From assembly GCA_012965045.1 (NCBI GenBank), contig DTSZ01000001.1, forward strand, positions 503,763 to 567,762: a DNA stretch of 64,000 nucleotides, given 5' to 3'. The notes under the pieces were generated by a model. The model saw nothing but the letters and a program-made list of their open reading frames with translations. It was not told the DNA's origin and ran no database searches. This stretch comes from Candidatus Saccharimonadota bacterium. Its GTDB lineage: Bacteria > Patescibacteriota > Saccharimonadia > Saccharimonadales > DTSZ01. Made by a program: the position numbers and the translations under genes. Of the stretch, positions 1-64,000 are shown one piece after another. Position 1 is the first letter of the stretch; every line of letters begins with the position of its first letter.

Positions 1-3000
1 CCCGATCCAACTGTATCGAATTCAATGCCTCCTATATTACTGGCTCCTCCCGTTTTATTACCATCTATCTTAAGATCACGAACAGTAATATCACTGTTAC
101 CGCTAACTTGGTCGGAGTTTTCGATTATATTAAATCCGCTTGCGCTATTTCCGACTGTGATCACACTTCCAGTGCCTACTCCTGAAAGAGTAGTGTTGGA
201 AGGTACCGCGATTTGAGCATCAACGTCATAGGTACCAGCAAGTAGAAGAACCTTACCGCCACTTGCTGCAGTTAAGGCCGAATTAATTTCGTCTTCGTCA
301 CTGGTTCCGTCAGCTACGTAGTCAGCTGCATCTTTTTCGGCTTGGGTAGAGTCATTAGCGGCAACTATGGTGTATTCACCACTGTCTGCTTTCCATTTAC
401 CGTTAGCGTAAGTTAGTAGTTTGTCTGTTGTAGTGTCGAAGTAAACCATACCTTCGGTTGGGCTGGCTGGGCGAGATGCGGTGTTACCGCCGGTAATGGT
501 AAGACTATTGCCGGCACCAAGCACAACGTCGCCGTTGAAAGTACTTGTTCCACCGTCAGCTACTGTTAGCACTGCACTACCACCGTCTTGGACAATGAAT
601 GAACCTGTTCCAGTAATGTCTACAGTAAAGTTAGTTGCTTCACTAACAGTAAGGTCAATGTCTCCACCAGCATCGTCAGCCACAATGGTGTTGCCGCCGT
701 CGTAAGCTACTTGCAGAGTAACAGTAGAGGCAGTTAGGAAGGTAGAGTTACAACTTGCCAGTTGACCAGAGCTGTTTCGACACACCACTGCGTCGTTGTC
801 GGCTGCGGCTGCAGTGTAGCTTACTGTTCCGTTAACAGTAAGTGCACTGTTGGCTAGTTGTAATAGATCAGTATCGGCAGCGATTCCAATGTCGCCACCT
901 TCTACTTCTAGGTTGCCACTGAGTGCGGTAATTGCAGCAGTAATGTCTATTGTGCCGTTAGTGCTATTACTAATGACTTCGTCGTTTTCGAGAGTGATGT
1001 CTCCACCTTGAACGTCAAGTGCACCGGTGATGTCTACGTTCGCACCGAGGGTAATGTCGCCAGCTGGTTGGATTAGGTAGTCGCCGGTGGTTTGGTCTTG
1101 TATTTGACCGCCATAAATGGTGCCGGTGCCGCTATCGTTGATAGTCCAATCGTCGTCACCGTCACTATCCGAAACGTAGTTATCGGCAATGTAGTTGTTG
1201 TCTGAGCTAGCATTAAAAATATTAATGCCATAACAGTCAGTGTTACATTCAGTGTCTAATACACGGTTGCTAGTAATCTGGTTATTATCAGAGTTATTAA
1301 TATAGATTGCATTAAATCTGCTAGCTCCGCCGCTTACATTCGAAAGGTTGCCGGTGATGACGTTTGAATCACTGGTGTCGAGACGTATTGCTTCGTTTGT
1401 AGAGCTGTAAATACTGTTTCCAGATATAACGTTGAAGTCGTTGCTGCCAGCAAGATACATTCCACGGTTGCTACCATCTACGGTGTTGCTGCTGACGCTG
1501 TTGTTTTCTGAAGATGAGAAGTAGAGTCCATTACCCGTTACGTTTAACACCGTGTTGCCTGTGATAGTGTTGCTATCTGCATTAGCAAAATGCATTCCGT
1601 CTGTACTGTCAGCTACAGTGTTACCAGTAATAGTGTTGTTGTCAGAAGCAACGTAGAAACCTCGACTGCCACCTTCGGCATAGTTATCGGTAAAGGTGTT
1701 GCTTGTACTTGTAACAGTAACCGTATATTGGTACGTAGTGTTGTTTATAGAGGCGTTGTTCGTTATAGAGTTACTCACACTAGTGCTCGTTAGCGTAATA
1801 CCTTCAGCGTTATTAATAACTGTACTGCCCGACACACGACTGTTGTCGCTCGCAACAAGTTGGATACCGTTGTTCCTAAAGTCTTGTACGTGCACGTTAC
1901 TAATATTTGCCCCCAAACGACTACTAGCAAGATCTCCTACTCCGTTAAAATAAATACCACGTTGCGTCCCCACCGTATTCAAATCATCACGGCCATCGAG
2001 CTTTAGGTCACGGATAGTTACGCCAGTACCAGTTGTAGTGTCGCTGTTTTCAATTAGGTTGTCGGTGGCGTCTATGTCAGCTAGCTCAATGACTGTTCCA
2101 TTACCAACACCAGCCAAAGTAGTGTTGTTAGGTATAAGGATGGTTCCATCAGCTACGTAGGTACCAGCAAGTAGAAGAACCTTACCGCCACTTGCTGCAG
2201 TTAAGGCCGAATTAATTTCGTCTTCGTCACTGGTTCCGTCAGCTACGTAGTCAGCTGCATCTTTTTCGGCTTGGGTAGAGTCATTAGCGGCAACTATGGT
2301 GTATTCACCACTGTCTGCTTTCCATTTACCGTTAGCGTAAGTTAGTAGTTTGTCTGTTGTAGTGTCGAAGTAAACCATACCTTCGGTTGGGCTGGCTGGG
2401 CGAGATGCGGTGTTACCGCCGGTAATGGTAAGACTATTGCCGGCACCAAGCACAACGTCGCCGTTGAAAGTACTTGTTCCACCGTCAGCTACTGTTAGCA
2501 CTGCACTACCACCGTCTTGGACAATGAATGAACCTGTTCCAGTAATGTCTACAGTAAAGTTAGTTGCTTCACTAACAGTAAGGTCAATGTCTCCACCAGC
2601 ATCGTCAGCCACAATGGTGTTGCCGCCGTCGTAAGCACCCTGAAGGTTAAAGTTGGCAGTGCTTAGGAATGTAGAACTACAAGCCGCGAGTTGGTTAGAT
2701 GTGTTTCTACAGACCACGGAGTCGTTGTCGGCAGCGGCAAGAGTTGCTACCTGAACTGTGTCATTAAGGATAATTTCACCAGTACCATTAGCGACCACCG
2801 TTAGGTTCTCGTCGGTACCTGTAGTTATGTCCGTAACAACACCACTAATAGTCAATGAACCAGTGTCGAGTGTAAGGCTGTCTGCAGTCAGAGCATCTTG
2901 TATATCCACGTTGCCACCTGAGCTGTTGATAGTAAGATCTCCGTCGCTTGCGGTTGTAAGATCTGTGTAGTTGGCGGCTGAACCATCTGCGTCATTGTAA

Positions 3001-4616
3001 GTAAGACGCAAGTTACTGCCTGTAGCTGAATTTATTTCGACTTGGCTATCTGGGCCGTTAGTACCTATACCGACGCTTCCGCCGCCATCAATGACCAGCA
3101 CATCTGTAGTATCGGTTTGGTTGTAGACTCTAAATTTGCCGTTATTGTTTCCAAGCCTATACTCATCTCCTGCGGTGTCGGTAAATCTAATTTCTGGAAC
3201 GGTGCCAGAAAGATGAAGTAATTGCTGTGGGCTGGACGTCCCAATCCCTATCCTCTCATTAGTTGTATCTACATTTAAGATCGGTGTGCCGCCATCGGCA
3301 TCCAAGAACTGATAAGCCGTAGTTGAATCCGTTCCGTTCTGGAGCGTAAAGTTGTTGCCAGCGAAAGTCTTCGCCCCAGCAAAGGTTTGGGTGCCGGTTG
3401 AGACGAGTCCGGGGTAGGTTGCATCAGCCGTTTGCAGGAATAGTTCGTTCGCAGAAATAACGCCACCATTGGCATTCTTAGAAGCGCCATTTAAGGTACC
3501 AACTGCAGTAGCACCACTGCCCGCACCGTCAATGTTTGTGCCAACCCACACAGTTCCGTTCCAAATAAATGCTTGGCTGCGTTGACTGTTTATTGTTACG
3601 CCGTACATAGCAAAGCTTTCGGTACCGACGTTGTTAACATACACAACGCGACCACCTGTTGTGACGGTTGGATCTGGCAATGTTAGCGTTTGACCAGATG
3701 TAGTCTGATTAACATTTAGCGTACTGGCAATATCTACTGAATTTGCAGCCGTTTCTACATCGCCGCCACCGCTTACGTCGCTAATTGTGATCGCCGTAAA
3801 TAAGCTACTGCCAGCGTTGGTGAATTGGTTGCCTGCAGTTACCGACAGGTCGCCGTCAAACGTCGAATTACCAGTAACCGTTAGTACGCCCGCATTCGTA
3901 AGAGTAAGAATATCGCTACCGCCATTTTGCAGCTGAAGTAAATTACCAGTGTTAGTTTTGTTAATAAATATGCTGCTATTCGTAGTGTTGTCAGTTTGTG
4001 CGCTGCCTTGAGCCAGTTGAACGAAGTCTGTTGAATCTAAGTTGTCTAGCGTATCAGCGTTATCAGCTTGGAAGGCATACGGGCTAGCAGAGAATCTCAT
4101 GAATGGATCCATTTCGCCGTCGTAGCTGGCAGCACCACCACTGCCACCAATGTCGACAGTCAGCCACAAAGTATCTTCGGTGAAGTCGACGCCAGACAGT
4201 GACGTTAGTGATCCAAGTTGTACCGTAAAGTAACCATTTTCTACCCGAACAAGATTTCCGGTAGAGTGAGCCTCTGTCCATTCCAGTGTTTCATCGCCGC
4301 CGCCAAGATTACCGTCGCCGCCAGAATAGATTCTAAATCGAATGTGATAGTCGCCATCAGGAACAATTCCCTGCGCAGAGTTGCGTAAGCGACCCTGGAA
4401 GGTGAATTGTTCGTTAATGGCAGTTGCGGAGTGAGGGGCTAGTGCTACGAGAGCAGTCATTACAGAAAGAGCAACCAAAAGCACCCCTACACTGCCCAGG
4501 TAGCGGGCGCTTGCTACTGAGCAGTGTATGAATGCCTTAGTTTCTGAAAACGCAAAAACACTACCTTTAACCAAGGTAGTTAATGCATGTGCTAGTGATG
4601 AGAAAATTGTTCTCAT
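1..4616 (-). CDS. Giant secreted/surface protein, N-terminal >=1538 aa (3' end beyond left edge). Tail-fibre-like N-domain plus repeated Pectate_lyase_3/PbH1-type parallel beta-helix modules
   Basis: Absent from the supplied track because it has no stop inside the window. My hand translation of the reverse complement from ATG 4616 (GAGG just upstream) stays open to position 3. It starts MRTIFSSLAHALTT...VGVLLVALSVMTALVALAPHSATA (hydrophobic anchor/signal), then FTFQGRLRNSAQGIVPDGDYHIRFRIYSGG. ADGTSDEDEINSALTAASGGKVLLLAGTY follows, then beta-helix turns NNTITGNTVADS, SNTITGNTVLNV, NNSVSSNTVDGS, FNVISGNSIYSS, SNVITGNLSNV, NNQITSNRVLD. No track ORF occupies this minus frame. Confidence 0.8.
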   Translation of the reverse strand, partial: MRTIFSSLAHALTTLVKGSVFAFSETKAFIHCSVASARYLGSVGVLLVALSVMTALVALAPHSATAINEQFTFQGRLRNSAQGIVPDGDYHIRFRIYSGGDGNLGGGDETLEWTEAHSTGNLVRVENGYFTVQLGSLTSLSGVDFTEDTLWLTVDIGGSGGAASYDGEMDPFMRFSASPYAFQADNADTLDNLDSTDFVQLAQGSAQTDNTTNSSIFINKTNTGNLLQLQNGGSDILTLTNAGVLTVTGNSTFDGDLSVTAGNQFTNAGSSLFTAITISDVSGGGDVETAANSVDIASTLNVNQTTSGQTLTLPDPTVTTGGRVVYVNNVGTESFAMYGVTINSQRSQAFIWNGTVWVGTNIDGAGSGATAVGTLNGASKNANGGVISANELFLQTADATYPGLVSTGTQTFAGAKTFAGNNFTLQNGTDSTTAYQFLDADGGTPILNVDTTNERIGIGTSSPQQLLHLSGTVPEIRFTDTAGDEYRLGNNNGKFRVYNQTDTTDVLVIDGGGSVGIGTNGPDSQVEINSATGSNLRLTYNDADGSAANYTDLTTASDGDLTINSSGGNVDIQDALTADSLTLDTGSLTISGVVTDITTGTDENLTVVANGTGEIILNDTVQVATLAAADNDSVVCRNTSNQLAACSSTFLSTANFNLQGAYDGGNTIVADDAGGDIDLTVSEATNFTVDITGTGSFIVQDGGSAVLTVADGGTSTFNGDVVLGAGNSLTITGGNTASRPASPTEGMVYFDTTTDKLLTYANGKWKADSGEYTIVAANDSTQAEKDAADYVADGTSDEDEINSALTAASGGKVLLLAGTYVADGTILIPNNTTLAGVGNGTVIELADIDATDNLIENSDTTTGTGVTIRDLKLDGRDDLNTVGTQRGIYFNGVGDLASSRLGANISNVHVQDFRNNGIQLVASDNSRVSGSTVINNAEGITLTSTSVSNSITNNASINNTTYQYTVTVTSTSNTFTDNYAEGGSRGFYVASDNNTITGNTVADSTDGMHFANADSNTITGNTVLNVTGNGLYFSSSENNSVSSNTVDGSNRGMYLAGSNDFNVISGNSIYSSTNEAIRLDTSDSNVITGNLSNVSGGASRFNAIYINNSDNNQITSNRVLDTECNTDCYGINIFNASSDNNYIADNYVSDSDGDDDWTINDSGTGTIYGGQIQDQTTGDYLIQPAGDITLGANVDITGALDVQGGDITLENDEVISNSTNGTIDITAAITALSGNLEVEGGDIGIAADTDLLQLANSALTVNGTVSYTAAAADNDAVVCRNSSGQLASCNSTFLTASTVTLQVAYDGGNTIVADDAGGDIDLTVSEATNFTVDITGTGSFIVQDGGSAVLTVADGGTSTFNGDVVLGAGNSLTITGGNTASRPASPTEGMVYFDTTTDKLLTYANGKWKADSGEYTIVAANDSTQAEKDAADYVADGTSDEDEINSALTAASGGKVLLLAGTYDVDAQIAVPSNTTLSGVGTGSVITVGNSASGFNIIENSDQVSGNSDITVRDLKIDGNKTGGASNIGGIEFDTVGS
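229..707 (-). repeat. Intragenic repeat copy 1 (479 bp, identical to 2158-2636)
   Basis: Line-by-line comparison at an offset of 1929 bp. The shadow ORFs 481..705 and 2410..2634 give identical peptides. Flanks on both sides are homologous but clearly diverged. Confidence 0.85.
2158..2636 (-). repeat. Intragenic repeat copy 2 (479 bp, identical to 229-707)
   Basis: Same evidence as copy 1. Encodes ...LQxAYDGGNTIVADDAGGDIDLTVSEATNFTVDITGTGSFIVQDGG...RPASPTEGMVYFDTTTDKLLTYANGKWKADSGEYTIVAANDSTQAEKDAADYVADGTSDEDEINSALTAASGGKVLLLAGTY. Confidence 0.85.
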
Positions 4617-4675
4617 TAACCTCTTTTTACAAAAGACAGGTCAAATGAGAGCGCCCAAGGTATTATCTAAAATCT

Positions 4676-4715
4676 AAAAAAGACTACTTGGCTGGCAATA
4701 GCCAACCTCATAGTC
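4676..4715 (-). terminator. Rho-independent terminator after the PKD-protein gene and upstream of the giant gene
   Basis: On the minus strand: GACTA-TGAGG-TTGGCT-ATTGCC-AGCCAA-G-TAGTC followed by TTTTTT. Inner stem is 6 bp and outer stem is 5 bp. Confidence 0.6.
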
Positions 4716-4967
4716 TTTCCCCGAAATGATAACTCATGCGCGCCCTGCATGTGATACCTACTTTTTCTCTTTTTATTTTACTCCGCCTCAATCCGTAAAC
4801 TTTTTTTAGATTTTTGTTTATATCTTTATAAGTTTTTTATTTGGATATAAGGATGACATTATTTAAGCATATTCACTTTGGTAAAGCAATGACTTTATGC
4901 TTACTTTTCCACAGTTTGAATTTATATAGATCAAATGATTGATATCAACTTACTATAATAGTTACTT

Positions 4968-5945
4968 CTAAGCGTGTGACTGCTTGAATCCGCGGCTGCC
5001 GATTAGGTTGCCGCCATGACGTTGTTTGTGCTTGTCTGACCAGCGCTGGAAGGATCTACCGATAACAAACGCTACGAACACGCAGACGACAAGCGCGTAG
5101 ATTGGCCACAAGACGTACTGGTCACGTACCACAACATTGGCATTCGGGTCGGCCTCTTGGGTTATGCCACCTACTGCAGGGCCGTTAACAATAGTTAAAA
5201 CCTGCACAAAAGCCAATCGTCCATCTGCATCTGTCGCCTTTACAGTTACAGAATACGTGCCGGACTGATCATAGACATGAGTTGGATTGAATTCACCGCT
5301 ATCATCTAAGCTCAACAGGGTATCCTCGCTTCCGTCGCCCCAATCGATTGATATAGCGTACGGGGCAACACCGCCGCTTACTGATAACGGCCAGGTAATT
5401 TCGTCGCCGGGGTTTACACCCCGCGCACCAAAGTTAGATGTAATGACAAACGGCGATATAGTAGCGATATTTTGCCCGACATCAACACCACCATCTTGCG
5501 GTTGGTAGTTGACTATAACCGGAGCAGAATCTGGCCCCTGTTGGTTAAGAGCATCAAAGGTGCTGGCAATTATGGTATTTAATCCTGGCAGTAAGTCGAT
5601 TTGTAACTGGAAGGTACCATCTTCCAGACAAAGCACTGACCCAGCAAAGGCACCGTTACGACTGATTTGAATAATAGTCCCCGGTACACATTCACCACGA
5701 ACAGCTGTAGGAGTGGAGACAAGTACTTCTTGTTGAGAAGGTACATCAATAACTGCTGGAATATCTGGCGGCGGCCCTGGCACGGTGCCTGTTAAACCAA
5801 CTGATCCGCTTTGAGGATTTTCAACTGTCTGCGCGTTGACATTAGTGAGCGGAATAATAAAAACCCCGACAAACACTAATAGCACGAGTAGCATGTGAGC
5901 TAGCTCGTGCCATAGTTTTGTGTGTTTAGTGTATTCGTGTTGCAT
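4968..5945 (-). CDS. Membrane-anchored PKD-domain surface protein
   Basis: Track ORF of 325 aa. N-terminal hydrophobic segment MLLVLLVFVGVFIIPL, PKD-like module ISIDWGDGSEDT...HVYDQSGTYSVTVKATDADG, C-terminal TM (WPIYALVVCVFVAFVIG) plus a basic tail. Confidence 0.7.
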   Translation of the reverse strand: MQHEYTKHTKLWHELAHMLLVLLVFVGVFIIPLTNVNAQTVENPQSGSVGLTGTVPGPPPDIPAVIDVPSQQEVLVSTPTAVRGECVPGTIIQISRNGAFAGSVLCLEDGTFQLQIDLLPGLNTIIASTFDALNQQGPDSAPVIVNYQPQDGGVDVGQNIATISPFVITSNFGARGVNPGDEITWPLSVSGGVAPYAISIDWGDGSEDTLLSLDDSGEFNPTHVYDQSGTYSVTVKATDADGRLAFVQVLTIVNGPAVGGITQEADPNANVVVRDQYVLWPIYALVVCVFVAFVIGRSFQRWSDKHKQRHGGNLIGSRGFKQSHA

Positions 5946-5994
5946 TTTTGTTTATACGCTTATGCTATACAGCATACCACACTAGTAAAGTTGC

Positions 5995-6987
5995 TTAGAA
6001 TCGTCGTGATTTGTTTTGGACTTTTTTAGCATATGACTTAAGGAATAGTCGGCCGCCACCAATAATCACAATCAAACCACCGACAACACCAAGGATAATC
6101 GGCCACGGTAACACCCAAAAGGTTTCATTGACTGCAATAATATCACCACCATCACCATACGATAGGTTGCCCGCTATGGTATAGCGACCAAATTGATATT
6201 TTTCTGACAAATCATTTTCGAACCGACGAATACTGTCTGGCAGGGCAAAGCCGCGCCGAGTGTTGTCGCTATTAAACTCTACTACCTCTTTGACGTTGCC
6301 GACAAAGTTAGAAACTTCAATCCTACCAAACGGAGCTGCGTGAGTGTTACCATTATTTTGAATACGAGCAACAATTTGATCTGGGCTTGCTGTAAAGAAC
6401 GATCCCAATTCTCCATCTTTAGCTGCACCGATTTCTAGTAGACTCAGGTTCTCTACCTCTTCGCCTGCTACGTTTAGAAGAACGATAGTACCAACACTTG
6501 CTGCAAGTGTTACATCTTGATCTGGGTCTGCTTCATTGGCAGCTGTAAATCTTACAATTCCATAATGTCCGCCAGGTGTAGCGTTAGTTGGTACATCCAA
6601 GGTGACTGGGATATCTATAGTCTCGTCTGGTTGTAGCGTAAAGCTGTCAATTGGCTGGAAGTATGTTCTAATACCAAACTCATTTGGTTCTGTTGATTCC
6701 TTAACGATAATTTGCGGCGTACCACTCTCATCTTCTGATGGTAAGAAGTCATTAAAGTTAACCACTACCGTTAATGGGTTGGCTGTGACATTTTTAACTG
6801 TAATAGGGTTCTGGAGTGTTATCCTCTGCCCTGGCTCGGCTTCCGCCTCCTCGACAAGTGTCGACAGCGCAAGACCATTCCCTTGACTGTTCTGTCCGTT
6901 TGCTAAAGATGTAAATCCGAAAATACTTACTGTTGCTATCACTACCATCAACATCATTTTCTGTAGCACAGATAGACGTGAAACCAT
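5995..6987 (-). CDS. DUF916/DUF3324-like (CscA-like) cell-surface protein with C-terminal TM anchor
   Basis: 330 aa with a signal peptide. Two Ig-like halves carry PGGHYGIVRF and QFGRYTIAGNL motifs at the positions typical of DUF916/DUF3324. A single C-terminal TM (WPIILGVVGGLIVIIGGG) is followed by a basic tail KKVQNKSRRF. Assignment rests on remembered family architecture, not a search. Confidence 0.6.
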   Translation of the reverse strand: MVSRLSVLQKMMLMVVIATVSIFGFTSLANGQNSQGNGLALSTLVEEAEAEPGQRITLQNPITVKNVTANPLTVVVNFNDFLPSEDESGTPQIIVKESTEPNEFGIRTYFQPIDSFTLQPDETIDIPVTLDVPTNATPGGHYGIVRFTAANEADPDQDVTLAASVGTIVLLNVAGEEVENLSLLEIGAAKDGELGSFFTASPDQIVARIQNNGNTHAAPFGRIEVSNFVGNVKEVVEFNSDNTRRGFALPDSIRRFENDLSEKYQFGRYTIAGNLSYGDGGDIIAVNETFWVLPWPIILGVVGGLIVIIGGGRLFLKSYAKKVQNKSRRF

Positions 6988-7073
6988 TTTTCCTCCATTT
7001 TATTTATCAACTTCTGATAACTATAGCTAAACTACTTACGCTAAGCAAGAATATCAATTAATAACAGTTGGTT

Positions 7074-8174
7074 TTAAAACGTGGCCGTAGCTACATATGT
7101 AAGCGTTGTTGAATATATACCCTTTGGCTGGTTTTCGGGAATATTAACAATGTAGCTGGCTGTGAAGGTTTTTCTGTCGCTTGGGATTGGGCTGACAGCA
7201 ACAGTATCACCAGATATGAACTTATATACATTGGGTGTGTTGTAGTTACTGGCAACAGTTGCCGTACCCGGGCCAGCTGGCTCTAAACCAACGACTGGTT
7301 GTGTGTTTGCGCGAAGGTTGAGCCCAAACTGCTTCGTGCCTGTTTGACTTGCCGTCGGGGACGCCATGTTTGTAATTGTATTATTTCCAGATGTCATTGT
7401 AGTGCCAAGGACAGAAACTGCATACCCAAACTCGGCATTGGTATAGGCTAAGAATTTTGAAGTGCCAGTTTTTGTGGTGTTACTTGATAACTCACCAAAA
7501 CTCAGCTGAAATCCTGTAGCGGTACCACAATCATTGGCTAGGATTGTCGTACCAACACAAAATGTCAAAAACGGCGGAACATACGCTTGAATGTTAAAGC
7601 GAGTATTAAGCGCGAAAGCTAATCCACCTTGGTCAACCACATTACCGGTGATGCGACCATCAGTACTATCATAGGTCCGTATTCGAACATAATGAGATCC
7701 CGCTGTATCTGGATTTATCAAGTTCCCAAAATCGAAACTGGTCGTTGCGACGGTCGTATTTTGGGCGGCTACTCTATTTACAACAATGTAGTTGTTGTCA
7801 GTATATGTACCGTTATACGTACTCGGGTGAACCACAAAACTATCAGCTATAGGCTGGTCTGCCTCGCCTGATTGGTCGTCTATTGAAGCATTAGTCACAT
7901 CGATACCGCTCGGCGCAGTACAAGGTTCTGAAGGTATTGGACTGTTTGAGCAATATTCAAATTCAATTGATCCTACATTCCCCCCAAGTTCAAGGTCGAA
8001 CGTATAATCGTGGTTTACAGCTAGCTGGCTCGGCGTCGATGAAGATAGCTCTATGGATCGATCACCAATATCAGCCGCTGTGACATGTTTTGCGAAATAC
8101 GGAAACGGCACACTTGAAATCAAGAGTGCCGTTATTCCGATACTTGCTAGTGTTTGTGCAAGTCTATGTCGCAT
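7074..8174 (-). CDS. Secreted surface protein, paralog family (CSNSPIPS motif, C-terminus ...TLTYVATATF)
   Basis: 366 aa with a signal peptide. Shares RSI-x-LS...EFEYCSNSPIPSEPCTAPSGIDV with the two 450-aa paralogs and FGLNLRANT with the 248-aa protein. Ends in an aromatic residue. Confidence 0.7.
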   Translation of the reverse strand: MRHRLAQTLASIGITALLISSVPFPYFAKHVTAADIGDRSIELSSSTPSQLAVNHDYTFDLELGGNVGSIEFEYCSNSPIPSEPCTAPSGIDVTNASIDDQSGEADQPIADSFVVHPSTYNGTYTDNNYIVVNRVAAQNTTVATTSFDFGNLINPDTAGSHYVRIRTYDSTDGRITGNVVDQGGLAFALNTRFNIQAYVPPFLTFCVGTTILANDCGTATGFQLSFGELSSNTTKTGTSKFLAYTNAEFGYAVSVLGTTMTSGNNTITNMASPTASQTGTKQFGLNLRANTQPVVGLEPAGPGTATVASNYNTPNVYKFISGDTVAVSPIPSDRKTFTASYIVNIPENQPKGIYSTTLTYVATATF

Positions 8175-8186
8175 TACTATTCAATC

Positions 8187-9536
8187 TTAGAAGCTTGAAG
8201 TAGCTATGTAAACAATTGAGGTGTTATACACACCAGTAGGTGTTGTAATTGCAGCCGTACCACCAAAGTCAATTACTAACATTTCGTCGTCTAACACTGT
8301 AGAGCTTGAAGCAATTGTGTCAGCTGTTAGGTCGTTAGCAACGAATGTGTATTGAGCAGGTGTATCGTATTCTGCGTCTTCAGCTAGGTTCGAAGTCGTA
8401 CCGTTGGTTACGTCAATTGATGAAATTGTCATACCAAAGTTTTCAGTACCAGCTACGATCGCTGCTTCTGTAGCACCAACTGCGTTAATACAGCCGTTCA
8501 CTTGCGAGGCGGCGCCGTCAGTACAGTCTGCACCATTCTTAGAAAGGTAGCCGTCGTTGGTGTCGTTTGCACCACCAACACCACCACCGCCGTCGTCGTT
8601 GACGTCTTGGCCAGCGTCGGCGAAGTAGCTAATAGTTGCACCATTAGCAGCGTTGGTTCTAATCATGGCATAGGCGTTACTGTCTTCGGCTGAAGCAGTG
8701 TTAACGCTTGTTGAATCTAAGACACCCATGTCAATGTCATTGCCGCTTATGTCATCACAGTCGTTTGTGGTCGCTGCGTCAGTATCACCGACACAGAACT
8801 CTAAGACTTCCTGAACTCGAGCTGTAATAGTTAGCGTGTCAACAGTACTCATTGCGATACCGCCGTCATCTTCGTAAGAAGACGTTAAGTCTTGTGCATC
8901 AGCATCATTGTCTGCGTACAAACGAGCATAGAATGAACCAAAGTTGTTGGCACCAGCGGTGTCACTTGGGTTAATAATGTCCGCAGTTGCATCAACAGGA
9001 GAAAGAGTTATACGTACATATCGTTCAGTTGAATAGTTTGCACTTGTTGAATGTTCAATTACAAGCGTTGTTCCGTCTGATCGAAGCGTGTCAGTTATAG
9101 CTTCTTCATCAAAACTCCAGTCAGCAGAGACATCAGTTGGAGATGCAAAACCAGAGTTGTCGTCCGTTTCAACAGTTAGGGTGACGTTGTCTGACACATC
9201 ACCGTCGTTGTCGGTGTCAAAGTCCGGTACATCTAAACCTTCGGTAGCAGTACAAGCGTCAGATGGAATTGGACTGTTAGAACAGAACTCAAGCGTATAT
9301 CCTTCAAAGTCAGCCACGGTCGTTGTGTCGCCCGGGTTGAAGTAAAACTCGTGAGTATAGGTAACTCCAACCGCACTAACGCGGCTATCTGAGATCGCGA
9401 TAGATCGTTGGTCTAATTGCGCTGCGTCAACGCGTTGAGCGCTGAGCATAAATGGTGCGAAGCTAGCAAAAACTAATGCAGCTATCTGCAACCACGCAGC
9501 AACAGACGAATTTAAATTAATATTGAAGTGTTTCAT
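8187..9536 (-). CDS. Secreted acidic surface protein, tandem duplicate copy 1 (C-terminus ...SIVYIATSSF)
   Basis: The track ORF starts at 9545 (MSVMKHF...). ATG 9536 (MKHFNINL) matches the start of copy 2. Signal peptide, EFCSNSPIPSDACTATEGLDV motif, very Asp/Thr/Ser-rich. Confidence 0.75.
   Translation of the reverse strand: MKHFNINLNSSVAAWLQIAALVFASFAPFMLSAQRVDAAQLDQRSIAISDSRVSAVGVTYTHEFYFNPGDTTTVADFEGYTLEFCSNSPIPSDACTATEGLDVPDFDTDNDGDVSDNVTLTVETDDNSGFASPTDVSADWSFDEEAITDTLRSDGTTLVIEHSTSANYSTERYVRITLSPVDATADIINPSDTAGANNFGSFYARLYADNDADAQDLTSSYEDDGGIAMSTVDTLTITARVQEVLEFCVGDTDAATTNDCDDISGNDIDMGVLDSTSVNTASAEDSNAYAMIRTNAANGATISYFADAGQDVNDDGGGGVGGANDTNDGYLSKNGADCTDGAASQVNGCINAVGATEAAIVAGTENFGMTISSIDVTNGTTSNLAEDAEYDTPAQYTFVANDLTADTIASSSTVLDDEMLVIDFGGTAAITTPTGVYNTSIVYIATSSF
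8254..9536 (-). repeat. Tandem duplication block, copy 1 (1283 bp, identical to 9772-11054)
   Basis: Offset 1518 bp. The encoded proteins are identical from MKHF to ...IDFGGTA. Shadow ORFs 8502..8693/10020..10211 and 9088..9345/10606..10863 are identical. Confidence 0.85.
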
Positions 9537-9646
9537 GACAGACATGTCTCCTTATTTGTTTTTGTTTTAGCTAGGGTACTATCTAATTTAACACAAGCAT
9601 TTCACTAATAACAACTATTTATCCACAGGTACAGTAGTGAAACAGA

Positions 9647-9673
9647 AAGAACGACCAGGTCTTGGTCGTTCTT
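9647..9673 (-). terminator. Hairpin terminator between the two duplicated genes
   Basis: On the minus strand: AAGAACGACCA-AGACC-TGGTCGTTCTT (11-bp perfect stem) followed by T-rich TCTGTTTC. Confidence 0.5.
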
Positions 9674-9704
9674 GTATCCGTTAGATGGAGGTGGATATTG
9701 AAAG

Positions 9705-11054
9705 CTAGAATACTGCGGTAGCAATATACACGATAGACGTATTGTATACGCCAGTCGGTGTAGTGATGTTTGCCGTACCACCAAAGTCAATTACTAACAT
9801 TTCGTCGTCTAACACTGTAGAGCTTGAAGCAATTGTGTCAGCTGTTAGGTCGTTAGCAACGAATGTGTATTGAGCAGGTGTATCGTATTCTGCGTCTTCA
9901 GCTAGGTTCGAAGTCGTACCGTTGGTTACGTCAATTGATGAAATTGTCATACCAAAGTTTTCAGTACCAGCTACGATCGCTGCTTCTGTAGCACCAACTG
10001 CGTTAATACAGCCGTTCACTTGCGAGGCGGCGCCGTCAGTACAGTCTGCACCATTCTTAGAAAGGTAGCCGTCGTTGGTGTCGTTTGCACCACCAACACC
10101 ACCACCGCCGTCGTCGTTGACGTCTTGGCCAGCGTCGGCGAAGTAGCTAATAGTTGCACCATTAGCAGCGTTGGTTCTAATCATGGCATAGGCGTTACTG
10201 TCTTCGGCTGAAGCAGTGTTAACGCTTGTTGAATCTAAGACACCCATGTCAATGTCATTGCCGCTTATGTCATCACAGTCGTTTGTGGTCGCTGCGTCAG
10301 TATCACCGACACAGAACTCTAAGACTTCCTGAACTCGAGCTGTAATAGTTAGCGTGTCAACAGTACTCATTGCGATACCGCCGTCATCTTCGTAAGAAGA
10401 CGTTAAGTCTTGTGCATCAGCATCATTGTCTGCGTACAAACGAGCATAGAATGAACCAAAGTTGTTGGCACCAGCGGTGTCACTTGGGTTAATAATGTCC
10501 GCAGTTGCATCAACAGGAGAAAGAGTTATACGTACATATCGTTCAGTTGAATAGTTTGCACTTGTTGAATGTTCAATTACAAGCGTTGTTCCGTCTGATC
10601 GAAGCGTGTCAGTTATAGCTTCTTCATCAAAACTCCAGTCAGCAGAGACATCAGTTGGAGATGCAAAACCAGAGTTGTCGTCCGTTTCAACAGTTAGGGT
10701 GACGTTGTCTGACACATCACCGTCGTTGTCGGTGTCAAAGTCCGGTACATCTAAACCTTCGGTAGCAGTACAAGCGTCAGATGGAATTGGACTGTTAGAA
10801 CAGAACTCAAGCGTATATCCTTCAAAGTCAGCCACGGTCGTTGTGTCGCCCGGGTTGAAGTAAAACTCGTGAGTATAGGTAACTCCAACCGCACTAACGC
10901 GGCTATCTGAGATCGCGATAGATCGTTGGTCTAATTGCGCTGCGTCAACGCGTTGAGCGCTGAGCATAAATGGTGCGAAGCTAGCAAAAACTAATGCAGC
11001 TATCTGCAACCACGCAGCAACAGACGAATTTAAATTAATATTGAAGTGTTTCAT
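9705..11054 (-). CDS. Secreted acidic surface protein, tandem duplicate copy 2 (C-terminus ...SIVYIATAVF)
   Basis: 449 aa. AGGAG lies 8 nt upstream of ATG 11054. Identical to copy 1 apart from the last ~21 codons. Confidence 0.8.
   Translation of the reverse strand: MKHFNINLNSSVAAWLQIAALVFASFAPFMLSAQRVDAAQLDQRSIAISDSRVSAVGVTYTHEFYFNPGDTTTVADFEGYTLEFCSNSPIPSDACTATEGLDVPDFDTDNDGDVSDNVTLTVETDDNSGFASPTDVSADWSFDEEAITDTLRSDGTTLVIEHSTSANYSTERYVRITLSPVDATADIINPSDTAGANNFGSFYARLYADNDADAQDLTSSYEDDGGIAMSTVDTLTITARVQEVLEFCVGDTDAATTNDCDDISGNDIDMGVLDSTSVNTASAEDSNAYAMIRTNAANGATISYFADAGQDVNDDGGGGVGGANDTNDGYLSKNGADCTDGAASQVNGCINAVGATEAAIVAGTENFGMTISSIDVTNGTTSNLAEDAEYDTPAQYTFVANDLTADTIASSSTVLDDEMLVIDFGGTANITTPTGVYNTSIVYIATAVF
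9772..11054 (-). repeat. Tandem duplication block, copy 2
   Basis: See 8254-9536. Confidence 0.85.
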
Positions 11055-11175
11055 TTTGAAACTCCTTAATTTTTGTTTTTATTTTTTAAACCCACGCCTC
11101 AAAGGCATTGTTTTTTTATTTTTGCCTACGTGTAGTTACTTTTTACCATAAGTGTTTTATAAAAAGCAAATTATT

Positions 11176-11922
11176 TTAATACGTAGCTGTGGCTACTAAA
11201 ATATGATCCATTGAAAATTCTCCACCTTCTGTTAATGGACCCGCGTTTGCAATATAGCTAATTGTAAAGTCTGTTTGCCCAGTTGATTCAGTTGATTCAG
11301 CGATGGTTTCTCCAACGTTGTATCTAAATTGGTTAGCCGTACCATAGCCAGCCGCAACGGTAGCAAAACTAAAACTGGCATCCGGAACCTGAGTAGGGTC
11401 AGCGCCGAAGGTTGTTGGGCTCGTATTAGCAACTAAGTTCATGCCGAACTGCTCGGTGCCCGTAGAAGATGGCCCTGTTGATGTCATTGGGTCAAGTGTG
11501 GCTGGGCCATTGGAAGGTGGTTGGCTAAGCGTTTGCACCACCACGCCGTCGGCATTATAAGCACCAACACTAAACGTTGCTGTGCCCGTACCAGTAGTAG
11601 ATGTATCAATAAGCCCCAATCCTACTTCGCCACCGTTGACTGTAAACAACAGTGTTGGCTCAGCGTCCGTCGTAAAGCCAGCCAATAAGTTATAGCTAGC
11701 AGAGCTCGATTCGCCAGCCCCAATATCACCAAGATTACCTTGCAAGTTGTAGCCGGAGGAGTTTGCGTCACTGGTGCCAGCCGGACCAATAAAAAACTCG
11801 CCAAGATTATAGCTATTAGAGCTTGGCGCCTGTGCCAAGACGCTATTAATCGAGTTTAATGCAACTAGTAAAGCAATAAAAACGTATCTGGAAACCCTAT
11901 TAAACATAAGAACATTGTGCAT
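11176..11922 (-). CDS. Secreted surface protein, short paralog (three S-x-YNL repeats, C-terminus ...ILVATATY)
   Basis: 248 aa with a signal peptide (FIALLVALNSINSVLAQA). Contains SNSYNLGEFFIG / SSGYNLQGNLGDIG / SASYNLLAGF. FGMNLVANTSPT resembles FGLNLRANTQP of 7074..8174. Ends in an aromatic residue. Confidence 0.7.
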   Translation of the reverse strand: MHNVLMFNRVSRYVFIALLVALNSINSVLAQAPSSNSYNLGEFFIGPAGTSDANSSGYNLQGNLGDIGAGESSSASYNLLAGFTTDAEPTLLFTVNGGEVGLGLIDTSTTGTGTATFSVGAYNADGVVVQTLSQPPSNGPATLDPMTSTGPSSTGTEQFGMNLVANTSPTTFGADPTQVPDASFSFATVAAGYGTANQFRYNVGETIAESTESTGQTDFTISYIANAGPLTEGGEFSMDHILVATATY

Positions 11923-12005
11923 TGAACTGTCGAATCAATCAACCTAACTTGCAAGCTAACAGGCATAAGCAGTATTATTAATGTAATCGAGGAGTATTGT
12001 AAGAG

Positions 12006-12959
12006 GTGGCGGAAGAAGAAACAAAAACAACTGATAATTCGAATGAGCCAACTGGCGAGCAAAAACCTGGCTTAGATTCGCAGGTAGCGCTCGATTCTTT
12101 TGATAAAAAGGAAGAAAAGAAAAAGAAGGGCTTTTTAAGTAACTTTAAAACCTTTAATCCGTTCTTTATAGCAATTGGCGGGATCTTTGTCGTTGTTTTA
12201 GTTGTACTAATTATTGTTTTTACTGGCAGTGAACCAGACACTTTTATAGGAGCAGACTTAAGCGAAGACGAACTAACCTCATTGATATCTGACAGCAGCG
12301 AAAATGAATCAACCGGCCAAGTTCTGCGAATTGGCCCAGCTACAGAATTTTCTCAAGACGTATCAGTGCTCCAAGATGTCGAAATCGTTGGTAACTTAGT
12401 TGTAGCAGGTGAAATCATTAGTGCAAATTCATCGCTGGCTGGACAAAACGCCGAAGACCCAACACAGGCTGGCGGCGACGACTTGCAAGTTGACGGCGAC
12501 GCACTATTTTCTGGAAACATCGCCACTCAAGGGTCATTAACAGTTAACGGTACACTTACTGTTAATAGCTCTATAACTGCTACATCAATTACAGCCACAA
12601 CCATAAATTCTACTGGCGACGCCACATTCTCGCGCCACATAGTGTCTAACGCCACGCTGGTTGTAGTTTCAACTGGATCTGCCGCAGGTTCTGGCGGAAC
12701 AACATCTGCTAGTGGAAACGACATTGCTGGTACGGTCACAATCAATACTGGTAGCGCCACAACAGCCGGCGTTTTAGCAAACATTGGCTTCCAGCAAGCC
12801 TATGGCAGCACGCCGAGCGTAGTTATTACTCCAGTCACCTCAGCAGCCGCCTTAACAGAGTATTTTGTAACCAGAACTACCACAGGATTTACTATCCAAA
12901 CAAACATTGCACCACCTATCGGCTCTACACTACAGTTTGATTACCATATTATTGAATAA
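12006..12959 (+). CDS. Membrane-anchored hypothetical protein (charged N-terminus, one TM, Thr/Ser/Gly-rich ectodomain)
   Basis: 317 aa with a GTG start and GAGGAG 10 nt upstream. TM segment FFIAIGGIFVVVLVVLIIVF. The C-terminal ~90 aa (DIAGTVTINTG...GFQQAYGSTPSVVITP...YFVTRTTTGFTIQT...LQFDYHIIE) looks like a small beta-sandwich/lectin-like domain (inference). Confidence 0.6.
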   Translation: MAEEETKTTDNSNEPTGEQKPGLDSQVALDSFDKKEEKKKKGFLSNFKTFNPFFIAIGGIFVVVLVVLIIVFTGSEPDTFIGADLSEDELTSLISDSSENESTGQVLRIGPATEFSQDVSVLQDVEIVGNLVVAGEIISANSSLAGQNAEDPTQAGGDDLQVDGDALFSGNIATQGSLTVNGTLTVNSSITATSITATTINSTGDATFSRHIVSNATLVVVSTGSAAGSGGTTSASGNDIAGTVTINTGSATTAGVLANIGFQQAYGSTPSVVITPVTSAAALTEYFVTRTTTGFTIQTNIAPPIGSTLQFDYHIIE

Positions 12960-12960
12960 A

Positions 12961-13767
12961 CTAAATACGAATTACGCCGTAGGCGCTTAATATACCAACC
13001 GCAAAGACAACGATCACAAGCATTGTTACTTGTAGTAAGCTGCGGTATACAGCTTTTTTCGATAGAGGGTTACGACCAATAGAAACCAAAGCTGTTCGAA
13101 TAGCCCCAAGAAGCAACGCAACTGAGACAATGGTGCTAACCAAAATCAATATAACCGCACCAATAATTTTAGTCGTCGACACCGGTTTACCGGCTAGACT
13201 TTCACCAAGGCGTGTAACGAATGCCGGCAGTAAGCTCGCAGACCCTTCTGGTTGAACCTGAATCTGAATAGTCCCCAGCGCAACCTCGCGCGATGAACCA
13301 TCTTCAAGTTCGACGGTTTTACGGCTCTTTGCGTCCTCTGTGCCGGCAAAATCTTGCAAAGCAGTTCCAATACTAGCTTTATCGGTAGAAGCCCGTTGCG
13401 CAACGCCAGAGATCGGAGAAATAGACAATTGATCGCCAGCTTTAATCGGCCCGTTAGCGTCACTTACAAAGGCCATAGCTTGGCCGAGGGTCGTTACAAA
13501 TAAATTGTCATCTTGGTTTTGCAAGCGAATACTATTGTCGCTAATTGATGTCACGACTCCAAAGAGTTTCTCGGCATTGGTTGGTGCTGGTTCAACTGTT
13601 CGATCTGCTTCGTTTTTTAAAACTACAATGGTGCCGGGTGGTATTTCGGTTTCTGACTTATACGATGCTGACACATTAGCTTGAGCAACAACTAACCCAG
13701 TCGATGCCAATAGCCCAACGAGAACCAATAGGTACGGAATAGTAAACTGTTTAATATGTTTTTTCAT
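12961..13767 (-). CDS. Secreted-domain protein with a C-terminal two-TM hairpin (loop SIGRNPLSKK)
   Basis: 268 aa with a signal peptide, a ~190-aa soluble domain and two C-terminal hydrophobic helices separated by GRNP. Lies 69 nt downstream of atpC on the same strand. Confidence 0.6.
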   Translation of the reverse strand: MKKHIKQFTIPYLLVLVGLLASTGLVVAQANVSASYKSETEIPPGTIVVLKNEADRTVEPAPTNAEKLFGVVTSISDNSIRLQNQDDNLFVTTLGQAMAFVSDANGPIKAGDQLSISPISGVAQRASTDKASIGTALQDFAGTEDAKSRKTVELEDGSSREVALGTIQIQVQPEGSASLLPAFVTRLGESLAGKPVSTTKIIGAVILILVSTIVSVALLLGAIRTALVSIGRNPLSKKAVYRSLLQVTMLVIVVFAVGILSAYGVIRI

Positions 13768-13836
13768 TTTTGATTGCCTGTACCTATAGTAGCGTAAAAT
13801 AAGTGGTTGACAATAGTTATGCGTAATAAACTACTG

Positions 13837-14130
13837 TTAAACGTCGACAAAAACTGTTACCGCATTCGCATTAACATGAATCACGCCAAACTCAACGGGT
13901 ATTTTTTCTTCGTGGTCTTTGTCTTTGCGAACCAACACTTCACACGGCTCTAAAATAGATAAAAAGTTTGCATGGCCACCTAAAATATCGAACGGACCGG
14001 TTTTATTTAAGGCGCTGACGCTCTCGGCCTCACCTTCATAAAACACCTCAAATTGTGACTGCACTTTTACTTTGAGAACTGCATCAATATTTTTAGTATT
14101 TTTTTGCTCATACGCTTGGTCGTAACTCAC
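13837..14130 (-). CDS. atpC: F-type ATP synthase epsilon subunit, short form (beta-sandwich only)
   Basis: 97 aa with a GTG start. GPFDILGGHANFLSILEPCEVLV and FGVIHVNANAVTVFV match the epsilon N-domain pattern. Sits last in the operon. Confidence 0.7.
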   Translation of the reverse strand: MSYDQAYEQKNTKNIDAVLKVKVQSQFEVFYEGEAESVSALNKTGPFDILGGHANFLSILEPCEVLVRKDKDHEEKIPVEFGVIHVNANAVTVFVDV

Positions 14131-14168
14131 TGGTTAGTTCTCATTTCACCGTTTACAATTTTCATTTC

Positions 14169-14203
14169 TCTCTACTCTCTACTCTCTACTCTCTACTCTC
14201 TAC
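14169..14203. repeat. Heptanucleotide tandem repeat (TCTCTAC)x5 in the atpD-atpC spacer
   Basis: Read directly. Five perfect 7-mers fill 14169-14203. On the coding strand the unit is (GTAGAGA)x5. Confidence 0.95.
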
Positions 14204-14212
14204 TTAAGTAGC

Positions 14213-15514
14213 CTAGACTACTATTTCTTCAATCCCTTGTAAGGTTTGGTCGAGCTCAAAAAACTGTCCTTTTCGTCCGTTTAAACTTTCGGTAACAAAA
14301 AAATCTTGAGTAAAGAATTCGATTAGTTTCTTGGCTTTATTATAGTCAGCTCTGTCACCGGCACTCAGTTCGTTTTCACCGATGATGGCAATAATGTTTT
14401 TCAACGATTCATACTTTTGCAGAATGGCTTTCACTCGCCCAGCTAGCTGATAGTGACGCTCACCAACAATGTCTGGTGACAGTAGCGATGAGTTGGTTCG
14501 AATAATGTCTACCGCAGGGCGTATGCCTTGTTCGGCAACTTTACGACTTAGCACAATAACGCTGTCCAACTCGTGACTGATCATCTGTACCGCTGGGTCA
14601 GAAATATCGTCAGCTGGAACGTAAATAGTTTGTACAGCGGTGATTGATCCGTTGCTGTTAGAGCTCAAACGGTCTTGCAGTGATTTAATGTCAGAATAAA
14701 TGGTGGACTGGTAGCCACCTTGGCTCGGCACCTGCCCCAAAATGGTTGATAGCTCGTTTCGAGCCTGCACATACCGGTAAATGTTGTCCGCAAAAAACAG
14801 AATGTCTTTTTTCTCCTCGTCGCGGAAATACTCAGCCAAAGTCACAGCGGCGGTGGCGATCAATGACCGCATACCCGGGTTCTCGTTCATTTGCCCGAAG
14901 TACATGGCGGTATTTTGCAGTAGTTTTCGTTCTTTTAGGGTTTCATACAACTCGTGACCCTCACGAATACGCTCACCTATACCGGCGAACATCGCCAAGC
15001 CAGAGCCAGACTTCGACACGTTGTTAATCATCTCCATGGTAAGGACCGTCTTCCCAACACCGGCACCACCGACAATACCAATTTTTCGTCCTTTAACGAA
15101 TGGGGTAAAGAAATCAAGCACCTTAATACCGGTGATTAAGATTTCTGGTTTTTGGATACCAGCTTCACCCGACTTCCCAGTAGCTCCGTAAATAGGGCGT
15201 GTTTCGGTCATGTCGACTTCTGGGCCGTCGTCCATCGGTTGACCGAGGGCGTTAAATATCCGCCCCAAGGTGTGCATTCCAACCGGCACTTCAATGCCTT
15301 TCATGGTTCGTTTGGCCGCCATGCCTTTATACAAGGCTTTGTCGCCTTTAAGATTCAAGCAGACCGCCACGGTTTGGCTTGTAAATGACCTGACTTGTAG
15401 TGGTGGTTTTGTGTCGCAGTCGGCTTCTAGAAGTTCGTACAAATTCGGCATTTCATCGACAAATTCGACTTCTACCATTAAGCCTTTAATAGATCTAATC
15501 GTGCCTGCACTCAT
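14213..15514 (-). CDS. atpD: F-type ATP synthase beta subunit
   Basis: 433 aa. Walker A GGAGVGKTV, GERIREG, FFADNIYRY, YVPADDISDPA. Confidence 0.9.
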   Translation of the reverse strand: MSAGTIRSIKGLMVEVEFVDEMPNLYELLEADCDTKPPLQVRSFTSQTVAVCLNLKGDKALYKGMAAKRTMKGIEVPVGMHTLGRIFNALGQPMDDGPEVDMTETRPIYGATGKSGEAGIQKPEILITGIKVLDFFTPFVKGRKIGIVGGAGVGKTVLTMEMINNVSKSGSGLAMFAGIGERIREGHELYETLKERKLLQNTAMYFGQMNENPGMRSLIATAAVTLAEYFRDEEKKDILFFADNIYRYVQARNELSTILGQVPSQGGYQSTIYSDIKSLQDRLSSNSNGSITAVQTIYVPADDISDPAVQMISHELDSVIVLSRKVAEQGIRPAVDIIRTNSSLLSPDIVGERHYQLAGRVKAILQKYESLKNIIAIIGENELSAGDRADYNKAKKLIEFFTQDFFVTESLNGRKGQFFELDQTLQGIEEIVV

Positions 15515-15515
15515 C

Positions 15516-16358
15516 TTATGACTCCGCCAATCGCATAGAGTTAGTGATTTCTTTTAGGCGCTCGTCGGCAATCGCTCGTTTTGCACGAGAAAAGGTTAGT
15601 CGCAGTTCGGCTGAAGACTCTTTAGCTTTGTCGTTTGCAGCTGACATCGCTTTAAATCGCGATGCATACTGAGCCAGCTTTGATTCTAGAATAATTTGGG
15701 CTAAGGCCACACCAAGCATGGTTGACTCCAAATAACCGATTACTTCTGCCACCGATGGTTCAAAAATATAGGTTTGATCGGCGATTATATCCTCGTCGTC
15801 CTCAACATCTTCACTCAAATTCTTAACAGCAGCTTGCAAGCTTAGACGCTTAACGTCTTGAACTGTCAGCGACACATAGGTTTGGTAAAACGCGGTTGTC
15901 TTAGGGTACTTAATCACCTCCTGAATAATTGGCGTTACTTCAATGTTTTCGTCGTCTTTTGGTAGTTTCACATACTTTTCAATACTTACGCCGCGCTGCG
16001 ACAATTGCACCGCGCCGTGGTGACCAATAACGATAATGTCGGCTTTATCCTTGTCGTACTGCGTTAACATCCACTCAATAAGCTTTTGGTCAATGTCACC
16101 ACTAAAGCCACCTTCGGCCGTGATGACAATAAATAGTTCTTTTTCTTTGGTTGGTTTAACCGTAAATTCACTAATATCGTCGTCGGTTCGAAGCTTGGTA
16201 TATAGACGCCATAGATCATCAAAAAAACCCTTACTAGCTAATACTTGGTTCTTGACCTTGGCAATCTGCATACTAGCAATGGTTGAAAACACATTCGACA
16301 ATTTCGAAATGGTGCCAATCTGCTCAATCTCTGTGCCAATCTGTGCTAAACTGCTCAT
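15516..16358 (-). CDS. atpG: F-type ATP synthase gamma subunit
   Basis: 280 aa. C-terminal RFKAMSAANDKA...FSRAKRAIADERLKEI matches the gamma C-helix pattern. Located between atpA and atpD. Confidence 0.8.
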   Translation of the reverse strand: MSSLAQIGTEIEQIGTISKLSNVFSTIASMQIAKVKNQVLASKGFFDDLWRLYTKLRTDDDISEFTVKPTKEKELFIVITAEGGFSGDIDQKLIEWMLTQYDKDKADIIVIGHHGAVQLSQRGVSIEKYVKLPKDDENIEVTPIIQEVIKYPKTTAFYQTYVSLTVQDVKRLSLQAAVKNLSEDVEDDEDIIADQTYIFEPSVAEVIGYLESTMLGVALAQIILESKLAQYASRFKAMSAANDKAKESSAELRLTFSRAKRAIADERLKEITNSMRLAES

Positions 16359-17779
16359 TTTTTAACCTCTACCACGACTGCTTTAGAGATTTCTTCAATT
16401 ATTTTTTTATAGGACGCTTCATCAGTTGCTTGCGATGCTTTTTCGTTGGCCAATTTTTTGAGGTCATTAATATCTAGCAGGGTTTTTGTATCGGTGTTTA
16501 AAACAATATCCAGCATTATTTCTTGTGCCATAAGGCTATAGGCGTCGTTAATGCCCTGTGTAAACAACTCGGTTATTCGCTTACCCATCTCTAGATCAGA
16601 TTGGGCTTCCAAGGCCAACTCAGAACCAAAGTGCGCAAATTCAGCAGCTTGGTGATAGGCGGCAAGCCGTTTTAGGGCAACTGTCGCCAAAGTTTTGTGG
16701 TTTTTGGTCTGACCAAGGCCACCAACACGTGACACACTTAAACCAGTGTTCACAGCTGGCTTTATTCCCGACCTAAAAATATCCAAATCAAAAATAATCT
16801 GTCCGTCAGTAATCGACATAATGTTGGTTGGCAGGTAAGCAGTTGCGTCGCCACCTGGCACCAACACGACTGGAATCGACGACAACGTTTTGCCGTTACT
16901 AGCAACGCGCCCAGCCCGTTCTAAAAGGCTCGAATGAGCAAAGAACATGTCTCCTGGATAGGAATCTCGACCAGGGCTAACACCGGACAACAGTGAAATT
17001 TCTCGATATATTTGCGCATGAGTAGTGAGGTCATCATACATAATTATGACGTCGCGGTTTTCTTCCAGCCATAAGTGTTCGGCCATAGCACACGCCACAT
17101 AGGGGGTTAGATACGAGGTGACTAATGAATCAAAAATAGTCGACACAACAACGATGACGTTCTCCATTGCACCTTGCTCTTCGAGTTTTTGTAGCAGTGC
17201 GTCAATTTCGGCTTTTCGCTTTGCGACTAGCGCTAACACTACAATTCGATCAGTGTTTTTTTGGTTTATCGCAATTTGCGACAAAAAAGTCGACTTACCA
17301 GACTTGCTGTCACCCAAAATTGCAATACGCTGACCAAGCACCACTGGGAATAGCGTGTCAACTAAAGTCACGCCAGTTTCAAGCGGATCGGCTAGTTCTT
17401 GACGCTTAATAAGTGGCGGTGCTTCCCGAAACACCGGCCAGACTCCGTCTGGTGCAATGGCTTCTTTACCATCAAGTGGCTGACCAGTTGGCGAGACCAC
17501 TCGTCCAATAAAATCCTTACCAATTTTTGCGACAAGCTCATGGTGCTGTAGCACCACCGACATACCTGGTTTGACTGGATTAGTACCAAGATGCAACAGC
17601 ACAACGTGATCGGTTCGCACTTCGCGTACCAAGCCTTTGCTGCCATCTTCAAACATAACCAGCGCATTCAATTGAATTGGCTGTAACCCTTTTGCACGAA
17701 CCAAAAAATCCTCAACAGCTATAACTTCACCCAGGACCTTTTGACGCTCGACTAAATTTTTAAAGTGTTTGTCGCTCAT
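16355..17779 (-). CDS. atpA: F-type ATP synthase alpha subunit
   Basis: 474 aa. Walker A GDSKSGKST, PGRDSYPGDMFFAHSSLLERA, SITDGQI. Overlaps atpG and atpH by 4 nt each. Confidence 0.9.
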   Translation of the reverse strand: MSDKHFKNLVERQKVLGEVIAVEDFLVRAKGLQPIQLNALVMFEDGSKGLVREVRTDHVVLLHLGTNPVKPGMSVVLQHHELVAKIGKDFIGRVVSPTGQPLDGKEAIAPDGVWPVFREAPPLIKRQELADPLETGVTLVDTLFPVVLGQRIAILGDSKSGKSTFLSQIAINQKNTDRIVVLALVAKRKAEIDALLQKLEEQGAMENVIVVVSTIFDSLVTSYLTPYVACAMAEHLWLEENRDVIIMYDDLTTHAQIYREISLLSGVSPGRDSYPGDMFFAHSSLLERAGRVASNGKTLSSIPVVLVPGGDATAYLPTNIMSITDGQIIFDLDIFRSGIKPAVNTGLSVSRVGGLGQTKNHKTLATVALKRLAAYHQAAEFAHFGSELALEAQSDLEMGKRITELFTQGINDAYSLMAQEIMLDIVLNTDTKTLLDINDLKKLANEKASQATDEASYKKIIEEISKAVVVEVKK

Positions 17780-18285
17780 GCCGTTACCTTTGTTGATCCT
17801 GCCCGTAGTTTTTCACCAAGGGCTAATGGGGAATTGTGAAGAATTGTTCGCCACGAATGGTCGTAGCGTTGGCGGTCGGTCGTAAGCAAAAAACCACCAG
17901 CTATTTGCGGTTGGACAGAATATAAAATAATTGCTGACTGGTCGAGCTTACCACGCACCCATTCTATAAGTTCTTGCATAAAATCTGACTCAGGCTCACC
18001 AGCAAAAACGAACCGTAACACCGGCGCATGGTCAACTAAATAGCGAAGTTCACTAATGATTGCATCGATCCCGCTTTCATTCAGCTCAAGGCCTTCGTTT
18101 TCTTCTACGAACACCCGTAAACGCTCCGTTGGCTTAAGCGCCGCTACGGTTGAACCTTCAATAGACCGAGCAATAATATTTTCGCGTAAGGCTTCGACCT
18201 CACGAATCGTCTCAATAATGTCTCGTCGAGTAACGATCCGTTTAGGCAGTTTTAGTAGGGTTTTTTGTTTTGTGTTTTGGCTCAT
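17776..18285 (-). CDS. atpH: F-type ATP synthase delta (OSCP) subunit
   Basis: 169 aa. The C-terminal QPQIAGGFLLTTDRQRYDHSWRTIL matches the OSCP pattern (liGG...D.S). Operon position agrees. Confidence 0.7.
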   Translation of the reverse strand: MSQNTKQKTLLKLPKRIVTRRDIIETIREVEALRENIIARSIEGSTVAALKPTERLRVFVEENEGLELNESGIDAIISELRYLVDHAPVLRFVFAGEPESDFMQELIEWVRGKLDQSAIILYSVQPQIAGGFLLTTDRQRYDHSWRTILHNSPLALGEKLRAGSTKVTA

Positions 18286-18899
18286 CGCACGCTTCGTATA
18301 TCCTCTAGTATTGCTGCTTTTTGATCTTCAAGGTGCTGGAAAATAAACTCAGATTGACTACTCATGTCAACCTCTTCGCTTAAGGCTTCGATCAAGTAAT
18401 GGTTAACCACACTTGCCATGTCTTTATCGAGTTTTGTAAGCATTTCTTTCTTTTGTCGATCAACTTGTTCTTGCATTTCTTTCTGCAATACCGCTCGCTG
18501 CTCTTCCATGGCTTGTTGAGTCTTTGTAATCGATTCAATCGCCACCTGCTTAGCATCTTCAATAGACTTGGTGTAGGTTTTGAATTCTTCGTTTAAAGCT
18601 TTTTTAAGCGATTCACGCATATATTCGTTCAACTGACTTGCCGTTAGGTGTAAGTCTTGTTGCATAAACATAGCGTTTTCGTTAATTATTTTTTCGAAAT
18701 AAAGCCGGCCACGGTTACGCAGTTCTTCTCTAAATTCTTCAGAAAAAACTCGCTCTACTTCTTTTTTTGTCAGTTCAATTCGTGAATTATATTCACCAAT
18801 CTGAATATGCATGCGCCGCAAACTTAGCGCTAGCCACACAAAAGCCCCTAATACGCTCAACACTGCCAGTACGACAAAAATTGCTACTTGTCCGTCCAT
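18282..18899 (-). CDS. atpF: F-type ATP synthase b subunit-like (single TM plus long coiled coil)
   Basis: 205 aa. N-terminal TM VAIFVVLAVLSVLGAFVWLAL followed by a charged helical region. Lies directly upstream of atpH. Confidence 0.6.
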   Translation of the reverse strand: MDGQVAIFVVLAVLSVLGAFVWLALSLRRMHIQIGEYNSRIELTKKEVERVFSEEFREELRNRGRLYFEKIINENAMFMQQDLHLTASQLNEYMRESLKKALNEEFKTYTKSIEDAKQVAIESITKTQQAMEEQRAVLQKEMQEQVDRQKKEMLTKLDKDMASVVNHYLIEALSEEVDMSSQSEFIFQHLEDQKAAILEDIRSVR

Positions 18900-18957
18900 G
18901 AGCGAGAAATTCCCACCTGTTTATCTTACAAAAAGTATACCGCTTGTGGTTCCAGAT

Positions 18958-19578
18958 TCAAAGTGCTTCGCTTAACTGAATTGGCCTACTGTCGCCGCCT
19001 ACTAAATCTTGAGCGCCACTAATAGCGATTTTTGTGGCTTCTGTAAGCGTTAAATACCACCCTCGCGGCGTTACCCACCAGCGCGATCGGCGCCAGTTTT
19101 CGTCCTTAGCCGAGTAATTAATCTGCACGACAGATTCATCGACTACACGATCAAATTCAATCGAGGCTCGTCGCTGATGATAGGGTGATGTGACCAGTAT
19201 ATAACTGCGAATTTCTTCGCTGGCGATTATTTCAGCAACATGACGAGCATTTTCTTTGGTGTTACGCGATGTTTCATCCACAAAAATTACGTCTGGACTA
19301 ATACCGTCGGCTATTGCGAGTTGTTTCATGACTGCTGCATTTGAGGGGCTTGAAGGGTCATCGGCTGCGCCAGAAAATATCAAATAATCACCCCAACCCT
19401 CTTCGTATAGCTCAATGGCTTTTTCAAAACGTAAACCTTGGTCGCCACTAATTGCAACAATGGCGTCAGCTGGCCGCAATTGCTCTTGTGGGGCTAGCCA
19501 ATACCCAAGAATTGCCAGCCCAGCTACGCATATTAAAAAGAAGGTCCCGATTTTGTGAAATAAATGAAAAATCAGCAC
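18958..19578 (-). CDS. DUF218 (YdcF/ElyC-like) domain membrane protein
   Basis: 206 aa. N-terminal TM. AIVAISGDQGLRFEKAIELYEEGWGDYLIFSG and YILVTSPYHQRRA are typical of DUF218. Confidence 0.7.
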   Translation of the reverse strand: MLIFHLFHKIGTFFLICVAGLAILGYWLAPQEQLRPADAIVAISGDQGLRFEKAIELYEEGWGDYLIFSGAADDPSSPSNAAVMKQLAIADGISPDVIFVDETSRNTKENARHVAEIIASEEIRSYILVTSPYHQRRASIEFDRVVDESVVQINYSAKDENWRRSRWWVTPRGWYLTLTEATKIAISGAQDLVGGDSRPIQLSEAL

Positions 19579-20730
19579 TTAAACCAAACCTTTTAGGGTG
19601 TCGAGTAGGTAGTTAACATCCTCATTCGTAGTCTGTCGCCCCATGGCAATCCTAATAGTGCTTTGCGCTTCTGCTTTTGATAGACCAATTGCACTCAAGC
19701 TCTGCGATGGCTCGCCGCTAGCAGCATTACAGGCTGACCCACGGCCAAGCTCAATGCCAGCTTCGTCTAACTCCATCACTAAGCGCTCGGCGTCTACTCC
19801 ATCAAAATGGACACTGGTTAATGAAGGTACTCGTCGAGCCTTGGCGATATGCATGGTAGCGGTAGGTATGTGCTGTAATCCCTGTCGAAGCCGAGTATCA
19901 AGTTTTTCTAAACGCTCGTTCTCTGATTGTCTAGATTCTTGGGCAATTTTTAAGGACTCTGCCATCGCCACTGCCCCAGCAACATTCTGTGTTCCAGGAC
20001 GTAAGCCGTGTTCGTGCTCTCCGCCAAAAAACAACGGCGAAATCTCAGTACCACGAGCCACATATAGTACCCCGACTTGCTTCGGCCCATATAATTTTGC
20101 TGCGCTCAAGCTCATGGCATCCACACCAAGTGCAGAAACGTTAACGGATAAATAGTTAGCAGTCTGAGCAGCATCGGTATGCAGAAGCAGTGGTGTGTTG
20201 TTGCCCGATTGTATTCGTTGGTGGCGAACAGTTCGAATATGGCTAGCAATTGCTTTTAAATCTTGAATGGTGCCAAATTCGTTGTGAACATGAATGACGC
20301 TAATAGCCACGGTATTGTCGCGTATAAGTGCATGAAGTGCATCGAGTTGAATGTGGCCGTTGCTGTCGACGGGGGCAATATCAAAACTAAGCTGGCCGCG
20401 TTCTTGCAACCCTTCAATTACACCCCGCACTGATTCATGTTCGACGGCACTGATAATAAAATGGCTGTTTGGGTAGCGTAGAGCAATGCCTTGTAAGAAA
20501 ATATTGTTAGCTTCAGTAACTCCAGCTGTAAAGCTAATTGTTTGGCTTTGGGCGCCTAGCAATGCGGCAATATCATGGCGGGCCGTATTGAGGGTTTTTT
20601 TGGCATCTTGTGCCCGCAAATAGGTGGCCGATGGATTGTAAAAATCATCAACTAAATATGGCTCCATTGCCGAAAAAACTCGGCTATCGAGCGGGGTTGC
20701 AGCTGCATAATCAAAATAATAAGTTTTCAC
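19579..20730 (-). CDS. Cysteine desulfurase (class V aminotransferase, NifS/IscS-like)
   Basis: 383 aa. PLP-lysine region SLSAAKLYGPKQVGVLYV and active-site GSACNAASGEPS. Confidence 0.85.
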   Translation of the reverse strand: MKTYYFDYAAATPLDSRVFSAMEPYLVDDFYNPSATYLRAQDAKKTLNTARHDIAALLGAQSQTISFTAGVTEANNIFLQGIALRYPNSHFIISAVEHESVRGVIEGLQERGQLSFDIAPVDSNGHIQLDALHALIRDNTVAISVIHVHNEFGTIQDLKAIASHIRTVRHQRIQSGNNTPLLLHTDAAQTANYLSVNVSALGVDAMSLSAAKLYGPKQVGVLYVARGTEISPLFFGGEHEHGLRPGTQNVAGAVAMAESLKIAQESRQSENERLEKLDTRLRQGLQHIPTATMHIAKARRVPSLTSVHFDGVDAERLVMELDEAGIELGRGSACNAASGEPSQSLSAIGLSKAEAQSTIRIAMGRQTTNEDVNYLLDTLKGLV

Positions 20731-20733
20731 TAA

Positions 20734-21441
20734 TTATATTTTAGCGTACATCTCGTTTACATTGCGATAATAAGCCTTAACTGCGTCTTCGAATCGATTG
20801 AATTCTTCGCCGCGCAAAACGTTATCGGCGTAACCAACTTGTCGAGAAATGACGTACGATGGACTATCTTCAGGTTTAATTTTAAATGTAACCACCGCTG
20901 GCTCACCCACTGGGAACTGGCGTCGGAACATCCATGTGTTCTTGTCTACGCAAAAAAACGTAACTGTTTGGCCTTGAGGTTGTTCTCCAAATACTTCACC
21001 ACCAACTTCTGACTCTTTTTCGCGGAATAGAACCCGAGCTTCTGGATCGGGTATTTTTGGTTCAGAAATGTTTCTAAAACCGTTAAGAATCCTAGACACC
21101 AATGATCCTTTAGTGTAATCACGCCCACCGTATCGACTGATTGCTTCTTCGCGTTGTGACAGTACAGAATTAGCTAATAAAACAATGTCGCTACATCTGT
21201 TGGTTAGCATGGCTTCTTCAAAACTGCCATCGCTAGCGTGCTGACTTATTTGCTGTCGCAGGGCATTTTGGTGATCGGATTCAGGATCAACTAAAGCAGA
21301 TTGAGCCATTGCTTCATCTTGGCGCTGATTAACTGTGTGTGGGCTTGCAAACCTCTGCTCCACATAGCCACCGATAGGTGTTGGTTCCCGCACAACTCCT
21401 TCTTGGCTCTCTTCTGGTCTATCGATGGTTTGATTGTTCAT
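20734..21441 (-). CDS. Hypothetical protein
   Basis: 235-aa track ORF on the same strand, tightly packed between TatD and the desulfurase (4-nt overlap with TatD). No motif recognised. Confidence 0.55.
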   Translation of the reverse strand: MNNQTIDRPEESQEGVVREPTPIGGYVEQRFASPHTVNQRQDEAMAQSALVDPESDHQNALRQQISQHASDGSFEEAMLTNRCSDIVLLANSVLSQREEAISRYGGRDYTKGSLVSRILNGFRNISEPKIPDPEARVLFREKESEVGGEVFGEQPQGQTVTFFCVDKNTWMFRRQFPVGEPAVVTFKIKPEDSPSYVISRQVGYADNVLRGEEFNRFEDAVKAYYRNVNEMYAKI

Positions 21442-22190
21442 ATATTTAGTAATCTTTTGGCGTTGTTAGTTGTTGACTGCGCGATCTGCTCCCAAGATTC
21501 GTCTCGGATTTCTGCGATTCGCTGTGCCACCTCCACCACATATTTTGGCTCGTTTACTTTACCACGAAATGGCTTAGGTGTCAAAAATGGTGCATCTGTT
21601 TCTAGCAGCATTTTATCCAACGGACAGGCTTTAAGTGCAGCGAGCTGTTTATCGTCTTTTGTGAAACTCATAATTCCGTTAAAAGCGATGTATAAATTCC
21701 GTGCTAGTGCTTGATCAAGTTCAGTCTTTGTTGCCGAAAAGCTATGTATTGCACCCCGAAGTCCAGAATATTCATCAAAAATTGGCCAAAATTCAGTAAA
21801 GGCACTGCGAATATGAAACAGTAGCGGCAGGTTAGTTTCGGTAGCCAATTGCAAATGCCAGCGCAGCGCTGCTTCTTGGGCAGTTTTATCAGAATTATTG
21901 TAGTAATAATCAAGGCCGCATTCACCTATGGCAACTACAGAATCTTCATCCGTTAATGATCGAATACTTTCTTTTTCTGAGTCGCCAAACGTATCAGCAT
22001 CATGAGGATGCTGGGCAACAGCTGCCCATACGTCATGCTCAGCAGCAAATGCCGCCGCCTCCTGACTGTCTTTTGCGGTAGTTCCAATACAAACGACTGT
22101 CTGTACTCCAGCCTGAAAAGCTCGGTCTAGTACTACAGTGCCGTTTTCAAAAAACTCAGTATCGTGTATGTGGCAATGGGTATCAATCAT
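21438..22190 (-). CDS. tatD: TatD-family metal-dependent hydrolase/DNase
   Basis: 250 aa. MIDTHCHI start, GECGLDYYY, LETDAPFL. Confidence 0.85.
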   Translation of the reverse strand: MIDTHCHIHDTEFFENGTVVLDRAFQAGVQTVVCIGTTAKDSQEAAAFAAEHDVWAAVAQHPHDADTFGDSEKESIRSLTDEDSVVAIGECGLDYYYNNSDKTAQEAALRWHLQLATETNLPLLFHIRSAFTEFWPIFDEYSGLRGAIHSFSATKTELDQALARNLYIAFNGIMSFTKDDKQLAALKACPLDKMLLETDAPFLTPKPFRGKVNEPKYVVEVAQRIAEIRDESWEQIAQSTTNNAKRLLNI

Positions 22191-22262
22191 ATTAGCAATA
22201 TACTATCATTTGCTTTTTTTAGTAATTGTTCTACACTATAGTTTGTGAAATTTTAGGATCAA

Positions 22263-22706
22263 ATGGAGAATCTCAAGAAAACTACGGCAACATTGGTAGC
22301 AGCAGGTGCTATCTTAGGCGCTGGTTGTTCAGAGCCTGCTAGCAATACCAAAGACATACAGCAAATACACACCGCGCTGCATGCCAGTGGTGAGCTAAAT
22401 GCTACGTTAAAAGACAGACAATGCGAAGATCTATCAGGTGCGTATACTGCCAATAACCAAACCGAATATTACTTCCGGTCAGTAACGCCGTCTGCAATTA
22501 CCGAACTGGGCATGCTGGCAAGTACTATCACCCTTGTTACAGAGCAAATGCCTGACACTTTTGACCCTATCACGTTTAGTGAAATTGAGGAGTTTGTGAC
22601 GAGCAATTCAACCAGTACCGATTTGGGTGATGGCACGTTTTACCAATGCACCGACACTTACTATGGCGCGACAATCGAAGATATAACTATTGGATACAAT
22701 GATTGA
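22263..22706 (+). CDS. Putative lipoprotein
   Basis: 147 aa. Signal peptide ending ILGAGCSEP (near-lipobox). Confidence 0.55.
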   Translation: MENLKKTTATLVAAGAILGAGCSEPASNTKDIQQIHTALHASGELNATLKDRQCEDLSGAYTANNQTEYYFRSVTPSAITELGMLASTITLVTEQMPDTFDPITFSEIEEFVTSNSTSTDLGDGTFYQCTDTYYGATIEDITIGYND

Positions 22707-23052
22707 GAAAGCACCAAAAACTCGTGTGTCTCTGGCTGCTGCCATGCTGGTTTTAGCTGGCTGCGCTCCAAGTGCTCCCCGATCACCAGCCGAAATTGAA
22801 GCCTTGCAGTATTTAGCTGGCAGCACTGACCGTTCGGTCGAATTTGCGGGTGAATGCGGAACTGAGCAAGTTGCTCTAACAGACGACATATACGTAACCG
22901 ATCAAAACAGCATTACGTATATGGAAAATAAAATTGTCTCCGTAGGTTCAATGATAATTGCGGGCGGGATAACCGGTGAAATTACCTGCACTCAGCTAGA
23001 CGCTAATACAGCACGACTTACAGTCGGCAACTTTGGACTGGTAGAAGATTAA
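22690..23052 (+). CDS. Putative lipoprotein
   Basis: 120 aa. Canonical lipobox LVLAGCAPS. Confidence 0.6.
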   Translation: MDTMIEKAPKTRVSLAAAMLVLAGCAPSAPRSPAEIEALQYLAGSTDRSVEFAGECGTEQVALTDDIYVTDQNSITYMENKIVSVGSMIIAGGITGEITCTQLDANTARLTVGNFGLVED

Positions 23053-24509
23053 TTCCTGCTTGGCTCAGGCGTATATAGATACTTTTTAGGAAAGAGCGGT
23101 TGGTCGAGCCTTTGAACCACTCCACTGTTAAACACCGCTTTTACTTTCGCGGCTGTGTCTGGCAGCGCTGGCTCTAATAGTCGCACCGCTTGCAACAGTG
23201 AATTAACAGCGCTGGCTAGCACCTGCTGTAAATGGTCTTTGCTGTTAACTTCTTTAGAAATTTCCCACGGTTTTGTTTCTTCAAGATACTGGTTAACACC
23301 GCTAATTAAATTCCAACCAATTTCTATAGCTTGATCAAACTTAAAATTTTGCACTGCTTCGTGATACAAGCCTTCGTCATGTTCACTTTGCTGCATATCA
23401 CCAATAATTCCATCTTGGTAGCGTAGAATCATGGCACTAAGTCGCTGCACTAAATTCCCAAGATCATTGGCTAGCTCACCGTTATAGGCTCTCTCAAATC
23501 GTTGCCAGCTAAAATCACCGTCATCGGTTGTCGACACATGTCTCAGCAAATAGTAGCGCAGTGCATCCGCGCCATATTGTTCAACAACCTCCAGCGGATC
23601 GACGACATTGTCTAAGCTTTTACTCATTTTTTGTCCATCAACAGTTAAAAACCCGTTGATGATTATTTGCTTCGATGGCGGTAAACCAGCCGACAATAAC
23701 ATTGCCTGCCACATTGCACTTTGTTGACGCAGGTTGTCTTTACCGGCAATTTGGGTTCCTGGCCAAAAGGCCCTGTAGCTGTCATCAGGCCAACCGAGGG
23801 TAGAGATGTAATTAACAAGCGCGTCAAACCACACATACATAACGTGGTCTTTGTCGTGTGGCACTGGCACTCCCCATGGCATTTTTTCCTTAAGTCGTGA
23901 AATAGAAAAATCTTGTAAGCCACGTTCAACAAACGATGTTATTTCTTTCATGCGAGACTGTGGGTATACAAAATTTGGATTTTCTTGATACAACTCCAGC
24001 AGTGCTTGTTGGTATTTCGAAAACCTAAAAAAGTAATTTTCTTCTTCTTTGAATTCAATCTCTCTACCCGGGTGCAATGGACACTGACCATTAACAAGCT
24101 CTGAGTCAGTTTTTTCTAACTCACACCCAACACAATACTTAACTGCATATTCTTTTTTGTAGATATCACCATTGTCGTAGCAGCGTTTCCAAAACTCTTG
24201 AGCTGCTTTTTTATGATCAGGATTTGTGGTTCGAATAAAGTTAGTGACACTTAAATTGAGCGGTTCTTGTAGGTCAACAAACGTCTGGGCATTTGTATCG
24301 ACAAATTCCTGAGTACTAACTCCAGCTTCTTTTGCATTGTCGTGGATTTTTTGGCCATGCTCGTCGGTGCCGGTATTGAATATAACTTCATCGCCGATCA
24401 TACGATGGTATCGAGCAAGCATGTCTGCTCGAATAATTTCGAGCGCAAATCCAACATGGGGCTTCGCGTTTACGTAGGGTAGGGTGGTCGTAATATAGTA
24501 ATTTGCCAT
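23049..24509 (-). CDS. metG: Methionyl-tRNA synthetase
   Basis: 486 aa. PYVNAKPHVGF (HIGH-like region), KMSKSL, CVGCE...CPLH zinc knuckle. Confidence 0.9.
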   Translation of the reverse strand: MANYYITTTLPYVNAKPHVGFALEIIRADMLARYHRMIGDEVIFNTGTDEHGQKIHDNAKEAGVSTQEFVDTNAQTFVDLQEPLNLSVTNFIRTTNPDHKKAAQEFWKRCYDNGDIYKKEYAVKYCVGCELEKTDSELVNGQCPLHPGREIEFKEEENYFFRFSKYQQALLELYQENPNFVYPQSRMKEITSFVERGLQDFSISRLKEKMPWGVPVPHDKDHVMYVWFDALVNYISTLGWPDDSYRAFWPGTQIAGKDNLRQQSAMWQAMLLSAGLPPSKQIIINGFLTVDGQKMSKSLDNVVDPLEVVEQYGADALRYYLLRHVSTTDDGDFSWQRFERAYNGELANDLGNLVQRLSAMILRYQDGIIGDMQQSEHDEGLYHEAVQNFKFDQAIEIGWNLISGVNQYLEETKPWEISKEVNSKDHLQQVLASAVNSLLQAVRLLEPALPDTAAKVKAVFNSGVVQRLDQPLFPKKYLYTPEPSRN

Positions 24510-24563
24510 GTAGCTATGCTAACAGATGTAGGCTCGAGCTACTAGAGTTAAGTATGAAAAACT

Positions 24564-26312
24564 TTAGGGCTTTTTTAATAAGTCTTCAGCATCAACTTGA
24601 ATATCTTCATCAGCTTCGTGAACACGTACTGGCTCTTTTCGTTTTCGTCGCCAGACAATAAATCCATAGACACTAGCCGCTACGACAACCGCCAAAACAA
24701 TTGCCGGTATAAACGATAGATTTGAATCTGCTTCAGCAACAACATCAACCGCGTCATTCTGCAATAAACCTACTCCGACCGTGCTTGGACCCCAACTAGC
24801 CGAACCCAGTGCTAACCGCCAACGGGTCATTTCTTGTAGTGGAGCAAGTGAGCCTAAGCGGTAGGCGTTACCACCGTCTTCATAGCCAACACCATCCACA
24901 ACTGCACCGGCAAGCATGGTTATTGTCGTTTTTGTAAACGATAGCCCAGGAAGTAGTAAATACTTGGTTTGAGCTACCAATGGAATGAAGTCGTCGGGCA
25001 GGTCAGGTGTTTCGTTTAAAGCCAGTAGCTGTACCGTGTTATGGTTTTTTGGAGGTTTTTCGCTATCAATACCGCGGATAAATTCGGCAACATGAAACCC
25101 GTCACTAACCCCAAATTGCTCATACATTGTGTTCATTGCTGGATCAGCTGTCATCCAGCCTGTGCCCGGCAAATATACTTCCGCCCAATAATGTTGCGTT
25201 GGATTTTCTAATGCTTGAGCGCCGTTATGGGTGAGTGTTCCAGCAATTAACCGAGCAGGTAGGCCGCTAGCTCGAACATCGGCAATAAAACTATTCAGTA
25301 CATCCAGGTAGCTATCGCTGTTAGTTTGGCTTGCTGCTTCAGTCGCTGCTTCATACAGTGTTTCAATAGTTGCTTTGGCCGTGTCCTGGGTTTGTTCTTG
25401 CCCGCTAGCCCATAAACCAGTCTGAGAAACATACGCTTCAAGGGTGCCCGGGACTTCATCAACTCCACGATCGTCATCAATTGCATAGCGCACGCTCCGC
25501 ACAGTAGCAACTGCCGATGCTTCAACCTTAACGGATCGTTTTGGCCCCAAATTGTACATGGCAATTATATTGCCGTCGGTGTCTAAATGAATCGTTGTCG
25601 GCTTAGGGCTAATGTCCTCAATATGAACTACTTGCTGATTAGTGTCTGGCGCTAATACAACTTGCTTAGTTTGCCACCAAAAACTAGTGTTTTTTAGCTC
25701 TTCACTCCAGTTAAGTCGATAACTTTGGGTAGTAGCAAAATCTAATAGTACTGACGTGGTGCGGGCTTCGTCGAACCGAAAAACATAGGTCTGCATGCCG
25801 CCACCAACACTCGAATCATCGGCCTGCGTGCCTATTGCGACTGGCACTCCAAGGGTTAGTGGGGCAGTGATTTCTACCTGCTCAGTCACGTTCTGAGTGC
25901 TGTAATCTAAAGCAGCCACAGCGATGGTTTTCAATTCCCCATCTCCCAGCAACGACGTTGTGTCGTAGCTTAATTCGGCTTGCCAGCTAGCACTTGGAGG
26001 AGTGAATAAAACCTCGACAATATCGACTGTAAATGGGCCACGCTGTACTTGAGTTGCTTCAAGATCATACTCAACCGCAGTACCGTCAATCTCAACGCTC
26101 AGATTATTAGCTTCCTTCGTAGGCAGCGGAAAGCGAACCACGCCGTCTCCTGTTGATGCAGCTTCAACAGTCTGCACGACAGTCTGGGTGTCGTCTTCTG
26201 CAATAGTTATAGCAGTCGTAATATCAAGACTAGAAAGCTCAGCGGCATGCACCGATTGGTTAAAACCACCAAAAGCTAGCAGAAAAACAAAGGCCGTAAG
26301 AAATTTTTTCAT
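24564..26312 (-). CDS. Secreted, C-terminally anchored transglutaminase-like domain protein
   Basis: The track ORF starts at 26342. ATG 26312 gives MKKFLTAFVFLLAFGG (signal peptide). Core GLPARLIAGT...HYWAEVYLPGTGWMTADP. C-terminal TM plus basic/acidic tail. Confidence 0.7.
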   Translation of the reverse strand: MKKFLTAFVFLLAFGGFNQSVHAAELSSLDITTAITIAEDDTQTVVQTVEAASTGDGVVRFPLPTKEANNLSVEIDGTAVEYDLEATQVQRGPFTVDIVEVLFTPPSASWQAELSYDTTSLLGDGELKTIAVAALDYSTQNVTEQVEITAPLTLGVPVAIGTQADDSSVGGGMQTYVFRFDEARTTSVLLDFATTQSYRLNWSEELKNTSFWWQTKQVVLAPDTNQQVVHIEDISPKPTTIHLDTDGNIIAMYNLGPKRSVKVEASAVATVRSVRYAIDDDRGVDEVPGTLEAYVSQTGLWASGQEQTQDTAKATIETLYEAATEAASQTNSDSYLDVLNSFIADVRASGLPARLIAGTLTHNGAQALENPTQHYWAEVYLPGTGWMTADPAMNTMYEQFGVSDGFHVAEFIRGIDSEKPPKNHNTVQLLALNETPDLPDDFIPLVAQTKYLLLPGLSFTKTTITMLAGAVVDGVGYEDGGNAYRLGSLAPLQEMTRWRLALGSASWGPSTVGVGLLQNDAVDVVAEADSNLSFIPAIVLAVVVAASVYGFIVWRRKRKEPVRVHEADEDIQVDAEDLLKKP

Positions 26313-26356
26313 TATGTATAGTCTAAACCAAAGCACAACCAAGATAAACTAAAGCT

Positions 26357-27112
26357 TTACAGCTTTTCAGCCAAACTGCACCAATCATCTACAGAAAGCT
26401 CTTGGGCTCGAACATTTGGACCCCATCCTAAACTTTCTATTATTGTAGCTATGTGGTCTTTTGGCATGTGCAGCCCACCGCTTAACGAATTAACTAGTTT
26501 TTTACGTCGTTCACCAAAACCAGCTTTAACGACTCTAAAAAATTGTTTGTTATCAATATCATCGCGAGTGGGTTGTGGAATTAGCTGCACAATCTGTGAA
26601 TCTACTTTTGGCGGAGGAGTGAATAACCCGGCAGGGACTTCTGGACCCAAACTACAATCAGCATAAAACTGAGCGGCTACGCTCAATATCGACATTTTGC
26701 CAGGCTCAGCCACAATTCGCTGTGCCACCTCCTTTTGGATCAGTAGTCCAATTGCCGTTGGTTGATTTTTTAGCTCCAGTAAATTACGAATTAACTTAGA
26801 TGTCAGGTAGTAGGGGATATTGCCAACAACCTTAAAGTTTTTAAATTTACTAAAATCAAACTGCAAAATATCTTCGTTTACAATCGAAATATCCTCAGTA
26901 CTAAACTTTTTCTGTAAATCGGCAGCTAACATACTATCAAATTCAACAGCAGTAACTGTGGCCCCACGCGACAGTAACTCCTCGCTCAAAGTTCCTAAGC
27001 CGGGACCGATCTCAATTACCGTATCGCCAGCTTCTACCTGCCCAGCATCCGCAACAGCCCGCAAGCTTGGTTCGTCAAACAACCAGTGTTGACCAAGTGA
27101 CTTATTAGGCAT
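26357..27112 (-). CDS. rsmA: 16S rRNA (adenine1518/1519-N6)-dimethyltransferase
   Basis: LGQHWLFD, VIEIGPGLGTLSEEL, GNIPYY. The track start at 27148 is TTG. ATG 27112 (MPNKSLGQHW) is more plausible. Confidence 0.85.
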   Translation of the reverse strand: MPNKSLGQHWLFDEPSLRAVADAGQVEAGDTVIEIGPGLGTLSEELLSRGATVTAVEFDSMLAADLQKKFSTEDISIVNEDILQFDFSKFKNFKVVGNIPYYLTSKLIRNLLELKNQPTAIGLLIQKEVAQRIVAEPGKMSILSVAAQFYADCSLGPEVPAGLFTPPPKVDSQIVQLIPQPTRDDIDNKQFFRVVKAGFGERRKKLVNSLSGGLHMPKDHIATIIESLGWGPNVRAQELSVDDWCSLAEKL

Positions 27113-28067
27113 CGCCAAATTTTCCAAACCACTCTTCTGCGCGTTCAATAATCTTTCTTTGCTGCTTCATTGGTCCATCAAGTCGTTCTTTAGCTTCCTT
27201 AAACGTAAACCACAATGCTTCGTCATGCTCTGGATCAATTGGCTTATCTAAATCGTTCTGCCATTCAAATAAGTAATAGTGGGTGGACTTTATCATGGGG
27301 AATTTTTTTAAACTCAAAACTCTATCTTCCTGCGCTCCTAGATATGCTAATGGCTTTGATGATGTTGCGGTTTCTTCAGACACCTCCCTTGTGGCTGTTT
27401 GCTCAAGGTTCTCGCCGTTTTCTACAGTTCCTTTTGGTAAATGAAACTCTGGTCCCTCAATCTCATGCTTTCTCAATAAGATAGCCTCTTTGATTCCACC
27501 ATTCTCTCTAAAAACAAGCCCCCCGGCTGACACGTGAAAAGGGTTGTTTGGATCTGCATGAAGACTAATTAAGCCAGACGGTCCATTCATAGTTTTTTGT
27601 TGCCCACTTCCAAACCATTCCTCAGCCCGCGCAATAATATCTTCTTCTTGCTTTGGCTGTTTAGATAATTTTTGTATAGCTTCATCCGCCGGCAACCAAA
27701 CCACCTCATCATGTTCATCATCCATAGCATCTGCGTCACGATCTATATACTCCATTAAGTAGTAGTGAGTTGCGCGGTCGATAGTAATATGAATCGTAAA
27801 ACTCCGCTGAATTGCGCCCAAATAAGCAATTGGTTTTGCAGTTATACCTGACTCTTCTTTAACTTCGCGAAGAGCCGCTTGTTCTAGATTTTCATCACCA
27901 TCTACTCTGCCTTTTGTTAGGTTGTAGGTTTCGGTGTCTGCATCAAATTTATAGCCTCGTCGAATTAAAATTGCGTATACGCGTTGGTCGTTTTCTACTT
28001 TATATACAACACCGCCAGCATTTACTTGATACGGCCAGTCTGGTGATGCGTGTAAATTTATTGCCAC
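27105..28067 (-). CDS. Tandem double-Nudix-domain protein
   Basis: 320 aa made of two ~155-aa halves. Nudix boxes GRVDGDENLEQAALREVKEESGI (canonical) and GTVENGENLEQTATREVSEETAT (degenerate end). Both halves end in ...ERAEEWFG. Confidence 0.8.
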   Translation of the reverse strand: MAINLHASPDWPYQVNAGGVVYKVENDQRVYAILIRRGYKFDADTETYNLTKGRVDGDENLEQAALREVKEESGITAKPIAYLGAIQRSFTIHITIDRATHYYLMEYIDRDADAMDDEHDEVVWLPADEAIQKLSKQPKQEEDIIARAEEWFGSGQQKTMNGPSGLISLHADPNNPFHVSAGGLVFRENGGIKEAILLRKHEIEGPEFHLPKGTVENGENLEQTATREVSEETATSSKPLAYLGAQEDRVLSLKKFPMIKSTHYYLFEWQNDLDKPIDPEHDEALWFTFKEAKERLDGPMKQQRKIIERAEEWFGKFGDA

Positions 28068-28493
28068 TTAATCCTCTAAAGTAAGTAGCGGTAGCCCAAT
28101 TTCTGGATCAATCTGACGCTGCAACGATTTATCAAATGTTTGAATGTAGACTTCGCAGGTTCCACCGACAATCAATTCATTAATATGACCGCCGCGTGGT
28201 TTATTGTTGCTGTCGGTAACGACACCGTGTAAATGCAGCGCTACTTTATCACCAATTCGCGACACGTTACCTTGCAAACTAACCAGCTCGCGTACGTCCT
28301 TAACAGATCTAAAAATATACTTTTTCCTGCTCAAGTTGTAATAACCAACTCGTGCTTTGGTGGCTCCGCCGATGCCACTAATCCAACCCGCTTCTACACT
28401 ATTCTGTTCACAAAATTCAGTTAGTTTTTGCACTAACTCCTCACCTAATTCGAGTCTAATCATCCAGCCAGTCGGTGTTTGCGTCGATTTCAT
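28068..28493 (-). CDS. PPC (DUF296) domain protein
   Basis: 141 aa. ISGIGGATKARVGYYN...LVSLQGNVS...LHLHGVVTD...GGHINELIVGGTCEVYI fits the DUF296 pattern. Confidence 0.7.
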   Translation of the reverse strand: MKSTQTPTGWMIRLELGEELVQKLTEFCEQNSVEAGWISGIGGATKARVGYYNLSRKKYIFRSVKDVRELVSLQGNVSRIGDKVALHLHGVVTDSNNKPRGGHINELIVGGTCEVYIQTFDKSLQRQIDPEIGLPLLTLED

Positions 28494-28681
28494 ATATTAA
28501 GAAGAGTATAACAGGATTCATCCACAATCATTACTCTGCTACAACACATTCCTGCTCTTTACACAATAATTTCGACATGCTCAAAAAAATAAAAAAAACC
28601 ACTCCCCTGCCCCAGCTTGTAAAAAATTATTTTAAAATAGTTATTAAATAGTTATTAAATTATTTTAAATTAATTTTAAAC

Positions 28682-28710
28682 TTGTTTTAAAATAATTTTT
28701 TTAGTACAAT
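28682..28710 (+). promoter_or_regulatory. Sigma70-like promoter for the AbrB-like ORF, preceded by phased A/T tracts (28621-28704)
   Basis: TTGTTT (28682-28687), a 17-nt spacer, then TACAAT (28705-28710). Upstream lie repeated ATTATTTTAAA / TAGTTATTAAA units. Confidence 0.45.
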
Positions 28711-28847
28711 AGAGCAGTAGTGATGCAGGCGTGAGACTCAGGGATTACTCCCCTACTTCACACAAACAAAAACCCCGTTTGGGCGCAAAAATATGTAACC
28801 GTTTTAATCCCTATTAAGAAATTAATTGTTTAGGAGCACTTCCCTCT

Positions 28848-29015
28848 ATGGGTCGATCAACACTCGAAAACCGTAATCAACGCACGTTAACTAAAACCGC
28901 CAGCGGCAGCTATGTCCTCACCCTGCCAATCGAACTCGTCCGCGAACTTAACTGGAAAGACGGACAAAAAGTACAGGTCAGTAAATCTGGTAAAAAATTA
29001 GTGGTGGTTGATTAA
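28848..29015 (+). CDS. SpoVT/AbrB-domain DNA-binding protein (MazE/AbrB-like), 55 aa
   Basis: Below the track size cutoff and found by hand. Sequence MGRSTLENRNQRTLTKTASGSYVLTLPIELVRELNWKDGQKVQVSKSGKKLVVVD, stop TAA at 29013-29015. AGGAG at 28832-28836. Confidence 0.65.
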   Translation: MGRSTLENRNQRTLTKTASGSYVLTLPIELVRELNWKDGQKVQVSKSGKKLVVVD

Positions 29016-29033
29016 GCCAATTTCCATAAATAT

Positions 29034-29699
29034 CTAAAAAACTGCTGTCTTAGCACTGCACTTGGAAAAGTATGGTCTGCCTATTTCTTTGCATTCTAGA
29101 AAAAAGGTAGTGTCTTCATACACCCCTCCAGTTACAGATTCCAAATTACCATCATTGCAGCCATAGTAATTTCCAAGGTCACCATATGCTCTACCGACAG
29201 CACCACTTCTAAGTCTGCAAATTATATTTTTATCGTTATCTAAAACAACCAACCATGGCAAATCTTTATTATTACTATTATCTGTTTCTTGCTCCTCGCC
29301 GATGGTAATAAAACGCCTTTCAATGTTTTCGCTAGCAACTTTAATCACAACATCTTCTTTTGAGTCTTCTATGTTATTCGGGCAATAGAGGGTCTCTACC
29401 TCTGCCCCAATATTTTCTATGATGAAACAAGGATCATATAAAAAATTTTCATCAGTAGCACATCGGTACGCATCGGATCGCCCAGAGAGCAACGAACCCC
29501 AGCAAAGCTCTCCGTTCGAAAAATCACTCACAAATGAATCGGCGGCAGGTGGAGAGTAATTAACAATCTCAGTTTGAACAGGCTCTGAAAACCTAGTTTG
29601 TATTTTATTTAGTTCGTTTACTGCAGCAGGCAGTGAAACTAGAAATGCAAGTATAGCAACCGAGAAGTTGAGTATGTTAATTCTTTTTTGCGTCAACAT
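29034..29699 (-). CDS. Secreted/anchored Cys-rich hypothetical protein
   Basis: 221 aa. N-terminal TM ILNFSVAILAFLVSLPAAV and 11 Cys in the ectodomain. The stop of the RpfB-like gene lies 2 nt upstream of its start. Confidence 0.55.
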   Translation of the reverse strand: MLTQKRINILNFSVAILAFLVSLPAAVNELNKIQTRFSEPVQTEIVNYSPPAADSFVSDFSNGELCWGSLLSGRSDAYRCATDENFLYDPCFIIENIGAEVETLYCPNNIEDSKEDVVIKVASENIERRFITIGEEQETDNSNNKDLPWLVVLDNDKNIICRLRSGAVGRAYGDLGNYYGCNDGNLESVTGGVYEDTTFFLECKEIGRPYFSKCSAKTAVF

Positions 29700-29701
29700 T
29701 A

Positions 29702-30868
29702 TTACCTACACTCCCAAAGGCCAGCAGAACCATCTCGCCACATTCCCATTGTGACGTTCGCATTCGCAACAGGGTCAAACACTGAAGCACCTTCATAACC
29801 GTACTTTGCTGCACGTGCTGGCCAATAACCTTCAACATGTTGATACAAACCGGATGGATGTGTCCCTGTTGAAGGTTCCGTATAGTTATAGTTGACTGCG
29901 TAAGGATTGAATGTACTTTCACAGCGTGCAATACGAATTGCACGCTCTAAATCTATGTCGTATTTAGATGCAGCATCTTTTATGATGCGTAATATATCTT
30001 GATCCGCTCCTTGCGGGATCTTGCCACCGCGAACGATTACTTTATGCTGAACCTCTTTAACAATCGAATCCGAAACCAGCTTTCGCGATACTTCTTGGCC
30101 GTTATGCAGACTCACCTCGTAAGTTACGAGTCGAGTTCCGTTTTCGCCGGCTGATTTTTCTTCGTACAGCCCAAATGGTTTGTTGTAGTCTGTAATGGTT
30201 TTTACTTCAAACGGAATAGATTCTTCAATACTTACAACCTGGCTGCCAACCCGAACGATTTCTATGTTCATACTCTCTTTTACATGAGTACCAAGACTTG
30301 GACGAGTAAAATCTTGATCGCGCAGCGTTATACCGTATTCATCTAAAACTTGCTGGACTGTTTTAGTATGTGTACGCGCGTCAACAGTTTGGCCGTCGAC
30401 AACAATCTTAACCTGAGTTGCTTTGTCGATAGTAACCTGATTACCAGCAAAGTCATGCAGCAGAAAGTCGTCAATTACCGACGCCGTTACAATGTCTTTA
30501 CTGTGCAGGTCAAACCCAGCATGCTCCGCCACCAAGCGAGGGTTATGATATGCACTGTGCACCACTGTAGTTTCGCTCCCGTCAGACACTAAAACAGGTT
30601 TGGCTCGATAAACATTTATGTTGAATGTGGACAGGTTAATTGCGGACTCTTTAGCTGGCTCTACAAGGTCCCCTTCTTGAAGAGTAATTTCCATTTTTTC
30701 AAGCGCTTCACCAACAGTTGCTGCACTCGATACGATTGTTTCGTATTCGCCGTCGGCATAGACAGTGATAAGGCTTTTGTCGGATGCAACGAGTTGCTGG
30801 CTATTTGGGTATACAAATAAACTAATGGCAAGTGCAAACAAGCAAATCCACAGTGCAGGCGACCGCAA
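29702..30868 (-). CDS. RpfB-like peptidoglycan hydrolase (DUF348 repeats, G5 domain, C-terminal transglycosylase-like domain)
   Basis: 388 aa with a TTG start directly after an in-frame stop. G5-like ESIPFEVKTITDYNKPFGLYEEKSAGENGTRLVTYEV. C-terminal IARCESTFNPYAVNY...GLYQHVEGYW...MGMWRDGSAGLWEC. Confidence 0.75.
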   Translation of the reverse strand: MRSPALWICLFALAISLFVYPNSQQLVASDKSLITVYADGEYETIVSSAATVGEALEKMEITLQEGDLVEPAKESAINLSTFNINVYRAKPVLVSDGSETTVVHSAYHNPRLVAEHAGFDLHSKDIVTASVIDDFLLHDFAGNQVTIDKATQVKIVVDGQTVDARTHTKTVQQVLDEYGITLRDQDFTRPSLGTHVKESMNIEIVRVGSQVVSIEESIPFEVKTITDYNKPFGLYEEKSAGENGTRLVTYEVSLHNGQEVSRKLVSDSIVKEVQHKVIVRGGKIPQGADQDILRIIKDAASKYDIDLERAIRIARCESTFNPYAVNYNYTEPSTGTHPSGLYQHVEGYWPARAAKYGYEGASVFDPVANANVTMGMWRDGSAGLWECR

Positions 30869-30978
30869 ACTAGATCGAATCAGGTGTCGAATTATTGTAT
30901 CTACCCTTTTATTATTTAAGCTGTTGATGTGAGTTGGTTTTAACGTAGGATTTTTTTGTTGTACTAATCTTAGCTGGC

Positions 30979-31422
30979 TTAGCGTTTAACCTCAAGGGTT
31001 TTCATCACAACATCTACTAGTTCGTCACGGCGACGCGGAACTCCTTCAAGTTCGAACCAACGGGATTCCCTAATTTCTGTTTTATTGGCCTTATATTTAA
31101 GACTGTCGATAGCGGTGGCATAGACTACATACGACTCTTTATACAATCCGAATTGTTTTTTTTCAGTACTGAACCGCGTTAATTTGTTGTCGCCGATATC
31201 AATACTAAGCTCTTCTTGTATTTCTCGTTTAGCCGCTGTTGCTGGGCGCTCGCCTTTTTTAAGCCCGCCGCCTGGTAGTGTCCAGTTGTCATCGCCTAAC
31301 CGATTTTTTATTAGTAAAATGCGTCTTTCGCAAATAAGCGCAACCCGAACACGGCGTGTTGAAAGCGGCACAATAGATTGGGCCAACCGAACACATTTGT
31401 AGGTAATAGCATAAATACTCAT
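30979..31422 (-). CDS. Nudix hydrolase
   Basis: 147 aa. GGGLKKGERPATAAKREIQEELSI. 4-nt overlap with pcrA. Confidence 0.8.
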   Translation of the reverse strand: MSIYAITYKCVRLAQSIVPLSTRRVRVALICERRILLIKNRLGDDNWTLPGGGLKKGERPATAAKREIQEELSIDIGDNKLTRFSTEKKQFGLYKESYVVYATAIDSLKYKANKTEIRESRWFELEGVPRRRDELVDVVMKTLEVKR

Positions 31423-33584
31423 ATTTTTTGAAGGGGCGCGAAGGCAAGGTTTAATGTCTTTTTACCACCGCGGCTGAAGTTAATTGTAGCAACTTCACCG
31501 TCTAGCTCCACAACTGTTCCACTGCCAAAAACTGGGTGCATAACCGCCTGACCAGGCAAGATATCAATTTTAACTTCTGGTTCGTAGTCGGGTGTTGGTT
31601 GGTTAAATTGCGGCAAAGCTGGCGCATTGGTCTGGGCGTCAATTTCACTTAAAAAGCGTGACGGTGGATTGTGCTGCGATGTGCCATACAGCAACCGTGA
31701 AGAGGCATGAAACAGATGTAATTCTTCCTTAGCCCGAGTCATGCCGACATAGCACAAGCGACGCTCTTCTTCCATTTCTTCAACGTCATATAAAGCTCGG
31801 CTGTGCGGAAAAATGGTTTCTTCCATTCCTGCCATAAAAACCACCGGAAACTCTAAGCCTTTAGCGGCATGCAGAGTCATTAGTGTTACTGCATCGGCAT
31901 TTTCGTCATAGCTATCGATATCGCTCACTAAAGCAACTTCTTCTAAAAATCCGGCTAAGCCGAGGTCTTTATATTCGCGAGCCACAGAAATAAGTTCTTT
32001 CACGTTTTCTATGCGGTCTTGAGCTTGCACACTGCCGTCGTCTAGAAAATCAAGATAGCCCACTCTGTTTACGGTAAGTTCAACTAATTGATCGAGTGGT
32101 GTGTTTTCGGCGTGCAGAGCCTTTAAATTAGACAGTGTTTGCGCAAACCCCTCAAGGGCAGTAACTGCGCGGTTTTGTAAGCCTGGAGTCTGAGCTACGT
32201 GGTTGAGTGCCTCATGCAGGGTAGTTGGTGAGTCAAATTGCAGCCCTAACGCACCGCTGTCTTGGACACTCGAACTGTCGATCCAATTAAAAAAACGCTG
32301 CAAACTTGTTTTGCCAATGCCGCGGGTCGGGACGTTGACCACTCGCTCAAAACTGGCGCGATCGTTGGGCTGATGAATAAGCCGCAAATAGGCTAAGATG
32401 TCTTTGATTTCTTTTCGTTCATAAAAACGTGTACCGCCAACAATTCGATAGGGAATGTTATACCGCACAAACGATTCTTCTAGCGTTCTGGACTGAGCGT
32501 TGGTGCGGTATAAAACTGCATAATCATTAAGTTTTCGTGCTCCGAGATCATTGTGAGAGCGGATCATACGGATCATCATTTCACCTTCGTGGCGTTCATT
32601 CATTGCTTGGTGAACTTGCACCGGCTCACCCACTGCACCATCTGTCCAAAGCTTCTTTTTGGAACGCTGCTGGTTCTTGTCAATAATCTGATGAGCTGCG
32701 TCTAAGATTGCTTTAGTAGAACGGTAATTTTGCTCTAACTTAATGACTTCAACGTCTCTATAGTCGCGCTCAAAGTTAAGAATGTTACGAAAATCAGCAC
32801 CGCGCCAACTGTAAATACTCTGCCAGTCATCGCCGACAACACAAATATTATTGTGTGCTCGTGATAATAGTTTGGTCAGCTCATATTGGGCGCTGTTGGT
32901 GTCCTGATATTCGTCAACCATAATGTACTTAAATCGATCTTGCAGGGTGCTGAGCGTTTTTGATGATGTTTTAAGTAGTCGCACGGTCTGCATAATAAGA
33001 TCGTCAAAGTCCAGTGCGACAGCGTTTTTTAGAATTTGGGTATACACCGGAAACACCTGCGCTGCTTTTTTTTGAGTGGGTGTAGAAGCGGTTGACTCAT
33101 ATTGGTGGGCGTCGATTAATTCGTTCTTTGCTGAACTGATTAAATTACTGATTGAACGGGCGCTGTATTCTTTTTCAGATATTCCCACCACTTGCATGGC
33201 TTGCTTGATGGCACTTTGCGAATCAGAGGAATCGTAGATAGTGTAACTACGCGGAATGCCGATCTCTTCACCAAACTCACGCAGTAAACGAACACAAATA
33301 CCGTGGAAGGTCCCTAAATACGGCATAAAAGATCGCCCCATGTTTTCACTCATGCCTAAGAGTTCAGCAACTCGTTCGCGCATTTCACCGGCTGCTTTAT
33401 TAGTAAAGGTCACCGACAGTATTTGGTTAGGCTGTATGTGTTTTTCGTTGATTAAATAGGCAATTCGATGAGTAAGGGTTTTGGTCTTACCGCTCCCAGC
33501 GCCAGCTAGTATAAGCACCGGCCCTTCTGTTTTCAGGACAGCTCTTTGTTGGTCTTTGTTTAATTGACTCAAGTAGTCGTGCAT
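31419..33584 (-). CDS. pcrA: ATP-dependent DNA helicase PcrA/UvrD
   Basis: 721 aa. AGAGSGKTKTLTHR (Walker A), VDEYQDTN, QNYRST, TLHAAKGLEFPVVF, YVGMTRAKE. Confidence 0.9.
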   Translation of the reverse strand: MHDYLSQLNKDQQRAVLKTEGPVLILAGAGSGKTKTLTHRIAYLINEKHIQPNQILSVTFTNKAAGEMRERVAELLGMSENMGRSFMPYLGTFHGICVRLLREFGEEIGIPRSYTIYDSSDSQSAIKQAMQVVGISEKEYSARSISNLISSAKNELIDAHQYESTASTPTQKKAAQVFPVYTQILKNAVALDFDDLIMQTVRLLKTSSKTLSTLQDRFKYIMVDEYQDTNSAQYELTKLLSRAHNNICVVGDDWQSIYSWRGADFRNILNFERDYRDVEVIKLEQNYRSTKAILDAAHQIIDKNQQRSKKKLWTDGAVGEPVQVHQAMNERHEGEMMIRMIRSHNDLGARKLNDYAVLYRTNAQSRTLEESFVRYNIPYRIVGGTRFYERKEIKDILAYLRLIHQPNDRASFERVVNVPTRGIGKTSLQRFFNWIDSSSVQDSGALGLQFDSPTTLHEALNHVAQTPGLQNRAVTALEGFAQTLSNLKALHAENTPLDQLVELTVNRVGYLDFLDDGSVQAQDRIENVKELISVAREYKDLGLAGFLEEVALVSDIDSYDENADAVTLMTLHAAKGLEFPVVFMAGMEETIFPHSRALYDVEEMEEERRLCYVGMTRAKEELHLFHASSRLLYGTSQHNPPSRFLSEIDAQTNAPALPQFNQPTPDYEPEVKIDILPGQAVMHPVFGSGTVVELDGEVATINFSRGGKKTLNLAFAPLQKI

Positions 33585-33630
33585 TAGGGACTATTGTAGC
33601 AATTCGTATGCTATTTGGCCGTTGTAGTTA

Positions 33631-34383
33631 CTACAGTTGTGTATAAGCGTAATACGCACCCGCGATTGCACACAGTACCACTACTAGTACAAGGGTTTTG
33701 CCGAGCGGGAAGCTTTTTTGAGCACTAACATTTTTCGGCCCTTTTTTAAGTTTTTTGGGGTCGATTTTGTAATTTTTTTGGGGCACGGGTTTAGCGATTC
33801 TAGCGTTTTCATGCTCTGCAGGTTTGGCTGCTTGATCCTCGCCAGTCTTAGCTAGTTCGGCCACTGTAGGCTGTGAGTACGCAGCTGTCGCTGAGTTAGT
33901 TTCTGGCTGCTCGGCAGGCATAGATTCGTCGGGCTGAGGGTCGGCTGTGATTTCTGGAGTTGACGTAGCATCACTGACTGGATCTTCAGCTGGTTTAGTA
34001 GAAATGGGTTCGATTATATTTTTTCGTACAACTACTGGTTCATCTGTAGCGGCCTTAGTCTCTTCAGTCTCCACAGCCTCCTCAGTATCATCGCTATCAT
34101 CTTGCTCATCGGCCTCATCGACAATTATTTTCGATGACGTTTTTTTAATTTCTACTGGCTCGCTAGCCTCTACTGACGCTTCTGGTTCTGCATTCACCTC
34201 TGTATCTGTTTCAGGTGTTTTTTCGTCAGATGAATCACTGTCATGAGAGTCTAGCTGCTGGGCGGCTTGCTCGGCTAGCTCCTCAACGCTCGATTTTCCT
34301 GGCTCAATGTTCACAACTTTTTCTTGTGTCGACTCTTCGCTGTCATCAACACTTACTGTAATCTTTTTTTCTTCACTAGCCAC
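33631..34383 (-). CDS. Acidic low-complexity protein with C-terminal TM anchor
   Basis: 250 aa. Glu/Asp/Thr/Ala-rich. C-terminal LVLVVVLCAIAGAYYAY. Confidence 0.55.
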   Translation of the reverse strand: MASEEKKITVSVDDSEESTQEKVVNIEPGKSSVEELAEQAAQQLDSHDSDSSDEKTPETDTEVNAEPEASVEASEPVEIKKTSSKIIVDEADEQDDSDDTEEAVETEETKAATDEPVVVRKNIIEPISTKPAEDPVSDATSTPEITADPQPDESMPAEQPETNSATAAYSQPTVAELAKTGEDQAAKPAEHENARIAKPVPQKNYKIDPKKLKKGPKNVSAQKSFPLGKTLVLVVVLCAIAGAYYAYTQL

Positions 34384-34384
34384 C

Positions 34385-35158
34385 CTAGACCTCCTTGGTA
34401 CTTAGAATCATGTCACCAAATTGTTGATAATTTAGACTAGCGCCACCGATGAGCGCTCCATCGACACCAGAAATTTTAAGAATGTCTGCGATATTAGAGG
34501 GATTAACACTTCCGCCATATAAAACTCTTGTGTTGGTAGCAACGTGTCCACCAAATACTTCTCGAATGTTGTCTCTGATCACCCTAATTGCCGACTTAAT
34601 ATCGTCAGGTCGAGGCACAAGACCGGAGCCTATCGCCCACACTGGCTCATAAGCAACGACAAAACCATTGGCAAGATCTTGCGGTGTTAGCATGGTGAGC
34701 GCCACGTTAATTTGGCTATGGAGAACTCTGTTGGTAAAGCCCTCTTGCCTGTCTACGATAGATTCACCAACGCACAAAACTGGCACTAAGTCATGACGAA
34801 CAACCGCAGCAAGCTTTTTAGCTATTAGGTCGTCTTTTTCGCCATAAATATGTCGTCGTTCAGAGTGACCAATAATTACGTAGTCAACAATGCCCTTTAC
34901 CATTAAGCCAGATGTTTCGCCGGTATGGGCTCCTTCGTCAAATTGGCTGATGTTTTGTGCAGCAAGCTTGATGGAGCTAGAGTGAAGCTGTAATTTTAGT
35001 GGTTGCAGACTAATGAAACTTGGTGCAATTACTACCTCGGCTTCGCGCGGAAAGTGCTCTACGTACTTTTCTAATCGAATCAAAAAGTGGCTGGCTTGCT
35101 GCACTGTATTGTGCATTTTCCAGTTAGCTATAATCAATTTTTTAGGTTTGCCCGCCAT
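34385..35158 (-). CDS. tpiA: Triosephosphate isomerase
   Basis: 257 aa. IIANWKMH, IGHSERR, AYEPVWAIGSG. Confidence 0.9.
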   Translation of the reverse strand: MAGKPKKLIIANWKMHNTVQQASHFLIRLEKYVEHFPREAEVVIAPSFISLQPLKLQLHSSSIKLAAQNISQFDEGAHTGETSGLMVKGIVDYVIIGHSERRHIYGEKDDLIAKKLAAVVRHDLVPVLCVGESIVDRQEGFTNRVLHSQINVALTMLTPQDLANGFVVAYEPVWAIGSGLVPRPDDIKSAIRVIRDNIREVFGGHVATNTRVLYGGSVNPSNIADILKISGVDGALIGGASLNYQQFGDMILSTKEV

Positions 35159-35200
35159 ATCTTACCCCTAAGTGTAACTGCTTATGCTTGAATATTCTAG

Positions 35201-36376
35201 TTATTGACGAAGCGCTTCCACTGCTGGCAATTTTTTGCCGCTCAATAGTTCTAAGCTTGCGCCGCCGCCAGTTGAAACATGGCTAAATTTATGAGCAAGT
35301 CCAGCGTTATTTACAAATTCAGCAGTATCACCGCCACCTACAATTACTTCGGCATCAAGATTCGCTAGAAATTGAGCAACTTCAATTGATCCTTTAGCGT
35401 AAGCTGGATTTTCTATATATCCCAATGGCCCGTTCCAAATAACTGTTTTTGCTGTTGCCAGCCGTTGTTTGGTTTTTTCAATGCTGCGATGTCCGAAATC
35501 TAAAATTAAATCGTTATGAGCAACATGATTCACGGCAACTTCTCGACGATGAGTATCATTAACACCTATTCCTACAGCTACGTCCTGATCTGGTAGTACT
35601 AATTGTGTTTTTTGTTTACTGAGCCGTTTTTTAATGGCTGCGAGCGTAGATTCCTCGCCTTCTTCGAACACACTCGCGCCTATTTCTAGCCCACCAAAAC
35701 TACTGTCTTGCAAGAAAGTATTTGCCATTGCCCCGCCGACAACCAACAGATCCGCTTTTGCGATAAATCGTTCGATCATATCTATTTTGTCCGCGATCTT
35801 AGCTCCGCCAATAATTGCAGCAAATGGCGTAGCAGGATCATCAATGACTTGTGTGAGTGTTGTAACTTCTTTTTCTAGTAATAGGCCCCTGTAACTCGGC
35901 AAAAGTTTGGCTATAGCATCAGTGGACGCAACCTTCCTATGGGCCACCCCAAAAGCATCCTGTACAAATACCTCGCCGAGTTTTGCCAGTTGTTTTGCAA
36001 ACTCAACGTCATTGTCGGCTTCACCCGACCAATTACGAAGGTTTTCGTATAGAATAATTCGCTGCGCACTTGGCGAATTGTCAGAAATGTCTGTCCGAAA
36101 CTCGACTTTTTCCGACAAAAGATCTTCTAGTACATCTTTAACTGACCGAAGTGATTCGTTATCTGCAAGCTGGCCTGGAGTTGGTCGGCCTAAGTGAGCA
36201 ATAAGTGCTAAGCTGTTATTGTGTTCTAATAGCTGTTGTATGGTGGGTATAGCAGCTTTGATTCGAAAGTCATCTAATACCTTACCTTCTGACGAAATCG
36301 GAACATTAAAGTCAACTCGCACTAAAACTGTTGAATTTTGTACGTCCTGACAGTTTTGCATTGTGTCTGCGTTCAA
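35201..36376 (-). CDS. pgk: Phosphoglycerate kinase
   Basis: 391 aa. VRVDFNVP, HLGRP, GGAKIADKI, STGGGASLELL. Confidence 0.9.
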   Translation of the reverse strand: MNADTMQNCQDVQNSTVLVRVDFNVPISSEGKVLDDFRIKAAIPTIQQLLEHNNSLALIAHLGRPTPGQLADNESLRSVKDVLEDLLSEKVEFRTDISDNSPSAQRIILYENLRNWSGEADNDVEFAKQLAKLGEVFVQDAFGVAHRKVASTDAIAKLLPSYRGLLLEKEVTTLTQVIDDPATPFAAIIGGAKIADKIDMIERFIAKADLLVVGGAMANTFLQDSSFGGLEIGASVFEEGEESTLAAIKKRLSKQKTQLVLPDQDVAVGIGVNDTHRREVAVNHVAHNDLILDFGHRSIEKTKQRLATAKTVIWNGPLGYIENPAYAKGSIEVAQFLANLDAEVIVGGGDTAEFVNNAGLAHKFSHVSTGGGASLELLSGKKLPAVEALRQ

Positions 36377-37819
36377 TTAATTAACAGTAAACTGTTCAAC
36401 GCGGAGTCCGTCGATTACAGATTCGTTTACAGCAGCTTCCCCGCCGACTACAAACAATTGAACAGCCTTTAGTCGTTTTAGTTCTTTTGAAGTTCGGTCT
36501 GAATACGTGCTGTTGTTAACAAGTAAGATTGGTAAGCCGCCGCTTCCCTGAGATAGCACGCTAGCACTCAACATGTCTGGTGCTGAGTAACCGTTTACGA
36601 TTACGGCTGAGCCTTGGTGTGATAGGTAATTGCGGCGTGATACAGCCACGGCCGTTTCTAGTCGTGATTCACCAGCAAGTTGTGCAATATCTTTATAGCG
36701 GAAGAACTCAATACTAGACATGTCTTCACATTCTTGGGTAGTTGATGAAAATCCAGGTCGTCCTACTGGAGCGGCAATGCCTTCAAGAGCTGGAACGTCA
36801 ACCGCTTCCGGGCCACCAACCACAATCACTTTTGTGTCGTTAGTACCGAGTCGACAAATTTCATTTATTACTACGTCTTGAGCGCTGTCTTTGTCGGTAA
36901 TTAAGACTGGAACATTTGTGCCATTATTGGCAATCATTATGTCAGCGTACGATGATGCTGATGCTAAGTAGATAACATCTTGTGAGCCGTCAGATGGGAA
37001 AAGTTTTCGAGTGATTTTAGTGGCAGTTTCATAGCGGTTTGCCCCGCCCAAACGCGACTGTTTGCTGCTTGAGGTCGCCAAAGCATCGGCGGCATTTGCT
37101 TGGACAGTGACAGAGACAGCAGCAGAGCCACCAACCGTAATCAACTCTGGACTGGTATTTGCTCCAGCAATTCGCTGTAATTCTGTTCGTGTTTCTGTTG
37201 GTAATGTATCGGCCTCAACCAGTAGTATGGTCGTAGAACCGTTAGCAAAGCTCGATGCTAACCCCATATCAATCTCTGAGCCGCCATTTACAATTACAAC
37301 CCGGTCAATAGCCCCTGGGTTTGGAAATGTTTTCTTAGACACGTCGGCTGCGGTTGCATAGCGGTTTGAGCCACTGTATCGATATGGAGGGTATGCGTCA
37401 GATTCACATAAACCTTCTCGTACACAGCTGTCAAACTCGGCTATTTGCTCGGACTCGACGTCATTTACAGATGCTTCATCGGCAATATTTTGCGATACTT
37501 CAATTTCAATTTGTTCTAATCGTTCATCGGTTAAAACTGTGTCAGCATCCTCAACGTATTTTGAGGCTTGAGTCACAAGCTCGCTTGGTGCAACCGCTTC
37601 TTCAATTGTTGCATCGACAGATGCTGGTAGGTTTTCAGATAGGTTTGCATTGCTGTCGTCGGAACCACCCAGCGTAATAATGCTGACGATTCCCGCCACT
37701 ACCACAAGTGCAGCAATACCTATAACGACAAATTTATTATTCTTTTTATTTGTTGGCTCAGGACCAGACGGAACTCCACCAAAGTTCTGTGTTGGCACAT
37801 TTTGATTATTTGGATCCAT
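36377..37819 (-). CDS. Membrane-anchored protein with three putative cell-wall-binding repeat 2 (CWB2-like) modules
   Basis: 480 aa with an N-terminal TM. Three modules each open with GSNRYATAADVSKKTFP / GANRYETATKITRKLFP / GESRLETAVAVSRRNY, followed by ...VNG....D...AS. Confidence 0.65.
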   Translation of the reverse strand: MDPNNQNVPTQNFGGVPSGPEPTNKKNNKFVVIGIAALVVVAGIVSIITLGGSDDSNANLSENLPASVDATIEEAVAPSELVTQASKYVEDADTVLTDERLEQIEIEVSQNIADEASVNDVESEQIAEFDSCVREGLCESDAYPPYRYSGSNRYATAADVSKKTFPNPGAIDRVVIVNGGSEIDMGLASSFANGSTTILLVEADTLPTETRTELQRIAGANTSPELITVGGSAAVSVTVQANAADALATSSSKQSRLGGANRYETATKITRKLFPSDGSQDVIYLASASSYADIMIANNGTNVPVLITDKDSAQDVVINEICRLGTNDTKVIVVGGPEAVDVPALEGIAAPVGRPGFSSTTQECEDMSSIEFFRYKDIAQLAGESRLETAVAVSRRNYLSHQGSAVIVNGYSAPDMLSASVLSQGSGGLPILLVNNSTYSDRTSKELKRLKAVQLFVVGGEAAVNESVIDGLRVEQFTVN

Positions 37820-37882
37820 TATGTTTCCTATTTTTTAGCTTATGCTTAATAGTGTGCCAGTAATTTCTATAATTGCAAACTC

Positions 37883-39304
37883 TTAAGATAGGCGTCGGAC
37901 TTTAATGGTGTCGGTTCCGCCAATTTCGCCAGGATATTTACCAGACGTAATAACCACCACATCGTCTTTAGCAAGAATGTCATTTTTGCGAAGCCAGTCT
38001 GTCATGCGCTCCCCCACCTGTCGGCTTTGAGCTCGAACGTAACTTTTACCGCCGTAAACTAGCGCCAGTTGGTTAGCAACTTGCTGGTCGTGGGTAACCA
38101 TAATAATCGGCATATTTGGTCGATGGCTAGCAAGGCTACGGGCTGTGTTGCCGCTTGCGGTCTCGGCTACAATTGCAGCTGCTTGCACTTGGTGCGCTAA
38201 TGTCATAACAGCAGAGCTGATAGAACTTTGAATCGAATGATCTTCATCAATTAAATAGCGTGGCTCGACTGGTGCGTTGTCTTCGGTATAGCGAATAATT
38301 CGCTTCATATATTTTATAGAATCTTCTGGAAAATCACCGCTGGCGGTTTCGTCGCTTAACATAACGGCGTCTGTGCCCAAAATAACCGCCGTAGCGACAT
38401 CTGACACCTCGGCCCGGGTCGGCGACGGAGCGTCGGTCATGCTCGCTAACATTTGAGTAGCAACAATACTGACTTTGCCGTGCTTCTGACATAAACCAAT
38501 AATTTGTCGTTGCACAATCGGCACAGATTCTGGCTCGGTTTCGGTAGCTAAGTCACCACGAGCGACCATCACACCGTCAGACTCTTTTACAATTTCTTCA
38601 AGGTTTTGCGTGGCAGCTTTAGTTTCCACCTTAGTAATTACTTTAGCGTTGGAGCCAAGTTTTTTAAGTTCTTTCTTTAAAAGCCGAACGTCGTCGGCAG
38701 TTTGGACAAAGCTAAGCGCGACGTAATCTACGTCGTGTTCTTGACCAAAGCGAAGGTCTTCACGGTCTTTTTTAGTTAAAATGTCGCCTTCAAGATCGGT
38801 GTCTGGTAGGTTGATTCCTTTTCGACTACTAAATTTACCGTCATTTCGAATTTTGGCCTTTATAACACCGTTTTTTACATGCATAACTTCGGCATGCACC
38901 CGACCGTCGGCGATCAACATTCTGTCGCCAGCTTTTACTTTTTGAGTTAAGTCATATTGAATTGGAAGCTCATCGCTATCTTCAGCCTGTTCTTTTCCAT
39001 ACACACAGCTAATTGTGTTGCCAGCTTTTACTTCTATTTCGTCATTTAGTAGGCCAAAACGAATTTTTGGACCTTGTAAATCTTGTACAACTGCCACTGG
39101 TTTGCCAACAGTGCGGGCAGCGCTGCGTATCCAGGCTATTTGTTGAACTCGCTCTTGAAATGTACCGTGCGAAAAATTAAGTCGAATACCGTTTGCGCCG
39201 TTTTTAATCAGATTCTCAATCGATTTTCTGGAATTGGTTGACGGACCAACCGTGGCTAAAATTTTTGTACGTTTGTAGGAATGGATTGGTGTTTCTTTAC
39301 TCAT
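37883..39304 (-). CDS. pyk: Pyruvate kinase
   Basis: 473 aa. KILATVGPS, NFSHG, MVARGDL, typical length. Confidence 0.9.
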   Translation of the reverse strand: MSKETPIHSYKRTKILATVGPSTNSRKSIENLIKNGANGIRLNFSHGTFQERVQQIAWIRSAARTVGKPVAVVQDLQGPKIRFGLLNDEIEVKAGNTISCVYGKEQAEDSDELPIQYDLTQKVKAGDRMLIADGRVHAEVMHVKNGVIKAKIRNDGKFSSRKGINLPDTDLEGDILTKKDREDLRFGQEHDVDYVALSFVQTADDVRLLKKELKKLGSNAKVITKVETKAATQNLEEIVKESDGVMVARGDLATETEPESVPIVQRQIIGLCQKHGKVSIVATQMLASMTDAPSPTRAEVSDVATAVILGTDAVMLSDETASGDFPEDSIKYMKRIIRYTEDNAPVEPRYLIDEDHSIQSSISSAVMTLAHQVQAAAIVAETASGNTARSLASHRPNMPIIMVTHDQQVANQLALVYGGKSYVRAQSRQVGERMTDWLRKNDILAKDDVVVITSGKYPGEIGGTDTIKVRRLS

Positions 39305-39337
39305 ACTTTGTAGTCTACAAGGTAACGATTTTAGTAT

Positions 39338-39679
39338 CTAGTTAAGTTTTTTGCTTTTTACTTTTAGGTGTACGTAAGTCAACGCAATCGCTCCAAGCGT
39401 TAATGCGCTAATAGCTAGCTGAATGCTACGATCTTGCTCGGCTCTATCAAGCGTGCCGCAATCGTTTAAGGGCCTTTTTTGTTCTGAATATTCATTTTCC
39501 CAGTCAATTACGGTGTTTTCTGTCTCGCAGTTTTGAATCTCACATTCAATGGTGTCTTCTTCGCAATAAATAACACTTAGAGCCTGCGTCGGCGAATAGA
39601 TAGTGACTACAATGAGCAATGAAACGAGTAATTTAAGCATGAGGTTAGTATAGCAGCTAGCGTTTAGATGCGGGCTCAT
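39338..39679 (-). CDS. Small membrane protein, hypothetical
   Basis: 113 aa with N- and C-terminal hydrophobic segments. Confidence 0.45.
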   Translation of the reverse strand: MSPHLNASCYTNLMLKLLVSLLIVVTIYSPTQALSVIYCEEDTIECEIQNCETENTVIDWENEYSEQKRPLNDCGTLDRAEQDRSIQLAISALTLGAIALTYVHLKVKSKKLN

Positions 39680-39841
39680 ACATACAGACAGACACCTGCA
39701 CTTGGTGGTTAGAATCTTTGCTTTTTATATGTCTACTGAAATATTAAAAAATACGATCTATCCACAGATTATGTAAAGAAATCAACAGAACCTTTACGCT
39801 CAGAAGCTTATAATGGTTTTTGAAATAAAGGGGGATTTTTA

Positions 39842-40690
39842 ATGCATCATACCAATGCAGTTCGCACGAGCTGGCTTAAACTAACCGCCACTGCGACAAC
39901 AGTACTGGCTTTAATGTTATCAATGACAAACTCGGTAGGAGCAACTCATTTAATTAATTATCAGTCAGTGCCGTTTACGCCTGATGAGATTTCTAATAAC
40001 TGGGTAGTTGATCGAGCGACACCATCAGGTGGCCACGGGTCCGTTTCTTATGCTGATCGAGATAATGTAATGGAAATGAATATTGATGTTGAGAACAGAA
40101 GCGAACTTGGTGGATTCTACTTCACTGAGGGTTTGCAGCGCGACCTCGCTGACGAAACATTCGCACTCAGCAACGATCTATTTGTTGAATCCAGCTGGTC
40201 AGAAATTGATGTACGCGCTGGACTATGGGGAGTAGGAAACAATGCCGGTGATGATGTGTCAGCTTACCCAATAACAGAATTTACAACTGCAGGAGAAGGT
40301 GATTTCACTGGTTGGAGAGTATGGGACGGCGTGCTCGGAGGTTGGACAAATCTACCAGAAGTTGAATACAAATCAGATGAATGGAATAGTCTACAAATTA
40401 TATTAAATAATGACACTCTGATGTTTGATCATTACATAAATGGCGAACTAGTTGCTGCAACAACCGCTGGTGACTCTGTTGATTTCGGATCAATAATCCT
40501 AAACAACTTTAACTACGGCTCAGAAGCATCTAACTACAGCGTTCATTGGAGTGAGTTTGCATTTGCTACTGATATATATGAATCACCAGTATCAAAAAAC
40601 GAGTGTAAAAAAGGCGGATACGAAACGTTTGGATTTAGTAACCAAGGTCAATGTATTCAATACGTAAATACTGGTAAAGACAGTCGCTAA
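39842..40690 (+). CDS. Secreted hypothetical protein (jelly-roll/lectin-like, C-terminal CKKGGY...NQGQCIQYV motif)
   Basis: 282 aa with a signal peptide (ATATTVLALMLSMTNSVGA). RBS AAAGGGGGA. Followed by a strong terminator. Confidence 0.65.
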   Translation: MHHTNAVRTSWLKLTATATTVLALMLSMTNSVGATHLINYQSVPFTPDEISNNWVVDRATPSGGHGSVSYADRDNVMEMNIDVENRSELGGFYFTEGLQRDLADETFALSNDLFVESSWSEIDVRAGLWGVGNNAGDDVSAYPITEFTTAGEGDFTGWRVWDGVLGGWTNLPEVEYKSDEWNSLQIILNNDTLMFDHYINGELVAATTAGDSVDFGSIILNNFNYGSEASNYSVHWSEFAFATDIYESPVSKNECKKGGYETFGFSNQGQCIQYVNTGKDSR

Positions 40691-40708
40691 GTCGTCGCGT
40701 AACTCCTT

Positions 40709-40740
40709 AAAAAACCGAGCTAGCTAGAGCTCGGTTTTTT
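40709..40740. terminator. Bidirectional rho-independent terminator
   Basis: AAAAAA-CCGAGCT-AGCTAG-AGCTCGG-TTTTTT. Confidence 0.8.
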
Positions 40741-40889
40741 AATTGGTGACCCTAACCTGCCTGCCGGTAGGAAGGGAAAATATCTAACGATATAATCTGC
40801 GTAACTTTTCGAAGCTAGGAGGTAGCTTCTGTGAGAGCACTTGATTATCTGAACTCTAGAGTTCGTGCTCTCTTCGAGAGCTAACCACG
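40741..40889. other. Structured non-coding region between two terminators (candidate small RNA, strand unresolved)
   Basis: Contains TGGTGACCC (a copy of the tRNA-Glu 3' end), hairpin CCTGCCTGCCGGTAGGAAGG, hairpin GAAGCTA-GGAGG-TAGCTTC, palindrome GAACTCTAGAGTTC, and mutually exclusive pairings GAGAGCAC/GTGCTCTC versus GCTCTC/GAGAGC. Confidence 0.4.
40756..40775 (+). repeat. Hairpin motif copy A (CCTGCCTGCCGGTAGGAAGG+GAAA)
   Basis: 22 of 24 nt identical to 61171-61194 in the same orientation. Confidence 0.7.
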
Positions 40890-40912
40890 AAAAAACCCAC
40901 CGCAAGGGTGGG
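40890..40912 (-). terminator. Terminator of tRNA-Glu
   Basis: On the minus strand: CCCACC-CTTGC-GGTGGG followed by TTTTTT. Confidence 0.75.
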
Positions 40913-40920
40913 CATTTTCG

Positions 40921-40995
40921 TGGTGACCCCAAGGAGGATCGAACTCCTATTTTCAGGATGAAAACCTGATGTCCTAACCATTAGACGATGGGGCC
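40921..40995 (-). tRNA. tRNA-Glu (anticodon UUC), CCA encoded
   Basis: Reverse complement folds as GGCCCCA-TC-GTCT-AATGGTTA-GGAC-A-TCAGG-TTTTCAT-CCTGA-AAAT-AGGAG-TTCGATC-CTCCT-TGGGGTC-ACCA. Hand-folded cloverleaf. Confidence 0.85.
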
Positions 40996-41082
40996 AATTT
41001 ACTCGGGAAATACTATCATTTTCACCTCTGTTTCGCAAGATTAAAAATTTACAAGCCAGCGTTGTCGATTATTATGTAGGTT

Positions 41083-41640
41083 ATGAACAAAAATATAAAA
41101 CTACTACTCACTGCCAACTATTGGCATACATTTGGCTTTACTCTGCTATCGCCTCTGTATGCCGTGTACGTAACACAGCAACTAAACGGCTCGGAATTCG
41201 AAATTGGCCTGTCCTACTCGGTCTATGGATTCTCGGCAGGCATTTTAATGATTATTGCGGGCCGTGTAGAAGATTCAATCTCTAAATACGCCAAACAGAT
41301 TTTAACCTTTGGCTACGTCCTCTTAGCAATTGCTTCATTTGGCTATTTGCTGGTGGATAGCATTTACCAACTTATGTTTTTGCAAATGATATACGCAATG
41401 GCCGTTGCCATATACGTGCCTATGTCAAAAACCTTGTTCTCGAAACTGGAAGACGACGGCAAAGAGTCGTCAGAATGGGCGATCATGGATGGCGGCAACT
41501 TTTTAATTATCGGTTTCTCGTCTTTAATTGGAGGCTACTTATTGGCAAACTATTCCTTTGATGTGATCTTTATCGGCATGGGCATAAGCCAATTATTTGC
41601 AGCCCTATTAGTTTCTCGGGTGGCGCCTTCTAGAATATAA
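41083..41640 (+). CDS. Half-size MFS-like membrane protein (about 6 TM), possibly a truncated remnant
   Basis: 185 aa. Hydrophobic pattern and the loop AGRVEDSISKY resemble one half of an MFS transporter. Confidence 0.5.
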   Translation: MNKNIKLLLTANYWHTFGFTLLSPLYAVYVTQQLNGSEFEIGLSYSVYGFSAGILMIIAGRVEDSISKYAKQILTFGYVLLAIASFGYLLVDSIYQLMFLQMIYAMAVAIYVPMSKTLFSKLEDDGKESSEWAIMDGGNFLIIGFSSLIGGYLLANYSFDVIFIGMGISQLFAALLVSRVAPSRI

Positions 41641-41683
41641 AGTCGAGGCAGTAGCTAATCAGTATATATGTTGTATCTAGCCC

Positions 41684-42280
41684 TTAAGGAGTGAGTGCCT
41701 CGGCATATTCAACAATAGAACGGGCTAAGTCTTGATACGTACGATTTCGTAAATTTCTATCTGTTATATCTGGTGTAGTTATTTGCAGCTCTGCCTGCTC
41801 TAAAACTGCTCCGGTATTTAGGGGTGGCAATGCTCCATTTAATTCCGCATTTCTCAACACCATAAATTTGTCGTAGTCTACTGTATCGCCTAATCGGCCC
41901 CGAAGTTTCATGCGATTAAATTCAGTCTGTGGGTCAGGTGCATGCACCCCAACAATCACACCCCTGTCACTAATAACACCCGCTGTGTCATCAGGATCTC
42001 GTAACCCATCAACTACACAGCCAATTGCATTAGCAGCTCGGGCCTCTTTTATAGCTTGCCTGTAAATAAAATCGCTACCGCGCTCTTGTTTTTGACGTTG
42101 CACAAACTCGCGCATACTATAACGATCTCCTTGATGATGACCGTATTCTTTTAAATACTCCCCTTTTAGCCAAGTACTATCAAAAAGCTGATAGCCATGT
42201 TCAACTTGGATTGCCTTAGATAGTTCAGACTTACCCGAACCGGGCAAACCAACAACTGCAATAATTGGAAACTCGTTCAT
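41684..42280 (-). CDS. P-loop nucleotide/nucleoside kinase-like protein
   Basis: 198 aa. Walker A VVGLPGSGKSE near the N-terminus. Size and layout fit small NMP/dNMP-kinase-like proteins. Confidence 0.6.
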   Translation of the reverse strand: MNEFPIIAVVGLPGSGKSELSKAIQVEHGYQLFDSTWLKGEYLKEYGHHQGDRYSMREFVQRQKQERGSDFIYRQAIKEARAANAIGCVVDGLRDPDDTAGVISDRGVIVGVHAPDPQTEFNRMKLRGRLGDTVDYDKFMVLRNAELNGALPPLNTGAVLEQAELQITTPDITDRNLRNRTYQDLARSIVEYAEALTP

Positions 42281-42321
42281 AATAAATTATATAATATGTC
42301 AATAATCTATTCTGGTCAATT

Positions 42322-42759
42322 TCAAAGTTCGCTTAGAATTTGGCCTTTGGCAATAAATCGAAGAATCTCTTTGAAGTAATCGTAGGTATTATCAGGAAGT
42401 GACTGTTCATTAAACCAACCTATCTGCGTACACTTGTCTGGCTCGGCATTTACTACCTCGCCTTGCCAATTGGTGATTTCATAAAATAAGTCCAGTCGGT
42501 CTTCGTCAGAATCATCTACTAATCTATGCGAGACATGAACAAGGGTGATGTCGTCTTTGTTGACGCTTACACCGACTTCTTCTTGTAACTCGCGAACAAC
42601 GGCATCGCTAAAATGTTCGTCTTTTTCAACATGGCCTGACGGAACAATATATTCGTTGTCTTTATAGCCAGTATTTTGACGCAGCAACATAGGAAATGTA
42701 CCGTCTTCGCGCCGTAAAATCATATACACAGCAGCTATATGTGAGTGTCGTTTTGTCAT
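42322..42759 (-). CDS. Nudix hydrolase
   Basis: 145 aa. SGHVEKDEHFSDAVVRELQEEVGV. Confidence 0.8.
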   Translation of the reverse strand: MTKRHSHIAAVYMILRREDGTFPMLLRQNTGYKDNEYIVPSGHVEKDEHFSDAVVRELQEEVGVSVNKDDITLVHVSHRLVDDSDEDRLDLFYEITNWQGEVVNAEPDKCTQIGWFNEQSLPDNTYDYFKEILRFIAKGQILSEL

Positions 42760-42772
42760 TCTAATCTCGTTT

Positions 42773-42991
42773 CTAACTTAAACTATTTAGTTCTGTGCCT
42801 ATATCACTTGGGCCTAAATTATCTAGACCGTTTTGATGAGAACTGCCTACCTGCTGTCTTCTTTCTCGGCGATTTTGTTGTTCCATGCCCACAGCCGCAC
42901 TAAGCGCTCGTAAATCTCCGTCCGACAAATCTGGCACTGCCTCTATCGCGTCTGAAACCGACAGTATGTTTTTGTTTTGTGGTTCACCCAT
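42773..42991 (-). CDS. Small hypothetical protein
   Basis: 72-aa track ORF on the same strand, 13 nt upstream of the Nudix gene. Confidence 0.4.
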   Translation of the reverse strand: MGEPQNKNILSVSDAIEAVPDLSDGDLRALSAAVGMEQQNRRERRQQVGSSHQNGLDNLGPSDIGTELNSLS

Positions 42992-43245
42992 ATTGCTTGA
43001 ATTGTAGCAAAGCCCACAACCGCATAGCCAGGGTTTTTTTATATATGCCCTGCACCCAAAACAAATAGCTTTTTCCGCAGCTGTTATTCAATTATAATTA
43101 AGCTAAGCAATCATCCTCCGGGCCCTGTGCGCTTTTAAAACAAGCTTTAGTTTGTCTGTTTACGATAGTTCTAGCGGCGGACGGCCACGCTATCTACCAG
43201 CAAGCTCTTTTCTAAAAAATCCGTTCACCTCTACCAATCAATTCC

Positions 43246-43530
43246 TTGGAGCTTGTTTTAATGGATCCGACAATAGTTATTAATGAACGTGTTGATGTGA
43301 TCGCCCTGTACCGTAAGGGCGGTGATATCAGTGCGCTCGCGTTCCCAGCCAAAATGCGCTACAACGGCCAAGATATAGTTTTTACGAAACTCGGCATGCG
43401 CCACCCTACAAGCAAAGGCAAGCGCATGATTCATGTGTTTGACGTGTCAGACGGAGTAAACGACTACCGCCTAGAATTTGATGCCGAAAACCTAACCTGG
43501 ACGCTGGTAGCTATGATCGGGGGTGCATAG
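43246..43530 (+). CDS. Small hypothetical protein upstream of the Y-family polymerase
   Basis: 94 aa with a TTG start. Its stop lies 2 nt before the polymerase start. Confidence 0.5.
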   Translation: MELVLMDPTIVINERVDVIALYRKGGDISALAFPAKMRYNGQDIVFTKLGMRHPTSKGKRMIHVFDVSDGVNDYRLEFDAENLTWTLVAMIGGA

Positions 43531-43532
43531 CT

Positions 43533-44792
43533 ATGACACAACTTGATCTTAATACCGAAAAGCCAGCCGTAATGTGGATTGATTTAAATAGCGCGTTTGC
43601 CAGCGCCGAACAGCAAGCCCATCCGTCACTACGCGGTAAGCCCATGGGCGTGACCAATCGGCTGTCTAAAGAATGTTGCGTAATCGCTGCCTCATACGAA
43701 GCTAAGGCTTTGGGCATAAAAGTTGGTGTGCGTCGCAGTGAAGCGCTGGCTTTGTGTCCTGAATTTATTATGCTCGAAACCGACCCGCCCAAGTACCACA
43801 ACGTCTATAAAAAATTACTTAACATCCTGCTCGATTATTCGCCTCATGTAAAAATGAAAAGTATCGATGAAGGTATTATTGATTTCCATGGCATGGAGAG
43901 CTTCAACAAAGGCCAGTCGCTTCAAGACATTGGCCATGAAATTAAACAGCGTGTGTACCGCGAAATTGGCGACTACACTCGCATAAATGTTGGTATTGCA
44001 CCCAACAGGTTTTTAGCTAAAACTGCCGCTGGTCTACATAAACCAGACGGGCTTGATACCATTGACCACACTAATTTATTAGACGTCTACGGCCAGCTTG
44101 AATTGCAGGACCTAAATGGCATTGCCGACGGTTACGGCAGTCGGCTGCGTGCCTACGGAATCACTACGCCCTTGCAATTTTTAAATGCTCCTCAAAACCT
44201 TCTGCAAAAACGAGTATTTAAAAGTATTAATGGCCTGCACTGGTATCGTCGTCTGCGTGGCTATGAAGTTGACGACTACGACACGAACCTTGGCATGATT
44301 GGCCGGCAATGGGTGGTGGGAAATGTCACAAATAACGAAACGTACCTGCGCTCTTGTTTACATTTCTTAACCGAAACTACCGGCATGAAACTGCGGTTCA
44401 GAAACGTAGAGGCTCGTGGTGTTTGCGTCTGGCTGGCCTTTAATAATGGTGAGAGTTTTTACGACAAAAAAACCTATAAAACCACCTGTTATTCCAACCA
44501 AGACATTTGGCTAAGGGTATTGCGATTATTTGAAAAGCGCCCCACTCATCTTAAGGTGCGCACCATGGGGTTGTATTTGTATAATTTAGAGCCCTCTACG
44601 CGCAGTCAATTGAGCTTGTTCGAAGAGGACGCTAAAAAGGAATTTTTAACCAAAGCCGTCGATGAAATTAATGATTTTTACGGCACGTTCACGGTGTTTT
44701 CAGCCGACACGTTAACTGGTACCAAACATATTAAACAAAAAATACCGTTTGGCGGAACAGAGTATTTTAACTTACTACTAAAACGACAGTAA
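43533..44792 (+). CDS. Y-family DNA polymerase (DinB/UmuC-like)
   Basis: 419 aa. VMWIDLNSAFASAEQQAHPSLRGKPMGV, SIDEGIIDF, IAPNRFLAKTA. Confidence 0.85.
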   Translation: MTQLDLNTEKPAVMWIDLNSAFASAEQQAHPSLRGKPMGVTNRLSKECCVIAASYEAKALGIKVGVRRSEALALCPEFIMLETDPPKYHNVYKKLLNILLDYSPHVKMKSIDEGIIDFHGMESFNKGQSLQDIGHEIKQRVYREIGDYTRINVGIAPNRFLAKTAAGLHKPDGLDTIDHTNLLDVYGQLELQDLNGIADGYGSRLRAYGITTPLQFLNAPQNLLQKRVFKSINGLHWYRRLRGYEVDDYDTNLGMIGRQWVVGNVTNNETYLRSCLHFLTETTGMKLRFRNVEARGVCVWLAFNNGESFYDKKTYKTTCYSNQDIWLRVLRLFEKRPTHLKVRTMGLYLYNLEPSTRSQLSLFEEDAKKEFLTKAVDEINDFYGTFTVFSADTLTGTKHIKQKIPFGGTEYFNLLLKRQ

Positions 44793-44813
44793 TTGGACGC
44801 ATTTTGCTAAACT

Positions 44814-45452
44814 GTGGGCATGCAAATACATTTTGATTCATACTCGGATGACTTTAAAACTAAATTACAACAATGGGCGCCTGAATGCTGGAGCGAGCTT
44901 AGACAAATACTGCCTCAGCTTCCAGAAAATATTACGTTTCATTTTAATAATCAGTTTTTGATCGAAAGCATTGGAGTAGGCGGATTTGCACTCAGTGATA
45001 ATGAAATAGTCCTCGCTGCTGCAGTCGACAAACCGTTTGAAGAATTACAAAAAGAGCTACGAGCAACAATATTTCATGAAGGTTATCACCTGGCCCAAGG
45101 CTTTATTGGTAGCGACAAAGACTATGACATGACAGCCTTGCAAAACGGAGTATGGGAAGGTGCCGCTACGGTATTTGAACGAGAGTTTGCGGGCGTGGAC
45201 CATGTATGGGGCAAATACGACGATGAATTTGTGAAACTATGGCTGCCGCAGGTAATTAGCCTTGGGACTAACTGGCACGAGACTGCGGCGAAATGGAAGT
45301 TTTGGGACCCAGAAACTAATACGTCGAATATTTTATACAGACTTGGCACCTCTATTGTCGATGAAGCTATCAAAAAATCTGGCCTAAGCATATGTGAACT
45401 GGTTGATAAAAGTGCTCAAGAAATAATTGATATTTCTAAGGTAAACACCTGA
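44814..45452 (+). CDS. Putative Zn-dependent protease-like protein (HExxH, DUF2268-like)
   Basis: 212 aa. ATIFHEGYHLAQG. ATG at 44820 is an alternative start. Confidence 0.55.
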   Translation: MGMQIHFDSYSDDFKTKLQQWAPECWSELRQILPQLPENITFHFNNQFLIESIGVGGFALSDNEIVLAAAVDKPFEELQKELRATIFHEGYHLAQGFIGSDKDYDMTALQNGVWEGAATVFEREFAGVDHVWGKYDDEFVKLWLPQVISLGTNWHETAAKWKFWDPETNTSNILYRLGTSIVDEAIKKSGLSICELVDKSAQEIIDISKVNT

Positions 45453-45468
45453 TATACTCAAATAGAAT

Positions 45469-45654
45469 ATGAAAATAAATTTCGATAATCGATATACCCG
45501 TTTGTTTGTTTTATGGCTTTGCGGTGTGGCAATTTTGATGATTCCTTTGTTTTACATCGGCAAAACTATTGATGCACCGATACTTGGTCTACTTGGTTTT
45601 TCTGCACTTGTTTCGGGCATTGCTGTAAACTGGATATCGTGGAAAATATTCTAA
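45469..45654 (+). CDS. Small two-TM membrane protein
   Basis: 61-aa track ORF, strongly hydrophobic. Confidence 0.4.
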   Translation: MKINFDNRYTRLFVLWLCGVAILMIPLFYIGKTIDAPILGLLGFSALVSGIAVNWISWKIF

Positions 45655-45779
45655 AATAACGTCTGTATATATGAAACGTTCTGTGCGAAAACTAATTCAA
45701 AAAACCAAACATATAACCGCTACTCATTTTCATTTATTGGTCGTATTTTTGTTCCGTCAGTAAATAGTGAACTAAATTT

Positions 45780-45787
45780 TGTATAAT
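45780..45787 (+). promoter_or_regulatory. Extended -10 promoter element (TGTATAAT)
   Basis: TG-n-TATAAT lies ~24 nt upstream of ATG 45811. RBS AAAGAGGTG lies between them. Confidence 0.4.
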
Positions 45788-45810
45788 ACGTACATAAAGA
45801 GGTGTTTTAT

Positions 45811-46017
45811 ATGGCGAAAAAACGTAACAAAAAATACCAAGGCAAAGATGCCAAGCTTGAAAAGCCAAAAATTGTGCGATACAAGGTTGAAGACAAATCT
45901 AAGTTTCAACGATGGAAAGAAGACAACAAGCCTGAGTTAATTTTACGTGCAGTGCAGTTGGGCGGTATCGGGTTGTTAGGGTTGGTTATTTGGGGTCTTG
46001 TTTCGTTGATTTTTTAG
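45811..46017 (+). CDS. Small basic protein with C-terminal TM
   Basis: MAKKRNKKYQGK...GGIGLLGLVIWGLVSLIF. The track start at 45802 is GTG and sits inside the RBS. ATG 45811 is preferred. Confidence 0.5.
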   Translation: MAKKRNKKYQGKDAKLEKPKIVRYKVEDKSKFQRWKEDNKPELILRAVQLGGIGLLGLVIWGLVSLIF

Positions 46018-48148
46018 CTGCCCCAGCTGCCGCTAAGCTAAACCTAAATCCGAACGTCGAGCCTTTTCCTTCGGTAGACTCGTAAATCATTGATCCACCT
46101 TGGTCTTTGATGACTTTTTGTGCCATGTATAGCCCTAGTCCCGTGCCATCAGGTCGGGCACTTTTGGCATTTTCTGCACGATAAAATTTTGTAAACAATT
46201 TGTCTTTGGCGTCTTCCGGTACACCGATTCCATTGTCTGTTACTTTAAATTCAAAGCTGTCTTCATTTAAAATTAACTCTACCTCAACACGCCCCTCTGC
46301 CGGTGTGTAGTAAATTGCATTGTCGATCAAATTCATAATTACCTGCCTGGTTTTGGTTTCGTCTAGTTGCGCATCAGGGAAGCGGTCTGGGGTGCGCACA
46401 GTTAATGCCTGGCTTTTAGCCTCGGCTGCACGCTGCAACTGCTCTACCTCACTCTTAATAACCTTCGCAAGGTTTACTGTTGTTTTTTCGATGATAAATT
46501 TACCAGTAGCAATTCGTGAAACATTTAAAAGGTCGGCTATTAAATACACCATTCTCTCTGAACTAGTGTAGGCGAGCTCAATAATATTCTGTTGTTTTTC
46601 TTGTAGAGCCCCGAAGTCACCTTCTTGCAGCATCGAAAGATAGCCCTTTATAGTCGTCAAAGGGGTTCTGAGTTGATGTGAAGCCATAGAAATAAAGTCG
46701 TCTTTGGCTTGGTCGAGCTCTTTAAGTTTTAGATTCTTTAAACGAAGCTCCTGAGTGGCTTTTTCTATTTTTAGCTCAAGTGTTTTTGTGAATTGTTTTA
46801 TTTCTTCATAGCGCAGAGAGTTCTGCAATGCGATCGCTATCTCATCGCTAATAATATCGATAATTTGTAGGTCGCGAGCGCTAAAAGCATTGCCGCTTTT
46901 TTTATCACCAAAAATCAATAACCCTAATATGTTATTGTCTTGGTCCTTTAGCTTAGAAACAACAGCTACATCAGCTTGAATGAATGCATGCTTAATGCCG
47001 TTGACTTGATCCTCGATAAGATCAAGTTCAACTACTTTTTGCTGGTCGGTAAGAAACGTTTTTAAAAGGCCCTGACTTTCGGCATCTGGCTTCACCGCCC
47101 GCAAAGGATACTGCTCTAATTCTAAAAACCTAAGCTTTAACTGCGATTTCACCAGATCTATAACACCACGCTTTAACTCAACTACATCAAGTGACGAAAC
47201 TAAGATATCATTCAATTTGTCGAACAGCTCTTGAGTGTCATAGGCGTCCTGATAGAAAAGTCTATTCGTACACTTATCGAAGAAAGAGCGCAGAGGCTGG
47301 AAAATTACAGCGCTTATAACAGCAAGTGCACCGTAGAGAATGTGGGGTGTTCTTGCAGTGTCATTAGCGTCAAAGAATAGGCTACCCAGAATAATCACTA
47401 CAGCGATGTAGCCACCAAGCAACGTCACTAACAGCAAAGCATATGCAATTGACCTCGCTACAATTGCTCGGATTTCAAGCAAGCGATGCTTAATGATGGC
47501 GTATGCGGCAAAACTCGTAAATATAAGGGTGAAGCCGGGCCCAAAATTTATGAAGAAGGTAGTATTAAATATTAGAACTGCAATCAGATTTGTGGCTAGA
47601 ATTGCACTAAGAGACAGCACTATGCCGAGCAATAAATAGCGCAGTTGCAGGCGGGTCAGTCCTCGGGATTTTCTGAATTTACTAAATAATTTAAACGAGC
47701 CAAAGCCGATTAGTACCACTGTTTGTAGAAGAAAAAGCACTATGCCAGGACCGGGAATTGGCGATACTGTCTCGGTATTTGTAGCATCAATGCCGCTAAA
47801 AACCAGCGGCGTTAATGTCAGGATCGACACAAAAACTGTAAAATACAGAGCCCATTTATACTTAAACGATGTGGCGGTAGTTTTATCCGGGAAAACACTC
47901 AATGTAAAAAAAGCCATAAAGTTCAGCCAGGCTGCAGAAAACATTACTATCCGAATAGTCGTAATTTGACTAAAAATTTCGAGAGACTGAACGGATAAGT
48001 AATTTGCGATGGACCATGCGGCGAATGCAATTGTAAGTCCAAAAAAAGATTTGTTAGTTACACTGCGTGGGTTCTTTATGAAAACACCGTAGCCTAGTAT
48101 TAGGTTTACGAAAGCAGCTATAAAAAGTGATACAAGTTGTATGGTCAT
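45986..48148 (-). CDS. Sensor histidine kinase (multi-TM N-terminal sensor, GAF-like region, HisKA, HATPase_c)
   Basis: 720 aa. H-box FISMASHQLRTPLTTIKGY, N-box NLIDNAIYYT, G-boxes DNGIGV / GTGLGL. Confidence 0.85.
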   Translation of the reverse strand: MTIQLVSLFIAAFVNLILGYGVFIKNPRSVTNKSFFGLTIAFAAWSIANYLSVQSLEIFSQITTIRIVMFSAAWLNFMAFFTLSVFPDKTTATSFKYKWALYFTVFVSILTLTPLVFSGIDATNTETVSPIPGPGIVLFLLQTVVLIGFGSFKLFSKFRKSRGLTRLQLRYLLLGIVLSLSAILATNLIAVLIFNTTFFINFGPGFTLIFTSFAAYAIIKHRLLEIRAIVARSIAYALLLVTLLGGYIAVVIILGSLFFDANDTARTPHILYGALAVISAVIFQPLRSFFDKCTNRLFYQDAYDTQELFDKLNDILVSSLDVVELKRGVIDLVKSQLKLRFLELEQYPLRAVKPDAESQGLLKTFLTDQQKVVELDLIEDQVNGIKHAFIQADVAVVSKLKDQDNNILGLLIFGDKKSGNAFSARDLQIIDIISDEIAIALQNSLRYEEIKQFTKTLELKIEKATQELRLKNLKLKELDQAKDDFISMASHQLRTPLTTIKGYLSMLQEGDFGALQEKQQNIIELAYTSSERMVYLIADLLNVSRIATGKFIIEKTTVNLAKVIKSEVEQLQRAAEAKSQALTVRTPDRFPDAQLDETKTRQVIMNLIDNAIYYTPAEGRVEVELILNEDSFEFKVTDNGIGVPEDAKDKLFTKFYRAENAKSARPDGTGLGLYMAQKVIKDQGGSMIYESTEGKGSTFGFRFSLAAAGAAKKSTKQDPK

Positions 48149-48195
48149 GCTTATGGTTCTTCCCAGTTATCATAGCATGCTGATATGCTAATAGC

Positions 48196-49158
48196 GTGAC
48201 TGAAAAAATTGAAAAACTTATACAACTCGCGCGTCTTGCTCCATCGGTGCATAACACTCAACCGTGGCGCGTATTGGTCAAGGATAATACTTTGAATGTA
48301 TCCGTTCATGAGCCAAGTGTCTTAGATCACGGAGACCCGACGCTACGGGAGCTGTGGTTAAGTGTTGGTTGTTTTATGTACTGTTTAGAGCAAATTAGCC
48401 CAGAATGCGGCCTCCAACTCACGCCGCTGGAAACACAAACTAGCAACCTAAGTTCTGTAGTTTGCACCTACACAATCAAGCAAATTGAGCCCACCGCACC
48501 GAAGATAAGCATACTATTGCAAACCCGCCGTAGTGATCGACGTTTATATGCCAAAGATCCACTTTCGAAAAAAAATAAATCTTTACTACAATCGCTTATT
48601 TGCCCTGAAGGCACGGCTGTTTCAGTCGTGGATGATAAAGTCATTCTCGCTAAAGCTGCTAGCCTTACAGCCACCGGACTTAGAATGGCCTTTTCCATGC
48701 CTGACTTTCGAAAAGAACTGTCAGATTTAATTATCGCTACTAATAGTCGGCAAAATACCGGCCTCTACTACTACGCCCTCAACCGTACTAGAGTAGGTGG
48801 GTGGATGGAAAAGCTCTCTATCCGAACAGGGATCAATACCCAAAAACTCGTCCAAAATGACTATGATCGAATCCTCAACAGTTCGGCTTTGGTGTTTATT
48901 TTAAGTGATGGTGACACCCCGAAATATTGGACTTCAGCCGGCAAGACATATATGGCAGCTAGTATCAAAATAGAGGATCTCGGTCTCGCCCAGTCAACTA
49001 CAGCTGCACTGGTAGAAGCTGGAGATTTACATGAAGAAATTGAAAATTTGATCGGAACCAAAAATCGAATTCAGGCAGTAATTCGTATAGGAACACCTCG
49101 ACATAACGGTAGACCTAAAAGGACTCCTCGTTTAAGTGTCAGCGAAATTTCTACATAG
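48196..49158 (+). CDS. Two-lobed nitroreductase-family (Acg-like) protein
   Basis: 320 aa. LARLAPSVHNTQPW. The size fits a duplicated nitroreductase fold. Confidence 0.65.
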   Translation: MTEKIEKLIQLARLAPSVHNTQPWRVLVKDNTLNVSVHEPSVLDHGDPTLRELWLSVGCFMYCLEQISPECGLQLTPLETQTSNLSSVVCTYTIKQIEPTAPKISILLQTRRSDRRLYAKDPLSKKNKSLLQSLICPEGTAVSVVDDKVILAKAASLTATGLRMAFSMPDFRKELSDLIIATNSRQNTGLYYYALNRTRVGGWMEKLSIRTGINTQKLVQNDYDRILNSSALVFILSDGDTPKYWTSAGKTYMAASIKIEDLGLAQSTTAALVEAGDLHEEIENLIGTKNRIQAVIRIGTPRHNGRPKRTPRLSVSEIST

Positions 49159-50395
49159 AATCAAGTGTGTCCTGGACCAGCTTAGTGTGTTTCTTGTGCT
49201 CTTTTCTATTCTTGCGCGAAGTAGCACCTGCGAGGAGTAGATCATCGAGATTGATCGAATACCTTCCAGTTTTTAGTGGTTGCCCAAGACAGATCATGCG
49301 GACAGCGTAAGCAAGAACGCCACCAGCTCGTATAGCTGTCACCCCAAGCTGTGGCTGAGTTACAAGTTTAGTGCCAATTTTGAGTAATGACTGCTGCATT
49401 CGGAGTGGTACATTTTTTGTATTGATAATACTGGTTGCGAACTTTAACCATTCGCGCTGTGTCATGTCTTTTCTTTCAAGCACTTTCTCAATATCACCAG
49501 CAAGGCCATGAAATAGCGGTAGATTTTCGTCAGTATCGAATCGTTCAACATCTAGCATAACTGAATCACCTAAATCAGTTACCATAAGCACAGGAATGCC
49601 TCGGCGACGAGCCTCAATACGCAAACGAATTTTTGTCTCTAAATCATCTACCTCATCGACAACCACATCTAAACTCCATGGATCTTCGAAAAATGATTTG
49701 AGATTTTTTTCTGTAATGCTTGGGTAAATAATAAGCTCTTGGTATGGATTCATTTCATAGAGTTGTCGCGCAATCACTTTTGACTTAACTTCTCCAATAT
49801 CATGGACAGCGGCACGAATGCGATTAAGATTAGAACCACTAATAACAGCCCCATCTGCAATTTTAAGCTTATTAGATGTACCTTCGATAGCAATTGAGGT
49901 TGCCGCATTGCTGCCAACACTCATTCCCAGACACCCTACGCGGATATCGCTGAGTTGTTTCTGTTCATCTTGAGTTATTAAGTCCTTGTTTCTAATTGTC
50001 CTCATTTCGCCAAATAGTTCTTTGTTTAAAATATGTATGAGCTTCCCATTCCATGGAAAATACACCCAACTACCTTTTTTCCAGGAATCGACGCCATCAT
50101 AGTGCTTATCGACATATTCTTTAACTGATGCTCGTTTCACTTGGATATTCGCTCGATAAACCTGAGGATTTCTACTGATCACAAGCTCTGCAAGCTGCTC
50201 ATCGTAGTTATCATGAATAGATGTTATAGGCGTGGATGCCACAAATTTTAACAACTTTTTTTGATTTGCTTTGTCTGACACATCAAAGACGATCGGCTCA
50301 CATGATGAAGTGTTTAAGGCTGATGCTGCAGCCTTTTGCAGCTCAGACGGCCATTCTTGATAATAATCAGTTTGAGTTATTTTTTGACTACCCAC
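49151..50395 (-). CDS. ThiF/MoeB/E1-like adenylyltransferase-family protein (Rv1355c N-domain-like)
   Basis: 414 aa. IRVGCLGMSVGSNAATSIAIEG...IADGAVISGSNLNRI (Rossmann/ThiF pattern), VVDEVDDLETKIRL. Confidence 0.65.
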   Translation of the reverse strand: MGSQKITQTDYYQEWPSELQKAAASALNTSSCEPIVFDVSDKANQKKLLKFVASTPITSIHDNYDEQLAELVISRNPQVYRANIQVKRASVKEYVDKHYDGVDSWKKGSWVYFPWNGKLIHILNKELFGEMRTIRNKDLITQDEQKQLSDIRVGCLGMSVGSNAATSIAIEGTSNKLKIADGAVISGSNLNRIRAAVHDIGEVKSKVIARQLYEMNPYQELIIYPSITEKNLKSFFEDPWSLDVVVDEVDDLETKIRLRIEARRRGIPVLMVTDLGDSVMLDVERFDTDENLPLFHGLAGDIEKVLERKDMTQREWLKFATSIINTKNVPLRMQQSLLKIGTKLVTQPQLGVTAIRAGGVLAYAVRMICLGQPLKTGRYSINLDDLLLAGATSRKNRKEHKKHTKLVQDTLDSM

Positions 50396-50397
50396 TA

Positions 50398-51837
50398 CTA
50401 CTCACCTCTCTTTAGCCAGCTATGTTTCACTGTACCGGAAAAAAAATCCGAATCACCATACGGTTTTAAAATAATATGCAGGTCAGCTTTATTACCGATC
50501 GCAGTTCTTAATTTCCTATATTCAGCATTTAGTTCTACTAACCGATCAGTAACTGCACGCTTAATTAAAACCGATGTTGATTCGTTAGGGGTAGAATTCG
50601 GGGCTAGCTCTACGACCACCTCTAAGTATTGATCTTGTTGAGGTGTGGTTTTTGTTATCATGCTAAATTTTCCGGTGGTTTGCCGTGCAATTGTATTGTC
50701 GAGCAAACCAGCTTTTATATTTTCTGGGTAAATATTGACTGCATAGATAGTAGCTGTAAAGTCTTTTCGGCCATTAATTGTTACATAAGGAAGATCTGAC
50801 CAATCTTGAATATGACGCGGACTAATTTCGTTGAGTCGTGGCCCTAGCTCGGTCGCTAGCTCTTCGAAGTCAGTAAAAACCTTTCCTTTATCATGAATAT
50901 TGTATCGAATAAGCGGAATTCCAGAATTAGTCGTAAACACTAATTCTTCGTTCACCTCCTCTATAAAACGCTTCTGGGGGTAAAAATTTACTAATGTCGG
51001 TTGAATATCAGTGCCGAATACTTGTCTGCTTGTCTGTAAGTCACTTGCAACTGCTTGTCGAATGTTTACCGACAACGGTGTTTCGTGCCCGATAATCGCC
51101 GCATCTGCGGTGCCATATATATTCACACTAAACTTTTGGATATTAGTTGCTCCAACCAGCTCTGCCATATGCGATCTCCAGTCTTCACTAAAGGATTCAC
51201 CTGCAAATAAAAATTTTATTACATGATCGGTCCACTGTATGTGTTCTTGACCTTCCAAAACAATATCTCGAACAAACGGTGGATAACCAGCAATAATTAT
51301 CTGGTCAAAGTTGTGCGCTAATTTACTAATTGCGCGGATTGCATCTTTTTTGTCGATCCCAGGAGTGATAACCATAAGGTCATTGGAGTTTTTTTCTGCT
51401 ATTTTCATTGCTGAAAATAAAGTAAAAGATCCAGCAATCCACGTTCCCATTGAAAAACAAATTACAACCAGAGTACTTTTTTGATGAATATCTAGTATTT
51501 TTGTAAAGATCTGCTCATGAATCTCGGCTCCCTCTGCATGATGCTCCGCTCCACGTGGCCAAAAAAACGGCTCCCCTGAAGAACCCGAACTAACAGATAT
51601 TATTTGGTTAGTGAAAAGCTCACCGTTCCAGCACAAATCTTTTAAAGGATATTGGCGTAAATAATTATCTTTATCAACTGGTGGGACGTTTTTGAAATCT
51701 TTAAATGTCTTAATTTTTTGCGGGACTATACTCTCCCTTGAAAGAAAATCTTTGTATGCGGGTATATTGTGGGCCGCTTTGTGGAATAACTCGACGGCCT
51801 TGGCGGAAGCGATTGTATAACGTGTATTTGTTTTCAT
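50398..51837 (-). CDS. PaaK/CapK-like adenylate-forming enzyme
   Basis: 479 aa. SVSSGSSGEPFFWPRG (SSGxxGxP adenylation motif), YGTADA, overall PaaK-like length. Confidence 0.55.
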   Translation of the reverse strand: MKTNTRYTIASAKAVELFHKAAHNIPAYKDFLSRESIVPQKIKTFKDFKNVPPVDKDNYLRQYPLKDLCWNGELFTNQIISVSSGSSGEPFFWPRGAEHHAEGAEIHEQIFTKILDIHQKSTLVVICFSMGTWIAGSFTLFSAMKIAEKNSNDLMVITPGIDKKDAIRAISKLAHNFDQIIIAGYPPFVRDIVLEGQEHIQWTDHVIKFLFAGESFSEDWRSHMAELVGATNIQKFSVNIYGTADAAIIGHETPLSVNIRQAVASDLQTSRQVFGTDIQPTLVNFYPQKRFIEEVNEELVFTTNSGIPLIRYNIHDKGKVFTDFEELATELGPRLNEISPRHIQDWSDLPYVTINGRKDFTATIYAVNIYPENIKAGLLDNTIARQTTGKFSMITKTTPQQDQYLEVVVELAPNSTPNESTSVLIKRAVTDRLVELNAEYRKLRTAIGNKADLHIILKPYGDSDFFSGTVKHSWLKRGE

Positions 51838-51915
51838 GCCAGTGTTAAACTTATGTTTAAAGTATAGTAAAAACTAGCACAATACAATTAAAGCTATATA
51901 ATCAAAGCTATAATT

Positions 51916-52287
51916 ATGACTAAAATCGCTATAATCGAAGATGATATCGCAATAGTGCAGATGTATTTAATGAAGTTCGAGTCCGAAGGGTTCGAAGTCT
52001 ATACGGCTGGCGATGGCGAACAAGGTTTAACGCTTATAAAAGACAAAAAACCAGATATTGTTTTGCTGGACCTTATGATGCCAGTTATGCGCGGTGACGA
52101 AATGCTGAGCCAGCTCCGAGCAGAAGACTGGGGCAAGGATGTTCCGGTGATCGTCCTTACGAATATGGGCGAAAGTGAAGCACCTGATTCAATCAAGAAA
52201 AACGGCGTATCTGGGTTTATTGTTAAGGCCCATATGACCCCTAAAGAGGTAGCAAATCTCGTTAAAGAAAAACTAAATATTACCTAG
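51916..52287 (+). CDS. Single-domain response regulator (CheY-like receiver)
   Basis: 123 aa. IEDD..., PDIVLLDLMMP (phospho-acceptor Asp), VLTNMG, KA. Confidence 0.85.
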   Translation: MTKIAIIEDDIAIVQMYLMKFESEGFEVYTAGDGEQGLTLIKDKKPDIVLLDLMMPVMRGDEMLSQLRAEDWGKDVPVIVLTNMGESEAPDSIKKNGVSGFIVKAHMTPKEVANLVKEKLNIT

Positions 52288-52288
52288 T

Positions 52289-52696
52289 ATGGCAGACGAT
52301 AAAGTTCAAAAACTTGAAAACTCTTCACCTGGCGGACTGAAAGGCTTGATCGGTTTGATACTGCTTGGGATTTTTGTCTTTATAATTTATTTTGCTTTTG
52401 TAAGTTCAAACGAACTACCGGCGGAAGAGTCACTAACACGTAGCCAGGCAGAAATCGCAGCAATCGCCGAGTTCAAAGAACTAACTACTGAAGAAACCAC
52501 TGCCACTATAGAAACAAGCGAAGAACAGACCTGGCCAGATGGTTGTCTTGGACTGCCAGATGTTGACCAGATATGTACCCAGGCGCTGGTTGAGGGATAC
52601 AGGATAACAGTAGTAAGCGATGAACATACAGCAGTATTTAGAACTAATTTAACTGGCTCAAACATAGCGCTGGAGTCCTTCGACGAAGCAAACTAA
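52289..52696 (+). CDS. Membrane-anchored hypothetical protein
   Basis: 135 aa. TM segment LIGLILLGIFVFIIYFAFV. Tightly coupled to its neighbours. Confidence 0.5.
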   Translation: MADDKVQKLENSSPGGLKGLIGLILLGIFVFIIYFAFVSSNELPAEESLTRSQAEIAAIAEFKELTTEETTATIETSEEQTWPDGCLGLPDVDQICTQALVEGYRITVVSDEHTAVFRTNLTGSNIALESFDEAN

Positions 52697-53346
52697 TGGA
52701 ACTTGCGTTTCTGCGAAAAAGCCAAGAAGCCGAGTCAATTTGGAGTTTCTATTTTACAAAACCGCCGGCGCTGCAATTTGAAGCTGGTGATTACGTAGAC
52801 GTAGAGATCGAAACCAGCTCAGTCCTTGGCGACCGTCGGTGGCTAACCATATCGTCTAGTCCAACCGCCGACCATATTCGGTTTAGTCTTAAAGTTCCGG
52901 TTTCTACAAGCGAATTTAAGCGTGCATTAATGAACCTCAAAAAAGACGACACCATTCAGGTATCGCCGCCAATTGGTACCTTCCATCTACCTAGACGTAA
53001 AGACGCACCGATTGTTTGGGTAGCCGGCGGCATTGGTATAACCCCATTTTTATCACAATCCCAATGGTTAATTGACACTAATCAAAATCGAACTATTGAA
53101 TGCCTTTATGTAGCAAAACCGAACGAACATGTTTTTGTCGATCAGTTAGTTAAAGTTAGTGAATTGACAACTACCACAGAACGACCAGCGCAGTTAGACC
53201 ACCTTTATACTAATCTAGTAAACAAACAAATATTTTTAAGCGGACCCCAGCCATTTTGCATGCATTACTATGATCAGCTCCAAAAAATGGGGCTATCTCG
53301 GCAGCAATTACACCTTGATTATTTTCCAGGTTACCAAACTATCTAA
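52696..53346 (+). CDS. FNR-like FAD/NAD(P)-binding oxidoreductase
   Basis: 216 aa. RWLTISSSP (RxYS-like FAD motif) and VWVAGGIGITPFLS (NAD motif). Confidence 0.7.
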   Translation: MELAFLRKSQEAESIWSFYFTKPPALQFEAGDYVDVEIETSSVLGDRRWLTISSSPTADHIRFSLKVPVSTSEFKRALMNLKKDDTIQVSPPIGTFHLPRRKDAPIVWVAGGIGITPFLSQSQWLIDTNQNRTIECLYVAKPNEHVFVDQLVKVSELTTTTERPAQLDHLYTNLVNKQIFLSGPQPFCMHYYDQLQKMGLSRQQLHLDYFPGYQTI

Positions 53347-53363
53347 CTTGGTATACTAAGCGA

Positions 53364-54323
53364 ATGAACATTGCAGTATTACGCGGCGGCCACCATAGCG
53401 AGCACGACGTTTCTATCAAATCTGGACAGACAATCATAGATGCTTTAGTAAGCAACAACACTGTCATCGATGTAGTTATTTCAAAAGATCTCAAAAGCTG
53501 GAATATTGATAATCAAAAACTCAGCGCCACTGAAGCCCTGCAACTGTTAACAAAGCAATGCGACATAGTCGTGCCAGTGCTTCATGGGCCATTCGGAGAA
53601 GACGGCACCATTCAAGGGGCGCTGGAGGCTGCTGGTTTGCCATATATCGGCTCTGGTGTACGGGCGAGCGCAATCGCCATGGACAAATTCACCACTAACC
53701 ATATGTTTTCTAGCTTAAACGAATTTAATATCCCAGATTTCTGCGCCATCAATGCCGCCGATCCATTAGGATCGTATCAAAATAGTATGGAGTCGATTGG
53801 GTTTCCATTAGTACTTAAGCCAGCACGCGGTGGCTCTTCGTTTGAGACCCAGTTTGTAAATACTGCTGCCGAGGCTGCGGAATTTTTGAAAGACGCCAAA
53901 AGTGATTTTTTTATTGCGCAAAAAGCAATTAGTGGCATGGAATTAACCTGTGGAGTTGTAGAAATTAGCGGCAAAGTAACAGCCCTCGAGGTCATTGAAA
54001 TTGTTCCGCCACATGGGTCGTTTTTTGACTACGATGCAAAATATACGCCAGGGGCAAGCCAAGAAATAATCCCCGCTCGTATAGAAAAAAACACTGCAAA
54101 CAGTGTTAAGCAACTGTCAGTAGCTGCTCACAAATATCTTGGCTGCAGCGGCATCACCAGGAGTGATTTTATTGTCGATGACCAGGACGTCGTGTGGTAC
54201 TTAGAAACAAACACAGCTCCAGGTATGACGGCAACTAGCTTGGTGCCCCAAGAACTTGCATATGCAAACATTGAGCTAGCTGACACAGTACAACAACTAT
54301 GCGCTGAAAGGTTGGCACAATGA
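53364..54323 (+). CDS. ddl: D-alanine--D-alanine ligase
   Basis: 319 aa. VLHGPFGEDGTIQGALEAAGLPYIGSG, ATP-grasp region, ETNTAPGMT. Confidence 0.9.
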   Translation: MNIAVLRGGHHSEHDVSIKSGQTIIDALVSNNTVIDVVISKDLKSWNIDNQKLSATEALQLLTKQCDIVVPVLHGPFGEDGTIQGALEAAGLPYIGSGVRASAIAMDKFTTNHMFSSLNEFNIPDFCAINAADPLGSYQNSMESIGFPLVLKPARGGSSFETQFVNTAAEAAEFLKDAKSDFFIAQKAISGMELTCGVVEISGKVTALEVIEIVPPHGSFFDYDAKYTPGASQEIIPARIEKNTANSVKQLSVAAHKYLGCSGITRSDFIVDDQDVVWYLETNTAPGMTATSLVPQELAYANIELADTVQQLCAERLAQ

Positions 54324-55612
54324 AAAATAAATTTAATACATTGATTACCTACGTGCTTCGCACTCTTGCTCGTTCGCTGCTAAAAAAGCACTCCCCTAAA
54401 GTAATTGCCATAACCGGCAGTGTCGGAAAAACCAGTACTAAGCGTGCAGTCGCTGCGGTAGTCGAGCAAACCTACAGAACGCAGTACCACAGCGGGAACT
54501 ACAACACGTCCATTGGTTTACCTTTAGCAATTTATGAGATCGAACTGCCTAAAAATATTTTTAACCCGTTGGCCTGGGTATCGGTGCTAGCGCGTATGGT
54601 TATTAAACGATTCACTTGGCGCTACCCGTATGAGTTATTAGTCTTAGAATATGGTATCGACACAGTTGGCGAAATGGACTTTTACTTAGGCATAGCAAAA
54701 CCAGACATTGGCGTAGTAACGGCTATTCAGGGTGCCCACTTAGGGGCGGGCCTCGGTGATATAGACACAGTCTATGTAGAAAAAACAAAACTCGCCAAAG
54801 CCGCCAAGGTTGCCATTGCAAACGGCGATGATAAACGACTGCAAACAACCCTACTCAAAGAACTACCGCAACTAGTTTTATATGGGCAAAACTCCGCCGC
54901 TACATACCCTGCTCACTTCTCTCAAGACTCGTCTGGCTATCTAGTAATAACGTTTGAGTCGGCAATAACAGTAAAAACTCAGTTTGTTGGTATGCATAGC
55001 GGTAGCGCGTTTGCAGCCGCTTGGTCTGTTGGTCGAGAGCTGGGCATTGATGAAACAATTATGGCGACGGCTCTAGAAAATCTACAACCTTACAGTGGTC
55101 GCATGAACCTGTTGACTGGCAAAAAATCGAGCATTATTCTGGACGACTCGTACAACAACGTCAGTGTGACTGCCGCAAAAACAGCAATAGATTCCCTGGT
55201 CGCCTTCCCGGCAACTAAGAGCGGTCGAAAAATTGTAGTTTTTGGCATGATGAATGAAATGGGTCAGGCTTCGGCCGCAAATCACAAAGAACTCGCCCGC
55301 TATCTTGTTAGCCAATTAAAAAATAAGTCGCTTGATCAAGTGCTACTGTTAGGTGATCATCCAAAGAAATATATGCTGCCAATACTTGCCCAGTACGACT
55401 CCTCAACCAAAGCATTCTTGTCACCGTACGAGCTCGGTAATTTCTTGAGTCATACATTAAAAAAAGGCGATGTGGTATTGATTAAGGGCAGTCAAAATGG
55501 AGTGTTTTCAGAAGAAGTAACCGCCCTGCTCCTTAAAAACGAATCGGACCGATCAAAGCTAGTGCGTCAAACTGCCCAATGGCAAAAAATAAAACACCAA
55601 CAGTTTTCTTAA
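54320..55612 (+). CDS. murF: UDP-MurNAc-tripeptide--D-Ala-D-Ala ligase
   Basis: 430 aa. ITGSVGKTSTK, LEYGID, DDSYN. Directly follows ddl with a 4-nt overlap. Confidence 0.8.
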   Translation: MKNKFNTLITYVLRTLARSLLKKHSPKVIAITGSVGKTSTKRAVAAVVEQTYRTQYHSGNYNTSIGLPLAIYEIELPKNIFNPLAWVSVLARMVIKRFTWRYPYELLVLEYGIDTVGEMDFYLGIAKPDIGVVTAIQGAHLGAGLGDIDTVYVEKTKLAKAAKVAIANGDDKRLQTTLLKELPQLVLYGQNSAATYPAHFSQDSSGYLVITFESAITVKTQFVGMHSGSAFAAAWSVGRELGIDETIMATALENLQPYSGRMNLLTGKKSSIILDDSYNNVSVTAAKTAIDSLVAFPATKSGRKIVVFGMMNEMGQASAANHKELARYLVSQLKNKSLDQVLLLGDHPKKYMLPILAQYDSSTKAFLSPYELGNFLSHTLKKGDVVLIKGSQNGVFSEEVTALLLKNESDRSKLVRQTAQWQKIKHQQFS

Positions 55613-55812
55613 TGGCGCTCTAATGCCTCGTATTTACTTATAAGGATTTCGCCAAGCTCGCCTAGAACTTTCTGCCATTGAGCCATATCAAGCTCTCTCA
55701 CAGATTCATCAACGGCATTGTTGTATGCTTCGTTTACTTCTTCGATTGTTTTTGCATTGCGCAAGTCTGATGCATAACGCGCATACGGCGACCAGTATAA
55801 TTCGTCATTCAT
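55609..55812 (-). CDS. Small hypothetical protein
   Basis: 67-aa track ORF. No motif recognised. Confidence 0.35.
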   Translation of the reverse strand: MNDELYWSPYARYASDLRNAKTIEEVNEAYNNAVDESVRELDMAQWQKVLGELGEILISKYEALERH

Positions 55813-55842
55813 AGATTAATGACAATATGGTAAATGAAAATA

Positions 55843-56658
55843 TTAGTCAATAAATTCTGCAGTTTTTAAAACATTCTCGAATAACGAGCACACGGTTAAC
55901 GGCCCGAGCCCGCCCTTAGCAGGTGTAATTGTTAAGTCATCTCGCAGCAAGGCTGTTTGTTCAATGTCGCCCACTAGTTTGCCTTTTTCGCCAGCTACAC
56001 CGGCGTCAACCACAACCGTACCAGACTGTATCCAAGCATTTTTTATTAATTCAGGTTGCCCAGTAGCTGAAATTATTACTTCAGCAGCCTCTACTTCGGC
56101 CTGTAAATTTTTGGTGCTCTCATCCACTCGCACGACGTGTAAGCCAGATGATTCTAGCGCATCTGCGACTGGTCGGCCAACTAATCGCCCCTGACCGACA
56201 ACAACAATTGATTTCCCAGCTAGATTGACGTTGTAGCCAGCCAAAAGCCATAGAATTGCATTCGCGGTTGCTGACTCGTAGCTACTTGCAGGATTTAAGC
56301 CGTCAACATCTTTTTTAGGCTCAACGGCACTCAGCAAAACATCTGTTTGCGTAGAGTCCGCTAGCGGTAACTGAATAATTATCGCATCTGTTGCTAAGTC
56401 ACTATTGAGTTGTTTTATGACTTTTTCCGCTTGGTTTTGCTCTATGTCATATATCTCAACCTCTACGCCAATATCACTGCCGTAGCGTTTTTTTAAATTT
56501 ACGTATGTTTCAATAGTTGGGTCATCGCTGGTTTTAACAATTGCCAATCGAGGGGATCGTTTATGTTCAGCAAAAAACCGACGCGTCTGCTTAGCGTGGC
56601 GTTCTTTAATAAAACCCGCTAGTTCAGACCCGTTTAGTTGTTTTCCTTTTTTACTGAT
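55843..56658 (-). CDS. folD: Methylenetetrahydrofolate dehydrogenase/cyclohydrolase FolD, start uncertain (proposed non-canonical ATC at 56658; track start TTG at 56547)
   Basis: IIQLPL, KDVDGL, VVVGQGRLVGRPVA, TPAKGGLGPLTV. The frame stays open upstream to a TAG at 56698-56700. It encodes ...SKKGKQLNGSELAGFIKERHAKQTRRFFAEHKRSPRLAIVKT, which looks like the FolD N-terminus. Confidence 0.8.
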   Translation of the reverse strand: MSKKGKQLNGSELAGFIKERHAKQTRRFFAEHKRSPRLAIVKTSDDPTIETYVNLKKRYGSDIGVEVEIYDIEQNQAEKVIKQLNSDLATDAIIIQLPLADSTQTDVLLSAVEPKKDVDGLNPASSYESATANAILWLLAGYNVNLAGKSIVVVGQGRLVGRPVADALESSGLHVVRVDESTKNLQAEVEAAEVIISATGQPELIKNAWIQSGTVVVDAGVAGEKGKLVGDIEQTALLRDDLTITPAKGGLGPLTVCSLFENVLKTAEFID

Positions 56659-56731
56659 TTCAAATCCTTTACTGCAGTTATCTACATTGTTTCGTATCTA
56701 CGATAGCACAATATTTCTGACCGTATCGCCG

Positions 56732-57862
56732 CTAGGTACGGCGTCGAGGACCTCTTACATTATTTTCGACTGAAACTAAGGCATTACGCACTCGTGCTTG
56801 ATCGCTAATAAATTTCTTACCTTCTTCTAGAAGTATTTCAGTAAGGTCAGGGTCGTCTTCATCAAGATATAGTAATGACGAAACCAATATCTCAGCAGCA
56901 TGCTTGAATGGGTCGCTCAGACTATAAAGAAAATTAACCCTATCTGTCATGCGTGGATGCCTGTCTCGCACATGGGGAATTCGCATTACATCACCTTGGT
57001 CGCAGATGCGGTTTAGCGCCAGTACAATAAGACGACGTTGCTCATGCGCTTGCTTGCCGGAAAATCTAGCATCTTTAATATGGGCTTTTGCTAGCTGCTC
57101 GATGTCCTCTAATGTAAATTCATTCTGTTCAAATGGCAGGGTATTGATAGCTTCTCTGACGGCAGTGCTAATGGCTCCACTCGAAGGGTGGACTTCCAAT
57201 GACGAGCCTGTACGTAGGTATTTTCTTGGTGGCATTGGTTTTTTTGTTAGCACTCCTTTACGAACAAGAAAGTCAAAGTCTTGAGCGGACGCAGAGTCCT
57301 TGCTGGACTCATCTGGTTCAACAGCTTCAACTTTAGCAATACCTTCTTTATAGCGGTCTGTAAGCAGTTCTGCATACAGTCCTATCCGGCGCATGGCCAC
57401 TCCGCTAGTACTTGTACCTAAAAAATCTTTATTAGATATTCCAGAGATTTCTGCTGTCCGCAGCATTAACGCTGCGACAGCACTCGCCTTTGCAAGATCT
57501 GCCGAGGGTTGTTTTTGAACTGATTGAAGACCTTCTTCACTACCGCTAACTGCGGCTAGGCCCAGTTCTGCTGCGCGTCGATAAAACGAAAGAACTGTCT
57601 CTGGTTTTGGTATATATCCATCATAGCCTTCCCCCACCACTGCTTTGTATCTTTCAATGGTTTCAGAAGCAATGTAACTTGCTCCAGAATCGTCAGCCAA
57701 CATTAACCAGAAAATAGGTTTGTGTTCACCGCCTGTAAATAACTCAACTCTCTCTCTAGTGCCGGTATTTTCAGGCATAGGTAACTCGGGAATATTCTTC
57801 ACTAAACTAGAACCTATATTTGTCATATTATATATTATATTGTAAAAGTGAGTTATTTGCAT
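56732..57862 (-). CDS. Hypothetical protein
   Basis: 376-aa track ORF. The first 12 codons are AT-rich and promoter-like (TACAATATAATATATAAT), so ATG 57826 (MTNIGSS) may be the real start. Confidence 0.55.
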   Translation of the reverse strand: MQITHFYNIIYNMTNIGSSLVKNIPELPMPENTGTRERVELFTGGEHKPIFWLMLADDSGASYIASETIERYKAVVGEGYDGYIPKPETVLSFYRRAAELGLAAVSGSEEGLQSVQKQPSADLAKASAVAALMLRTAEISGISNKDFLGTSTSGVAMRRIGLYAELLTDRYKEGIAKVEAVEPDESSKDSASAQDFDFLVRKGVLTKKPMPPRKYLRTGSSLEVHPSSGAISTAVREAINTLPFEQNEFTLEDIEQLAKAHIKDARFSGKQAHEQRRLIVLALNRICDQGDVMRIPHVRDRHPRMTDRVNFLYSLSDPFKHAAEILVSSLLYLDEDDPDLTEILLEEGKKFISDQARVRNALVSVENNVRGPRRRT

Positions 57863-57905
57863 AACTTCTTACACAATTTCATACATTCTGCTAGTATATT
57901 TTCAC

Positions 57906-57982
57906 GCACCCGTAGCTCAGCTGGATAGAGCGCCTGTCTTCGGAACAGGAGGTCATAGGTTCGAATCCTATCGGGTGTACCA
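57906..57982 (+). tRNA. tRNA-Arg (anticodon UCG), CCA encoded
   Basis: GCACCCG-TA-GCTC-AGCTGGATA-GAGC-G-CCTGT-CTTCGGA-ACAGG-AGGTC-ATAGG-TTCGAAT-CCTAT-CGGGTGT-ACCA. Hand-folded, 77 nt. Confidence 0.85.
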
Positions 57983-57990
57983 TATTGCAA

Positions 57991-58016
57991 GTCGTCAATC
58001 GAGACGACTTTTTTTA
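57991..58016 (+). terminator. Terminator of tRNA-Arg
   Basis: GTCGTC-AATCGA-GACGAC followed by TTTTTTT. Confidence 0.7.
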
Positions 58017-58126
58017 ATGGTTATACCTAGATCACACTTAACCCGTCATGGGAGTAAACTAAATAAACTGCAGTTTCAATTTTTTACTACGTTTTTACCC
58101 CGCTTATAATTCACGCTAACTGTAGT

Positions 58127-60514
58127 ATGATTACTACTACCGTGAAGCGATATCTTAATAAACTGGTTAAACTATTAACCGACACCTACCGTGACCCTCG
58201 ATTTATTATTACGAGTTTATTTGCGCTCGTTGGGTTTTTAATAACTACTGCACAGGTTGTAGAAGCTGATGAACTCGATAATTTTGAGAAGTATATATTT
58301 GAACTGATCAACCAACTGGGCGATGGGTTATATTCATTTTTTTATATAATTACTCAGTTTGGCTCATTATTATCACTAGTGGTCTGGGCGGCTGCTATAG
58401 CTTTTTATTTTAGAAAACGAGCAGCGCTAGCCGCTGTTGTATCAGGTTTTTTAGGTTGGCTAATCGCAAAGCCTTTAAAAGCGTATATCGGGCGAGCCAG
58501 ACCAGGCGAAATTCTTGACAGCTTGAATATCTTTACAGATGAAAAATTTAGTGGATTGGGATACCCTTCGGGTCACGCCACCTTATCTGCCGCTGTTGCA
58601 ACAGCAGTTTTTTTGTACCTTAAGCCAAAAAATCGCAAGTACTTGCTTATATTTGTAGCGCTAATCGGCATAAGCCGAGTTTATCTCGGTGGCCACTTCC
58701 CTCGTGACATTATAGGTGGCTGGTTCCTTGGTGTTCTCGCAGGCTGTATTGGTTCATTTTTAATCGGCAGCTCTAGAGACGCTGCCTCTAACAAGTACAT
58801 CAAAAATGTATTAAATAAGAATGGTATAAAGGCTGCAGCAATTAAAGAGTTCAGCGGGGATGCTCGTGGGTCAAGACCTATTTTTATTACACTTGAAGAT
58901 AAAACTAAACTGTTTGGCAAAATAGTAACTAGCCAAGAGCAGGCTGCCGACTGGTTGTTTAAAACGTTTCGTTTTTTTAAATACAAGAACTTCAAAGACG
59001 AGGACCCCTACCTTAACCCAAAACGACACACCGAACATGAAGCGTTCGTAGCAGAATGGGCTCGTAAATTTGGCGTCAACACACCTCAAGTTATTAAGAT
59101 CGTTCATGTCAAAGATAGCCAGTGGTTATTAGTACAAGACATGGTAGACGCTGAGCCACTCGACAAGCAAAAAAAAGTAAGTCAAAAAACTTTAGAGCAA
59201 ACCTGGCGACAAATTTTAAAACTTCATGATGCAGATATTGCTCACCGTGATTTACGAGCAAGCAACGTACTTGTCGATAAAGACAAGCAGCCATGGATTA
59301 TAGACTTTGGTTTTGCAGAAGTGGCTGGTGATGAGATGAGGAAAAGAGTTGATATTGCCGAATTCTTAACAACCACCAGTATGCTATTTGGTGTTAAAAA
59401 ATCTCTTGCTGCTGCTCTGGCAGTTTTAGAGAAACAAAAACTGCAAGAAGCTGCTCCGTATGTTCAGCCGGCAGCTCTCAGTGGAGCCACTACTAGTGCT
59501 ATTAAAAACGACAAGCAAACTTTCGAGCAACTACAAACTGCCTTAAAAGACATGCATGATAATCAGGAAGTTTTTGAACATCAAGCCCTATTACGAATAA
59601 CAAAGAAACAAATTATAAACCTGGCCTTGGTCGCAGTGTTATTCTTCATAATTATTCCTCAATTTAATGTATTTAAAGACTCGTTCGCATCGCTATCTGA
59701 TATAAATTTTATTTACATACCAGCGGTCATAGTAGCTTCCATGACAACATATATCTTTGCAGCAGGCACCATAACTACCATTCCCTCTGTACCTGTTAGC
59801 TACCGCAAGGCAGTTATGGCGCAGTTGGCCGGTTCGTATGCAAGTAAGTTAGCGCCTCGTGGGCTTGGTTCGAGTGCGGTTAATTTACAATTTTTGCGCA
59901 AACAAGGCATGTCGCTGTCGCGTGCTACGTCTGTTATGCTAACCGACAAATTTCTTGGCTTCTTGCTGTTTGTTATTCCGTTTGGTTCGGTTGTAGTAAT
60001 TAGCGGTCAATCATCACTTTCACAGCTACTACCGGATATGAAAACGTACTACGTTTATATAGCGCTGGGGATAATTTTGGCCGGCATTACTGTATTGGTC
60101 GCAAAACGAACCTGGCAAGAAAAAATTATTCAATCGCTAAAAAAGAGCTACTTTGAAATAAAGCAACTTGCCTATAGACCGCGATCGTTGCTGCTTGCTG
60201 CTTTATTTTCTCTCGGGGTAACGGTAAGCTACCTCCTCACTTTATATTTGTGTTTCACAGCATTACAAGTCGACATATCGATACTACAAATAATCGTCAC
60301 GTATGCTGCCGCTACCTTCGCGAGTTCGGTCACACCGACGCCAGGTGGCTTAGGTGGTTTCGAAGCTGGATTAATTGCAGCAATGGTAAGTTTTGGCGTG
60401 GAACAGTCTGCGGCTTACTCGGTGGCTATCCTCTATCGTTTAGCTACCTTTTGGCTACCTATTCCTTTAGCTCTAGCCGCTTTTAAGTTTGCTAGGTCTA
60501 AAGACATTATTTGA
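58127..60514 (+). CDS. Three-domain membrane protein: PAP2 lipid phosphatase, protein/lipid kinase-like domain, flippase-like (LPG_synthase_TM/UPF0104) domain
   Basis: 795 aa. PAP2 motifs KPLKAYIGRARP / PSGH / SRVYLGGHFPRD. Kinase motifs HRDLRASNVLV and IDFGFAE. C-terminal multi-TM region with TPTPGGLGGFEAGLIAAM. Confidence 0.75.
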   Translation: MITTTVKRYLNKLVKLLTDTYRDPRFIITSLFALVGFLITTAQVVEADELDNFEKYIFELINQLGDGLYSFFYIITQFGSLLSLVVWAAAIAFYFRKRAALAAVVSGFLGWLIAKPLKAYIGRARPGEILDSLNIFTDEKFSGLGYPSGHATLSAAVATAVFLYLKPKNRKYLLIFVALIGISRVYLGGHFPRDIIGGWFLGVLAGCIGSFLIGSSRDAASNKYIKNVLNKNGIKAAAIKEFSGDARGSRPIFITLEDKTKLFGKIVTSQEQAADWLFKTFRFFKYKNFKDEDPYLNPKRHTEHEAFVAEWARKFGVNTPQVIKIVHVKDSQWLLVQDMVDAEPLDKQKKVSQKTLEQTWRQILKLHDADIAHRDLRASNVLVDKDKQPWIIDFGFAEVAGDEMRKRVDIAEFLTTTSMLFGVKKSLAAALAVLEKQKLQEAAPYVQPAALSGATTSAIKNDKQTFEQLQTALKDMHDNQEVFEHQALLRITKKQIINLALVAVLFFIIIPQFNVFKDSFASLSDINFIYIPAVIVASMTTYIFAAGTITTIPSVPVSYRKAVMAQLAGSYASKLAPRGLGSSAVNLQFLRKQGMSLSRATSVMLTDKFLGFLLFVIPFGSVVVISGQSSLSQLLPDMKTYYVYIALGIILAGITVLVAKRTWQEKIIQSLKKSYFEIKQLAYRPRSLLLAALFSLGVTVSYLLTLYLCFTALQVDISILQIIVTYAAATFASSVTPTPGGLGGFEAGLIAAMVSFGVEQSAAYSVAILYRLATFWLPIPLALAAFKFARSKDII

Positions 60515-61043
60515 CCTTTTTATAGGTTCTCTTGAGATGTTTCATAATTTTAATCTCAATAAAACTAAAAAATTTGTCAATCCCCGTTACTGGTCCAAAT
60601 TTTTCAACTGCTAAAGTTGTCATGCCTGCCTTGTTAGCTCCGTAAATGTCTTGAATGAATCTGTCGCCTACCATAATGAGTTCCGACGGAGTGTACCCTG
60701 TTTCAGCTTCAGATCGCCGGTAATAGGCGGGGAGAGGTTTTCCTTTAAGTCCTTCGGGCTGCATGGCGCCCTGAGCGCCGAGAGCCTTAACTATTACTGA
60801 CACGTCTTTCGACTTCGGCCTGTTCGTGGCAACGAAAAAAGGCAATGGTTGGTTTTTCAAGGCTTCAAACACCCAGTCTTCAACAGTTTCGGTTCCGTAA
60901 TGAACGACAGTGTGGTCAAGGTCTACTAGAAAGGCTTTGATGCCGGTTGACTGTAAATACGTAAAATCTACCTTCGAAATATTCTCTGCAATGTAATCTG
61001 GGAGTAGATTATTGGATCTCTTGCTGCTGGGTTTTTTGTACAT
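60507..61043 (-). CDS. HAD-IIIA family phosphatase (YqeG-like)
   Basis: 178 aa. FLVDLDHTVV (DxDxT) and MVGDRFIQDIYGANKAGM. Confidence 0.7.
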   Translation of the reverse strand: MYKKPSSKRSNNLLPDYIAENISKVDFTYLQSTGIKAFLVDLDHTVVHYGTETVEDWVFEALKNQPLPFFVATNRPKSKDVSVIVKALGAQGAMQPEGLKGKPLPAYYRRSEAETGYTPSELIMVGDRFIQDIYGANKAGMTTLAVEKFGPVTGIDKFFSFIEIKIMKHLKRTYKKVK

Positions 61044-61095
61044 GTTGTGGGTGGTGACCTTTCGTAACGCATATCTCTTGACTGTATAAATAATA

Positions 61096-61355
61096 TCAGC
61101 TGTATAGAGCGCCTGTCTTGAGCAACTGTTAAGGCCATAGGGGCGAAATGACTAAAAATCACTTCGCAAGCCTGCCTGGCGGTAGGCAGGGAAATTTTCT
61201 TCTAAAAGCTGGTTTTCAATAATGAAATTTAGGGTGAGACGAGCCAGTGGCTCGTTGCAAGGAGACTTTCTTCATCAAATTTTGTTTGATAGAAGGAAAT
61301 CGCGGGCTCGCAGGATGTGAGTGCAGAATGTGACCGAATCCTATCGGGTGTACCA
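61096..61355 (+). pseudogene. Split, 5'-truncated tRNA-Arg-derived sequence carrying a ~190-215 nt structured insert
   Basis: 61096-61119 reads TCAGCTGtATAGAGCGCCTGTCTT (23 of 24 nt match tRNA-Arg positions 12-35). A degenerate anticodon/variable region runs to ATAGG (61137-61141). 61335-61355 reads CGAATCCTATCGGGTGTACCA, identical to 57962-57982. The 5' acceptor strand GCACCCG is absent. Confidence 0.6.
61171..61190 (+). repeat. Hairpin motif copy B (CCTGCCTGGCGGTAGGCAGG+GAAA)
   Basis: Perfect 6-bp stem CCTGCC/GGCAGG with loop TGGCGGTA. 22 of 24 nt match 40756-40779. Confidence 0.7.
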
Positions 61356-61505
61356 CAAAGTTATCATGAGTGAGACGACTTTTTTAATTTGCGATATGAT
61401 TTGATCAGAAACACAAACCACAACGCAATATATACTGACATTTATCCCAAGTAAAAATATATAATCTTGACTTTTAATCCAAAAAACTAGTGCTATTATA
61501 TAAAC

Positions 61506-61961
61506 ATGATAAGAGCCCTAGTCGGTGTTTTCACCGTAATAATTGGTGTAGTAGCGTTATGTGTCTACTTATACCAACCAGCTGGGGTGCCCGCTCAGAT
61601 TGGAATCCTGCAAATCGACGACCAGTATGGATGGGAGAAAATAACCGGCCAAGGCAACCATAGCGAAGTTGGTAAACTGATTCACAGCAAAGCAGTTCTT
61701 GACTATGACTACGGCGAATCCGTTCGGACTGATCCTTCTGGTGATTTTGCATTAATTAGCGAAATACCGGTCGAAGGCGAAAACGGCTATACGGCACGTG
61801 TGTATGAATTTGACGACAATATTGAATTAGTTGTAAACGTTGACAGTGTAGATACTCGACTGGATGTACTGCCCCGGACCCTCTACGCTTTTGGTCATTG
61901 CGAAGACGCACAGTGCAAACAAGCAATTATTACGCTGGCAACCAACTTAAAAGAGATCTAA
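61506..61961 (+). CDS. Membrane-anchored hypothetical protein
   Basis: 151 aa. N-terminal TM ALVGVFTVIIGVVALCVYLY. Confidence 0.5.
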   Translation: MIRALVGVFTVIIGVVALCVYLYQPAGVPAQIGILQIDDQYGWEKITGQGNHSEVGKLIHSKAVLDYDYGESVRTDPSGDFALISEIPVEGENGYTARVYEFDDNIELVVNVDSVDTRLDVLPRTLYAFGHCEDAQCKQAIITLATNLKEI

Positions 61962-61969
61962 AAAGTAAA

Positions 61970-62015
61970 ACGCCAGCTTGTTGTTTCGTTCCAAAAGGAA
62001 CGGGTAAGCTGGCGT
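61970..62015 (-). terminator. Two-tier hairpin between convergent genes
   Basis: ACGCCAGCTT...AAGCTGGCGT (10 bp) encloses CGTTCC-AAAA-GGAACG. On the minus strand it is followed by TTTACTTTTT. Confidence 0.55.
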
Positions 62016-62088
62016 AGGCCCAAGAATTTCCCGGGGCTTAAATTTGAACGATTGAACTACATCACTTCCTTTCGATCGTATATCGACT

Positions 62089-62742
62089 CTAGCAAGGCTC
62101 GCCGTTGGGGCGAGTGCAGGGTGCCGGAGCAGCGCCGCAACCTCCGAGGGCACAATCGCCCGTCGAACAGCCGCGTGGGTTTGAATGTGGCCCGTACAGT
62201 CCGTATACTTCCTGCGCCGTATCAGTACGCGTTGCTGCACCAACCGTCAGGATCCACATCGAATCAGGGTTAGAACTTCCAGCTTGAATGTGGTAGTAAA
62301 TGTCGAGCGTTGCCTCTGGCGATATCTCGTTACCGAGTATATCGATGCGGCGAGCTCCACTTGCGATCAAGTCGCGCTCCATGTCTTCCGACACGTCAAA
62401 GGTGCCTGAAGCTGGACCGTCCTCGTAGGTCAGCATCCAGACCTGGCAACCGGTAGCCTGGTAGTTGGTCAAGCTCGCATAGTCTGGCCCGGAGTTGTCC
62501 TGGCCTCCATGGAGGTTCACGACAACGTGCGACGGCACGTAGGACTCGATGCTCGGATCAGATCCGAAGCCAACGAGCTTGCCGTCGTCATCGTCCCTGC
62601 AAAGCAAGCTCTGGTCGAACTCGCAGTAGTAGTAATCGCCGTCGATGGCGTTGGCCGCCCCAGCGTTACCCCAAAGGGCAAGGAACACCAGAGACAACAC
62701 AACCAAGATCGGAATGAAGTAGTTCCTGTAAACGTTCAACAT
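62089..62742 (-). CDS. Secreted Cys-rich hypothetical protein encoded by a high-GC block
   Basis: The track ORF starts at 62829. ATG 62742 has GGAGGT 4 nt upstream and gives MLNVYRNYFIPILVVLSLVFLALWGNAGAANA (signal peptide). C-terminus GCSTGDCALGGCGAAPAPCTRPNGEPC. Confidence 0.7.
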   Translation of the reverse strand: MLNVYRNYFIPILVVLSLVFLALWGNAGAANAIDGDYYYCEFDQSLLCRDDDDGKLVGFGSDPSIESYVPSHVVVNLHGGQDNSGPDYASLTNYQATGCQVWMLTYEDGPASGTFDVSEDMERDLIASGARRIDILGNEISPEATLDIYYHIQAGSSNPDSMWILTVGAATRTDTAQEVYGLYGPHSNPRGCSTGDCALGGCGAAPAPCTRPNGEPC

Positions 62743-62800
62743 GTTACCTCCTAAAGGTAAAGTGAATGAGAATTTCCCATTCAATAAACATGCTGACATT

Positions 62801-62829
62801 AAATTAACACGATTATGCTTATTTGTCAA
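62801..62829 (-). promoter_or_regulatory. Candidate promoter of the high-GC gene
   Basis: On the minus strand: TTGACA (62829-62824), a 17-nt spacer, then TAATTT (62806-62801). Confidence 0.35.
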
Positions 62830-63014
62830 TATAAGTATATAATCGGTAATCTGTTTATTGACAATAAAAAGAGCAGACTAGCTGTCTTTATTCATTATCC
62901 ACCTCACATCTTTTGGATAATAACGATTACACCCAATCCGCTCATGTCTATTTTACCAAGCCGTTATATAAAATCAACAACGCTTGTGGATAACTGCTTT
63001 GCTAGACTAGAGTA

Positions 63015-63464
63015 ATGAACGTCCATTTTATATGCCGCGGTAATGCATTTCGAAGCTTTATTGCCGAGACTTACCTTCGGTCTTTGCAATTGCCAGACGT
63101 ATCAGTTTCGTCGTCTGGTACCATCGCCGCCGACTACAAGCAGCCCAACGAAAAGTATCATGCACTTGTTGTGGCAGAGCTCGAAACCCTAGGCTACTCA
63201 GACTTTATTAACCCCAAATGGGCCAAAACAACAACCCAAGCCATGCTTGATACCGCAGACATATGCATTTTAGTTAATAGCATTGTTTTAGAAGAATTAC
63301 ACGGCAAACACTTTGCGGTCAGCAATTACCACGTTTGGGATATTGACGATTACGACGAGGGGGCGAACCGCACCGACCAGTCGCGAACACATTTGTCGGT
63401 CATTAAAAAAACAATTCCCAAAATCATTCAAAGAGTTGATGATTTTGTAGCAGATCAGCTTTAA
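63015..63464 (+). CDS. Low-molecular-weight protein-tyrosine phosphatase / ArsC-family protein
   Basis: 149 aa. N-terminal VHFICRGNAFRS (C-X5-R-S P-loop). Confidence 0.75.
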   Translation: MNVHFICRGNAFRSFIAETYLRSLQLPDVSVSSSGTIAADYKQPNEKYHALVVAELETLGYSDFINPKWAKTTTQAMLDTADICILVNSIVLEELHGKHFAVSNYHVWDIDDYDEGANRTDQSRTHLSVIKKTIPKIIQRVDDFVADQL

Positions 63465-63467
63465 AGA

Positions 63468-64000
63468 CTACAAGCTAAAACGCTCTGAATGTATTCGTGA
63501 GTCTGGAATTCCTGCCTGTCGCAATCCGTTTTCGACTGTATTCATCATCACTGGTGGCCCGCAAATAAAATATTGAGCTTTTTTAAAAGTTTTACCGGTT
63601 TGCTTTTTTATGAGCTCTGTCTTTATGTAGCCCTGCTCGTAGTTGGTGCTTTCTTCGTCGCTCAACACATGAGTAAGATTTGCTATATTTTTTTCGAGCA
63701 CATCCTTAAATGCAATGTCGTTTAGTGTTCTGTTGCCATAGAATAAATAGTCGATTTTACCCTGTTTTGCCCACCGTAAAAACGGCGTAATACCTATACC
63801 ACCAGCCACTACCACAACCGGCCTGCGAGTGTTGGCTATTTCGGTAGTAAAAACTCCGTACGGACCATCAATAAACACCTTATCACCTACTGCAAGCTCG
63901 CTATGCAACTGCCGGGTCCAATCACCCGAGGCTTTTATTGAAAAACTTAACTGTTTGGTTTGTTTGTTAACATGCGACACAGTAAATGGATGCGCTTGAC
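63468..64000 (-). CDS. FNR-like FAD/NAD(P)-binding oxidoreductase, C-terminal part (5' end probably beyond right edge)
   Basis: VVVAGGIGITPFLRWAKQ, YFICGPPVMM, SERF C-terminus. The frame is still open at 64000. Paralog of 52696..53346. Confidence 0.7.
   Translation of the reverse strand, partial: QAHPFTVSHVNKQTKQLSFSIKASGDWTRQLHSELAVGDKVFIDGPYGVFTTEIANTRRPVVVVAGGIGITPFLRWAKQGKIDYLFYGNRTLNDIAFKDVLEKNIANLTHVLSDEESTNYEQGYIKTELIKKQTGKTFKKAQYFICGPPVMMNTVENGLRQAGIPDSRIHSERFSL

Follow-up and report, generated by a model that had tools for sequence, protein, structure and literature searches.

The highest-GC stretch in 64 kb of a Candidatus Saccharibacteria scaffold is a block of gene size that is confined to one coding sequence, and the composition of the gene is best explained by horizontal acquisition from a donor of higher GC content. 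We regard this explanation as fairly probable, on a basis that is compositional only. The preliminary description of this DNA had proposed such a gene-sized, compositionally foreign block, and the block is real. The whole 64-kb stretch that was analysed is referred to below as the window; its host scaffold (929,678 bp; ANAN14-1_SAMN02727529 scaffold_1) comes from Lau Basin hydrothermal-plume metagenomes.

A GC-rich block confined to one coding sequence

The features of the gene and its surroundings, in the direction of transcription, are as follows.

62828..62857, minus strand: promoter-like site, TAAACA-18-TATATT, in a leader of 26-28% GC
62747..62752, minus strand: Shine-Dalgarno sequence AGGAGG, 4 nt ahead of the ATG (cctcct on the plus strand)
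62089..62742, minus strand: coding sequence (CDS) of the predicted 217-aa orphan protein, ATG at 62742..62740 and stop codon at 62091..62089
62647..62742, minus strand: signal peptide, recognised by inspection, residues 1-32, MLNVYRNYFIPILVVLSLVFLALWGNAGAANA, cut before IDGD
62092..62646, minus strand: mature protein, 185 aa, pI 4.06, with 28 Asp+Glu, 8 Lys+Arg and 13 Tyr
62401..62526, minus strand: blade-like segment, residues 73-114, VVVNLHGGQDNSGPDYASLTNYQATGCQVWMLTYEDGPASGT, the sole part that resembles anything known
62092..62169, minus strand: Cys-rich C-terminal tail, residues 192-217, CSTGDCALGGCGAAPAPCTRPNGEPC, with five Cys, the last residue being Cys; local DNA up to 73% GC
61960..62015, minus strand: intrinsic-terminator-like hairpin followed by UUUACUUUUU, with arms at 61971-61979 and 62006-62014 and an inner stem

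The block was extreme in each of the three measures that the preliminary description had proposed as checks, namely, sliding GC content, GC3, and tetranucleotide composition. The GC content of the CDS is 57.3% (GC1, 57%; GC2, 47%; GC3, 67%), compared to a mean of 43.7% for the window and 43.7 ± 3.0% for sliding 654-nt windows, and the GC maximum of the whole 64 kb is the 654-nt window at 62061 (z = 4.6). The genes used for comparison were 57 non-overlapping ORFs of ≥100 aa, a crude set that covers 84% of the window; the native baseline for composition represents ∼73 kb out of a ∼930-kb genome. GC3 was 0.63 to 0.67, depending on the start chosen, versus 0.39 ± 0.05 in the 56 other ORFs (z = 5.6). 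The second-highest GC3 among the 57 ORFs was 0.49, which leaves this CDS as the sole outlier, and its codon-usage log-score was also extreme within the same set (z = −4.9). The CDS ranked second among 1,267 sliding windows in tetranucleotide distance from the window (z = 4.0), and the top-ranking window, which begins at 62051, overlaps the GC-rich block. This extreme distance is driven mainly by GC content. The GC-normalised dinucleotide signature (delta*) was ordinary (rank 467 of 1,267), in a test that is noisy at 654 nt.

The shift in composition starts at the start codon and stops at the stop codon, in agreement with the match between GC shift and CDS that had been claimed. GC3 is 0.80 in codons 1-20, so that the shift is present from the start codon onward. 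The 100 nt upstream of the CDS have a GC content of 26-28%, which bears out the AT-rich, genome-like upstream region described earlier, and the 3′ untranslated region (62020-62088) has 41%. The 8.7 kb past the end of the window ranges from 39 to 46% GC. The earlier counts in 60-nt samples were reproduced (62101-62160, 73.3%; 62161-62220, 60.0%; 62401-62460, 63.3%; 62461-62580, 58.3%), and a neighbouring sample at 63015-63074, previously put at ∼43%, was measured at 41.7%, close enough for the count to be accepted. GC3 is uneven inside the gene, with 0.77 in codons 1-120 and 0.56 in codons 121-217 (Fisher P = 0.0013).

The statement that five of the six frames are open across the block proved incorrect. 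The coding frame is the sole one that runs through without interruption, its own stop codon being the single stop; the other two minus-strand frames have 6 and 8 stops, and the plus-strand frames have 2, 13, and 3. Because the mean for the window is 11.4 stops per frame, two of the noncoding frames are strongly stop-depleted. The order GC3 > GC1 > GC2 in the CDS is the pattern expected of a true coding sequence with a GC-rich origin.

An identical 217-aa protein (P0001) has been called in several public assemblies, and the NCBI TPA annotations (HIA92036.1 and HIO88019.1) call only its last 115 aa (P0002). The position of the AGGAGG motif favours the 217-aa start over an upstream ATG (236 aa, the JGI call) and a TTG (246 aa). 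The site at 62828..62857 matches the promoter consensus and is functionally putative. The terminator region (61950-62095, minus strand) had a predicted folding energy of −42.3 kcal/mol (z = −2.66), and the U-tract of the hairpin adjoins the stop codon of a convergent 151-aa gene. With its AT-rich leader, AGGAGG motif, predicted signal peptide, and hairpin plus U-tract terminator, the gene is complete and intact, and it forms a predicted transcription unit of its own.

Codon usage was as deviant as base composition. At third positions, C accounted for 41% in the CDS versus 21.5% in the baseline, G for 26% versus 17.5%, and A for 11% versus 29%. The codons TTA, CTA, ACA, AGA, CGA, AAT, and AAA are absent, and TAC and AAC are used near-exclusively for their amino acids, as might also be seen under strong translational selection. 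The fraction of G-ending codons for Glu, Gln, and Lys (NNG) was 0.81, compared to 0.30 ± 0.07 in native ORFs (z = 6.9), and that of C-ending NNY codons was 0.77 (z = 3.5). Among the Ala, Gly, Pro, and Val four-fold codons, many host-like T- or A-ending ones remain. In native genes, the preference for C at NNY codons and that for G at NNR codons are anticorrelated (r = −0.40); for example, the native gene for the ATP synthase beta subunit has an NNY-C of 0.63 and an NNR-G of 0.30. The possibility of a highly expressed native gene was ruled out, since the CDS is extreme at NNG and NNC together, unlike native genes. This combined bias is a mutational GC signature and not one of native, expression-linked translational selection.

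The amino acid content of the product deviates in the same sense. There is 1 Lys versus 8 Arg, for a K/(K+R) of 0.11 compared to 0.54 ± 0.17 in native ORFs, and the GARP/FYMINK ratio ranks first among the 57 ORFs. Amino acid usage is moulded over long times by mutation bias. It is independent of synonymous sites, and codon and amino acid usage, as evidence that goes further than GC content, each independently favour an evolutionary past at higher GC. Lawrence and Ochman reportedly related GC1, GC2, and GC3 to genome GC by regression in their work on amelioration. Regressions of this type closely reproduced the GC1, GC2, and GC3 of the host, and when applied to the GC3 of the CDS they gave a source genome of ∼59% GC, or ∼64% from codons 1-120.

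The predicted product and its resemblances

The preliminary description had called the product secreted and Cys-rich, and this characterization stands: inspection identified a Sec-type signal peptide, there are eight Cys (residues 40, 48, 99, 192, 197, 202, 209, and 217), and both of the segments that had been quoted are present. The signal peptide has a basic n-region (R6), a hydrophobic stretch at residues 9-24, and A-N-A at positions −3 to −1. The GC3 of its codons is 0.75, which makes it part of the GC-rich gene rather than a leader of native origin. Inspection of the sequence revealed no Cys or lipobox in the signal peptide, no LPXTG motif, and no C-terminal hydrophobic segment. The product has, by inspection, the features of a Sec-exported soluble protein (n-h-c organization, small-x-small cleavage motif, no lipobox, no anchor). 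Because lipobox, LPXTG motif, and hydrophobic tail are all lacking, the protein is expected to be released or held noncovalently outside the cell. The even number of Cys would permit four disulfides. An effector or toxin role for the product is purely conjectural.

AlphaFold2, run without an alignment, gave a pLDDT of 39.8 for the full-length chain and 33.5 for the mature form, and the models were unusable. A helix was placed at residues 2-25 with a block-mean pLDDT of 75-88. Both low-confidence models have a beta-hairpin at residues 89-106 (strands 89-96 and 99-106).

Homology searches show the 217-aa protein to be an orphan. When 5.8 billion clusters were searched by k-mer and HMMER, the protein itself was the sole match. 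An exhaustive phmmer search of 1.84 billion representatives returned the protein and seven weak, repeat-summed matches (E values of 3e-8 to 8e-4), namely, five beta-propellers of the SBBP/PQQ_2 type, one DUF2963 repeat protein, and one Calx-beta protein. There was no match to the product in Pfam (E ≤ 0.1 and E ≤ 10), NCBIfam, PDB sequences, PHROGs, or PADLOC, nor in IMG/VR, the GTDB representative genomes, or a tblastn search against phages and plasmids. Close relatives in Actinomycetota were sought in the homology searches, and none were found, nor were any relatives at all; paralogy with the adjacent 151-aa orphan was considered and rejected. The literature contained nothing on the 217-aa gene or its genome. 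The orphan status fits a donor lineage that is absent from sampling.

The propeller matches all involve the same segment. Query residues ∼72-116 were matched repeatedly to 4 to 12 tandem units of each weak match, and the full-sequence E values arise because a single query segment is summed over these 4 to 12 tandem blades. The best single-unit pairwise score was 17.8 bits (E of ∼250 library-wide). A profile of 30 blades scored 18.9 bits against residues 73-114, a score that none of 5,000 shuffles reached (shuffle maximum, 9.2), so the resemblance is not a composition artefact. The gain of the profile over the pairwise blade score was almost none, and the family was chosen post hoc from a huge library. 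The Pfam SBBP and PQQ_2 models did not match the product even at an E value of ≤10. Alignment of residues 65-118 to the rest of the protein, as a search for a second blade or internal repeat, was no better than with shuffles, and the same result led us to reject a second blade at residues 129-168, which had been considered with an oligomeric propeller in mind. The blade resemblance is best treated as a lead that is nonsignificant at database scale, and it possibly reflects a similarly shaped beta-hairpin.

The SBBP (PF06739) and PQQ_2 (PF13360) proteins, such as P0006, a ‘PQQ-binding-like beta-propeller repeat protein’ from Acidobacteriota, are also secreted, and the SGPDYA..Y.ATG..W...Y.DGP segment of the product (∼40 residues) resembles their blade consensus, VFVTGsSeGatsGeDYATVAYdAATGAqLWvarYdGP. 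These proteins contain 5 to 8 or more tandem blades, whereas the 217-aa product has a single motif without repeats. The product also differs from them in its extra acidic and Cys-rich segments and in its failure to match the Pfam models. One propeller match is named from Acidobacteriota, and relatives occur on Hymenobacter (Bacteroidota) plasmids as SBBP repeat proteins; judged from these sequences, the propeller-repeat family is not specific to Actinomycetota. The two propeller matches whose contigs were read are on contigs of 68-70% GC, with gene GC3 values of 0.87-0.88.

Origin of the gene

The neighbours of the gene are housekeeping genes (MurB, Ddl, Mur ligase, FolD, and ABC transporters). 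Neither an integrase or transposase nor flanking repeats were found around the gene, and no tRNA adjoins it, the nearest being 4 kb off at 57906, and a search for mobile context yielded no phage, plasmid, or viral matches. Two direct repeats (D1/D2) that flank 61452-62844 were considered as insertion scars; they are short, AT-rich, and in opposite order and were judged to be due to chance. The 795-aa neighbour is a PAP2/kinase/flippase-like fusion whose best non-self homolog is 41% identical, and no gene order was shared with the loci of two of its relatives. The GTDB-representative collection contained no copy of the species, and a scan of JGI metagenomes with the 151-aa neighbour found nothing.

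The gene and its flanks are also present in contigs from JGI ‘Mariner’ (64 kb), JGI ‘Lau’ (15 kb), and Logan SRR8626143 (29 kb, three samples), each of which spans both junctions. A fourth contig, of 839 nt, from ENA (k127; SRR1217567) covers the 3′ junction, ends 13 nt past the start codon, and includes 172 nt of native flank, which takes in the shared terminator and the final part of the neighbouring gene. The five assemblies are 100% identical, with identity to the scaffold extending over 0.8 to 20 kb, and over 11 to 20 kb in those that cross both junctions. Because they are clonal, they offer no variants for a test of selection (dN/dS).

These contigs bear directly on whether the block might be a fragment of a higher-GC organism that was wrongly joined into the Saccharibacteria scaffold. 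Such an error could be suspected from the compositional outlier status of the block in a metagenome assembly and from the separate 839-nt contig left by the ENA k127 assembly, but that contig itself carries native flank. Three assemblies from different pipelines and samples cross both junctions at complete identity, and a fitting Shine-Dalgarno sequence and terminator lie precisely at the junctions. The chimeric assembly that had been named as a possible refutation is excluded on these grounds, and we assign an artefact next to no probability. It is also very unlikely that the true product of the block is a different one (for example, a structured RNA, the product of an antisense gene, or that of another frame), with the 217-aa ORF as a by-product of stop-poor DNA. 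Two plus-strand frames with just 2 or 3 stops and the NCBI TPA call of only the last 115 aa would fit that idea, but the full 654 nt are open in the minus-strand coding frame alone, and this frame has an ATG after AGGAGG, a canonical signal peptide, and GC3 > GC1 > GC2 periodicity. A search of the block against Rfam gave no match at an E value of ≤1, and antisense ORFs over the block do not exceed 81 aa.

The main rival is that the gene is a native, lineage-specific orphan with a gene-specific composition that arose without transfer, for example through selection on mRNA or DNA properties, through the Gly/Ala/Pro/Cys-rich content of a secreted protein, or through local biased repair. We consider this unlikely, yet a good deal less so than an artefact or another product. 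It agrees with a shift whose limits are exactly those of the CDS and which has host-like regulatory signals on either side, with the lack of mobile-element hallmarks and the ordinary dinucleotide signature, and with the absence of a donor homolog among about 15 billion proteins; amino acid content moreover explains part of the GC excess (GC2 of 0.47 versus 0.39 in baseline ORFs). It is opposed by the finding that the shift is largest at synonymous sites, where G- and C-ending codons are both raised, a combination seen in no native gene. The low K/(K+R) and the seven unused codons indicate long residence under GC-biased mutation, and none of the 56 other ORFs in the window, including the secreted and surface orphans, comes near these values. 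A further, rather improbable reading is that the gene is the degenerate remnant of an SBBP/PQQ-like propeller gene from a high-GC bacterium, in which one blade was re-used behind a signal peptide. The profile score of residues 73-114 against shuffles, the five independent family members that are the top non-self matches in the exhaustive search, and the high GC of the two contigs that were read all speak for a remnant. The best single-domain score with its library-wide E value of ∼250, the repeat summation behind the full-sequence E values, the slight improvement brought by the profile, the silence of the Pfam SBBP and PQQ_2 models, and the lack of a second blade or internal repeat speak against it, as do the similar scores of the unrelated DUF2963 and Calx-beta repeat families. 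Similarly doubtful is the idea that the protein represents a new fold or family that was acquired from a higher-GC bacterial host or evolved against it. The secreted, disulfide-locked acidic module, with one blade-like hairpin and a Cys-knot-like tail, would then attach to the surface of the host or act as a toxin on the host or on competitors.

Several observations run against transfer. The shift is exact to the CDS between a host-like promoter, Shine-Dalgarno sequence, and terminator, an arrangement that a newly inserted fragment would not usually show. There is also no mobile-element context, the delta* is ordinary, many four-fold codons are host-like, and GC3 is uneven within the gene. These points could be explained by partial amelioration, by the loss of foreign flanking DNA from a reduced genome prone to deletions, or by a mosaic history.

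Under horizontal acquisition, the preferred explanation, the CDS would have taken shape in a genome with a distinctly higher G+C content and would have entered the Saccharibacteria lineage recently enough for its synonymous sites to be unameliorated. The GC3 values point to a donor GC of roughly 59-64% or more. The product would be exported by the Sec pathway, with predicted cleavage of the signal peptide after ANA. The mature product would be small, very acidic, Tyr-rich, and probably beta-rich, and four disulfides could stabilise it. With no membrane or cell wall anchor, it would act outside the cell, and the best guess is that it would recognise a ligand, carried by another cell or present in the environment, and serve as an adhesin- or lectin-like protein or as an antagonistic factor. 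An origin of the gene from Actinomycetota or from the host of the organism is conjecture.

Parallels and significance

ORFans were reportedly studied by Daubin and Ochman and amelioration by Lawrence and Ochman, and recent horizontal transfer is reportedly the source to which atypical ORFans have been assigned. Genes gained recently, and ORFans, usually have a higher AT content than the genome that carries them. Like such ‘alien’ ORFans, the 217-aa gene is short and stands alone; its GC3, codon usage, and amino acid usage are deviant, it has no homologs, and its neighbours are housekeeping genes. Unlike the usual examples, it is 14 points GC-richer, it is without a mobile context, and its shift is confined to the CDS. 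The phenomenon is a familiar one in kind, that of an atypical ORFan, and is less common in its direction, with the gene GC-richer than the host genome.

Horizontal gains reported in Saccharibacteria include mammal-associated gene sets and the arginine deiminase system, and these gains rest on phylogenies of proteins of known function with identifiable donor phyla (PMC7427843, PMC8764695). The 217-aa gene resembles the reported gains in that it is an accessory gene, a candidate for acquisition, with a possible bearing on an epibiotic lifestyle. It differs from them in having no homolog, in that the case for it is compositional, and in its occurrence in a marine plume lineage that has no close relative among sequenced genomes.

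The value of the gene is that of a flagged, clean, and well-documented candidate and not of a discovery; it adds another orphan of atypical composition to those already known. Saccharibacteria are epibionts of other bacteria and have very small genomes of their own, which makes their secreted accessory proteins prime candidates for the recognition or attack of hosts. A recently acquired gene with a donor of ∼60% GC or more could hint at the partner of the epibiont or at the gene pool that it samples. If the reading of a new, host-derived family were true, the composition of the gene would be a rare direct pointer to the host of a plume epibiont.

Composition within the target gene and its TPA annotation

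The G+C content of the target gene (62089-62742, minus strand), which encodes a secreted, Cys-rich orphan protein of 217 amino acids, was not uniform along its length. G+C at third codon positions (GC3) was 0.77 in codons 1 to 120 versus 0.56 in codons 121 to 217 (Fisher P = 0.0013), and G+C at second codon positions (GC2) changed in the opposite direction, rising from 0.38 to 0.59 between the same two segments. In the NCBI TPA annotation of two MAGs, only residues 103 to 217 of the protein were called (P0002, 115 amino acids). The start of P0002 lies near the GC3 step at codons 120/121. Possible explanations of the step and the shorter call are a mosaic origin of the gene, amelioration that proceeded unevenly, a frameshift in the assemblies of these MAGs, or simply the behavior of the gene caller.

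Genes flanking the target

Genes adjoining the target on either side in the window
61506-61961, plus strand: ORF of 151 amino acids, convergent with the target, with an N-terminal transmembrane helix and a C-terminal CxxxxC motif
63015-63464 onward past the window end (8046-9728 of L001, a matching locus in a Lau Basin assembly): low-molecular-weight phosphotyrosine phosphatase and NOX/ferric-reductase-like membrane flavoprotein

The stop codon of the 151-amino-acid gene adjoins the U-tract of the target's terminator. Its base composition was host-like; it had no family matches in Pfam, NCBIfam, PHROGs, or PADLOC, and a JGI scan with it returned no match. The flavoprotein, with Ferric_reduct, FAD_binding_8, and NAD_binding_1 domains, is an unusual enzyme to find in a reduced epibiont genome of iron-rich plume origin.

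Assemblies of different Lau Basin samples, made with different pipelines, gave four loci (L001, L002, L009, and L010) that all cover the last 3 to 12 kb of the window; these were 100% identical across 11 to 20 kb, with no SNPs among them over that length. This identity reflects either a clonal population or common read sets.

Other distinctive genes in the window

1 to about 4640, minus strand: giant ORF (>1,546 amino acids) running past the window start
5995-11054, minus strand: four ORFs in a row (330, 366, 452, and 449 amino acids), none with a Pfam match
58127-60514, plus strand: 795-amino-acid protein in which PAP2 phosphatase, protein kinase, and LPG-synthase/flippase-like transmembrane domains are fused

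The giant ORF begins with a signal/transmembrane segment and has a high content of Gly, Thr, Ser, Asn, and Asp; its C-terminal part appears beta-helix-like. It holds several of the most tetranucleotide-deviant segments of the window and is probably a large surface protein. The native maximum for C-ending codon preference (0.64) was found in the two ∼450-amino-acid ORFs of the four-ORF run, in which G-ending codon use was low, a combination expected of highly expressed native genes.

The three-domain architecture of the 795-amino-acid protein also occurs in other Patescibacteria/Saccharibacteria, at no more than 41% identity, and in Actinomycetota (Nocardia, Micromonospora, and Ilumatobacteraceae), at 28 to 32% identity over most of its length. 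The hosts of cultivated Saccharibacteria are Actinomycetota. Saccharibacteria and Actinomycetota may have exchanged this gene long ago, which would account for the presence of the architecture in both groups.
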